Shown here piece after piece: positions 1-64,000 of a DNA stretch of 64,000 nt. Where the stretch lies: positions 5,580,001-5,644,000 of the forward strand of contig NC_081396.1 in assembly GCF_030684315.1 (NCBI RefSeq), in the 5' to 3' direction. The translations under genes were made by a program, and so were the position numbers. The notes beneath the pieces are model-generated. The model worked only from the letters and a program-made list of their open reading frames with translations. It ran no database searches and was not told the origin of the DNA. Source of the stretch: Stegostoma tigrinum (lineage: Eukaryota). Position 1 is the stretch's first letter, and each line of letters begins with the position of its first letter.

Positions 1-210
1 AACTGCAAAGATGGGAGAGAGTCCTCAAGAAACGTTGATTGTTCAACAGCTGACCTCAGCTTGGAGACATCAGCCAGTCACAGCATGAAGAATCTCCTGT
101 CAATTTCTGTGAAAATAAAGCCCGTCTCTGATATGAGTTCAGTCGCTGGTAAAATACCAGAAGCGTCAATACATTTTAGGAATGTGTTGTTTATGATTGA
201 ACCAAATAAA

Positions 211-644
211 ATGTACTCCCCGGCTTTTTTACTGATAACAACTATTGTGCTATTCAGTGAGACTTAATCAAAATTATCATCCTGTGTTTCACTGATTACA
301 TTTGGTTGCATATCTTTGACACATTCGTCTTATTTATTGCAGAAGAAAAATGGTCAAGATTCTTCTTTGCAGGACCCGCCTGAATGATTCGTTTAGAATG
401 GACAGACCGATGTATTTAATTGCTGTTAAACATACAGTGTACCAAGTTCCTTCTGATACATCCAGTGCTCCAGGAAAGCTCTGAAGTATTTACTGAGGAA
501 AATCGACTAGGAACATGTTGATAAGTCTCCTCACTTCTCAGATCGGTATTCCACTAATTTGAATGAAGAAGAGAAAATGGTTCTTGCAAAAGTCAACTGC
601 ACTCTTGGATCTGACTCTACCATTCATTACTGTGCATTCAGCTC
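211..644 (+). pseudogene. TCR alpha/delta V pseudogene (leader 211-256, V exon ~343-644)
   Basis: Leader MYSPAFLLITTIVLF with GT donor at 257 and ttgcag acceptor. V frame reads F*YIQCSRKALKYLL...FSDRYSTNL...SDSTIHYCAFS with several stops. Confidence 0.85.
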
Positions 645-683
645 CACATGGATTTAGAGGAGTAATCCGCCTTTACAAAAATC
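645..683 (+). promoter_or_regulatory. 23-bp-spacer RSS (degenerate heptamer)
   Basis: cacatgg + 23 bp + acaaaaatc directly after the V pseudogene. Confidence 0.8.
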
Positions 684-1377
684 CACAGGATTCTCCCACC
701 TCCGTTCCTTGAAGCAGGTGTGTGATGTATGTTGTTCATTGGTGCCATCATCAAAAACTGACAGAAGTAGGGTATTCATTCTCTCGTGTCTCCTCCACCA
801 TATAATTTGACTGATCCTCCATCCTACTGCCATATTCCCAATTTCCCTTCTCAGCTTTTGATATTTTTAACATCCACAAATATGAATCTCGGTGTTGAAA
901 TTACTCAATGACCTGGCCTCAACTGTGCAAAGACTAGATTGTCAAAATAATTTAATTCCGGGTTTTCGAATATGTCTCATTCTGAATGAAATATTCTCCC
1001 TCTGATTATTGTTCATAATCACTGTGCAGATATTTTCTGTGTCATCCCTCACAGCAACTAATCAGAGGTCAACCTTGTTCAAGAGCCAAAGCTGAATTTA
1101 TAAGTTTGTGTACCATGGAAGCCCTTGCACTGTTCTTCATTTTACTTCACACTGATCGAGAACAAAAGGGATTTGTGAATAATGCAGGAAGTTGGATGTG
1201 ATGCATTTCATCAATGGTATCATTGAATACAGCGGCAGGTTTGAAGTGTTAGGTGGTTTCCTCCAGCTCTAGTTCTGTGTTCTTGTGTACGTATCTCTGA
1301 CGTAACCGTCTGGAGAACAAATAGGTTGTGAGCAGGTTGGGTTTTTACGAGCGACCACTAGGAATAAATTAATCAGC

Positions 1378-1387
1378 AGTGATGTTA
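1378..1387 (+). promoter_or_regulatory. CRE-like TCR V promoter decamer
   Basis: agtgatgtta, 9/10 match to AGTGAYRTCA, ~120 bp upstream of ATG 1503. Retained in the duplicate at 40275-40284. Confidence 0.45.
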
Positions 1388-1502
1388 GATAAGACTCAAC
1401 ATCAGCTGAAATAACTCAGCTTCACTCTTTCTGTGGAAACACGCTTCAGCTCTCAGCTGAAACAATACAGTTTGGTTCAAATCCATTATCCATTCTAAAA
1501 AC

Positions 1503-2001
1503 ATGTCAGCTGTTACATTTTATACATTAACCACAGCTGCGGTTCTCTTCGCTGGTAAGTTCATTAAGTCGCAAAACATTGACTTGTACATGCCATTTAC
1601 GTAGTGAACTCACCTGCATAATGTTCACTTATCTTGATGACATTATCGAACAAAACGATAATTTCAGACTCAGATTGATTTTATGTTTAATTTTCTGTAG
1701 ATGTGAATTCGATCTCACAGCAGCCAGCTACAGCAAAACAGCTTGAAGGACTGTCGGTGAACATTAACTTTAGCTATTCGATGGAAACAGCTGTCTCATA
1801 TTCCTTACAATTGTACCGGCAAGACCTGAGTAAATCACCAACATTATTGCTCTACATCCTTCAATACGGAACCGTTCACAGATCTGACGGCGTGGGAAAT
1901 CGATTTTCTGCAGCTCTGGACACTTCGAAAAGTGAGGGGAATTTCACCATTGGTGACCTACGACTGTCTGACAGCGCTGTGTATTACTGCGTGTTGAGAG
2001 A
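1503..2001 (+). CDS. TCR alpha/delta V segment, open frame, non-canonical (no Cys23, no Trp41); leader 1503-1554, V exon 1701-2001
   Basis: Leader MSAVTFYTLTTAAVLFA|gtaagt, acceptor ttttctgtag, phase-1 splice. DVNSISQQ...NINFSYS...LQLYRQ...LSDSAVYYCVLRD with no stops. Confidence 0.9.
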
Positions 2002-2040
2002 CACAGTAACAGGAACCAGAGGGAACCTCGAGCAAAAACA
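2002..2040 (+). promoter_or_regulatory. 23-RSS
   Basis: cacagta + 23 bp + gcaaaaaca. Confidence 0.9.
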
Positions 2041-3064
2041 TTGCTGTAATGGAACATGTTGAACAGAATATGGCAGGGGGCAAGAATTGTGCGAACTGCA
2101 GAGAAACCGAGACGGTTCCAAAAGTTTTCTTGAACTGCATTGAATTGAACTATATCCAAATGATATCGACCAGGGAGGGATAGTTGCAGCATTAGCAAAG
2201 GGTTTCTCTGTTCCAATTTAAATGAATACATTCTGAACATGATGTAAGCATGTGATTAAGGAATTCATGCCACGTTATAAATGAAAGCGTTAGGGCTGGA
2301 TAGCTTGCCAAAATATCAAAACTGACTTTGTATTCCAGCCGATAATGGGTGTTTAACTGCAACAGGACAGTGCTATGGGATGGTGCAAAGAAAAATGTAT
2401 ACTTTTTCATCACATACAGCGTTATGCAGTGAATTCAGATTTCCTAAAACAATTCTAATATTCGGTAGCATGATTTTTTTTTCAATTGGACTTTACATTA
2501 ATGAGCTACGATACTAAGTGTTCCAAAAAAAATCCCAGACTGCTCTGCCAGATTGTCACCATTAATATCACTGCTCATTATGTTCTCATCACATACTGAA
2601 AATATACCCCTTTTCCTTTGTTACATTACGGAGTATTAGTCTTTAATATGCGCATGTTTAATATTGGGAGATTTTTAATCATGTCACATCAAGTATTAGG
2701 GATTTCCTCAAGTAGTGGGCTGCTGTCCATAGTCCTGGAGTTTCACATCTAAAATTGTTCTTACCATTTTTATCCAAAACTGTGAAACACAAAAATGGTT
2801 TGTGTCCGGCCAGCTGCAGAATTTGTACTGTCAATGAAAGTGAGTGCAATCTTTTCCGCAAGTCTCTAAAGGAACAGCAACAAACTCAATCCTCCCATAG
2901 TCAATGCAACAATCAGAATCCACATTTGCTGTGAGCAATTTTAAATGCTGATGTTGTCGACTGTGCCCGGGGTATTCCCTCCTAGGAATGTACTGAAGTT
3001 TCAGTGTGAGACCCGCTGTTGCAAGAAAGCCTCTTCAGGTTGCAGCTGTGACCCAGAAACCTGC

Positions 3065-3546
3065 AGTTATTGTATGAGGGTTTTGCGCATTCTCATGAAC
3101 GTGAGAGTCATTGCACAGTGATAGACCGCAGAGTCAGATGACAATAGCTGCAACTTGGTAAGTCTGTATTACTTGTCTGGACTGTTTCAGAAAACGGGAG
3201 CTGAGCAAAAACACCTTCAACACAGCAGTAACACTCACATACTTTCTGACTGCGAGCTGTGGCTTCATTCATTAGGTAAGGAAGAGATTTTTTTTTAAAA
3301 AGTACAGGCAACAACCCAAGCGTGCTTTAATGCGGCTCGGATAGTTGTCCAATATGAGGACTCTGTTTCACTATTTTATACCTAAAGTGATTAAACCCCC
3401 TTTTCAAAGTTTCAACCTCACGAATAATACAAGTCACCCACATGAGGGAGAGATAGGAAAGCCACGTCGCTTTTGCTCCTGGATAGTGAGATTTCTGTGC
3501 CCCCTCAAAATCTGCAGAACATCAGAAAAGAAAACCCTGACAGCAT
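3065..3546 (-). pseudogene. Inverted TCR V pseudogene with 23-RSS
   Basis: Minus strand: leader MLSGFSFLMFCRF*, exon ~3381-3104 ending LLSSDSAVYHCAMT, then cacgttc + 23 bp + acaataact. Stops and frameshifts. Confidence 0.8.
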
Positions 3547-4207
3547 TGGTTGCATTTGATTTGAGGTCACCTCCTGGATACATGCAATAGGGTAACCACA
3601 AGTCTTCCTTGATAACCGAGAAAAGGGACCTTAATGGTGCACTCTTTCTGTTAGAGAAAAAAGATAAAACCAAACAGGTTATCATAAACTGACAGTAGAG
3701 ACACGTTGATCACTCACTGAATGTGGAAACAACATGATCTCTCTCTGAACCGATAAACAACCTTTTGCTCTAAGTTACCTGATACAAATCTTCAGTTCGA
3801 AATGACTTGATGTACAGTTGATCTAAAACTGGCCCAACAAAGAGCTACCCTATTCATAATCTGACATAAGAAGTTTCAGAGAAAGAAATACAGCTGTTGA
3901 ACTGAGGTTGAGAGATTCCTTTGTCTCTCCCAAGGACTCATCGTTCTGAGTTTGCAGAGTTGTGAGTTGTACATGGCATAAAAGAAGGAAAGATTTTCTC
4001 TCGTCACTCTGAGCTAGCAACATCCAAACAGAGAGGATTCAATGAACAGCAGAAACAGGTAATACAACATGTATTATTTGGTTGATTGAATAACTGCATG
4101 GTGTTCTTCCGACTAATTCACCACTGTTGGATTTAATTTCAGTCTGAGGTCTCGCTCATTTATTCACAACTGATTAAAGCAGCCATGTAGAAACATTGTC
4201 CTGTAAC

Positions 4208-4617
4208 AGTGTGTTTGTTAAGTCTTAGTCATCAATGCATAGTACCTCACTTCTCACACGGTCAATATTAGCAGAAAATCGAGGGTCCACACCCTTAGCT
4301 CTGATAACAGCTCCATAGTTAGAAATGCAGATCAAAAAGGTTGCAATTTGTCCCAATACTGACGATGAAGTTGCAAACAATTTGCAGCAGCTGTGATCGA
4401 ATAACTGTAACTAATGGCCAATCTACTCTTTTTTCAAACCTCATCTATGAAACCGGCTCCTGGGAGACAGATTTTGCTCCACCAACACTTTCAGAAATTT
4501 AAAGCACCAAATTTCATTCTGTTATCATCATGTGAAAGTACTTAATATCATCAGGCAACTGAACATTTACGAAATAAGGAGAAAGCGGATTTGAAACGAT
4601 AACATTGGTGACTGCAT
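4208..4617 (-). pseudogene. Inverted V pseudogene related to the Cys23/Trp41-less family
   Basis: Leader MQSPMLSFQIRFLLI|gtaaat. Exon pieces AKSVSQEP..AISYSYSITAAANCLQLHRQ..ISNYGAVIRAKGVDPRFSANIDRVRSE. The YYC end is lost. Confidence 0.75.
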
Positions 4618-6899
4618 GTGTAATAGTGTTTAGATTTTCAAATTAATCACCAGTGATGAGAGCTCCAAATGTGAAGAATTAATACAAAGTAACAGACAAT
4701 CTTGTAGGAGGTTAATGTGGATTTGGACAAGGGAAACAGAAGATGAAATTGTTAAGTCAGGAACTGAGTTTAATTTCGAGTAACAACTGTCGTCTCTGCT
4801 GATTGGTGCGTTGTTGACACCGTCAGCAAGTGACATCTAACTGCTCGCTGCTCGTTCCTTCTTCAGTGCTGGAAATCAGAGAGGTAACAGTGAACGGAAC
4901 TGGGACCAGCACAGAAATTAAACCGAATGATTCCCCCTCAAAAATTTCAGTCTGGCAGCTGGATGAAGGAAGAGAAGTGCAATAACTCATATTGTGCTTC
5001 TGTCTTGACTGAAGATTTCCAGGAAAATATCTGAGCAGTATCCTCTGGATTCGCTACAGTGAAGGTAGTGCGGGATGAATGTGAGCAAGTCGATTATAAT
5101 AGATTAAGCTCAGCGATGCAGTCAGTAAGTTAAGTGCCTCCTATTGTATGAAAGAAGTTGAGAATGACTTACATGTTCAATAGGAATAGCAGTTCACGAA
5201 CAGCAGGGGTGAAGCAATAAACTGTGGGTCTGATTCTGTGAGAACAAAATCACATGTTGATACTCACAATAACTAAATTGTTCATCATGACACACAACTG
5301 GTATGTTATGAGATTTCAATAGATGTTGTCGCCTGTGGAAGCATTTACTTCGAATGAGAGAGTGAAGAGCCTCTACAAACAGTTGCTACAAAGAGAAATG
5401 AATCGGCTTTTAAAGCAAACACGTCCCAACAGAAAACATCACGTAAAATCGAAAGTGTTGAAGGTGCAATTTCAATCGTTGCATTTTTGTCTTTGTGATT
5501 ATGGCAGATGAGGAATAATACAGGGGAGATTTTTTAAAAAACAGTCAGTTTCGGGTCCAGTCTTGTGTTCTGACGAAGGGTATCTTTTCTCTAAACTTTA
5601 ACTCTCTTTACACAAAGGTTGCAAGGCCTGCTGAATTTGTATCCAGCAATTTCTACATTTGCTTGAGTTTTCCAGTACGGGCAGTTCTTTGATACAAAGG
5701 AAGAATTGATTTGATTTGATTGAATTGGGTTTACAATCGAAAGGATGATATTGACTCGAAGGAACATTTACATCCTTACTTTTTGATTGATCCAAATTGT
5801 GTGCACCCTCATATGTCACCTGCCCTGGACGCAAATTTCTCATTTAACCTCTCAAAGAAAAAAAAAGTCCCTATTACCCGGTAAATTACTGGTGGGACAT
5901 CGTTTGAACACTTCACTTCTGATCATACTGAGGTCAATTTCACCTCCAGCCAGAGAGGGGCATCATCTCCTGTCGCTGTGATTGGGTACATTAATTGGAT
6001 GTGAGTCAGTCGTTGACCACACACTCGATTTAAATGGCGTTCCAGTGCAGTGGGAATCACATTCCGTGTATCTGCTTGACCTGAGCATGTTTGGTTCCCG
6101 ATTTTCTTCTGGTATGTAGACAAACTCTGTAAATAAGTGAAGACTGTATGTCAACTTTGTAGGGCCTGTTGATGCATCTGAGGTCGGACATACATAATTT
6201 AATTGCGCTGGCTGCTCATTATTAACTGACGTTTCCTTCTGAAAGTGCAACTCGTGTAAAATTCCAGAATGCAATGATAAAGACGTACAATAATATTTCC
6301 ATGCTTCGAATAAATAAAATGGAATTGCGCGCTATCTGGTGGACAAAGCGGCTAAATATTTTCTTTTATCTGTTATGAGATCACGGCAGAGCCAGGCTGT
6401 GAATAGAGGGAAAGGTGGATGGTGATTCAGCAGATTAAAAGCTGATGGAATTACCACGAGACAAACAGTAGGAAAAGAAACAGTGGAAATGTGTGAAAAG
6501 ACAGGGTGGTTAACTAGAATGAAATGGAAAAGGCCTTAGATGACCATCCAGTGAGAGAAACATAGACAGCAATATGGAACCATGGAGACTGAGAACTAAA
6601 GAGAAGCAACTGACCAAACAGTGACTGAATCCGAGGAGGAAGCAGGAAAAAGCACAAGTAATGTGACGAAAGAAACTTGGATTTAAATGTGAACAGGATT
6701 TCCAAGAAATCCCAGGTCACACGGGATTGAGCTGAAACAAAGCAGGAAAGATCATTTAAATTGTCATGTCGTAATTGATTGCAATGCAACTAATTGTTGC
6801 CTCTGTTTTTTTTTCTCGTGTGTGAATTTTCCAAATGCAAACGAATTCCTGATTACAAATACGACATATGTCCTGAATATACCAGATTCTTTCCAGTGA

Positions 6900-7185
6900 G
6901 AGGTTGCTTCAACTTGGAAGGACAATGGCGACAGATACATGGGAAAACTACTACACGCATGGCACCTTCAAGCAACTCACCACTCTGTGTTGGAAGTATC
7001 TCACTATACTTTCGATGTTGCTTGGTCTAAATTGTGGAATTCCATCGGTAATGACATCAGGCTGCACTTACGGTTAATAGTGTGGAAGTCTTAAAGAGGT
7101 AGCTCATCATGTCCATCCCTGGAGTAATTCAGAATGGGCAATAAATCCCACCTCAGTGAGCGACGCCCATATCACAGCAATTAGA
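6900..7185 (+). mobile_element. Degraded LINE 3' end / SINE-tail sequence
   Basis: Resembles the common elasmobranch LINE 3' UTR ending in gggcaataaat...gcgacgcccatatc. Confidence 0.5.
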
Positions 7186-7199
7186 TTTTAAAAATTGCA

Positions 7200-7830
7200 G
7201 TTTCTAATCAGGGACCTCTATTCTAGTCAAACAGAGCCAGCATAACTTCACTATAGGAAAATCGTTTCTGACTGATTCCTGTGAGTTTCTTTTGAAACGT
7301 CTCAACCAGAGTGAAGAGTGCAGAAGCAGTAGATGTGTCGTTTTGGGTTTCAACAAGGTACCTCACAAAAGGCTTAAGTAATAGGATAAAATCCCAAACT
7401 GTTGGAGGCAGTATACTGACAAGAAATGAGAATAAGCTGAGGGCAGGCAACAACGAGTGGGGAAAAAAACAGAGTTCTTCTTTCAGTCTGTTCACCTGTG
7501 ACCAATGGGTTTCCACAGGGATCAGTGCTCCAACAATTAACCTTTACAATATATATTAATGTCTTGAATAAAGGTAGAAAATGTGCTGCAGACAGATTTG
7601 CAGATGACTCCAATACGGATGAAATGAAGCTGTGAAAAGGATGAAAACACCTTAAGAAAGATAGTGATAGGATAAGTAAATATGAAAAATGTTGATAAAT
7701 GAAGAATAATAGGGGAAAATGTGGCTTTTTCATTTTGGAAAGAACAAAGGAACATGTTAGTTTTTAAATGATAAAAACCGAAGAAAATTGCAAAACAATT
7801 TTACTCGGGGATACCTATGTGCACATCATT
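7200..7830 (+). mobile_element. CR1-type LINE reverse-transcriptase fragment
   Basis: Frameshifted motifs VTNGFPQGSVL...FTIYIN..RFADDS. Confidence 0.8.
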
Positions 7831-7844
7831 TCATGCTAACCAGA

Positions 7845-8406
7845 AATCTGAAGGCCAGCAGCACTAACATTTATGTCTACTGGTACGCTAAGTGGTCTGG
7901 CAGCCTCCACAGTACATGTTTATGCTTACTGGGAGTCGTGTGCACATGGACAACGCATCAGCCAACGATTTTGTTCAACACTTAACAAAACTGACAGGAT
8001 CAAACTAATACTCATCAATACTTGGTTAGATTAGATTCCCTACAGTGTGGAAACAGGCCCTTCGGCCCAACAAGTCCACAACACCCCTTGGAGCATCCCA
8101 CCCAGACTCGTCACCCTATAACGCACACACCCCTGAACACTATGGGCAATTTAGCGTGGCCGAACCACCTGGCCTGAAGATCTTTGGACTGTGGGAGAAA
8201 ACCAGACACGCCGACGCAGACACGGGGAGAATGTGCAAACTCCACGCAGATAGTTGCCCGAGGCAGGAATTGAACCCAGGCCCCTGGTGCCGTGAGGCTG
8301 CAGTGCTAACTACTGCACCACCATTTACGTCTCAGCCAGTGCTGTGCACTTCCGTGTCATTGAGCTCAGGATAATGCAGAGATCTCCCAGATTCTATGCA
8401 AAAGTC
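7845..8406 (+). pseudogene. 5'-truncated TCR V pseudogene interrupted by a SINE
   Basis: NIYVYWY...; the uninterrupted paralog (46035-46296) reads PGQPPQYMFILTGIGVYKDNGISQRFCSALNK...STVHFCSM. Degenerate RSS with nonamer gcaaaagtc. Confidence 0.7.
8023..8322 (-). mobile_element. tRNA-derived elasmobranch SINE (HE1/V-SINE-like)
   Basis: Minus strand begins ggtggtgcagtagttagcactgc (A box) with gggttcaattcc (B box) and ends in a (tctaa)n tail. Absent from the paralogous site near 46210. Confidence 0.9.
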
Positions 8407-8434
8407 GTTCTCGATATTTTGAGTTCCTACTCAC

Positions 8435-8483
8435 CAGATGGTGCTGTCACACCCACACACAGAAACAGTTGGGAGGTTACCAT
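8435..8483 (-). pseudogene. Orphan V leader exon
   Basis: MVTSQLFLCVGVTAPS + g|gtgagt phase-1 donor with no same-strand V exon after it. Paralog at 46326-46368. Confidence 0.6.
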
Positions 8484-9299
8484 GAAAACTGTTGAAAGAT
8501 GAAGAAGTGCAGAATACTGCACTGGAACAGACGGGGTTTGCTTGCACAGTTATTTTCTGTCTGTAAACTTTATTCATACTAACAGCTACCTTTATAAATT
8601 ATTCTCTGGCACTTGTTGGTTTTAGACTTCGAAACCTAACGAATTGATCATATCAATCCCACCCTCACACTTCAATTGTAATTGCAACAATTTCCTTCTC
8701 AGGGAACTAATATCTCTTCACAGTAAGCACTTGCATCTCAATGAAAATCTGTTCTTGTCAAACAGCAGTAACTGAAACATTTTCCCCGGATTGGTCTTGA
8801 GCTTCTTGAGTGTTCTTGGAACTGCGCTGTTCCAGCTGAGTGGAAAGTATTCGGTACCAATCATTACGTGTGTCTGGTGGACGGTGGGCAGTCTTTGGGA
8901 GTCGAGAGGTGAGTTATTCCGTGGCACTTGTGTGACGTCAGTGTTACTTTGTAATATCCAGGCTATGTGTGAATGTTATCCTTGTCTTTCTCAATAAAGA
9001 AGTGAATTGGTTCAAAACCTGAATGCTCACAAAATAAGTATTTTACAATTGTCGGCAAATATACCCACTTTTTACGTTCTAGGGTAAGTTAGTACCAAAA
9101 CATACAATATCCGCAGTAACAGTTGTAACATTTTTTAGGTAAATCTAGATGCACGTTTAAGCATCAGAAAGTAACTTCCATTCATCTCACTGTTGTTTGT
9201 AAAATGTACCTTTTGGAACAGATTTATTGAGACAGTAAAGATATTGTACCACACAGAGACTGTACAACCGAATCTACACTTTGTCATTTTGCATGGCTT

Positions 9300-9574
9300 C
9301 ACACTGCAATACCTTCTGGCCTCCTAGGCCACAATTGCTTCGATACAAATAATGTTGGACTTCTTCACTCGGTCAGAGAACAGGTGCACTGTGTCCTGTC
9401 TATTGATTGCCTTTGCATACGGAGTCAATAAATTTTGGAGCTCCTGACAGTGTTTCTCTGTGCCAATCTATCGTATCTGCAGAACCATGGGTCAGGTTAT
9501 AATACAATTCAGCCTGCACCCTTCCAGAGACAGCATCTAGTCATACCGTGGGCTCTGATCAACACACTGAACTA
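9300..9574 (-). pseudogene. Inverted V pseudogene exon
   Basis: ttacag acceptor, then VQCVDQSPRYD*...CRLNC...TIDWHRETLSGAPKFIDS... with stops and frameshifts. Confidence 0.65.
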
Positions 9575-10760
9575 CTGTAACAAAAGAAACCACATTCAAA
9601 CATCACAAGGTATTGAAGAATAGGTAAAAGAAGGCGACTGATCAGAATAACACACAATGCCAAGAAAATTCGAGCTCCAAATTGCAAAAAGAGATTGCGA
9701 GACATTTTGTTCATGAGAATGAAGGGGGAGAGAACATTAATCATTCAGTCTGTTGATTCCAAACCAGGATTCGCTGTTGATACCAGGGCTTTCAATGATG
9801 GCAATGGAGGACCTCTGGGGAGAGCTTTGCATGTCCCTCATCGAGAAACACTGTTGGGCGATATTCTAAACAACAGATGATTAAAGAATGTTATTAACAA
9901 GCATCACTTACTTTCACAGTCAGGGATTGGATGCCTCAAAACATGGGCCGCTTCAAACCAGAAGACAAAGGAATTGCCTTGACTGTCTGCGTCTATTCGT
10001 CTCCAGCCCTCTCTCCCTCTCTCTGAATCTCCCTCTAGCCCTTCACTCTCACCTTGCAGCACTGGGTTAAATATTACATGAAGATTTGTTATTGGCCTTG
10101 TAACAACTGAAATTATTATTTGACATCATTAGTTGTTTTTTTCTCTCAATCTTTGTCTCAGTATTCCAAAATCATTGCTTGCTTTATCTTTAACTAACAT
10201 CTGCCTGATATTCTCGTTCCCTGCATGACTAGTTTAATTTTAGGGTGCTGTCTCTATGACCTTTGATCATTATTGTTTCATAGGTTTTCTACAAACCTAA
10301 ATAACGTTTATGGATCAACTTTCCAAATGATTTCAAAGTGAAATGTCTACATGTTTTTGTCACCGCCTGATGGTGGATTCTGGATTGTGTTTGTTCAACC
10401 TAGTCAAACGATTTGTTCACTCCCACGATTATTTATCCAATCTTCATTGCCATGTATTTTACTGCAGCAAGACTTCTATTTCAAGCAACGATAGTTTCGC
10501 CAGAGCAGATGAGATTGAGACAAAGAGCAGAGACAAAGCGATGTTGGGACAGTCAGAGAAATAATCGGAGGAACGTCAATAACTGCTTTGAATTGTTGCG
10601 TCGTTGCCATCAACACTGACGGAACAGCAAACTGAGCCTCAGGCAAACTCCCTACCTTCTCAGGCAGTGAAGTCGGATCATGATTTGCTTTACACTTTCA
10701 TATCAGAACGAGAAGGCCCAACATTCTGTTACTTTTCTGGTCATCTATAAACAAGACACC

Positions 10761-11197
10761 ATGTGCTTCCTTTCGTTTTCACCGAACATAGTTGTCTTGC
10801 TGCCTGGCGAGCTTGTTTTCAAATACTGATTGCACATTCTAGGTGTTGCAATTAATACTGATCATTTGAAATATTTTGTGCCTGTGTTTGAGGGCCGAAT
10901 TGCAAAAAATCAACCTGAAGAGATCAAGCTAACGATTCGGAGAAATAAAACATAAATCTAGACTGCCATTCTTCGACAACCTACTCCACTCAAACCCTCT
11001 TCTGGTACATCCGGTATCACTGGAATGCTCTGAAATATGTACTGAAGATACATAGCACAGGGTGGGAACAGAAGCCTCCAGTTGTGCCGGAAAGGTGCTT
11101 TGTTAACATTCCCGAAGGAAACTAACCAGTTGCTTTCAATGTCGCTGCTGTTCTGTCCTAAAACACCATACGTTTGTGTGCCATGAAGCCCACAAAT
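10761..11197 (+). pseudogene. TCR alpha/delta V pseudogene
   Basis: Leader MCFLSFSPNIVVLLP (GC donor). INLDCHSSTTYSTQTLFWYIRYHWNALKYVLKIHSTG...LCAMKP, then cacaaat heptamer relic. Confidence 0.8.
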
Positions 11198-12395
11198 CTG
11201 TAGAGTTGTGCAGAGCCTTGTGGAACACACGCCGAGAATGCCAGATCGTGTCCACCAGAGGGCGCTCTCATACAATTATTCAGAAAGAAGCTATTATTCA
11301 GAAATTAAACAGAGATCATACTAGAGAAACTGACGAGGTCTAGCACCATCTAAAAAGAAAGGAACAAAGTTAACATGTTGAGGTTTCTGGCATGTCTTCG
11401 AAACCATGGAAGCCTAAACTACTATGTCCAGTCCCTCCGCAATTTCTGGCCTCATTTCCTTCAAAAACAATCGTCTGAATGCTATGCCGTGTTAATTTTA
11501 AGTGTCAAGAGTCTATCCAGATCTTAACGCTTCCTAACTTTGACTACTTCTGGTGACAACAATTCCTCCTCTGTCAACATGGCCGAGACAGGAATCTCCT
11601 CTTTTGTAAAGATAGATACAAAGTGTACATTTTGCAAATCAGTTATGCCTCTGTGTCCACGTGAAATGCCCTTTTTGCTCTCTGAGATTAGCTGTCCCCC
11701 TCCTTTCAAAAGTTACAGAGTTGTTCAGCATGGAATCAGATCCTTCCATAAAACTCGTCCACAGCAACCAAATATTCCAATCTGACTTAACCCCACTAAA
11801 CACCCGTTAAAAATTTGTATGACAATGAACAATGAAAGAGGCAAAAGCGTAATGGTATTATCGACAGACGATTAATCCAGAATGGAATCCTCCATGACAG
11901 GTCGTGGAATTTTAATTCAGTAAAAAATAATCTGGAGTCCAGCACCTATTGAAGATCGAGAAACAATTGTTCATAATTGGATTTAAAAAATGGTTTTCGA
12001 CCTGGTCCGGAATACACGAGCGACCAAAACCATTGCAATGTGATTATCTCAGAACTGTCCTCTTGGATGGACAAGAAGCAAAAATGAAATGTAAACACTC
12101 ATGTCTGCCAGAATCATTCGTGATTACTGCGCCTCAAATTTGCGTCCTTTAGGATTTGTGGAATGCATACACTCGTGCCAGTACGGGAACGAAATGGACT
12201 GATTCAAAAATGAAATGCCTTCAACATTCCTAAATTCACCTCTTGGGTAAGGTTCTAAGAGAGCAATGCGACATGGAAAGGAATGTCTGATCTGTTTTCA
12301 TCAATAAGATGAAAGTTGCAATTTAACTTCGATTTATGTTAGACTTTACTCATTTCAATGCTCACACAATTTTATAAGGAGCCCCAATGGATATA

Positions 12396-12700
12396 TCAAC
12401 ACAGTTTTAACTCAGCTCTGAATTTACTCTGGTTTCCAACATTATTAAAATGGTTGATACAGGAACTCATAAACAGCAGCCAGTAGCCACTTTCCTGTTC
12501 AATGATCTCTGACTGACTTAGGTTGAAACCTGAGAAATCAGGTACGTTCATAGTTTGCGAATGGAATGTTGCTATGAAAAATAAAGAATATAATAGAATG
12601 AAGCTGCCTGAGATGGCAAAGAGGAAAGCCATCGACGTTTTACTCTTTTCCATTCCCAGACATCTCTGATTTTCTCCACTGGTCTGAGTTGGACACTCCT
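12396..12700 (-). pseudogene. GPR139-like class A GPCR pseudogene fragment (TM6-TM7), displaced
   Basis: GENQRCLGMEKSKTSMAFLFAISGSFILL...QESGYWLLFMSSCIN...QSKFRAELK resembles the shark GPR139-like family motifs RKSIILLFAISGSFILLW and TQSKFREELK (recalled, not searched). Confidence 0.75.
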
Positions 12701-12703
12701 CCA

Positions 12704-13870
12704 ATTATTTCTCTGCCTGTCTCAACATTGACTTGTCTCTTCTCTTTGTCTCAATCTTGTCTGCTCTGGCGAAACTATCATTGCTTGTAATAGAATTCTT
12801 GCTGCAGTAAAATACAGGGCAATGAAGATTGGATAAATAATCGTGGGAGTGAACAAATCGTTTGACAAAGTTGAATAAACACAATCCAGAATCCACCCGC
12901 AGGCAGTGACAAAAACATGGAGAGATTTCACTTTGACATCACTTTGAAAGTTGATCCATCAACGTTATTTACGTTTGTATAAAATCTCTGAAACAATAAT
13001 GATCAACGGTCATAGCGACAGCGCCATAAAATTAAACTAATCATGCAGGGAATGCGAATATCAGGCAGACATGAGAGAAAGATAAAGCACGCAATGGTTT
13101 CTGAATTCTGAGACAAAGATTGAGGGAAATAAAGCAAGTAATGACGTCAAATAATAATTTCAGTTGTAACAAGGCCAATAACAAGTCTTCATGCAGTATT
13201 TAACCCAGTGCTGCAAGGTGAAAGTGAAGGGCGAGGGGGAGATACAGAGAGAGGGAGAGAGGGCTGGAGACGAATAGACACACACAGTCAAGGCAATTCC
13301 TTTGCTTTCTGGTTTGAAGCGGCCCGTGTTTTGAGACAGCCAATCCCTGACTGTGAAAATAAATGATGCTTGTTAATAACATTCTTTAATAATCTGTTGT
13401 TGAGAATATCACCAAACAGTGTTTCTCTATGAGGGACATGCAAAGCTCTCCCCTTAGCTCATCCATCGCCATCAGTGAAAGCCCTGGTTTCAACAACGAA
13501 TCCTGGTTTGGGATCAACAGACTGAATGATTAATGTTCTCTCCCACTTCATTCCCCTGAACAAAAAGTCTTGCAATCTCTTTTTGCCATTTGGGGCCCGA
13601 ATTCTCTTGACATTGTGGATTAATTATTCTGATCAGTCACCTTGTTTCACTTATTCTTGTACACCTTGTGATATTTGAATGTGGTTCCCTTAGCTGCAGC
13701 AGTTCAGTGCGTTGATCAGAGCCCACGGTATGACTAGATACTCTCTCTGGAAGGGTACGGGCTGAACTGCATTGTAACCTGTCTCATGGTACTGTGGATA
13801 CGATAGATTGGCACAGAAAAACACTGTCAGGGGCTCTAACATTTAATGACTCCATATGCAAGGGCAATAA
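12704..13870. repeat. Inverted duplication of ~9405-10565
   Basis: Paralogous ORF pairs on opposite strands: 9888+ vs 13200-, 10343+ vs 12705-. Includes a partial V relic at 13700-13870 (+). Confidence 0.9.
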
Positions 13871-13899
13871 AATGTCACGACACAGAATGTTCTCCTCCC

Positions 13900-14667
13900 A
13901 ACAAATTGTGAATCTCTGAATAGAATTTGGGTAATCGATGAACAGCAGCTTTGGAATGAGCAGTTAACTCCAAATGGAATCCGGGACATTCCAAAAGAAC
14001 CAAATGATTATTTGTTAAAATGTTACACTTTAAAAGGCCGATAGCATATTTACTCATTGATAACTCAGAAGTACAGACTTCTTGGGCGGGTTGTAAGAAG
14101 ATAGAATCTGCCTTTCGGATGTTCTAACTTCACAGAAATGCACAGATGATCAGAGCTTCGGGTCATTCCAGGAAATAGGGATCATTATGCCCAGTCTCTG
14201 ACAATCCAGAGACAAGAAAATCTCGGCATGACAATTCGAATTAGATCCATGTATTGAACTTTCTTATTAAGATAGGCAGTGAATACTTGTTCCTAATTCT
14301 CTTGAAATAAAAATGAAATAAGCTCACTCGTGTGGAAACAATGACGGAGCAATGAGACGACAGCCCAAAAGACTATTTTGCAATCTTCTGACAATATTCA
14401 CGCTACTGCTCCTTCGGATATTTCCAGAAGAACGTCAGAATAATACCAGTACACTGCGGAGTTGTTTGTGCAGTGGGGGTGGTGGGGTGGGGGGGGGGCA
14501 AGTCTTGAAAGGCATCCAATAACTTCTTTCGAGATGAAAGACTGACTGTTAATCGTGAGGTATTTATGGCCAAATGGAGAAGTAGGTCTCATCAATCATT
14601 CATCTCAGTTGCAGATTTTGATGAGCATTTCCAGCATTATCTTGCTGTTGTTATTGGTGTTGTTTTA
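13900..14667. repeat. Inverted duplication of ~17200-17945
   Basis: Reverse-complement match; ORFs 14555+ and 17199- share LWPNGE.GLINHSSQLQILM. Confidence 0.9.
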
Positions 14668-15411
14668 TGTTACAATATTTTCTATGACTTCCAGTAAAAT
14701 GTGTTCTGAGGAAAGGTCTCTGGACCCGCAATATTAACCCTACTTCCTTTCCACAGGTGCTGCCAATAAAAGTCACAAGCTCTCAAGCTTACCTTCTTTG
14801 AGGATGAAACTCAGGTTCTTCACCTAATGAAACTGTGCACTGCCTGCTGGACCACCTTTACTATGGTCACACTGTCCCTGTGTGTGAGTTGATCCTCATG
14901 TCAGTTTGGATCTTATTGTGTGCTGTTGCCTTTCTTCTGACCGAATTCAGAATGATTTCTTATCGTTGTTTGTGCAGTGTCATCTCTTCCCCAGCAGAGG
15001 ATAATGTATTAGGGCTGAACAGTGTTCACTGACAGGCTGACGTCGTACATCTGTAATCACAAGCAAGTTGCTAGGGACTGTAGGCACAGTGGGAGAAACG
15101 AACATGTGTAGAAATTCTAGAGAGACTGCAAATCCATCCATGCACGATAGAGACATCATTCCAAGTTACAAATACAAAGATCGCCAAACCGCATGGGAAA
15201 AGTTGTTGCGTATACCAAAAACGCACACGTCCAATGAACAATGAGAGAGGCAACAGCATAATGGTATTATCGTCGGACGATTAATCAAGGATTGAATCCT
15301 CCATGACAGGTGGTGGAGTTTTCATTCAGTAAAAAAAATCTGGAGTGCAGTGTCTATTGAAGTCAAAGAAACAATTGTTCAAATTGGAAACAAAAATTGG
15401 TTCACTGCCAC

Positions 15412-15935
15412 AGGCGTTTTGCGCTTTTCCATTCCCAGACCGCTCTGATTTTCTCCACTGGCCTCAGATTGGAGTCTTCTGCGAGCTTTATCGGGTATTA
15501 CAATATATTTGACAATCAGAGTGCTGGGCAGTTAAATCAGAATGAATGGGAGACAAATGGTCAAAATGCTGTGAATCCAGTCATATTCTTGCAATGTAAC
15601 TGACGTATGAAATATTAATATTATTTTGCAGAGCTGGGATACATAATTAATTATGTTGACAGGTTAATTAAAATAAAAGTAAAGGCATTTTAATGCAACT
15701 GAGTGTTGTGACGAATCCAATAAACAGCGCCACTTTCCATACAATGCAAAAGTTCACCTTCTGACAACTGATGGCCACAATTCAATCAATGATGAAAGCA
15801 AACATTAACTCGACTGAACAATCAACAGCAGTGTAGATTACGGCATCACGGAGAGTGCATACTGGAGTAATGAGCAACAAACTTGATGGGAAGCATATTC
15901 CAGCAATCTGGTTTCATAATACACCACTTACCGTG
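15412..15935 (-). pseudogene. GPR139-like GPCR pseudogene fragment (TM3-ICL3)
   Basis: ITPVCTLRDAVIYTAVDCSVELMFAFIID*IVAISCQK...YDWIHSILTICLPFILI*...ARRRLQSEASGENQ. Confidence 0.75.
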
Positions 15936-16170
15936 AGCATTGAGATTGGGCATTCACATTGTGTATGTGTGGGTTTCTTCTGGCTGCTCCATTTTCCTCC
16001 GATGCATCAGGTTAATTGGCCATGCTAAACTGTCTGATAGGGTCAAGAGACGATTAGGCTAGGTTGCTTAACAATGATGGGCGTTGGTTTACTGGAATAG
16101 GGCACGTGGTTCCTCAGAGGCCAAAAAGCACATTCAATGGCTCGAATGACCTCTATCTGCATTGCAGGTA
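15936..16170 (+). mobile_element. Degenerate tRNA-SINE remnant
   Basis: gtgggtttcttctggctgctccattttcctcc core; fuller copy at ~53060-53365. Confidence 0.6.
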
Positions 16171-18289
16171 ATAAGAATACTAATTAATCAATGACCCACA
16201 ACTGAGAGCAAAAATCATTGAAATCTACATCAACGGCTGGAAATAAAGGAGAGCAAGACATGATCGTAGTGACATTGACAAAATATTATGGCAAAATAGT
16301 CATGCTGAGAAATAAGGAAATAATCCAAATGAAATTGGAAAATTAAAAGAAAGCGGATTTTTTTTTGAGAATCCAAAGTTGCCTCATCTAACAAGCAACT
16401 GTAAAATTATTTGCTATTAGAAAGAATGATATCCAAATTGCGAAATGCACAAAGAATCACAATTGAAATATTGAGTTTGGGAAATTACGAATGGTTTCTG
16501 AAATCGTTCTTCTTGCACATCTGTGAGCAACGTAGTGCGAAATTGTATTACTTCATTCAATCATATGCATTTTAAATTACAAGATTTATGCTTTTTGGTG
16601 TTTGACATTGATCATATAAATGCGTGCATTTTTTTTCTGTGTACAATATTTCATTCCCACCAATTTGCAAGGAGGGGCCTGAAATAAATAAAAGGTTAAA
16701 AAAAATTAACCAAGCCAAACTGTTGCTAATTCTCCCGAGTAAGGCAAAAGGAAATTGCGTCCATTTAATGTATAGAAAAATATATAGAATCGAAAATAAA
16801 TTCCACAATCCAGTCTAATATTGCAGAGATATTCATGCCAAACATACTGCCACCACCACAAGGAAACAAGCTGATGCTGACAAAACTAGAAACTTGGAGC
16901 ACAATATTGAATTAGTTAAAGCAGAAAGAAAGAGCGAAAAAGATAGAAAGAGAGCGAGAGAGAACAGCAAAGAGAAAGAGTGAATGAGAAATTTCTAGCC
17001 AGATGAAGTTAGAAGAGAACAGTTACTGGCTCACAAATACCAACATAATCCCAAAAGCATTCTTCAGTTCTCCGTGTGGATAGGAAAAGTGCATCACAAT
17101 TTTCTCATGGGAATAACTGAGGAGATCACTGTTACAGAAAAGAAATCAATTGAATGGCACATGGGTAAGATTACACGAACAAATGTTCCAATTGCAAACT
17201 AAAACAACGCCATTAACAACAGCAAGATAATGCTGGAAATGATCATCAAAATCTGCAACTGAGATGAATGATTGATGAGACCTGCTTCTCCATTTGGCCA
17301 TAAATGCCTCACGATGAACAGTCGGTCTTTATTCTCCATAGAAGTATCTGGCTGCCTTTCATGCTGTTCCCCCACTGCACAAATGACTTTGTAATGTACT
17401 GGCAATGTTCTGACTTTCTTATGGGAACATCTGAAGGAGCAGTAGCGTGAATATTGTCAGAAGATTGCAAAATAGTCTTTTGGGCTGTCGTCTCATTGCT
17501 CCGTCATTGTTTCCAATTGAGTGAGATTATTTTGTTTTTATTTCAAGAGAATTAGGAACAAAGATTCACTGCCTATCTTAATAAGAAAATTCAATACATG
17601 GATCTAAATCGAATTGTCATGTTGAGATTTTCTTATCTCTGGATTGTCAGAGATTGGACACAATGATCCCTATTTCCTGGAATGACCCGATGCTCTGATT
17701 ATCTGTGCGTATCTGTGAAATTAGAACATCTGAAATGCAGATGCAATCTTCTTACAATCCGCCCAGGAAGCCTGTACTTCTGAGGTATCAATGAGTAAAT
17801 ATGCTATCGGCCTTTTAAAGTGAAACAGTTTAACAAATGCTCATTTGGTTCTTTTGGAATGTCTCGAATTCCATTTCGAGTTAACTGCTCATTCAAGCGC
17901 TGCTGTTCATCGATTACCCAAATTCTATTCATAGATTCACAATTTCTTAGTCTCAGGACAAGGCCATTCAGCAGCTTCGTGTCAATTTCATGAAATTTCC
18001 AGACACAACGTGTACATTTGTTCAAGGTATAATAGCCCAATGCCCTCCTGAATTAAGCCAGCCTCCAGCTCCTTCTAGGCTGTTCACCTCAAAATCGGAC
18101 GATACTTGGGTGAAAAAGCATTTATCACATTTATCTCACATTTCCTTCGTTTGCAAAATACCTTATCCCTGTCGTGTGTAGCTCTCAAACTTTAATGATT
18201 GGGAACAGTTTCTCCACTTCTGTTGTGCCCAAACATTTCTCCAAAAGTGGCGATTTTATGCTTCAGTTATGCAGGTTTTTTGAGGGGGA

Positions 18290-18840
18290 GTGTTGTGTGA
18301 GCACAATTGGCGTTCTATGTGCGGTACTACACACGTTATTTAAGAAGATTGCGAATCTAATGAAAGCAGTTCTTCGAGTTCCTACTGAATGAAGGCCTCG
18401 AATGGAGGACAGATTATTGAGGTCAGAATGGACACTTGAGGCTTGTCCATTAGAGGCTATCAGAGGAAGACTCCATTTGACAGACACATATAATACTTTC
18501 AGGGGGAGTTTGATCCCAAGTACATGGTAATAATGTTCTCTTTTGTTGGTGAACCTTGAGCTCAGGATCCCAACTTGATGATGCGGAGTCGAACAATTAA
18601 GACACAGATAAAGACTACTTCTTTTTTTCAAAGAGACGATAGTGAGTCATTGGAACTCTGTTTCTCAAAAGGCGTTATAGAAAAGATTGGGATAATTTAA
18701 AGCAGAGTGAGATACATTGCTGATCATTAAAAAATAGCACGAGTAGAATTTGGAGTCAATGCGAAAGTGAAGGAGTCTGATTGGCCTCGATTGTTTTGAA
18801 TGGTCGAGCAAACTTGAAGCATTGACTCGTGCTGTTAACC
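18290..18840 (+). mobile_element. CR1-type LINE ORF2 C-terminal fragment
   Basis: Degenerate match to the LEAVQRRFT..YEERL..LGL.SLE..R.RGDL region; paralog ~56190-56750. Confidence 0.7.
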
Positions 18841-19306
18841 TATGACTTCATAAGAGACAACAAGAAGGTTCGAAGGTGTCTGCATGCTCTCTTCTGGGGT
18901 ATTGACAATTCGACTGCGCTATCTCACATTTTAACGTGACTTTAAAAGGTTGCACTGATACTGGTTGATTGAGTCTGAGGAGACTTACCCCGATTGAAAG
19001 TTGGACCTGGTCGCATGTTTAGAGGAATATGAATGACTTTTTGGCAGTAATGGAATCCCAGCTCTTATCACTGAGTGCATGGTGGATAGAAGCCTCTGTT
19101 CATAGAACAGGTTCCAAACCCACCCACTGTACGTCAGACTGAGGTAGGAGGGGATTTCACATCGCATCAAGGACAGTGCCCTTTACAAATGATCGCAATC
19201 ATTCTGCTGTATTTCAGTCCCGCTCTGAGACCCTGTCCGAGAGCAGCTTTCATCTTTCATGATTTATAGTTCATATAAATCATGTGTCGGACAAACCAAT
19301 AGCAAA

Positions 19307-19767
19307 ATGGGACTCGTGCTTATCTTCACACTCTGTGCCTATTTACACCGTAAGTAGAGATCAAGCAACATAACATTGCGGGCAGTTTGTATGAATCTCC
19401 TGTGTCCATTAAAACAGCAGGCGTTGTGTTTGGTCCAGGTCACTTAAAGCCCATTAATGTATCACTCTTTAATTTTCAGGATCTTTCAGTCAGTCAGTGG
19501 TACAGACACCGCCAACGGTAGCCACGAAAGAGTGCCAGTCTCTCATCATCAACTGTGTTTTCTACGGTGGCTTCTTCCGTCGTCCTTTAACTGAAGGGAC
19601 TTTCTTCAAACAACGCCAGGCTGGATCAGAGTGGGAGCGGCTCTCGGCAGGGGGGAGATTTAATGTGAGGATAAATAAAGCAGAAAAGACATTTTCGCTG
19701 GAAATTCAGGATGTGAAAGTTGAAGACACCGCCACCTATTATTGCAAAGCAGAGTACGAATACAACA
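19307..19767 (+). CDS. NAR-TCR V segment (IgNAR-like), apparently functional; leader 19307-19349, V exon 19480-19767
   Basis: MGLVLIFTLCAYLH|gtaagt. SQSVVQTPPTVATKECQSLIINCVF...SEWERLSAGGRFNVRINKAEKTFSLEIQDVKVEDTATYYCKA: no CDR2, VNAR-like FR3, extra FR1 Cys. Confidence 0.95.
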
Positions 19768-19805
19768 CACAATGATGGGGCTCAGCTTCCCGTGACACAA
19801 AAAAT
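19768..19805 (+). promoter_or_regulatory. 22-bp-spacer RSS of NAR-TCR V
   Basis: cacaatg + 22 bp + acaaaaaat. Confidence 0.9.
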
Positions 19806-20121
19806 CTCTGTCTGTAAATTATCACAGAAACATGTGAAAATCCCAAGTCTATCTGCCCTGAACACCCCATACTTTCACCTCTCAATGCCACCTCCGCAGT
19901 CCTGTTTATATTAGAACCGGAACATCACTGTTGCTATCTTCAGTATCATAAATGCTGAGTAGTCTGATGGTGATGTCTTCTGTGGGATCGTTGTCAGTGT
20001 ATCAATGTTGGGAATAACTGATCCCAATCATTAGTCACTGATACTGGAAGGAATCCATTTCTGAAATTGGCACTGGAGCCACTGTTTAAACAAAGATTCC
20101 ACATCTGAGTAATATACCAGC

Positions 20122-20192
20122 TGATTTGGTGCTGACTGGAAACATTGTGTGATTTGGGGAATTTCACAGTGAATGAGAGCTGATCAAGTATC
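20122..20192 (+). other. NAR-TCR D segment (20150-20164) with 12/12 RSS
   Basis: tgatttggt-12-cattgtg | tgatttggggaattt | cacagtg-12-tcaagtatc. Confidence 0.9.
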
Positions 20193-20506
20193 ATGTACAA
20201 TTAAAATGCAGATTCTGTCGGCCTGTACCAAGTTGTGTGTTGGTAGAAATCCACACATTTGTTTAATTTTATTTATTTTTCTGACTTCTGTTACTGTTCG
20301 TTTACATTGTTCCCAATTTCTACAAAAAGGTCATCCCCTGCTCGTCTCCTTCGGTCATGTCGTGAAGATTTTAGAGTTTCTGCAAGAACAGCTTGAACTG
20401 ATGAGTTATATCAAATTTGGGAATAGAGTATACTGACACAAATCTCCGCGATAACGAAGCAGAGTCGACTAGTGATTTTTTTTTCCCAGGAAATTGGAGC
20501 GTGAGT

Positions 20507-20545
20507 AGTTTTTGCATTCGGGTGTCTGAGAATGGTGTCACTGTG
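20507..20545 (+). promoter_or_regulatory. 23-RSS 5' of NAR-TCR J
   Basis: agtttttgc + 23 bp + cactgtg. Confidence 0.9.
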
Positions 20546-20598
20546 TTGGTACTATGACACTGCAGATGGGTCCGGTTCAGAGGTGACTGTTACAGCTG
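20546..20598 (+). CDS. NAR-TCR J segment
   Basis: WYYDTADGSGSEVTVTA + g|gtaagt; NAR-type DGxG motif instead of F/WGxG. Confidence 0.92.
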
Positions 20599-21557
20599 GT
20601 AAGTGACTCCAAACTCGAATGTATTCGACACTCTCCAGGAAACCGGGTGCTTTCACTGTATTCCTTTGATCTATAGTCCTTCAACACAATTTCAACAAAG
20701 CAGTTTTCTAAGGAAGGCTTTAATTGTAATTTTAGATTTGAGAGCAGAATTAGCAGCATTAGTCAGATCTGTGATTGAAACTAGAGACAAGACAGAACAG
20801 GCTGTGTGATCCGATCTTGGATATCCTTGGCCCAAAGGGGGCATCAGATGATAAAACCAGCATCCCAGTCCCTCACGGTCATTCAATTTGAATTGTTTTC
20901 AATGGACTCAGTTTATAAAACATCTAACTCGCACTCACACGAGTTGAGTTGGACTTTCCCGTGAAAAAAGGAGCGCAGTCAAAGTGTTCTCTCCTGTACA
21001 AAGGATTTTGGTCTGAGCAATCAATGGGAATGAGGCACTGGGAAAGGCAATTTTGCTCTGCAGTAATTGATATGTGATCTGGAGGGACACAAAGTCTAGA
21101 AAATGACAGTTGGGCTTCTGAGATGATGGTTGGAATTCTGGTGGAATTTCATTTTGGGGCAGTCAGTGACTGAATTTAGTTTTATTTATCCCAACAGTTC
21201 TTTCAATTGCTTTAATAAAAACAATCATTTCCTTCCCTCCCTCCTTTTGACCAAAACGTGCTACTGCAGATACGCGACCCCTCGTGAATATTAATGCTCG
21301 AGAGAATGGTGCTGACTTTTCTTCTGCTGGGTTCTCGAATTTTGTGACAAAGTACAAACAGCCAAATTAGAAACTCATACAACCACGCTTTTCTTTCATT
21401 AACTATTGAATTGCTATAAAGCATACAGGCAACACAATATCTAACCATAATCTAGATAGCTGTCGTGTGTGATGAACTGGTTAGTTTTAGTCCAACAGGT
21501 CTTAGTCTTCTCTGAGTTTCGAATTCTGGGTCGCTGTTTTGTGATGGTCAGTTTCAA

Positions 21558-21794
21558 GATGCTGCTGGATTTGTCACTGTAGGTACTTCTGCTGTGCTTT
21601 TTTATATGTTTCTTTTCTGGTCTTCCATGTGTTCGATTTCATGCCTTTTTTGAACAAGACTCTCAGAGCGGTATGCTCATTTTTCTGACAGTCAAGTAAA
21701 CAGGAGATATATGTATCCATTGTTTGCCCGAACAGTCCAATTATGCAACTATGCAACTACAGATGCGCAATAAACGTGAACATGTATATATATA

Positions 21795-21865
<71 letters not shown>

Positions 21866-22098
21866 GTGTGTGTGTACATGTTCACGTTTATTGCGCATCT
21901 CTAGTTGCATAGTTGCATAATTGGTCTGAACAGGCAAACAATGGATAAATATGTTAACTTGACTGTCTCATAAATGAGATTACCGCTCTGAGAGTCTTGT
22001 TCAAAAAAGGCATGAAATCGAACACTCAGAAAGACTGGAAAAGAAACATATAAAAAAAGCACAGCAGAAGCACCTGCAGTGGCAAATCCAGCAGCATC
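21558..22098. repeat. Palindrome, ~225-bp arms around a (TA)/(TG)n microsatellite
   Basis: 21558-21786 is the reverse complement of 21875-22098; the loop is the microsatellite at ~21787-21874. Confidence 0.92.
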
Positions 22099-22100
22099 CA

Positions 22101-22365
22101 TATGAAACTCCACCAACCATTCCTTGATCCATCGAAACGTGTGATCACGGTCCCGTTGTGTTCTGACGTAAACTTTTTCTTTGTCTACTATATATGTACA
22201 TACATATGTATGAAATGAATGCAGACACAGGAGGCCTGGATAGTAAGATGGGAGGTGACACTAAAATTGGTAATGTCGTAGACAAAGAAAAGGTTTACCT
22301 CAGAACACAACGGGACCATGATCACACGTTTCGATGGATCAAGGAATGGCTGGTGGAGTTTCATA
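22101..22365. repeat. Second palindrome, ~88-bp arms
   Basis: 22101-22188 is the reverse complement of 22278-22365. Confidence 0.9.
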
Positions 22366-23160
22366 AAGATAAAAGTGACATTCCGCATTTTGGTATGGCA
22401 AATCACAGCAGGCTTATGCACCTAATTCTGAAGTCCTGCAGAGTCCGGCTGAACAAAGAGAACTTCGAATGCAGTTCGTGCTTCCTTGAAATTGAAGTCG
22501 GAATTAGACAGTGCAGTGAAGAAGGTGTTTCATATGTTTGCAGTTTTTGGTCGGTGCATTAAGTCTGGGAATTGAGGGGTCACATTGCAGCTGTACATGA
22601 TGTTGTTTCGGTCATTTTCGGAATACTGCGTTCAGCTATGCTCTCACTAATATAGAAAAGATGCTGTGAAATTTAAAAAGGTTCAGAAAAGACTTACATA
22701 GATGTTGCCAGGGTTGAGAGTTTGGAGTACAAGGAGAGGCTGAATAGGCTGAAGATAATTTCCATGGACCATCTGAGGTCGAAGGGCTACCAGACCGAGC
22801 TTTATAAAATCAAGAGAGGCATGGATAGGGTAAATAGTCAAGGTCTTATCCCCGGGGTAAGGGAGTGTAAAACCAGAGGATAAAGTTTGAAAGTAAGAGG
22901 GTAAAGATTTAGAAAGGACCTCAGGGACAAATGTTTCGCTCACAGGTTTAAACATGTGGGGAATGAACTGCCAGAATAAGTGGTGAAGCCTGGTGTGATG
23001 ACAACATTGAAAAGGCATAAGGACGGCTGTATTAACAGGTAGAGTTGAGACGAATATGGGACAAATGGTGGAAATTAGTAAGAGATTAATTTTGGACACC
23101 TAGTCGGAATGGACGGGTTGGAACAGAGAGTCTGCTTCCATGCTGTACATCTCTATGACA
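22210..23160 (+). mobile_element. 5'-truncated CR1-type LINE (RT C-terminus and 3' tail)
   Basis: GDTKIG, EYCVQL, MDRVNSQGL.PGV motifs and ctctatgac tail. Confidence 0.85.
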
Positions 23161-26043
23161 TCGAAGATCAACTGATCGGTGTGGGGTCACAGATATATAG
23201 AGGGGTACACTGGTTTGTATTACATAAATCAGAACTTAGAAAGAAAAACTACATTGACTTAATTAGAATGTGTGCAACACTTCAGGGATCTAATGAGGAA
23301 TCCACACTCTTTGCTAGATGTTTGAATTTGAAGGAGGTCAATGTGTTTGGAAAGCGCACGGAGCACAATGTGGAGAAAGATCAGCAGCCCTGATATTCCT
23401 CAATTTTATGGCCCTTTTTCAGAGAGGTATGGCCTCTCTTGTTCAGTATTTTTATACACTTTTGCACCATCAGCTTTGATTTGTTTTTATACTACTCAAT
23501 AAAGGGTTGCGCAGAATTAAACATCATTTAGAAGGTTTAACAGCTTCCTCTCGAAAGTCGGGCACTTTGAACAGCACCCATAGAAATCCTTGACCGTGGG
23601 CTAAAGGCCGAATGATATCAACGTGATGACATTGCTTCCTCCATATGTCGCTCTGGAATAAAGTGCTGTACAATACAAGTCAGCACCGACACAACTGACA
23701 GAAATATTCGGAGGAATGCATTTCTACACAAACAGGTCAGAATGTGGAGCTGCCTAACACGTGCAGTGTTTGGGCCAAGTGTCTGAATGTGGTGATGAAA
23801 TCATTTCAAAATAGAGAAGGAAAAGTGGAAGGAAATAGAAGGAAACAGGAATGAGGTCTAAATGAGTTGGTTACGATTCAGAATGGAGGAGGCATTTGCA
23901 GAGGACAAGAACAGGTGCAGACAATTGCACTCAATGGACTGTACGTGAACTGCAGATTCCAAAAGATGCAAATCTCAGAGAACACTTTGCCAGAAAACAT
24001 GGATAACAGTTCATCAATCCACCAAGGGACTTGAAATTTCAGACACCCTGACAACCTCGTTCTCCATAGCGGTGAAACCTCAGTGTAAATTGCACTGGCT
24101 GAGCCCAAACGCTAATTGTCTGGCTTCGGGATCAATTCACATAACGGAAAATAACAAAGAAATATCACAAAGTGTGAGGTATAGATTTTGAAACGAAAAT
24201 ACTTCAAAAGCACTCAGGAAAGTAAAATCGAGTGAGATTGCCTCCCTGATTTATGAAAAGGTACATAGTTGCAAAGGTAGACTGGAAGTACAGTGTGGTT
24301 ATAAAAATGTCGAATCAGTGCATAAAATAGAATTAGTATCATGGAGGTTACAAAATAATGCATACTGTTTAGTAAATTTTATTAAGAGGGACATTGAGGC
24401 AAAACTCAAATAAATTGCATAAATCCGTAGAACATGCTTTGACCCCAGAGAGAATTTTTTTTCAGGCATGCACAACGTCCTTTGGGGCGAAAGTGAAGAC
24501 ACAGAAGAGCATGCAAAATCGACAAGAATGATTACACAGCCCACAGAGGTCGGAGAGAAAGAGCTGAGGCGAAGAAGTTGGGATTATTTTTCTTCAAGAA
24601 TTGGAGTTTGAGAAAAAAAATGGACTCAGCATAAAGAATAATGCAGCAAAGGAACGGCCCCTCGGGTCCTCTAAGCTTCTGCTGATACGTTTTACGCTAA
24701 CATACTAAAACTGCCTTCACGCACAGGATCTGTATCTCTTTATTTCCTTCTTATTCATGTATTTGTTCAGGTGCTTTTTGCAATTCTGCTACAGTGTCTG
24801 CTTTCACCATCTCCTCTGGTAGCGCAATCCAGGCATTCTCCACCCTTTTTATGAAAAACGTGCCACATACCTTCCATTCTATCCATGCTATTCATCATCT
24901 TAAAAAATTGTCTGTGAATTCGCACCGTAGCCTTCAATTTTCCAATGAAAACAAACCTAACCCAGCTAAACTTTCTCCATAACTAATATCCCGCATACAA
25001 GGCAACGACTTGGTATACTGTTTGTATACCTGCTCCAAAGAGTTCACATCCTTTCTACTTAATTACCATATTCAAAATCATGAGGAGTCTGAACAGAACA
25101 GATAAAGTGAAATTGCTGCCATTGGTGGAAAGATCGTGAGCCAAAATGTATTCATGAACAGAACTGGTAATGGCTACTTCAGAAAAAGGACTTTCAAGGT
25201 GAATGGTTGTGATCTCGCATGCATTTCCACATCATAACAGCCCAGCATAGAAAGGCAAACTCGATCAAGGTGTTCAAGAGGATATTGGAAAATTACTTTA
25301 GAATGAAGAGTATTTAAGGCTGCTGGTAGAGAGTAGTAAATGGTAGTTAATGAATTTCTCATTCAGAAAGGCAGCATGTACATACCAGGCTGAATAGCCT
25401 TCTTCTGTGTTGTTACTGTTCTTTGACTCTCTTCCCTGATACTCTGACGTGCAAACACATACACCCCATCCAGGTCGATTACTGCGGATGAGTTTTATGA
25501 CGATTTGTTGGAACTTAGTGATGTAACACACCAGAGGTTTTCATCGGTAAAACAATTCTGGAAGCTGATCATCTTATTGAGGAGGAGAAAAACCGATTGA
25601 AATATTTTCCCAGATGTACATTTCACCAGAAATACACAAGAAGACTTTAACAAAATCAACGGAAGCAGACAGCACATCTGGTTATCACACTGTCCGTAGT
25701 GCAGTTGCAGATAATTAGAAAAGCAAGAAGTTTGTTTTCCGTTTCTGTTACGTTTGCCTGTTCCCATGGGTGTCATTCCCGGTTGTAGTGTGTTGCCAAT
25801 TATGGTTTGAGTTTTAGGCTAGATTCTGAACTCTCCTAACCCCTTCTGACATTTCAGCAAAATCATGGCGACTCCATGTCAACAACAAGAAATTGCAACA
25901 TTTCAACACTATTTCATTAATTGTGATAAAGACAATCCCAACACAGTCAAATTTACAAAAGTATCTTAGTATCAGAGGTGTTTACATGATTGCCAAGTTT
26001 CTGCTATAATCAGTACAAATAAACTTTTTTTTAAATTCCACAG

Positions 26044-26353
26044 ATTCCCCTTCACTGGTGTCCCGCAGTCCGGCTGTACAAAGCTCTGTAACCGGAGACA
26101 CTGTTACTTTAAGCTGTGAATATTCAGGATTCTGTCAGTACACAGTTTCCTGGTACAGGCAGTCCCCAGAAGAGGGTCTGAAATATTTGCTTCAGAGCTA
26201 CACATCAGGAGATCAGAATAAAGAAAGTGCAGCTGGAGGCAGAATTTCTGCTGCTGTTGACTCCTCGACAAAAATCAGTCGATTAAAAATCTCCACAATA
26301 CAACTGAGTGACTCTGCTGTTTATTACTGTGCACTGGGTCGGCGCTCAGCACA
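26044..26353 (+). CDS. Leaderless supporting TCR-delta V (STCR-delta V) of the NAR-TCR
   Basis: ccacag acceptor in phase 1 with the J donor at 20599. DSPSLVSRSP...LSCEYSGFCQYTVSWYRQ...LSDSAVYYCALGRRSA. Extra CDR1 Cys; no upstream leader exon seen. Confidence 0.93.
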
Positions 26354-26392
26354 CACAGTGATCGAGAACATGGTCAGAGCAGTACAAAAACA
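26354..26392 (+). promoter_or_regulatory. 23-RSS of supporting V-delta
   Basis: cacagtg + 23 bp + acaaaaaca. Confidence 0.95.
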
Positions 26393-26790
26393 GAATGGGA
26401 ATTGCATACCAAATGATACAGAACATGGACACAGCTATGAAAACACATGAACATACTGGCGATTATGGCATAGTAATTCAGAGCACAGACAGAGCCGTAC
26501 AAAAACCTGAACAGAATGGGAATTAGAGATAAAATGATACAGAGCATGGAGGCAGCAGGACAAACACATGAATACATTGGCGATTACAACCCGGTAATGC
26601 AGAGCACGGAGAGAGCTGCACAAATACCTGAACAGAATGGGAATTGCAGGCAACATTATGCAGGACACGCACAGAATTGTATAAAACTATGAACACACTC
26701 GAAAGAGCCATACAAAAACCTTCACGGACTAAAGATTACAGATACGGCAAAGCAGAGAGCAGCGAGAGCAGTACGAAAAAAGAATGTGTG
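26393..26790 (+). repeat. Tandem array (~60-bp period) of degenerate 23-RSS copies
   Basis: Nonamer-like motifs at 26439, 26499, 26560, 26620, 26681, 26712 and 26773, each preceded by sequence resembling the true RSS spacer. Confidence 0.85.
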
Positions 26791-29700
26791 CAGTGGTTTG
26801 CAGGTGTACAATGTGGGAAATTTGAGAATCGAATCTGCACGATATAAATGGCACTAACTGTTTAGTAATGCATTATGTATAATGAAACAGTCTTTTCTTT
26901 CAATAAGCACTTTTGGTGTTTTGTGAAAATTAACTTCAATTATCACTTACTGAAATTTTGAACACTGTTATTGTAAAATTGGTCGACGAGACAGATGGTA
27001 TTTTTTTCTGCACAGGGAGTGGGAGGAGAAAGCAGATACAATGAGCACTTGGAAAATTGTATTAAAACTTCAGACATAACGGATATTGACAACGTGACAG
27101 ATGCATGAGCATTTGATTTTAAATTTTTATTTATGTTTTCTTGCGTACGAATAAGCTCAAGTTTAATTGCAGTTGGACAAATACTATCGAAGAAGCTTTT
27201 TTAATGCAAAAAGTATCTGAAAAGTGTTTCTCACTGCTCACATGGAGGTTTAGTAAAAACAATAGATTCAGTTCAGCTGAGCTTCAGTCATCAAGAATTA
27301 ATCATTTCTATTTGCCAATTTGATGCATCATGGAAGCGATATTTTTCCATCAAGGATGTTGATTTTTCAACTTCGCCTCAGATTGAATTTACAAGGAGAT
27401 TTTATTTTAACTGATTTTATTTCTGCAACTTATGTGGCGTGTTTGAGATTTGAGGTCATCGTGAGAACTTACCCTACGACTCGGAATTTTCAGTTAGTTT
27501 CAGTTTGTGTATATTCTGCTGTGGTTTTACTGTCACTCCCTGGGAAGTGCATCTGCTGTGTCCTGGCAACTTAAATTTCCTACAACCAATTGTTTGATTC
27601 GACCACATTTCCCTGAGCCGCTGAGGTTTACATTACGTAAAATATATAGGTCAGGGTTAATCAGCCATCAATTTGAGAATGCCAGACATGTGCGCTCCAC
27701 ACTACCCTGTCACCCCTCTCACAACAATAAACCCTTTCCACAAAAGCACTTTTCTCTTCTTTTCCATTTTCCCTCCTGCATTATTCCTGCTCCTGATAAC
27801 TGCATCAAATCCACCAGTTCCATGCTCTAAATTTATCAATGAGTTCAATATTTTAAAAGAGTCCTCTTTTTAAAAAAATTAAATTCTTTCTCTATCTGCT
27901 ACGTTTTTGAACTTGTGCATTGATAGTTTTTTATCCTGCAATCATCGACAATATAAAATTTTCTACCACCACCTCTTTGAACTCGTTCATTATTTAAAAT
28001 ATTTCGATGAAGTCTGCTCTTCATTCCGTCTGTTTCAGTGAAACGTGGACTAGTTTGTGTTCACTCTTCACACCAGTGTGCATTTCTGTTGATCGATCTC
28101 TTTTCTCAAGCACAGAGGCCAGTCATAGTTTGGAAGATGTGAATATCAGAAACAGACACAAGCAGGACATTCCACCTGAAAGCCTACTCGCAGTCAACTC
28201 TGAAGAACAAACATTTTACTTTATTATACATTCGTGGGTGCGTGAATCATTAGCTAGGCCTGCAGCTTTTGTGAAAAACTAATTGCTGTGGACTCGGAAG
28301 TGGGGCAACAACCTACTTCAGTCACAGCAGACCTCACGAATAAGAATACCCACAATTCTGGTGAAGAGAGAGTTCCAGAATTTTGGCTCACAGTAAGTGT
28401 GGAAATTGTTTCGGTGAGTCAAAGTTTTTGTGATGAATTTGTAATAATTAGTTGCTACTTATACTGAGGAAATATTGGAAATCTCGTGCTCTTGTTATAG
28501 GAACTAACGCCCCAGATTAAATTACCAGTGTCGACGTGGATTAATTATTCAAGAAATAAGGATTCAGGAATAAAGTTTATAAGTGGTGCAGTAAGAGTAG
28601 ACTGAAAAGATGTATTCCCTTGTTTGAGACGTTAGTGAAACAGGTGCATTGTTTTAAAAGTTTTCCATAAAACATTGAGAGGAAAGAAGATAATGTTTTT
28701 AAGCTGGACCCTGTGTGTGGTCTGGAACTAGCTGGTTGAAATGACAGCAGACACATCACACTTGAACCCGCTTAGCAAAGGTACATATACCATACATTTT
28801 GAAACTTCATGCTTATTGCAAAAGGAAACGTAATTAAGGCAATACTGGGAAATTTAACGAGGTTTGATGGCTTTTTTCTCAGTCAGCGATGGTCAGAGTC
28901 GTTTATTTTTTGCTATGAAATTGTCGATATTTTATTACTGTTCTATATGTCAAAACATTTCAACGTTCTCTGACACAGGGGTTTCATATTATGCACTTTG
29001 CTGTTGATTGGAGCTGGAATGGATACATTGCCTTCTTCTGTGCTGCACTTGCCATTCAGATCTTTTTGAAATTTATGACTTCCGTGATAATCTGTAGGTG
29101 TTTCATTCGGCATCAGCCATCATTGCGTTGGCATGTGATCAATTATCAGATACTTCGACTTGTTCAGAGATTGCTGCACACTCCAGGAATAGGGACCACT
29201 TGAACCAGGATGTTTGGGCTCATATTTGACCGAGAACTCTTGGCTTCTTGTAAAATGTAGCAGTGATAATTACACAAGACATTCTCTGAAACAAGTGATT
29301 GTCTCAATTACTTCTTCAGTCACTTATCTTCTTGTTTATATTACTACACACATTCGTATTTCTTAGTGCTTAATACAGTACTCAGAAACCCAGACACATT
29401 CTGGTCGTGTTGCACGAAACAATGTCATTGTTCCTATTTCAAATGACTTTGCCTCGATTTTTGTTTCAGTCAACCCTACTTTTGATTCTGTTACTCCAGC
29501 TTCTTTCTCTGTTTATGTTGCAAGAAACTGTGCTGGTGTGAATACTCAGTTAGATAAAGTGCCTTTGTATGTTGCATTAAAATCAGTGCTTCCAAACTCT
29601 AATGTACCATTCTGTCTTGCTCTCAGTATGTCTGCTGTACTGATGGGCTACTCTGAACATGACGTCTGATTATTTTTCATGATTACCTAAGGGTAAAACA

Positions 29701-31839
29701 CTGGGCTACATTATGTCTCTAATCTCTTCAGCCTGTGTTTTTGAACTGAGTAGGCAATTTGTGAATCTCCACAGTTCACCATGTTTGTTTTCATATTGCA
29801 CTATGAGCTTTGTTAGCTTTTGGTGCAAGCGGTCATCTACTGTTAATGCCACCTGAGAGCTTGCAATGACCGATGTTACATAAATCTTGTAGCCATCACT
29901 CGTACATTTGATGCTACAGATCTAAGCCATACATCATATATGACGTCACGTAATACAAACCCTCTTTACACTGCACCAGGTATTTGTAAACTTTAATTCC
30001 ATCTGATATCATGGTGCACATTCAATCATTTGCTGCACCTTCCGACATGTGTTGTTTAGAAGAAACAAAAACAGATCTGCAGTTCCCCTTGGTACAGAAG
30101 TTGCTTTCAATATTCTCATTTCGTACACCCTACTACGTATTGAATCATGATCGCAAATAGATGTGATTGTAACCTATTGAAATGCTTACGTGATGTTAAT
30201 GCTGAAATATTAAAATAATTCAAAATAAACTAAAGTTACAAAGCTGTCTAAATGTCAAGGTCTTTAACCCATTGCCATTGTATACATGTGCCTTGCATAG
30301 TCATCAGCTTCCTACAATTTAGAACATGGAACAGATGGGAATGGACTGAATTAGGTTCGTGAGAAGATCTAATGTCTGCATCTAGAAAAAGCAATTACAC
30401 TTGCTATTGGCTTAAAGACGTGGTTTATGGTGAGATTGAGACAGACAGCAGTTCAGCTACAAGTATAATAACATCATCCTCTTTACAATATTGAAAAAGA
30501 AAAGTACAGAACCGTGATTCAAACTGGGTGTTCGATAGATTGCAATCAAACTGCATTGTGCGTCTCACCAGGAATAAATGAGGGAAAACATGAATATTTG
30601 GCAGAGCCGAGCTGCACAACTTTGGGAAATACTTTCATTTCTGAAAGACAATGCACGGACAAGCTATTCTTCCCCTTTATGCCGTTTGCTATCCGATTAT
30701 CATTGGCATTAGCATTCCTGAGAAGGAGTAGATCTCAAATAAGTTATTCACAGTGGTATGAAACGCTGGAAGTGATTTATCTCCCCTTTCAGGACCTGGG
30801 TGCATTGTTCTGACATACACCACTGTCTGAACATTAGGGATAGTAACCAATTACCAAGATATGTATGTGCCTTACATAATACTGAACTTGGTAATGATAA
30901 GCTACAGTACATCACTTAAGCTTATATTTCAATTTATTATGATATATTTATGAACATTCTGTTTATTGTATGGCTGAAATATGGAACTTCGTGTGTGGCT
31001 TAGCGATGTCAAATTGTTGTTGGACATTAGGTTCCACCCTAAGGTGGAATACTGCCGTTTTCTTTTAATTATTATTATAATTATGGGAAGTAATTGCATA
31101 TCACAATGTGGCAGCTTACAATTTCTACCGTTGTCTTATCACAGTGTCGGAAATAGATTATGAGAGCTCAATGACGATATTAGCTGCAATTTAAGATAAA
31201 AATGCTTCTGTTGCTTACAAGAATATATAGCGCGAACATTGGATTGAAGTATTAATTATCGTATAGTTAGATCCAGCTGAGTTTCTTCATTGTTAATGCA
31301 GGCTTTGGAATTAAGAATTGAAACCTTTAAAAGATGAAATTGCAGTTGATAGATTTTAAGTCCATTGTGCATGTGGTCTTGATCAATGCATTTGTTCATT
31401 TTGGATAGCCATATTTTCAATCATTAGTGCAACGGGAGTCTCCCATGGTAATGTCAACCTTATTTGGCAATCTCCAGTGCTCCACATTAGTAGAGAGAGT
31501 TGTGCCAGCTGTAACACGAGGGCTGAAATTCTTACAGGAGATTAACCAAGCATAGCTTGCGCACAAATACATAATATTAAACGGAAACATCCTTGAGGTA
31601 GAAGTTAGATGATAAGTAATGTCCAAAACAAAGCAGGCATGTCATTGAGAAAGTAATCTCAAAAGACTCAGGCTTCAGCCGTTAAATGAATTAATGACAC
31701 AGGGATTGATTTCAAAATCAGGAATGCAGAACAGAAAAGAATTAGAGGGACACTGAGATGCGAGAGGTATTTGGAGTAGGGCTGGGCTGGCATTGGGAAG
31801 ATAAAGATAGCGTTTTAAAAGTCGAAAGATGAGCTCATT

Positions 31840-32060
31840 ACTTCTTTCTTTCTTTTCGTCTTTCTTTCTCTCTTTCTGTCTTTCCCTCTTTCTCGCTTGT
31901 CTTCTTTCTTTCTCTCCCTTTTTATTTCTTCCATCTCTCTTCCTTTCTTTCTCAGTTTTGTTCTTTCGCTCTTTCTTTCTTTCTCTCTTCCTTCATTTCA
32001 TCCTTTCATTCTTCTCTTTCTTTCACTCTTTATTTCGTTTTTCTTTCTCCCTCAATCTCA
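31840..32060. repeat. Pyrimidine-rich (CTTT)n low-complexity tract
   Basis: Seen directly in the sequence. Confidence 0.9.
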
Positions 32061-32544
32061 CGCATTCTCTCATATTCAAAATCCCTCTCACATGCACAAT
32101 CACTCTGTCAAAATCATCATATTCATGATAAACTCTCTCATTCCCAGTAATTCTCATACACATATACACTCTGTCACACTTTTTCTTACACACTACCATG
32201 CTTTCACTCACACACTGACACTGCCAAACCTGAGTTTCGGACGTACTCTTACTCACCGATATACTCACAAAAAGCGAAGGAAAAATGTTTCAACCTATAG
32301 TTTTCACTTTCTGCCATTTTCACTTACCAACCACTTAATCTGAACGATCCACATCTTTTCTCACAAGCATTCTTCAGCTCCCCACCCTCAACTCCCCAAA
32401 CCATAGCATTAATGTTGGCCCATTCCAGACTTCACTTCATCTCTGATCGAGTGTCATGTGTACTACAGCTTTAGCTTGTTCCCTCTCTGCCGACACTGTC
32501 TGACTCACTGTAATCCCAATCATTTGTTGCTTCTGTGTCGATAT

Positions 32545-32764
32545 CTACGTCACTTTTCCAATGAGACTTTAACAGATGGATCCTAATCTCCTCTTGAACA
32601 TCTTACCTCATGATTTATCGAGATATTATAAAATTACTACTCCTTTGGTGCTCGTTTTGTGCTCGATATTTACCACAATTCATTGTGCCAGGACTGGACA
32701 CTGATGTTAAAACTGCTATGAGGCCCACAATGTTGAATGTTGCCACCAATGTGTTGCACGAGAA
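32545..32764 (+). pseudogene. Probable decayed V 3' remnant
   Basis: PLEHL...SFGARF...AMRP, then cacaatg (32726) + 23 bp + weak nonamer gcacgagaa. Confidence 0.4.
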
Positions 32765-32920
32765 AGTGCAGAACAAACAACATTGCAGACGACTCAGGCC
32801 ATTATTGCTGTTGTTATTTTTATTATTATTAATAATAATAATCCTAATAATAATATTCACAAATTGTTTTAGCAGGTGTTTCAGTTGTACCTGTCAACAG
32901 CTGACAATGTACATTTGTTG

Positions 32921-33272
32921 AACATAGAACGTAGAACAATACAGCGCAGAACAGGCCATTCAGCCTTCGATGTTGCGCCGATCTGTAAACTAATCTAAGC
33001 CCCTACCCCTACACTATCCCATCATCAGCCATATGTTTGTGCAAGCATTGGTTAAATTACCCTCATGTGGCTGCGTTAGCTACATTGGCAGGCAGGGCGT
33101 ACCATGCCTTTACCACTCTCTGAGTAAGGAAACTGCCTCTGACATCTGCCTTAAATCTATCACCCCTCAGTTTGCAGCTATGCCCCCTTGTACTAGCTGA
33201 AGTCATCATCCTTGGAAAAAGACTTTCACTGTCCACCCTATCTAATCCTCTGATCATCTTGTATGTATCAAT
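32921..33272 (-). mobile_element. Relatively young CR1-type LINE 3' fragment
   Basis: MIRGLDRVDSESLFP...TRGH..KLRGDRFKADVRGSFLTQRVVKAW and a (ttcta)n tail. Confidence 0.9.
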
Positions 33273-33283
33273 TTAAATTGATA

Positions 33284-34050
33284 CTACGTGGCAAACAATG
33301 TGGCAGAAGCTGACCATAACAGGATGAAATTCCCAGAGATGACAAATAGTAGAATAATAGATTTCCTTCGCATTTCCAACTCTGGGTTTCGTGCAATGCC
33401 TTCACTGCTCTGACTATACAGTTTCTTGCAGGCTCTGTTTGTCACCAAATTATGTAAAACAGTCCAAGAATTTATCAAGAGAATGAGGACGAGTGGAATT
33501 ACAGGGCATAGAATGTGACGAAGGAACTCTATTGAACCCGAAATAGGAGGCTCAAGAATTCCAGTTATTCCACCACAAAGTCAAGGAATGTTCTCCAACC
33601 AATCCTCATCCATTAACACAAAATACCAGAAAATGGTTTTGATACAGTTCATTACAGTCACTGTAGCCAGAAGCATAACTGCTTTTCTCAACGTGCATGA
33701 TTTACAGTTCAGCTTTTGACAAAAAATGACCACAAGTATATCAAAAGTGAAAGCGACAGTGAGCAAGACAGAACAAGAAGTGACTACATAAACCAGGACA
33801 ACATGGATATTGCACACAGGGATAGAATACAGGAAAAGAAACAGTGATGTGGAAACGATTGGAATATTTCTCCACATCAGGTCAAGAGCTGTAATTGTAG
33901 ATCTCCTGCAGCAACTGTCGAAAGGTATTGGATGCTGCATGTGGAGAATGCTTTTTTTTAACGAAACGATGCCAAAATAGTCAGAAAGAAATGCAAAGAA
34001 ATGTAAGAAAAAAACAAACTTTGTGTTAACTTGGAAGCAAACTTACCAGC
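33284..34050 (-). pseudogene. GPR139-like class A GPCR pseudogene
   Basis: IPVCNIHVVLVYVVTSCSVLLTVAFTFDILVVIFCQKL..NCIKTIFWYF and NPELEMRRKSIILLFVISGNFILLW. Frameshifted and 3'-truncated at the LINE. Confidence 0.85.
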
Positions 34051-35428
34051 TTGATTGTGCATATTTTAAGATTGTCGATGCATTCATGTGGCCAGTGAAG
34101 GACTAAAATAATTTAAACTTTGAAAAAATTTTTCCTAGCAAACATAATTCATCTTTCAACAAAATCTGCCACTTTATACAAAATAGTATGAGCATGAAAT
34201 AGCACAGAAGTAATATCACTTCAGGTAATGAAGCAAAATGGGTAATCTGCTTACAGCGTGCAGTAGAACAGAATTAATAGTTTCAGAAACAATCAGCATC
34301 AAACGATTTGAGCAATAGTATAAGAAGTTGTAATGAACTCAGTGAAGCAGTTCAGAAGAGGCTGGGTGGTTGTGATCTGAAATCAACTCAGTTAATGCAC
34401 CTGATCATTATTCGTTGATTACCAGGGAATCAAACAGGCCTTGTTTACATAATTAATTGACTATGGATTATTTGTGAGACACCAATCCAAATCCTGCTTC
34501 TCCTCATTATCCATCACTTCCGGGTAAATTAGGAGAAATGAGACAGAGTGACAATTGCAATTTCCTCTGGAAATTTCACAGGGACTTTGGATTTATTATG
34601 GGATATGGACACAAGTCCTGCTTCTAATGCAGAATGTACAAATTTAATCCAATGCTTAAATCTAGGGTCAAATATGCATCTAATGGTGACAATGAAACAA
34701 CTGTCAAAAAAACCCTATATTCACCCAGAGAGAGAGGTCGGAGGGAAGACCATGAGAGAGAGATGCGGAGAGAAAGCGTATGGTTTCAGATAGACCCCAG
34801 CAGAAAGATGTACTGTGATGAGCTTCAAGATCGTTATTGTTGTGGTAATGTTGCGCGTACGTAAATAGTTATTCATGTCACATGTGAAGAAGTACACAGG
34901 TTCCAAAGTACAAATCGATATTTCAGGATTAATGTGGGTACAGGACTCTTTTTAAGGAGAGTGGACACAGTGTGGCATAAGGCTTTGGCTACAAAGCGGA
35001 CAGATACTATCCTTACATCATTGGATGATTGAAATGAAGTTGAAATGCAATGCGTCACCTGTTCATAGCTTTATACCCTGAAGGGCGACATTGAGCAGTC
35101 ACCTGGAAACTGCAATCGAAGACGAGAATTTCCACCTTGCAGTTACATGTACGCACCACTAGAGTGTAGTGTGAATCTGCGGTAAGTGTTAAAAGTGAGA
35201 GCCAGGGAAGGAACGACCTTCCAGAAAGTTAAAACCAGTTGTCAGTGTGAAACACTTGTTATGGAAACACGCACTGGGCCATATCTTCTTCTGTAACTTC
35301 AACAAGAAGTTAGAAGTGAACAGAGCTTTGTCCTAGATGCTCATTCTTATAAATTGATTACTTCCATCGAGTTTCTCAACTGATATCAGCCACCAATTGT
35401 TTTCGCTGACTTTTCTTGCACTCTGATA

Positions 35429-35763
35429 ATGTTCCAAATTTGCAGGGTTCTCTTACTGTTCCCGACTCTGATCTCCATAGGAGTGATTGCAGCAGTCGAC
35501 ATGATGAAACTTCCTCCGTGGATGGTTGTTAGTGAATTGGGAATGGTGTCCATGAACTGCTCCATTGCTGCCATTAAATGTACCCCTGTGCATTGGTCCA
35601 GACAGCTGCCAAATCAGCCACCCGAGCATTTAGTGATGACCAGAAGAGAAGCCAACCAGCCTACGAGGGTAACCACTTCAATCAGTGGAGACTACAAAAC
35701 CAGTACACTGACTGTGAGAGAGACCAGAATTAGTGACACTGCCACCTACATTTGTGCCAGTCA
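35429..35763 (+). CDS. Open-frame TCR-like V with contiguous leader-like peptide; probably non-rearranging
   Basis: MFQICRVLLLFPTLISIGVIA..SMNCSIAAIKCTPVHWSRQLPNQPPEHL...ISDTATYICASQ; Cys23, Trp41 and Cys104 present. Confidence 0.75.
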
Positions 35764-35802
35764 GACAGTGTCACCAACAGATGGAGAGTCCACACAAAAA
35801 CC
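35764..35802 (+). promoter_or_regulatory. 23-RSS with mutated first heptamer base
   Basis: gacagtg + 23 bp + perfect acaaaaacc. Confidence 0.85.
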
Positions 35803-37393
35803 TGAAGAGTGACAGTTCTGTTATGTTAATTTTGACACAAAGTGTCAGTAAAAACCGGGTTTGTGGGGAATGAGGGTAAAATACAACAGAAAATATGGTG
35901 CATCAAAATTTAAAGATGGTCAGGAGTGAATAAAACTGGAGATGCCAATGGAGATGTAGGAACAGTATATTTGCAAATGAGCAGCATTTGAGGAAGAAAC
36001 AGAAAGTGGAGAAATACACTCATACTACTTTCAGAGAACAGAATGTGAAAAACTATTGAAGGAGAAATGCATGAAAGTGAAACCTACGATAGTGGTGCAC
36101 AGAAATGAAAGCTCTGTTTAAATTATAAATAAATGAAACGTGAAGAAAAGGTGAAGGCCTTTCCTGAACATTGTTCATATTTCCATCATAGTTAAACGAT
36201 TTAATCGTCAAAATAACTATTCCTGAAAACTCAGCTCCTGATAATGTCTCACCCACAAATAGTTATTTGTCGTGCACATTGCCTGGTGATTCCACTAGAG
36301 AATGCAATAATCAACCTCAATTAAACTCAATTAAATTATTATCTTCCTGTAGACTCTTCGAGTCAGCCTCACGACTTGCCTTGCCACTTCTTATTCTGTC
36401 ATTTGTAAACTTGGCCACACAACGTTCGCTTCGGTCAGAATATGGGTGTCTTGTTCATGCGTGTCTGCCCTCACACCATTCCCATTTAGATTTTGATGGA
36501 CTTTATCACAATGTCTTTTATTTTCTTTAAAAACAAATTCTTTTCCTTTTATTGGCGCCGCTGGCATTCATCTGTGATATTATGGTGGTGAGGCATTTTC
36601 TTGACGCGCTGCAGTGCACCTGTTAATGAGACAGGAGTCACATTTACAATGTCATAAAAGCAATATTTCGTTCTACAGTTTCATTTATTCAGAACTTGCT
36701 GCAAGATTTATTTAGTTCCAGATAGTAGGAACTGTCAACGCTGGAGAATCTGAGATAACAAGGTGTAGAGATGAATGAACGGAGCAGGCCAAACAGTATC
36801 AGAGGAGCGGGTAAGCTGACGTTTAAGGTCGTGATCCTAATTCAGAAGATTTTCCGATTCTTTTCATGTCTCTGAACGAAACATTTTCAGCTTCAACCAG
36901 CTCTGCTCATATTCACCTTGATCTCTTTGCAATCATGTCGCTGAGAGTTCTGTGTTTATTCTTTACTGCTGCAGGTTTTCCAACTGGGAAGTTCGCACCT
37001 TGTGGAACTCTACACCTCAGCTGTTCACGCGGATTACATTTAAACGAGCAGCTCAATAAATATAGAGGGAAGGCTGCACCCTCCCCGAATTGAAATAATC
37101 ATCTGGACCTAGACTTGGCCCGACACCTGGCACTATGTGGGTGAAGTTAGTGAACATCCACGTGTGAAAAATGGCGGATTAGTTAAGCTGGGAATCCAAA
37201 CAGGAAGGAGGACATTGAGATGATTTGACGGCAAGGCACGTTTTAAAACCATAGGACTGTTTGCAGATATTCCTTCAAATCGTAGGAGATGAAGTGGGAA
37301 ATGACCTCATTAGAAGGCGTGGCCTGTATATTAAAGAACTCTTTTCTTCAGCTATAGAAGCCTTTTCCCTTCCCAGCAGTTGAGATGCACACA

Positions 37394-37652
37394 ATGCATC
37401 CACGTTTATTTTCATTGCCATATTTAGCAGGCTATTGTTCTCGGTGATGAGCCAATTGTGGACAATAAGAATATGCGTTTTACGCAACTTACCGTTGCCG
37501 TTGACTCTTACTCGACAGTTTTGAGCAGATTCCATCTCACATACAACAGGAACATTAAAGTGAATGAGGGAGATGATGTCTAATTGTTCTGTAAATACAC
37601 CACAACACAGTAATCCTTATTTGTTCTGGTACTGTAGAACCCCAGAAGAGCC
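37394..37652 (+). pseudogene. 3'-truncated TCR V pseudogene
   Basis: Frameshifted leader with GT at 37444. ADSISH..KVNEGDDV*LFCKYTT..SNPYLFWYCRTPEEP, cut off by a purine-rich tract. Confidence 0.75.
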
Positions 37653-38045
37653 ATGGAGCAGGGAATGGTCAGGGAAGGAAGGGCAGGGTGGAAAGGACAG
37701 GAAAGACAGGGAGAAAGAAAGGCAGATGGAGAGAAAAAAGAGAGACAAAGAGGCAGATGGGTGCAAAGAGAGAGAGGGATAAAAAGAGAGAAGGACAGGG
37801 AGAGAAACTGTATGCAAAAGGGGCTGAAACATAGACACAAACAAAGAAAGAAACAGAGCAAGGGAGACAGAGAAAAGGAGTGGCTGCCAGTGAGAGAGAG
37901 AAGGAATGAAAAAAGAGGGAAGGAGATACAATCATATAAAGAGAAAAAGGCACAAAGAAAGAGAGAAAACGGGACAGCCTGAGAAAGCCGTACGATACAA
38001 GACAGAGAGAAAAGGGAGAACGTCGGTTAGAGACAAACAGGAGTT
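37653..38045. repeat. Purine-rich (AG/AAAG) low-complexity tract
   Basis: Seen directly in the sequence. Confidence 0.85.
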
Positions 38046-39062
38046 AAGTAAAGGCATGGAGTTAATATTCGATATTGCAGTGGGATTCAGCTCACTTGAT
38101 GGTTTCTCATTCTCTTTCTCTCTGATGAAGGACAGTCCCTGCTCCAGTGGGGCTTTGTTCAGCCTGGTTGCTTCAGGGAAGGGGTGAACCTCATGAAACA
38201 AAACTAGCATTGAGATTCCCAGAACAGCCTCACATTCTCTCTCACACACACACAGACAAATAAAAGCCTCCGATTCTTATCTCCTGGTATGTTCACTTGG
38301 CAAAAGAAACTGTGGCTCCCCAGGCCTATTTTAAAACCCCTCACGCCTGACAATCAAATTCCTCTTTCGGCCCAATGTCACGTCATTCAGTCACCTGTCA
38401 GCTCTCTCCACCTGGAGCACACTTACTGGAGGTATGGAGAAAAGCAGAAGGGATCTTCGTTTTATTAGAGGCTGGAGGGAGGAAGGGAGTATGAAAGAAA
38501 TCAAAATCTGTGTAATTTTTGGTTAGATTGCTTCAGCCAGTCCCTACACCAATCCACGTTTGTCAGCATCCACCACCATCATCACCCACAACACCAACAT
38601 CACCAGCCCACAGCAATACCAGTCGAGGCTGAATGAATTATTATTTTAAACTTGCTACCCTTGCAGCAATAAATATTATAAGTGCACATTCCTCTGATAG
38701 TTAATACATAGTGGAGAATCTAATTGTGATTTTCTTTGCGGTTTTTTACGCAAACTAAACAGCAGTCTTCCCTTATCTCGAGGTAGTAGCACCGAGTTCG
38801 AAGTAAAAGAGCGATGAATCATGGCAAGAAAAAAAACAAGTAAGCCCGGAAAGAAATGCAAAGATCAGAGAGAGTCCTCAAGAAATGTTGATTGTTCAAC
38901 AGCTGACCTCAGACTGGAGACATCAGACAGTCACATCATAAAGAGCCTGCTGTCAATTTCTGTGGAAATAAAGGCTGTCTCTGATATGGGCTCAGTCACT
39001 GGTAAAATACCAGAAATGTAAATACATTTTAGAACTGTGCTGATTATGACTGAAAAGGTGAA

Positions 39063-39539
39063 ATGTGCTCCTGGCTTCTTTTCTCATATGAACAGTTCAC
39101 ATATCCAGTGAGACTCAATCAAAATTATCATTCTGTGTTTCACTGGTTACATTTCGTTGCATACCTTTGACACATTGTCCTAATTTATTATAGAAGAAAA
39201 TGGTCAAGATTCTTTTTCGCACGAATTGCCTGAATGATTCTTTCAGAAAGGACAAACCAATGTATTAAATTGCAGTGAAACGGCAAACTACAGTGTACCA
39301 AGTTCCTTCTGATACATCCAGTGCCACAAGAAATCTCTGAAATATTTATTGAGGAAATTCGACTTGGAACATATTGATAGGTCTCCACACCTCTCAGATC
39401 GGTTTTCTACTAATTTGGATGAAGAAGAGAAAATGTTTCCTGTAAAAGTCAACTGTGCTCTTGTATCTGACTCTGAAATTCTTGACTGTGCGTTCGACTT
39501 CACATGTAATTAGAGGCATAATCAGCCTTTACAAAAATC
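39063..39539 (+). pseudogene. TCR V pseudogene with 23-RSS (paralog of 211-683)
   Basis: Stops shared with copy 1; cacatgt (39501) + 23 bp + acaaaaatc. Confidence 0.8.
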
Positions 39540-40401
39540 CGCAGGGCACTCTCACCTCCCTTCTTTGAATCAGGTGTGTGATGTATATTGTTCATTGGTG
39601 CCATCATCAAAAACCAACAGAAGTAGGGTATACATTCTTTCGAGTCTGCTCCGCCATACAATTTCACTGATCCTCTATCTCAGTGCCATATTCCCACTTT
39701 CCATTGTCAGATTTTGATGTTTTTAATATCCACAAATATCAATCTCGGGATTGAATTTACTCAATGACCTGGCCACAACTGTGCAAAGAATGGATTCTCA
39801 AAAGCATTTCATTCTGGTGTTTCGAATATGTCTCATTCTAAATGAAATATTCTCACTGCAATTTTTGTTCATAACCACTGGGCAGGTATGTTCATCGAAG
39901 ACTCTGGCACAGAAACAATAGCATTCAGTGTTATCCCTCACTGAAACTGATCAGAGGTTAACCTTGTTAAAGAGCCAAATCTGAATTTATCAGTATGTAT
40001 ATCAGGGAAAACCTTGTACTGTTCTTCACTTTGCTTCTCACGGATCGAGAATAACGTATCTAAACGGATTTGTGAATAATGCAGGAAGTTGCATGTGAGG
40101 CATATCATCAATTATTTCATTGAATAGAGCGGCAGTTTTGAAGGGTCAGGTGACTCCCCCCAGCTCCAGTTCTGTGTTCTTGCGTACAAATCTCTGCCGT
40201 AACCGACTAGAGAACAAGTAGTCTGCGAGCAGATTGGGTGTCTACGGGTGACTTCGACGAATAAACTAAACAGCAGTGATGTTAGATATGGCTCAACATC
40301 GGCTCTAATAACACAACTTCAGTTCCGCCTGTGGAATCACGCTGTCAGCATTCAGCTGGAACAATTTCGCTTTGTTCAAATCCACTATCTGTTCTAAAAA
40401 C

Positions 40402-40909
40402 ATGTCAGCTGTTACATTTTATGCATTAACCACAGCTGCAGTTCTCTTCACTGGTAATTTCACGAAGTCGCAAAACATTGACTTGTACATGCCATTTACG
40501 TAGTGAATTCACTTGCAAAATGTTTTCTTATCTTCATGACATTATTGAACAAAACGGTAATTTCATGCTCAGTTTGATTTTCTGTTTAATTTTCTGTAGA
40601 TGTGAATTGTGCAGATTCGATCTCACAGCAGCCAGCTACAGCAAAACAGCTTGAAGGACTGTCGGTGAACATTAACTTTAGCTATTCGATCGAAACAGCT
40701 GTCTCATATTCCTTACAATTGTACCGGCAAGACCTGGGTAAATCACCAACATTATTGCTCTATATCCTTCAATACGGAACCGTTCACAGATCTGATGGCG
40801 TGGGAAATCGATTTTCTGCAGCTCTGGACACTTCAAAAAGTGAGGGGAGTTTCACCATTGGTGACCTACGACTGTCTGACAGCGCTGTGTATTACTGCGT
40901 GCTGAGAGA
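40402..40909 (+). CDS. Non-canonical TCR V (no Cys23/Trp41), copy 2; leader 40402-40453, V exon 40600-40909
   Basis: Intact leader, GT/AG and open frame DVNCADSISQQ...YYCVLRD. Confidence 0.9.
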
Positions 40910-40948
40910 CACAGTAACGGGAACCAGAGGGAGCCTCGTGCAAAAACA
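40910..40948 (+). promoter_or_regulatory. 23-RSS
   Basis: cacagta + 23 bp + gcaaaaaca. Confidence 0.9.
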
Positions 40949-41969
40949 TTGCTGTCATGGAACATGATGAACAGAATATGGTAGGGGGCAAGAACCGTGT
41001 GAACTGCACAGAAACCAAGACAAACGTTTTCTTGAACTGCATTGAATTGAAATATATCCAAATATTATCGACCAGGGAGTGATAGTTGTAGTATTAGCAA
41101 ATTGTTTCTCTGTTCCAATTAAAATGAATATATTCTGAACATGATACAAGCCTGTGAATAAGGAATTTATGCCATGTTATAAATGAAAGCGTTAGGGCAG
41201 GATAGCTTGCCAAAATACCGAAATTGACTCTGTTTTCCAGGCGTTAATGGATGCTTAACTGAAACAAGGCAACAAAGTGGGATGGTACAGAGGAAAACAT
41301 GTGTTTTTTTCATCACATGCTGCCTTATCCGGAGAATTCAGATTTCCAAAAGCAATTCTAATATTCGGTAGCATGTTTTTTTTTCAATTAGGCTTTTACA
41401 TTAAATGCACTATCTGACCAAGTGTTACAAATACAAATCCCAGACTGCTCTGCCAGATTGTTCCCATAAATATCACTGCTCATTATGTTCTCATCACATC
41501 CTGAAAATATACCCCTTTTCCTTTGTTATGTTATGGAGACTTAGTCTTTAATATGCGTATATTTAATATTGGGAGAACTTCAATCATGTCACAGTAAGTA
41601 TTAGGGATTTCCACAATTAGTGGGATGATGTCCATCATCCTGGAAATTCACATCGAAAATTATTTGTTCCATTTTGGTCCAAAACAGTGATGAACAGAAA
41701 TGGTTCACGTGAGGATAGGTGCAGAGTTTGTACTGTCAATGAAAGTGAGTGGAGACTTTTCCGCGAGCCTCGAAAGGAACAGTAACAAATTCAATCCTCC
41801 CATAATCAATGCAACAATCAGAATCCAAGTTCGCTGTGAACAATTTTAAATGCTGATGTTGTCGACTGTCCCCGGAACTTTCCAATCTAGGAATGTACTG
41901 AAGCTTCATTGTGTGACCCGCTGTTGCAAGAACGCCTCTTCAGGCAGCAGCTGTGACCCAGAAACCGGC

Positions 41970-42447
41970 AGCTATTGTGTGAGAGTTTTGCGCAATCTCA
42001 TGAATGTGAGAGTCATTGCACAGTGAGAGATCGCAGAGTCAGATGACATTAGCAACAAGATGGTAAGCCTGTACTACTTGTCCAGACTGTTTCAGAAAAC
42101 GAGAGCTAAGCAAAAGCACCTTCATTACAACAGTAACCCTCACAAACCTTCTGACTGCGAGCTTTGGATTCATTCATCAAGTAAGAAAGAGAGTTTATAA
42201 AATGCAGGCAATAACCCAAGCGTGCTTTAATGCGGCTCAGATACTTGTCCAATATGAGGACTCTCTTTCACTAATTTATAGCTACAGAGATTAAATCCCC
42301 TTTTCAAAGTTTCAACCTCACGAATAATAGAAGCCACCCAACGAGGGAGAGAAAGGAAGGCCACGTCGCTTTTGCTCCTGGATAAAGGTGACATTTCTGT
42401 GCCCCCAAAAACCTGCAGAACATCAGAAAAGAAAAACCTGACAGCAT
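41970..42447 (-). pseudogene. Inverted V pseudogene (paralog of 3065-3546)
   Basis: Leader MLSGFSFLMFCRFLG; SDSAISHCAMT; cacattc + 23 bp + acaatagct. Confidence 0.75.
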
Positions 42448-43107
42448 TGTTTGCAAGTCACTTCCTGTAAACATGCAACAGGATAACCACAAGCCTACCT
42501 TGATGACAGAGAAGAGCGACATCAATGGTGCACTCGTTTTCTTGGAGAAAAAATAGATAAAAGCAAACAGGTTGTCATAGACTGAGAGGAGAGATAATTT
42601 GATCACTCACTGAATGTAGAAACAACTCGATCTCTCTCTGAACAGATAAATAGCCTTTTCCTCGAAGTTATCTGACAGAAATATTGAGTTCAAAATGACA
42701 TGATGGACAGCTTGATCTAAAATTGGCTTAACAAAGACCTGCCCTTTTCAGAGCCTGACATATGTAGCTTCAGAGAAGGAAATATAGTTGTTGAACTGAG
42801 ATTGAGAGATTCCTTTGTCTCTCCCAAGGACTCGTCGTTCTGAGCTTGCAGCGTTGTGTCTTGTACATGGCATAAAAGAGGGAAAGATTTTCTCTTGTCA
42901 GTATGAGCTAACAGCATCCAAACGGAGAGGGGAAAATGCCAATGAACAGCAGAAACAGGTAGTACAGCATGCATTATATGTTTGAATTAATAACTGCATT
43001 GTATTCTTCCTACTAATTCAACATTTTTAGATTTAATTTCAGTCTGAGAACTCACTCATTTATTCACAACTGATGGAAGCAGTCATGTGGAGGCATTGTC
43101 CAGTATC

Positions 43108-43520
43108 AGTGTGTTTGTTAAGTCCGAGTAATCAATGTACATCCACTCACTTCTCACACGGTCAATATTCGTAGAAAATTGAGGCTCCACACCCTTCGCA
43201 CTGATAACAGCTCCATAGTTTAAAATGTACATCAAGAAGGTCGCAATCTTGTACAGATACTGGCAATGATGTTGCAAACAATTTGCAGTGGCTGTGATCG
43301 AATAACAGTAACTAATGGCCACTGCACTTTTTCTCATACCTCGTCTCTGAAACTGGCTCCTGGGAGACAGATTTTGCACCAACAACACTTGCAGAAATTT
43401 AAAGCATGAAAATTTCATTCTGTTATCATCATGCTACAGTATTTAATAACATCTGGCAGCTGAACATTTACGGAATGGGGAGAACGCACATTTAAAACGA
43501 TATCATTGATGACTGCACAT
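43108..43520 (-). pseudogene. Inverted V pseudogene (paralog of 4208-4617)
   Basis: AVAISYCYSITATANCLQHHCQ..FLMYILNYGAVISAKGVEPQFSTNIDRVRSE. Confidence 0.75.
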
Positions 43521-45259
43521 GGAAAAGTGTTTAGATTTTCAAATGAGTCACCAGTGACGAGAGCTCCAAATGTAAAGAATGAATATCAAGTAACAGACAT
43601 GCTTGTAGGAGGTTAATGCGAATTTGGACAATGGAAACACAAGTTGAAATTGTTAAAGTCGAGAACTGAGTTTAATTTCGAATACCATTCGTCGTCTCTG
43701 CCGATCGGCGCATTGTTGACATCCAACAGCTCGCTGCTTGTTTTTTCTTCAGTGCCCAACATCGGAGAGGTAACAGTGAACGGAACAGGGACCAGTACAG
43801 AAATTAAATTGAGTGTTTTCCCTTCAAAATTTTCAGTCTGGGAGCTGGATGAAGGAACAGAATGCAATAGCTCATATTGTGCTTGTAACTTGACCGAAGA
43901 TTTCCTTTAAATTATCTGTGCGGAATCCTCTGGATTCCCTACAGTGAAGATAGTGCGGGATGAAGGTGAACAATTCGATTATAATAGGTTAAACTCAGCG
44001 AAGCAGTCAAGAAGTTAAATGCCTCCTATTGTATGGATGAAGTTGCGAATGACTCACACATTCGAAAGGAATAGCAGTTCGTGAACAGCAGATGTGAACC
44101 TATAAACTGTGTGAGACAACAAAATCACATGTTGATATTCATAATAATTAAATTGTTCATCATAACACAAAATAGGTATGTGACGAGATTTCAATTAATG
44201 TTGCCTCCAATGGAAGCATTTGCTTCAAATTAGAGAGTGAAAAGCCTCTCCAAACAATTGCTACAAAGTGGAGTGAATCTGTTATCAAAACAAACAAGTC
44301 CCGACAGAAAATATCAGGTAAACTCAAAAGTGTTGAAGGTGTAATTTCGATCAGTGCAATTTTCTCTTTGTGGTTATGGCAGAGGAGGAATACTACTGCG
44401 GTGATACAAAAAAAAGACCATAAGTTTCGAGTCCAGTGTTGTGTTCGGACGAAGGGTATCTTGACTCGAAACTTTAACTCTCTTCGCACAAATGTTGCAA
44501 GACCTGCTGAATTTGCCCCCAGCAATTTTTACTTTTGTTCAAGGTTTCCAGTGTTCCAGTGTGGGCAGTTCTGGAAGAATTGATTTGATGGGATTGATTC
44601 GTATTTCCATTCGAAAAGATGATTTTCATGCGAAGAAACATTTACGTTCTTACCTTTTGATTAATCCAAATTGTTTACACGTTCATGTCACCTGCCCTGA
44701 CGGAAAATTTCTCATTTAACCCCACCAAGGAAAAAAAAAGCTTCTCTATTGCTCGGTGTTTAACGGTGGGACACCGTATGAACATTTCACTTCTGATTAC
44801 AATGGAGTCAATTTCACATCCAGCCAGAGAGGAGCACCATCTCCTCTCACTGTGATTGGGTACATTAGTTGGATGTGAGTCAGTCTTTGACCACTCACTC
44901 GAATGAAATAACGTTACAGTGCAGTGGGAAGAATATTCCGTGTATGTGCTTAACCTGAGCATATTAGGTTCTTGGTTTTATTCCTGTATGTAGAGAAACG
45001 CTGCAAATTAGTGAAGACTGTGCTTGAGTTTGGAGACAGATCTCCTGATGTCAAGTTTGTCCGGCCTGTTTATGCATCTGAGGTCAGATATACATAGATT
45101 ATTTGCGCCAGCTACTCATTATTAACTGATATTTCCGTCTAAAAGTGTAACTCATGTTAAATTCTGGAATGCGATGATAAAGACAAACAATAATATTTCC
45201 ATGCTTCGAAGAACAAAGATGGATCAGCGTGCCATCTGGTGGACAACGCGGCTAAATAT

Positions 45260-45758
45260 AAACCCTGCAGCCCAATGGTATCAATGTGGACTTCACCAGC
45301 TTCAAAATCTCCCCTTCCCCCTCCGCATCCCATAACCAGCCGAGTTCGTCCCCTCCCCCCACTGCATCACACAACCAGCCCAGCTCATCCCCTCCCCCCA
45401 CTGCATCCCAAAACCAGCCCAGCCTGTCTCTGCCTCCCTAACCTGTTCTTCCTCTCACCCATCCATTCGTCCCACCCCAAGCCGCACCTCCATTTGCTAC
45501 CTACTAACCTCATCCCACCTCCTTGACCTGTCCGTCTTCCCTGGACTGACCTATCCCCTCCCTACCTCCCCACTTATACTCTCCTCTCCACCTATCTTCT
45601 TTTCTCTCCATCTTTGGCCCGCCTCCCGCCTCTCCCTATTCCAGAACCCTCGTCCCATCCGCCTCTCTGATGAAGGGTCTAGGCCAGAAACGTCAGCTTT
45701 TGTGCTCCTGAGATGCTGCTTGGCCTGCTGTGTTCATCCAGCTTCACACTTTATTATC
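45260..45758 (+). mobile_element. Penelope-like element 3' fragment with 8-bp TSD
   Basis: Begins TLQPNGINVDF (GIY-YIG end), flanked by ctaaatat at 45252 and 45759. Empty site in copy 1 near 6351-6360. Confidence 0.8.
45663..45698 (+). ncRNA. Minimal hammerhead ribozyme motif of the Penelope element (stem II imperfect)
   Basis: CTGATGA-agggtctaggcca-GAAA-CGTC core. Confidence 0.6.
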
Positions 45759-46034
45759 CTAAATATTTGCTTTTGTCTGTGATATTTGCAGATGACTCCA
45801 ATATAGATGAAATAAAGCTGTGAAAAGGATGAAAACATTTTAAGGAAGATAGTGTTCAGATAAGTAACAAGGAAAAAAATGTTGATAAATGGAGTATAAC
45901 ATGGGAAAATGTGACTATTTATTTTGGAAAGAACAAAAGAACATGCTATTATTCAAATGAATAAAAACTGAAGAAAATTGCAAAACAATTTTACACGGGG
46001 ATACCTGTGTGCACAACATAGCATGCTAACCAGA

Positions 46035-46296
46035 AATCTGAAGGCCAGCAACACTAATATTTATGTCTACTGGTATGCTCAGTGCCTGGGCAGCCTCCAC
46101 AGTACATGTTTATACTTACTGGGATTGGTGTGTACAAGGACAATGGCATCAGCCAACGATTTTGTTCTGCACTTAACAAAGCTGACAGGATCATCGAACT
46201 AATTAACACCAATGTTCACACCTCAGTCAGCACTGTGCATTTCTGTTCCATGGAGCTCAGAATGATGCAGAGATCTCGCGGATTCTGTACAAAAGC
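46035..46296 (+). pseudogene. 5'-truncated V pseudogene (paralog of 7845-8406)
   Basis: YVYWYAQ/PGQPPQYMF...STVHFCSM; nonamer acaaaagcc. Confidence 0.7.
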
Positions 46297-47339
46297 CCTC
46301 CTTTATATCTCTAGTCACTACTCACCAGACGGTGCTCTCACAAACAGAAACAGTTGGGTGGTTCCCATGAAAACTGTTGAAAGATGAAGAAGTGCAGAAT
46401 ACTGTATGGGAACATATGGGGTTTGCTTGTCTGGTTATTTTCAGTCTGTCAACTTTTTTCATGCCTACAACCACCTTTATAAATTGTTCTCTGTCACTTG
46501 TTGGTTTTAGACTTCTTTCGCTAAAGAATTGAACATATCAATCCCATCCTCACCCATCAATTGTAATTGTACAATTTCCTTCGCAGGGATATAATATCAC
46601 TTCACAGTAAGCATTTTCGTCTCAGTGAGAATCTGTTCTTCTCTAACAGCAGTAACCAAAACATTTTCTCTGGATTGGTTTCGAGTTTCTTGAGTGTCCT
46701 TGGAGCTGCACTGTTTCAGCTGATTGGAAACTATTCGATACCAATCGTCACGTGTGTCTGGTGGATGGTGGGCAGTCTTTGGGAGTCTCGAGGTGAGCTA
46801 TTCCCTGTGGAATGCTTTCTTTCTGATCTATTTCAGCAGCCACAACATTTATACGGCTGGTCCAGTGTCTGTTGAATAGAAGCCGTCAGGACGTTGATAG
46901 TGGGGTTTCAGTGATGACAATATGATTGAGTCAGGAATGATGTTTATATTACTTTCGTGTTGAAGACATTCACAACCTGGCACTTGCGTGATGTAAGTGT
47001 TACTCGATAATATTCAGGATATAAGTGACTGTTATCCATGCCTTTCTGAATAAGGAAATGAACAAAATTCACAAAATAAGTATTTTACAATTGTCTGCAA
47101 ATATTTCTAATTTTTACATTCCAGGGTAAGTTAGTACCACAACATCCAATATCGGCAGTGACAGTTGTATCATTTTGTGGGTTACTTCAGATGCAAGTTT
47201 AAGCATCAGAAAGTAGCTTCTGTTGGTTTCACTGTTGTTTGTAAAGTGTAACATTTGGAACAGATTTATTCAGACAGCAGCCACTTTGTACCACACAAAG
47301 ATTGTACAACCGAATCTATACTTTGTCACTTTGCATGCC

Positions 47340-47615
47340 TTCACACTGCAATACCTTCGCGTCTCTTAGGCCACATTTGCATCTGTTAAAATGACGTTGG
47401 ACTGCTTCACTGGTTCATAGAACAGTGTGTTGTGTACTGTAGTTTGATTGCCCGTGTGTACGGTGTCAATAACTGTTGGTGCCCCTGACAATATTTCTCT
47501 GCACAAATCTATCGTATCTGCAGTACCATTGGACAGGTTACAATGCAGTTCAGCCTGCACCTTTCCAGAGACAGCATCTAGTCAAACCGTGGGCTCTGAT
47601 CAACTCATTGAACTG
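47340..47615 (-). pseudogene. Inverted V pseudogene exon (paralog of 9300-9574)
   Basis: AELHCNLSNGTADTIDLCREILSGAPTVIDTV. Confidence 0.6.
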
Positions 47616-48796
47616 CTGTAACATAAGAAACCACACTCAAACATCATAAGGTATTGAAGAATAAGTAAAACAAGGCTACTGATCACAATAATTAACACAC
47701 AATTTCAAGAGAATTCGAGCTCCAAATTGCAAAAAGAGATTGCGAGACTTCTTTGTTCATGAGAATGAAGGGGGACAGAACATTAATCACTCAGTCTGTT
47801 GATTCCAAACCAGGATTCGTTGTCGATACAGGGCTTTCAATTATGGCAATGGAGGAGCTAAGGGGACAGTTTTACATTCCACTGATAGAGAAACACTGTT
47901 GGGCGATATTCTCATCAGATTATTAAAGAATGTTATTAATAGGCATCTTTTACTTTCACATTGGCTGTCTCAAAACATGGGCCACTTCAAACCAGAAAAC
48001 AAAGGGATTGCCTTGACGGTCCGTGTCTATACATCTCCGACCCTCTCTCACTCTCTCTGTATCGCTCTCTAGCCCTTCACTGTCACCTTGCAGCACTGGG
48101 TTAAATACTTCATAAAGATTTGTTATTGGCCTTCTTACAACTGAAATTATTATTTGACATCATTACTTGCTTTTTTCCCTCAATCTTTGTCTCAGATTTC
48201 ATAAATCATTTCCCTGATTTATCTTGAACCAACGTCTGCCTGATATATTCGTTCCATGCATGACTAGTTTAATTTTAGCGTGCTCTCGCTCTGACCTTTG
48301 ATCATTATTGTTTCATCGGTTTTATACAAACCTAAATAACGTTCATGGATCAACTTTCGATCTGATGTCAAAGTGAAACCTCTACATGTTTTTGTCACTG
48401 CCTGCTGGTGGATTCTGGATTGTGTTTGTTCAACGTTGTCAAGCCAATTTTTCACTCCCACGGTTATTTATACAATTGTCATTTTACACGTATTTTACTG
48501 CACCTCGACTTCTATTTCCAGCAAAGATATTTTTGCCAGAGCAAACGAGATTGAGACACAGAGAAGAGACAAACCGATATTGAGACAATCAAAGAAATAA
48601 TCAGAGGAATGTCAATAGCTGCTATTAATTGTTGTGTAGTTGCCATCAACACTGACAAACCAGCACACTGAGCATCAGGGTAACTCCCTACCTTCTCAGG
48701 CAGTGAAGTCGGATCATGATTTGCTTTACACTTTAATATCAGAAAGAGAATGCCAACATTCTGTTATTTTCCTGGTCACCTGTAAACAAGAAAGCA

Positions 48797-49231
48797 CGTG
48801 TGCCTTTTCATCCTCACCGTAGATCATTGTCTTGTTGCCTGTTGAACTTGTTTTCAAATAGTTATTGCATATTCTAGTTACTGCAATTATTGCTCATCAT
48901 TTGAAACATTTTGTATCTGTGTTTGAGGAATAAATTGCAAAAATTCAATCTGAAAAGATCAACTGAACGATTTGGAGCAAGAAAGCATAAATCTACACTG
49001 CCGTTCTTCGACAACCTTCGCCTCTCAAACCCTCTGCTGGCACATCCGGTATCACTGGGAAGCTCTAAAAAATTTACTGAAGATACATAGCACAGGGAGT
49101 GAACAGAAGTCTCCACTTGTACCAGAAAGGTGCTCTGTTAACTTTCCTAAAGCAAACAAACCGGTTGCATTCTTTATTGCTGCAGTTCTGTCCTGAAACA
49201 CCATACATCTGTGTGCCATGAAGCCCACAAA
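48797..49231 (+). pseudogene. TCR V pseudogene (paralog of 10761-11197)
   Basis: INLHCRSSTTFASQTLCWHIRY...VLS*NTIHLCAMKP. Confidence 0.75.
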
Positions 49232-52019
49232 TCTGCAGAGTTGTGCAGAACCTTGGAGAAGAACACACGACGAGCATTACAGGCAGAGACCTCCAGAGGG
49301 CGCTCTCACGCCGATAAAAGAAAAAATTATTCAGAATAGAAAAATAGATCATACGAGAGAAACTGATGAAGTCTGGCACTAGCTAAAACGGAAGGACCAT
49401 AGTTAACATGTTGAGTTTTCAGGGATGTCTTCGAAAACATTGAAGACTACTGTGCCCTGTCCCCTCCCCCGCCCATTTTCTGCCCTCATTTCATTCTGAC
49501 GTTGGGCATATCTCGTCTGAACTCAGCGCCTTGCTAATTTTAAGTGTCAAGAGTCTATCCAGATCTTAATCCTTTTTAATTTGGAATACTTCCGGTGACA
49601 ACGCTTCCTCCTCTTTCACCATAGCCGAGACAGGAATCTCCGCTTTTGTAAAGATAGATCCAAAGTATATTTTACACGAATCAGTTATACCTCCTAATGA
49701 AATCCCCTTTTTGGCCTCTGAGATTAGCTGTACCCCTCTTTTATAAAGTTACAGAGTTGTCCAGCATGTAAACAGATCCTTCGGGCAAACTTGTCTGCAT
49801 CAACCAAATATTGTGATCTGACTTCATCCCAACAAATATCCCTTTTCAGTTTATACGATGAGACAATACCTTGAAATTTACTTTTTTCAAAGCTCCTCTT
49901 GGCATCGTTAATTCATGTGCACACGTCTGCATGAATATAGGTATGCTTCTGTGCTTGTGTGTTCATCTCTGTGCGTAATAACAGATATGTTGACTGTCGG
50001 TTGAATGAGTCAAGGTGCCAAAACCTCTCTCCCTGTTGCTTGCTCTTCTAGTTAAATGATACAATGAAACAATCTGCGTGTGAATCAACATTTATGCATA
50101 AAAGGTAGATTTGGAAAGGCAATATTGATTGACGCTCTTCTTGGCTTCTCTTTCTGAGGAGCTACATTTTGATTTTTGGTGGTTCCTTTCCATACCCATT
50201 GACTCCTTTATTTGGTGAATTACTCAGCAAGTAAAACTAAAGCAAGTATTTGATTGTTAGTTAATCAGTCCTCCATCCACGTTAACATCCGAACTGCAAG
50301 GCGGTACTTCTTGGTTTCATTCAACTGAGTAAAGTGTGGCACCTTATCAAACTTCGTCTGGAAATGCAAATATGTTACATCATCTCATTTCCTTTTATTT
50401 ATAATGTTTCCACTTCGAATTCTTACAAATTGTCCCTCATGAATTCCCCACAATACACCCCCACAACCACCCGAATGAAGACATGCTGACTGCTTTATTC
50501 TGTTGCGCATTTCTAATGTTCTGCTATTAAATAAATTATAATAGCCTAGCTTTCCTTCCAATTAATCTAACTGGCCTCTGTTTTCCCTTTCTATCTCCTT
50601 CTGTTTTGAATAAATGTTGTGAGGCTGAGTGCAGAGACACAGGAAGAGGAGGGAAACGTGATCTTTGACATGGTTCAGTGTAAAATTCAGACTTACAAAC
50701 ACATTGTGACAGATAAATTTCTGAATGAATACCGTAGCACCGAGAAAAAATAACTTACGGCAAAATGCAAGGCTCTGAACTGATGTGAAGCCTGACGAGA
50801 GCGGCTAGCCATGTGGCTGCCTTCTATTTGTTTGCTGTTAGTTATCAGCTTTCATTCAGAACGTGGAGTATTTCCAGAAGAGTTTGGAATTGATTCAATC
50901 TTTAACAGATATGTTACAATGTTTTCTATGACTTCCAGTAAAACGGGTTCTGAGGAAAGTTCTCTAAAACTGCAATGTTAACCCCACTTTCTTTCCACAG
51001 GCGCTGCCAGTAAAAGCCACAAGCTCTCAAGCTTACCTTCTCTGGGGATTAAACTCAGAGCCTGCAGCTTCTGAAACTGATGCACAGCCTGCTGCGCCAC
51101 CTCTATCATGGTCACACTGTCCCTGTGCGTCAGTTGATGCTGCTGTCAGTTTGGATGGTGTTGTGTCCTGCTGCCTTTCTTCTGACAGAATTCTGAATGA
51201 TTTCTTTCCATTGTTTGTGCAGTGTTGTCTCTTCTCAGCAGAGGGTAATGTGTGAGAACTGAACAGTATTCAAGTTGCGAGGAACTGTAGACATCGTGGG
51301 AGAAACAAACACGTGTACAATCTTCAAGAGAGGCTGCACATCCATCCATGGATGATCGAGACAAAGTTACAAATACAAAGATCTCCAAACTGCCTGGTCA
51401 AAAGTTGCTGGGTATACCAATAATGCACAAATCCAATGAACAATGAAGGAGGCAACAGCGTAAGAGTATTATTGACAGCCGATTAATCCAGGATCGAATC
51501 CTCCATGACAGTTGGTGGAATTTTAATTCAGTAAAAAAATAATCTCGAGTCCAGCGTCTATTGAAGATCGAGAAACAAATTGTTCATAATTGGAAAAAAA
51601 AATTTGGTTCACTACCTGGTCCTAAATACACGTGACACCAAAACCATCACAATGTGGTTATCTCAGAACTGCTCTCTTGGATGGGCCAGAAACAACAATG
51701 AAACGCAAGCACTCATGTCTGCAAAAATCATTAGTGATTACCGCACCTCAACTTTGCGTCCTTTAGGATTTGTGGAATGCATAGACCAGTGCCAGTACAG
51801 GCAAGAATTGTGCTGATTCAAAAATGAAATGCCTTCAACATTCCTAAATTAACAGATTGGGTAAGGTTCTAAGAGAGCATGTGACTTGGAAAGGAATATC
51901 TGATCTGTTTTGGTCAATAAGATGAAACTTGCAATTTAACTTCGATTTATGTTCGATTTTATTCATTTCAATGCTTACACAATTTCATAAGGAGCCCCAA
52001 TGGATATTTCAAACAATTT

Positions 52020-52866
52020 TTAACTCATCTCTGAACTTACTCTGGGTCCCAAAATAATTAAAAGGGTTGATGCAGGAACTCGTAAACCGAAGCAAGTGTC
52101 CACTTTACTGTAAAATAAACTCTGACTGACTTAAGTTGAAACCTGAGAAATAAGCTGCTCCTTAATTTGGGCATGGAATGTTGCTATGAAAATATAAAGA
52201 ATATAACAGAATGAAGCTGCCTGAGTTGGCAAAAAGGGAAACCATAGACGTTTTACGCTTTTCCATTTCCAGCCCTCTCTGATTTTCTCCACTGGTCTGA
52301 GTTTGGAGTCTTCTGCTGGCTTTATCGGCCATCACAACTTATCTGACAGTGAGACAGTTGAGCAGCAAAATCAAAATGAATAGGAGACAAATGGTCAAAA
52401 TGCTGCGAATCCAGCCATATTCTTCCCAGGTATCTGACGTATAAAATATTAATTCTATTTTGTAGAGCCGGGGTATATTATTAATTATGTTTATGGGTTA
52501 ATTCATTTAAAAATAAGGGCATTTTTAAGCATCTGAGTGTTGTGACGAATCCAATAAGCGGCACCGCTTTCTGTACCATGCAGAAGTTCACCTTCTGTCA
52601 ACAAATGGCCACAAGTCTATCAATGATGAAAGCAACCATTAACTGCACTGAACAATCAACAGCAGTGTAGATTACGGCATCATGGAGAGTGCATACTGGA
52701 GTAATGAGCAACAAACTTGATGGGAAGCAAATTCAAGCAATCTAGTTACAGAATACAGCACTTACCATGAGCAGATTGACCACTGCCATAGACACCAGGC
52801 AATAAATGTCGTGACTAGAAATATCAGGTTTTCTTCTGGAAATGATAACAATCGCTGTCAGGTGAG
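52020..52866 (-). pseudogene. GPR139-like GPCR pseudogene, contiguous main exon
   Basis: HLTAIVIISRRK..CLVSMAVVNLL..ITPVC..AVDCSVQL..through TM7, with stops and frameshifts. Confidence 0.75.
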
Positions 52867-55800
52867 CTGTCATACAAACATACATACAGATATCTGAAAA
52901 GCAAAGAATAAATAATCTGAGACTTATAAATTATGAAAATTCTTCTACCGCATTTTGAATCAATTTGATACATTTGAGACGTGGACTTGAGTTAGAAATT
53001 ATTGATTAACGTCCTGACTGTTTTTACTATGTGCGAAATGTTCATTTTAGGGGTCCACTGGCACAATGGCAAGTGTTGTTGCTTTATATGACCAGGGACC
53101 CAACTTTGATTCCAGCCTTGTCTGACAGCCTGCATTGAGTTTGGACATTCTCATTGCATATGTGTGGGTTTGTGCTGGGTGCTCCGTTTTCCTCCCATAT
53201 ATCAGATTAATTGGTCAGTCTAAACTGTCCGATAGGGTCAAGAGATGTTTCGGCGAGGTTGGTTAACAGTGATGAGTGTTGGGTTACAGGAATATGGTAC
53301 GTGGTTCCTTGGAGGGCAAAAGAAACAGATTCAATGGCTCGAATGACCTCTATCTGCACTGCAAGTAATAAGAATACTAATTAATACAATGACACACAAC
53401 AGAGAGCAAAATTCATTGAAATCTACATCAACGACTGGAAATAAAGGAGGGCAAGATATGATAATCGTCACATTGACAAAATATTATGGCAAAATACACA
53501 TGCTGCGAAATAAGGAAATAATCCAAGTGAAATTGGAAATTTAACAGAAAACGGATCATATCTTTTTTTGAGAATCCAAAGTTGCCTCAGCTGACAAACT
53601 ACTACAGAATTATTTGCTATTAGAAAGATTGATATCCAAATCGCGAAATGCTCAGCGAATCATAACTGAAATATTGAGATTGGGAAATCATGAATGTTTT
53701 CTGAAATCGTCCCTCTTGCACATCCGTGAGCAATTTAGTGCAAAATTGTATTCCTTCATTAAATCATATGCATTTTAAATTACAAACTTTATGCCTTTTG
53801 GTGTTTGACATTGATCATATTAATGCACGCAATCTTTTCTGCATACAATGTTTCATTCCCACCAGTTTGCAAGGAAGGCCCTGAAATCAATAAGAGATTA
53901 AAAGAAAAAAAATTCGTCAGACCAAACTGTTGATAGTTCCACCAGATAAGGCAAAAGGAAATTTCATCTATATAATAGATAAAAAACTGAATGGAAAATA
54001 AATTCCACAATGCAGTCTAATGCAGTTCATGACAATGATAGTGCCACCACCAGAAGGAAGCAAGCTGCTACTGATAAAGCTAGAAACATGGAGCACAATA
54101 CAGAATTAGTTAAAGCAAAAAGAAAGAGCGAACAAGATTCTAAGAGAGCGACAGACAACAGCAAAGAGAGAGAGTGAATGAGAAATTTCTAGCTATATTA
54201 AATTAGAAGAGAACCGTTACTTGTTCAAACATACCAACATAATCCCACAACCATTCTGCAGGTTTCCGTGCAGATAGGAAAAGTGCATCCCATTTTCTCA
54301 TAAGATTAACTGACGAGATCACTGTCACAGAAGAGAAATCAATTGAATGGCACATGTGTAAGACTAGCCTAACAATGTTCCATTCGCAAACTAAAACAAT
54401 ACCATTAACAACAGCAACATAATGCTGGAAATGCTCGTCAAATTCTGCACCTGAGATGAATGATTGATGAGACCTGCTTCTCCATTTGGCCAAAAATGTC
54501 TCACGATGAATGGTGAGTCTTTATTCTCCATAGAAGTATCTGGCTGCCTTTCAAGATGTTCCCCTACTGCACAAACAACTTTGTCATGTACTGGCAATGT
54601 TCTGACGTTCTTCTGGGAACATCTGAAGAAGCAGTAACGTGAATATTGTCAGAAGATTGCAAAATAGACTTTTGGACTGTTGTCTCATTGCTCCGTCATT
54701 GCTTACACATGAGTGTGCTTATTTTGTTTTTTAAGAGAATTACGAACAAATATTCACTGCCTATTTTACGAATAAATTTCAATACATGGATCTAAATCGA
54801 ATTGCCAGGCTGAGATCGCCTTGTCTCTGGATTGTCAGACACTGGACATAATGACCCATATTTCCTGGAATGACCTGATACTCTGATTATCTGTGCATAC
54901 CTGTGAGGTTACCACATCTGAAAGGCAGACTCTATCTTCTTACAATCCGCCCAAAAATTCTGTCCTTCTGAGTTATCAATGACGAAATATGCTATCGGTC
55001 TTTTAAAGTGTAACAACTGTACAAATACTCATTTAGTTCTTTTGCAATGTCACAAATTCCATTTCGAGTTAACTGCTCATTCAAAAGCTGCTGTTCATTG
55101 ATTATTCATATTCTATTCAAGCAGTAGAGTTAAAAGCAATAGCCCATTTTTTAAAAAAGTAAGTCCCTACTTTATTAAAAAACTTCCTTTCAGTCCTTTC
55201 ACTAACGTTCCTGGGTGATAGAGTCATGGTGGATAAAGGGACAAACAATGAGAGAAGATTTACGAGTGTGGTTTTCAAATCTTTGGCATATGCTTGAACA
55301 ATGGCTTTCAGATTTGAGAGGGAAAGTTCCACACAGTGAGGCATTCTTAAACAGCGCCTCATAATTGGATCAAACAAAAACGGAGATGAAGGCATTGTTG
55401 CGGGAACTGAGTAATTGTAGCATGTTTATCTTCTCCAGAAGAATGTACTCTAGATTACTGACATACAGGCACGTGTGGTAACTCTCAGTGAGATATCAAT
55501 GTAGACAAAACATTCGACGTAAGTGACAGACAAGAAAAGGAAGCAGGGTAATTTAATGAAGAGCAAGACGGTGGACAAGAGGAATCTAGATAAGTTCAGT
55601 AAGTGTGGAAAGATCTGGAAGATAGACCATCATGTGTAAATGCGTGAAATTGTCAGAGGTGGCACGAAGAATGAAAAAAAAACATTATCTAAAAGGCTAA
55701 GTATTGTAGAGTTGTGACATGCAGAAGGATGTCACAGCCAATGAAGCATGGTTGGTTAATAACTATATGCGGGAAATAATTAGAAAGGTTATTAGAACAT

Positions 55801-57188
55801 TCTCATTTATCACTAACAGAATTGACACAACCATAGATTCGCAATTTGTTACTCTGCAGGAGGAGGCCATTCAGCAGCTTCGTGTCAATTTCATGAAATT
55901 TTCGTCCATAACCTGAACATTTGTTCAATGTGTAATAGCTCAAAGCCCTCCTGAATTAAGCCAGCCTCCAGCTGCTTCTAGGCTGTTACCCCAAAACCAG
56001 ACAATACTTTGGGTCAAAAAAATTATCACATTTATCTCACATTTCCTTCGTTTGCAAAACACCTTATACTTGTTGTATGTAGCTCTCAAACTTTTTTATG
56101 AGTGGGAACAATTCCTCCACTTCTGTTGTGATCCAACATTTCGACAAAAGTTGTGACTTTATGCTTCAGTTATGCAGTTTTTTTGTGGGGGAGCGCAGTG
56201 TGAGCACAATTGGCGTTCTGTGTGCAGAACTACACACGTTATTTAAGAAGTGCGTGAATGTATTGAAAGCAGTTCTTCAAAATTCTACTGAATTAAGGCC
56301 TCGCATGGAGGATAGACTTGTGAGGTCAGAATGGACACTTGAGGCTTGTCCATTAGAGGCTATCAGAGCAAGAGACCGTTTGACTGACACAGATAAGACT
56401 GTCAGGGGTTTTGATCCGATGTACATGGAAAGAATGTTCTCTCTTGTTGGTGAACCTTGAACTCAGAATTCCAACTTGATGATGAGGAGTCAAATATTTA
56501 AGACAGATATAAAGACCACTTTGTTTTTTTTTCTCACAGAGGGTAGTGAGTCATTGGAACTCTGTTTCTCAAAAGGCATTATAAGCAAAGATTTGGATAT
56601 TTTATGGCAGAGTGTGATACATTTCTGATCGTTCAAAAGAAATGCAGGAGTAGAAATTTGGAATAAATGCGAATGTGGAGGAGTATGATTAGTCTTGATT
56701 GTTTTGAATAGCCGAGCAGACTTGAGGCGCTGACTCGTGTTTTTAACCTGTGACTTCAATAGAGACAATACGAAGATTCGAAGGTGTCTGTATGCAATCT
56801 TCCAGGGCATTGACATTTCGACTGAGCTATCTCATATTTTAACATGACTTTCAGAGGTTGCACTGATACTGGTTGATTGAGTCTGAGGTGCCCTCCCCCG
56901 ATTGAAGGTTGAACCAAAATCCTGGTAACAAGTTTAGAGGAATATGAATGACTTCTTGGCAGTAATGGAATCCCACGTCATCCCTCCGAGTGCATGGTGA
57001 ACGGAAGCCACTATGCACAGAACAGGTTCCAATCCCGCCCACTGTACATCAGACTAAGATGGGAGGGGATTTCACATCACATCAAGGACAGTGCCTTTTC
57101 AAATTAACGCAATCATTCTGCTGTATTTCCAGAGCAGCTTCCATCTCACAGTGCAAATAAATCATGTGTCGGACCAGACAATAGAAAA

Positions 57189-57683
57189 ATGAAACTCGTT
57201 CTTATCTTCACACTGTATGCCTATTTGCACCGTAAGTAGAAATCAAGCAATATAACATTGTGGGCATTTTGCATAAAACTCCCCGTGTCCATTAAAACAG
57301 CAGGCGTTGTGTCTGGCCCAGGTCATGTAAAACCCATTCATGTATCTCTCTTTAATTTCCAGGATCTTTCAGTCAGTCAGTGGTACAGACACCGCCAACG
57401 GTAGCCACGAAAGAGTGCCAGTCTCTCATCATTGACTGTGTTTTCTATGGTGGCTTCTACCGTCGTCCTTTAACTGAAGGGACTTTCTTCAAACAACACC
57501 AGACTGGATCATAGTGGGAGCGGCTCTCGGCAGGGAGGAGGTTTAATGTGAGGATAAATAAAACAGAAAAGACATTTTCGCTGGAAATTCAGGATGTGAA
57601 GGTTGAAGACACCGCCAGCTATTATTGCAAAGCATAGTTACAGCACACAATGATGGGGATCAGCTTCCCGTAACACAAAAAAT
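57189..57683 (+). pseudogene. NAR-TCR V pseudogene with 22-RSS (leader 57189-57231, exon 57363-57645)
   Basis: Paralog of the 19307 V with in-frame TAG at 57512 and 57635; cacaatg-22-acaaaaaat intact. Confidence 0.92.
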
Positions 57684-58000
57684 CTCTCTCTGTAAATTAT
57701 CACAGAAACATGTGAAAATCCCAAGTCTATCTGCCCTGAAAACCCCATACTTTCACCTCTCAATGACACCTCTACAATCCTGTTTATCTTAGAACTGGAA
57801 TGTCACTGATATTATCTTCAATATCGTAAATGCTGAGTAGTCAGACGGTGATGTCTTTTGTGGGATCGTTGTTAGTGTATCAATGTTGGGAATAACTGAT
57901 CCCAATCAGGAGTCACTGATACTGGAAGGAATCCAGTTCTGAAACTGGCAACTGGAGCCGCTGTTTAAACAAAGATTCCACACCTGAGTAATATACCAGG

Positions 58001-58072
58001 AGATTTGGTGCTGACTGGAAACACTGTGTGATTTTTTAGGATTTCACCGTGAATGAGAGGTGATCAAGTATC
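58001..58072 (+). other. NAR-TCR D segment 2 (58029-58044) with 12/12 RSS
   Basis: agatttggt-12-cactgtg | tgattttttaggattt | caccgtg-12-tcaagtatc. Confidence 0.88.
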
Positions 58073-58381
58073 AAGTACAATTAAAAATCAGATTCTGTAG
58101 GCCCATACCAATTTGTGTATTGGTAAATATCCAAGCCTTTGTTTAATTCATTTAATGTTCTGACTTCTGTTACAGTTCTTTAACATTGTTCCCAATTTCT
58201 ATTAAGATGTCATTCCTCCGTTCTTCTTCTTCGGTCATGTCATGAAGATTTCAGAGCTTCCTCAAGAACAGCTGAAATGATGTGTTGTATCAAATTAGGA
58301 ATCGAGTATACTGATTCAAATCTCCTCGATAACAAAGCAGAGCCGACTAGTGATTTTTGCCCAGGAAATTGGAGTGTGAGT

Positions 58382-58420
58382 AGTTTTTGCATTGGAGTGT
58401 CTGAGAATGGTATCACTGTG
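58382..58420 (+). promoter_or_regulatory. 23-RSS 5' of J2
   Basis: agtttttgc + 23 bp + cactgtg. Confidence 0.9.
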
Positions 58421-58473
58421 GTTGCACCATGACACTGCAGATGGGTCTGGGACAGAGGTGACTGTTACAGCCA
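58421..58473 (+). CDS. NAR-TCR J segment 2
   Basis: LHHDTADGSGTEVTVTA + a|gtaagt. Confidence 0.9.
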
Positions 58474-59773
58474 GTAAGTGGCTTCAAGCCCCAATGTATT
58501 CGACACTCTCCAGGATACTGGGTATTGTCACTGTATTCCTTTGATCTACAGTTCTTCAACACAATTTCATCAAAGCAAAGTTTTCTGAGGAAAGCTTTAA
58601 TTGAAATTTTAGATTTGAGTGCAGAATTGGCAGCATTAGTCAGGTCTGGGAGTGAAACTGGAGACAAGGCAGAATAGGTTGTGTGACCCGATCTCGTATA
58701 TCCTTGGCCCAAAGGGGACATCAGAGCAAAAAAACCGGCACCCCAGTCCCTCACAGTCATTCAATTTGAATTTTTTTAAATGGACTCGGGTTACAAAACC
58801 TCTAACTCACACTCACACTAGTTGAGTTCGACTTTCCTGTGAAAAATGGAGCGGAGTTAAAGTGTTCTGCCCTGTGCAAAGGATTTCTATCTGAACTATC
58901 AATGGGAATGAGGCGCCGGGAAAGGCAATTTTGCTCTGCAGTAATTGATATGAGATCTGGAGGAACACAAAGTCTAGGAAATGACAAATGGGCTTCAAAG
59001 ACAACGGTTGTAATTCTGGTGCAATTTCATCTTGGGGTGGTCAGTGACTGAACTTAGTTTTGTTTTTTCCCAACATTTCTTTCAATTGCTTTAATATCAG
59101 CAAATATTTCCTTTCTTAAATCCTTTTGACCGAAATGTGCGACTGCAGACACACGTCTCATAGTCAATATTAATGCTCGAGAGAATGGTGTTGACCTTTC
59201 TTCTGCTGGGATCTCGAATTTTGTGACAAAGCACAAACAGCCAGATCAGAAACTCATACAACTACGCATTTTTTTGTTAACTCATTAATTGCTATAAAGC
59301 ATATAGACAACACAATATATAACTATAATCTAGATCCCTGCCCGTGTGTGATGAACTGGCTAGTTTTAGTGCAACAAGTCTTAGCCTGCTCTGAGTTTCG
59401 AATTCTGGGTCTCTGCTTTGTGATGGTCAATTTCAAGGTGCTGCTGCATTTGTCACTACAGGTGTCTCTGATGTGCCTTTTTAATATGTTTCTTTTCCAG
59501 TCTTCCAAGGTCTTCGATTTCTGCCTTTTTGAACAAGATTGTCAGAGCTCTAAGCTCATTTATGTGACAGTCATATAAACAGAAGACGTTTTAACCATTG
59601 TTTTCCCGAACAGACAAATTGTGCAATTGTGCAACTATAGACGTGAAATAACCTTGAACATGAGTCATTTGCAAATATATTGTGTTTTGTATTAATTCTT
59701 CATTTCACAGCAAGCTGATCAGATATTCAGGTCAAAGGGCCAATGTGGACGCTTTCCTTTCAGTTTGTTTATT

Positions 59774-59776
<3 letters not shown>

Positions 59777-59839
<63 letters not shown>

Positions 59840-59852
59840 TATATATATATAT
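59777..59852. repeat. (TA)n(CA)n microsatellite
   Basis: Seen directly in the sequence. Confidence 0.95.
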
Positions 59853-59889
59853 ACGTTTATTTATATATCCACATACATATGTATGAATT

Positions 59890-60835
59890 GAATGTGGCAC
59901 AGGAGGTCTGGGTAGTAAGATTGCAGGTGACACTGAAATTGGTAATGCAGTGGACAAAGTAAAAGGTTACCTCACAACACAACGTGACGGTGATCACACG
60001 GTTCGATTTATCAAGGAATGGCGGGTGGAGTTTATTATAGACAAAAGTGAGGTTCAACATTTTAGTACTGCAAATCACAGCAGACTTATGCACTTAATTG
60101 TAAAGTCCTGAGGAGTCCGGCTGAACAAACAGAACTTGGAGTGCAAGTTCATGCTTCTTTGAAATCCAAGTCGGAAGTAGGCAGAGGAGTGAAGAAGGCG
60201 TTTCATATGTTTGCCGTCTTTGGTCGGTGCATTAAGTCTGGAAATTGAGAGGCCACATTGCAGCTGTACACAATGTTGTTTCGGTCGGTTTTGGAAACCT
60301 GCGTTCAGTTATGCTGTCACTACTGTAAGAACGATGTTGTGAAATGTAACGGGGTTCAGAAAAGACTTAAAAGATGTTGCCAGGTTTGAGAGTCTGGAGT
60401 ATAAGGAGAGGCTGAACAGGTTGAAGCTAATTTCCATGGACCTACTGAGGTTGAAGGGCTACCGTACAGAACTTTATAAAATCAAGAGAGGAATGGATAG
60501 GGTAAATAGTCAAGGTCTTATCCCCGGGGTAAGGGAGTCTAAAACAAGAGGACATGGTTTGAAAGTGAGGGGGGAAATATTTAGAAAGGACCTAAGGGAC
60601 AATTTTTTCACTCACGGATTTAAGCATGTAGGGAATGAACTGCCAGAAGAAGTGGTGAAGGCTGGTGTGATTACAACATTTAAAAGGCTTCAGGACGGCT
60701 GTATTCACAGGTAGAGTTGAGAGGAATATGGGACAAATGCTGGAATATAGTAACTGATAAATTTAGGACACCTGGTCAGAATGGGCGAGTTGGAACAAAG
60801 AGTCACCTTCCACGCTGTACATCTCTATGACTCCA
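59890..60835 (+). mobile_element. CR1-type LINE fragment (paralog of 22210-23160)
   Basis: GMDRVNSQGLIPGVRESKTRGHGLKVRGEIFRKDLR. Confidence 0.85.
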
Positions 60836-63787
60836 TAAAGTCGAAGATCAACTGATCGGTGTCGGGTCTCAGATATGTATAGGGGTACGCTGGTTTGTGT
60901 TACATTAATCATAACTCAGAAACAATAGATTGACTTAATTAAAGTGTGTGCAGCACTTTAGAAATCTAACGAGTAACCCATACACTTTGCTAGGTGTTTG
61001 AATATGTAGGAGGTCAAAGTATTTGCAAAGACCACGGAGAACAATGTGAAGAAAGATCACTTTTATGGTCCTATTTAAGAGAGGTATGGCCTCAGTTGTT
61101 CAGTTTTTTATATACTTTTGCGCCATCAGCTTTGATTTGTTTTTTATACCACTGAATAAAGGGTTGAGCAGACTTAAAAATCATTTAGAAAGTTTAACAG
61201 TTTCCTCTCGAAATTCGGGCAGTATGAAAAGGCTCCATAGAAATCCTTGAACTTGGGCTAAAGGCCGAATGATATCAATGGGATGACATTGCTTCCTCCA
61301 TATGTCGCTCTGGAATAAAGTGCTGTACAATACATGTCAGCACCGACACAGCAGACAGAAGTATTCGGAGAAATGCATTTCTACACAAACAGGTTAGAAT
61401 GTGGAGCTGCCTAACATGTGAAGTGTTTGGGCCAAGTGTCTCAATGTGGTGATGGAACTCGTTTCAAAATAGAAAAGGGAAAGTGGAAGAAAATAGAAGG
61501 AAACAGGAATGAGGTATAAATGTGTCAGTTGTGATTCAGAATGGAGGAGGCATTTGCAGAGGACAAGAACAGATGCAGACAATTGCACCCAATGGACTGT
61601 ACCTGATCTTCAGATTCCAAAAGATGCAAATCTCAGAAAACACTTTGCCAGAAAACATGGATAACAGGTGATCAATCCACCAAGGGACTTGAAATTGTCA
61701 GCCACCCGGAGAACCTAATTCTCCCTAGCGGTGAAACCAGTGTAAATTGCACTGGCTGAGCCCAAACGCTAATTGTAAGGCTTTGGGGCAAATTCACAAG
61801 ATGGAAAATAACAAATAAATATCACAAAGTGAGAGGTATAGACTTTGAAACGAAAATACTTCAGCAGTACACAGGAACGTGAAATCGAGCGAGATTGTCT
61901 CCCTGATTTAAGAAAAGCCGCATAGTCGCAGAGGTAGACTGGAGCTACAGTGTGGTTACAAAAATGTTGCACCCTGCATAAAATAGTGTAAGTATCATGA
62001 GAGGTTACAAAATAATGCATACAGCTTCGTAGTTTTGTTAAAAGGGACTTTGGGGGATTTTGAAATTGTATAAATCTGTCGAAAATGCTTTGACTCCAGC
62101 GAGAATATTTTTTCAGGTTTGCACAACGTCCTTTGGGGCGAAAGTAAAGACACAAAAGAGCATGCAGAATCCACAAGAATAATTTCAGGGCCCACAGAGG
62201 ACGGAGAGAGAGAGATGAGTTGAAGAAGTTGGGATTATCGTTCTTCAAGAATGGAAGTTTGAGAAAAAAAATCACTCAGCACAAAGAATAATACAGCAAA
62301 GGAACGGCCCCTTAGGCCCTCTAAGCTTGATACATTTTACCTTTCCACACTAAAACTGTCTTCACACACGGGATCTGTATCCCTTTATTCCCTTCGTATT
62401 CATGTACTTGTTCAGGTGCTTCTTCAATAGTCCTATTGTGTCTGCTTTCACCATCTGCTCTGGGAACGCAATCCAGGCATTCTCCAACCTTTGTGTGAAA
62501 AACCTGCATCGCAAGTCTTTTGTCAACTCACCACCAACCGCCCATGGCCCTCTTTCCCCCCGAGACCATCAACTTGTGACCCCTCGTAATTGATACCTTC
62601 ACTCTGGGAAAAAGCCGCATACTTTCCACTCTATCCATGCTATTCATCATCTTAAAAAACCGTCTGTGAATTCGCACCTTAACCTTCTATGTTCCAATGA
62701 AAACAAACCCAGCCCAGCCAAACTTTCTTCATAACTGATATCCCGCATACAAGGCAACGACTTGGTATACTGTTTGTATACCTGCTCCAAGGAGTTCACA
62801 TCCTTTCTACTTAATTACCATATTCGAAATCATGAGGAGTCTGAACAGAACAGATAAAGTGAAATTGCTGCCATTGGTGGAAGGCTCGGGAGCCAAAAAA
62901 TATTCATGAACAGAACTGGTAATGGCTACTTCGGAAAAAGGAATTTCAAGGTGAATGGTTGTGATCTCGCATGTATTTCCAGATCATAACAGTTCAGCAT
63001 GGAAAGGCAAACTCGATCAAGATGTTCAAGAGGATATTGGATAATTACTTTAGAATGAAGAGTGTTTAAGGCTGCTGGTAGAGAGTAGTAAATGGTAGTT
63101 AATGAATTTCTCATTCAGAAAGGCATCATGTACATGCCGGGCTGACAAGCCTTCTTCCGTGTTGTTACTGTTCTTTGACTCTCTTCACTGATACTCTGAC
63201 GTGCAAATACATACCGCCCATCCAGGTCAATGATAGCGGATGAGTTTTATGACGATTTGTAGGAACTTAGTGATGTACCACAGAAGAGGTTTTCATCAGT
63301 AAAACAATTCTGAAAGCTGATCATCTTAGTGAGGAGGAGAAAAACCGATTCAAATATTTTTCCAGATGTACATTTCACCAGAAATATACAAGAAGACTTT
63401 AATAAAATCGATGGAAGCAGACAGCACATCCGGTTATCACACTCTCCGCTGTACAGGTGCAGATACTTAGAAAAGGCAACAAATTTGTTTTCTGATTCTG
63501 TGACTTTTGTCTGTTCTCATGAGGATCATTCCCTGTTGTAGTGCGTTTCCAATAATGGTTTGAGTGTTAGGCTACATTCTGAACTCTCCTAACCCATTCT
63601 GGCATTTCAGCCAAATCATGGTCAACAACAAGAAATTGCAACATTTCAAATTTATTTCTTAATTATGATAAAGACAATCCCAACACAGAGTCAAATTAAG
63701 AAAACTGTCTTAGTATCAGAGGTGTTTACATGATTGCCAAGTTTCTGCTCTAATGAGTGCAAATAAACTTCTTTTTTAATTCCACAG

Positions 63788-64000
63788 ATTCCCCTTCGCT
63801 GGTGTCCCGCAGTCCATCTGTACAAAGCTCTGTTCCCGGAGACACTGTCACTTTAAGCTGTGAATATTCAGGATTCTGTCAGTACACAGTTTCCTGGTAC
63901 ACGCAGTCCCCAGGAGGGGGTCTGAAATATTTGCTTCAGAGCTACACATCGGGAGATCAGAATGAAGCAAGTACAGCGGGAGGCAGAATTTCTGCTGCTG
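63788..64000 (+). CDS. Leaderless supporting TCR-delta V, copy 2 (runs off window)
   Basis: ccacag acceptor; SPSLVSRSPSVQ...LSCEYSGFCQYTVSWYTQSPGGGLKYLL, open to the window end. Confidence 0.88.

Follow-up and report, generated by a model that had tools for sequence, protein, structure and literature searches.

A T cell receptor V domain is normally held together by a disulfide between Cys23 and Cys104 packed against Trp41, and a V gene that lacks two of these three residues raises the question of whether it is a relic or encodes a working chain. Two such genes lie in the window analysed here, a stretch of 64,000 nucleotides of the Stegostoma tigrinum genome (contig C55, positions 5580001-5644000). 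We put a probability of roughly 80% on the reading that they are germline V genes of the TRAV10 family that likely join J-alpha and give diverse alpha chains, with a domain predicted to fold without the disulfide. The observation is real, and the family is selected and likely functional, the protein-level part being a prediction drawn from sequence and structure models.

Most of the window consists of two copies of a block of ~39 kb, ~85% identical to each other, and each block contains a V gene (copies A and B) in which a leader of 52 nt is followed by a GT..AG intron of 146 nt, a V exon with an open frame and, 3' of it, a 23-spacer RSS (Table 1). As the initial annotation had it, both genes encode Phe23 and Leu41 and retain Cys104, which by sequence is left unpaired, and their leaders, splice sites, frames and 23-RSSs were confirmed. 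Both match the Pfam V-set profile (PF07686) above its cut-off, and the RSS departs from the consensus by one letter in the heptamer and two in the nonamer. The frames are indeed intact, but an in-frame 9-nt deletion in copy A had been overlooked; it lies near position 1707, at the 5' end of the V exon, removes C-A-D from the end of the signal peptide and may impair signal cleavage. The mature V domain has a single cysteine, a second one being encoded in the predicted signal peptide and lost from copy A with this deletion. The decamer AGTGATGTTA, described earlier as a CRE-like element that both copies keep, is shared by A and B but altered in both sister copies outside the window, while a separate CRE-like element, TGACGTAA, is present in one sister copy, has similar counterparts in two distant paralogs and is damaged in copy B. 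Just 5' of each copy lies a decayed V pseudogene with a 23-RSS (340-684 and 39250-39495), the two being ~15% divergent and serving as a neutral control. Elsewhere in the window, positions 9389-10572 and 12697-13885 form a pair of ~1.2-kb inverted repeats of 88% identity, probably copies of a mobile element.

Table 1. Positions within the window of the two V genes and of neighbouring features.
Feature	Position	Strand	Remark
Copy A, leader exon	1503-1554	+	
Copy A, leader intron	1555-1700	+	GT..AG; excised in a ~90% alike contig of run X2
Copy A, V exon	1701-2001	+	TRAV10.2-like; open frame
Copy A, core codons	Phe23 1769-1771; Leu41 1811-1813; Phe89 1943-1945; Cys104 1988-1990	+	
Copy A, 23-spacer RSS	2002-2040	+	CACAGTA-23-GCAAAAACA
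Copy B, leader exon	40402-40453	+	
Copy B, V exon	40600-40909	+	open frame
Copy B, core codons	Phe23 40677-40679; Leu41 40719-40721; Phe89 40851-40853; Cys104 40896-40898	+	
Copy B, 23-spacer RSS	40910-40948	+	
Decamer-like element AGTGATGTTA	1378-1387 (copy A); 40275-40284 (copy B)	+	common to A and B only
Putative CRE-like promoter element TGACGTAA	1298-1305	+	damaged in copy B
Gene-conversion tract between A and B	1578-1795	.	minimum extent; A groups with B at 10 informative sites in a row
Inverted truncated pseudogene, TRAV10.1-like	4246-4471	-	Tyr23
Inverted truncated pseudogene, same TRAV10-type family	43146-43364	-	Tyr23
NAR-TCR V, cassette A	19491-19766	+	neighbour; open frame
Supporting V-delta, cassette A	26058-26336	+	neighbour
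NAR-TCR V, cassette B	57374-57643	+	neighbour; two stop codons

The replaced residues are a property of a family. At least eight open-frame members, 58-99% identical to copy A and all with leader and splice sites, are present in the genome together with at least two members with stops and at least three inverted fragments; the searches scored the best 150 candidates, so that these counts are lower bounds. Phe23 and a CAC heptamer are found in seven of the eight. The remaining member (C55:5420856; L008:1501-1785), the paralog closest to nurse shark V10.1, combines Cys23 with Leu41 and a heptamer that begins CGC, and sequence comparison makes its cysteine a likely reversion because two related inverted fragments and the nurse shark counterpart have Tyr23. 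Two proteins of the bamboo shark Chiloscyllium punctatum carry Phe23 with Leu41 or Val41 and fall with the eight genome members into a single clade (support 100/98). Across these ten rows Trp41 is absent throughout, Cys23 is absent from nine and Cys104 is always kept; Cys and Trp occupy columns 23 and 41 in all 53 other V domains aligned. Two further positions set the family apart, with Phe89 in 10/10 family rows versus 2/53 other domains and Ile21 in 10/10 versus 6/53. The 200 proteins screened gave 390 V-domain matches, of which eight have neither residue in the respective columns: the two bamboo shark proteins and six that were rejected as family members because they look shifted or broken. 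A single-sequence homolog search gave no match and a longer-protein search gave 13, all at most 39% identical; the nearest matches from Callorhinchus and Latimeria retain Cys23 and Trp41. Among the 60 matches listed, a sequence search of the PDB returned antibody V domains only, and the Atlas search returned TCR V clusters.

Evidence that such genes are used comes from the nurse shark, where the family corresponds to TRAV10 (V10.1 and V10.2) of Ott et al. 2018, numbered after Criscitiello 2010 (PMC5931798). Starting from a leader primer given in that paper, we took every V10-labelled row of the source data behind its Table 1 (n=45). By hand count V10.2 and copy B differ at 30/280 nucleotides and 20/93 residues (~89% and 78% identity), and the 250/280 nucleotides and 73/93 residues that are identical place copy B within TRAV10 under the nurse shark family rule (at least 70% nucleotide and 75% amino acid identity; PMC5931798). 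Neither Cys23 nor Trp41 occurs in any of the 45 alpha-chain cDNA clones, which read Tyr23/Leu41/Phe89 in 43 of 43 V10.1 sequences and Phe23/Phe41 in both V10.2 sequences (PMC5931798). Nurse shark TRAV10 thus shares with the window copies the two losses, Phe89 and an S-L-Q-L/F-Y motif, and differs from them in the Tyr23 of V10.1 and in the Phe41 and damaged appearance of the V10.2 clones (PMC5931798). Among the 45 clones are 27 unique CDR3-J combinations, all on C-alpha, and two V10 clonal groups with somatic mutations belong to the sequences that the paper describes as in frame (PMC5931798); as some clones stem from family-specific primers, 45/539 is not a usage figure. The family, on the strength of these relatives, is transcribed and diverse. 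The idea of an invariant-type receptor, raised in the initial annotation, finds no support in the 27 different junctions, and the fixed V-J pairing or near-fixed CDR3 of iNKT- or MAIT-like receptors is not found in the nurse shark family. Rearrangement and transcription of these relatives in T cell tissues of the nurse shark make it likely that the family gives a working alpha chain. A term search of the main text of PMC5931798 found no mention of the missing residues; germline layout and selection are not described in that paper.

Two sequencing runs, X1 and X2, were guessed to be RNA, and their contigs indicate presence only. In X2 a contig ~90% alike has the leader spliced to V across the intron, and a second reads I-H-F-K-Y-S (Phe23) ahead of the S-L-Q-L-Y motif; in the closest contigs codon 23 falls in a zone without listed differences. 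Among the contigs of the two runs neither a V-J junction of this V nor a rearranged transcript of copies A and B themselves was seen.

Comparison of copies A and B bears out the earlier count of seven V-exon substitutions, four of them synonymous (7/301, with three replacements), against 3/52 in the leader, 15/146 (10%) in the intron, 57/300 (19%) in the 300 nt upstream and 11-15% in the 3' flank. For this pair alone the excess of synonymous change is weak (4/70 versus 3/215, P 0.064); distant family pairs reach P ~1e-4. In 27 of the 28 pairs among the eight genome members dN/dS lies between 0.26 and 0.52, mostly 0.3-0.4, with dS up to ~1, the outlier being copy A and the copy at C55:5657738 (0.83-0.87). 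In a simulation of neutral decay at flank rates, all four cassette copies stayed intact with a chance of only ~1e-4. By these sequence measures the family is under purifying selection, and the central proposal of the initial annotation, a V family kept by selection while lacking the canonical disulfide and Trp41, is upheld by dN/dS of ~0.35 out to dS ~1, by the bamboo shark relatives and by the rearranged nurse shark cDNAs.

Part of the likeness between A and B has another source. When four copies are compared, counts of informative sites delimit a gene-conversion tract (Table 1), outside which A groups with B at 6/65 informative sites; in the flanks A pairs with the copy at 5657738. Over the intron and the exon's 5' half, both of which the tract takes in, A-B identity is inflated by conversion. 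High identity across intron and flanks had been named beforehand as grounds for abandoning the proposal, and over the tract it is indeed found; the 3' half of the exon, however, lies outside the tract, follows the flank grouping and is conserved too (5/171 differences). In these cassettes the paired NAR V genes and the paired supporting V-delta genes likewise diverge by only ~5%, which means that the TRAV10-type gene does not stand out as frozen; the flanks are more divergent, as claimed, but what had appeared to be unusual conservation can be put down to ordinary selection on a V gene together with a conversion tract.

These observations bear on an alternative in which the family as a whole functions but the Phe23 copies in the cassettes are silent or in decay, their frames held open by recent duplication and conversion. 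The tract fits such a history, as do the one pair with dN/dS near 0.85, RSSs one to three letters from consensus, the deletion in copy A and a dead NAR V in cassette B that is likewise just 5.2% divergent. Both nurse shark V10.2 clones also look damaged, with altered YRQ and AVYYC motifs and, in one clone, no Cys104, and the abundant clones belong to the Tyr23 subfamily, the subfamily closest to the window copies being represented by these two. We nevertheless regard this alternative as unlikely: all four copies are intact, the 3' half of the exon sits on the flank tree yet differs at 5/171 positions versus 10-15% in the flanks, and Phe23/Leu41 members at dS 0.5-0.9 are intact both in this genome and in the bamboo shark.

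The setting of the genes among NAR-TCR cassettes suggests another role. Over 464 kb mapped, four of six NAR V cassettes (C55:5.53-5.78 Mb) are preceded by a family copy, alongside canonical V types and pseudogenes, and three other members lie 28-50 kb from a NAR V, as would suit a V that serves as a special partner of NAR-TCR or marks an invariant T cell type. This is very improbable. Two of the six cassettes have no family copy, and two intact members lie over 200 kb away from the nearest NAR V match; at least 11 NAR-TCR V matches (three with stops) are scattered over C55:1.69-5.78 Mb. Canonical V types share the block, copy B has outlived its NAR V, and the nurse shark junctions are diverse and all on C-alpha. 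Co-duplication with the NAR-TCR cassette, claimed earlier, is borne out, but there is no sign that the two act together, and a functional tie is not supported; the family seems to have hitch-hiked when the block was duplicated in tandem. On this view the four near-identical copies travelled with a block that carries NAR-TCR as well, A and B probably being homogenised further by gene conversion.

The NAR V pair had been put at about 12 differences in ~270 nt; we count 14/270, and the gene next to copy B carries two stops. That gene is nonetheless only 5.2% divergent from its cassette A counterpart, well under the flanks, which points to recent death or conversion. NAR-TCR supporting V-delta genes are not known to have a leader of their own. 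They share with the TRAV10-type copies the duplicated block and a 23-RSS and differ in keeping Cys23 and Trp41, in an extra CDR1 cysteine and in belonging to a different clade; copies A and B neither directly follow a NAR V-D-J nor have the canonical core or the extra cysteine. Repeated 23-RSS units, tandem heptamer-nonamer pairs ~60-115 nt apart, occur 3' of the supporting V-delta genes (26354-26660 in the window, and C55:5784197-5784320). At C55:5578401 and 5654140, copies of a canonical V type resembling nurse shark V1 retain open frames but have no CAC heptamer, which the copy at 5514704 does have.

For the TRAV10-type V to serve as an alpha chain it has to reach J-alpha, which lies with C-alpha on the same contig, on the opposite strand and ~4.7 Mb from the window copies. 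C-alpha is near C55:844 kb and the J array spans 850-961 kb, all on the minus strand (87 raw J-like matches, some redundant). The V genes found at C55:0.97-5.8 Mb mostly have the plus orientation, and inversion over up to ~5 Mb would be needed for most joins. From this opposition of plus-strand V and minus-strand J and C-alpha, we infer that the window genes would join across the ~4.7 Mb by inversion.

The AlphaFold model of the domain adopts a V-set fold (pLDDT 94.9; TM-score 0.76-0.89 to antibody V domains), a confidence that leans on an alignment including 53 canonical V domains, since with the eight family members alone pLDDT is 55. The V domain is accordingly a predicted, model-based case of folding without the Cys23-Cys104 disulfide. 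Phe-Leu-Phe at positions 23, 41 and 89 is close in residue volume to Cys-Trp-Leu, which fits a repacked core. The core may have been repacked once, in the family ancestor, through substitution of Cys23 by Phe or Tyr, of Trp41 by Leu, of Leu89 by Phe and of Leu21 by Ile; the two added aromatic rings would then occupy the room of the lost tryptophan and disulfide, leaving Cys104 buried and free. Cys104 is kept in 10/10 rows though its usual partner is gone, and it might instead pair with a cysteine from the junction or from the partner chain, in which case the domain would not be disulfide-free. This is very unlikely: the mature V has this one cysteine (the other, in the predicted signal peptide, being deleted in copy A), J segments at consensus heptamers show none, and the Ig fold buries position 104.

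Loss of Cys23 in V genes that are used is already known. Salmonid and teleost TRAV1 has an aromatic residue in its place (Tyr in salmonids), is classed as functional and productive, and joins 72/118 J segments with no strong restriction (PMC8559430). Like the shark family it is a TRAV subgroup with an aromatic residue at position 23 (PMC8559430); the account reports no further structural particularity, which implies that Trp41 is kept there, whereas the shark family has lost it in 10/10 rows. What sets the shark family apart from TRAV1 is the added loss of Trp41 together with Phe89. Fifteen similar domains with Tyr or Phe23 and Trp41 among our matches have Leu or Met at 89, and the best tree parts the shark family from them, with a single clade not rejected (AU p 0.455; 45/196 canonical rows sampled). 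The VH of antibody ABPC48 also works without its disulfide, a Tyr filling the core, but this is a single antibody that has lost the second cysteine, not a germline multigene family (PMC6201861). Among the papers listed by the literature search none describes a shark V without Cys23 and Trp41, and the shark residue losses go unremarked in the text covered of PMC5931798, PMC8559430, PMC12227049, PMC10641266 and PMC6201861, a provisional result. We judge the chances about even that this is an undescribed disulfide-free scaffold: a multigene V family with a Phe/Tyr23-Leu41-Phe89 core in place of Cys-Cys-Trp, thymically selected, hypermutating and kept across several shark families.

The TRAV10-family finding does not indicate a new receptor class. 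It bears on how antibody and TCR domains without disulfides might be designed for intracellular use, and on how V genes are annotated. The IMGT rule for a 'functional' gene requires Cys23 and Trp41 (PMC8559430), so that the window copies, with Phe23 and Leu41, rank as 'ORF' genes although leader, splice sites, frame, 23-RSS, Cys104 and V-set fold are all present. With Cys23, Trp41 and Cys104 used as the test of functionality, annotation would discard a family whose relatives are rearranged, transcribed and selected. The joint loss of Trp41 and the matching change of Leu89 to Phe suggest that these sharks hold a second natural way to pack the Ig core.
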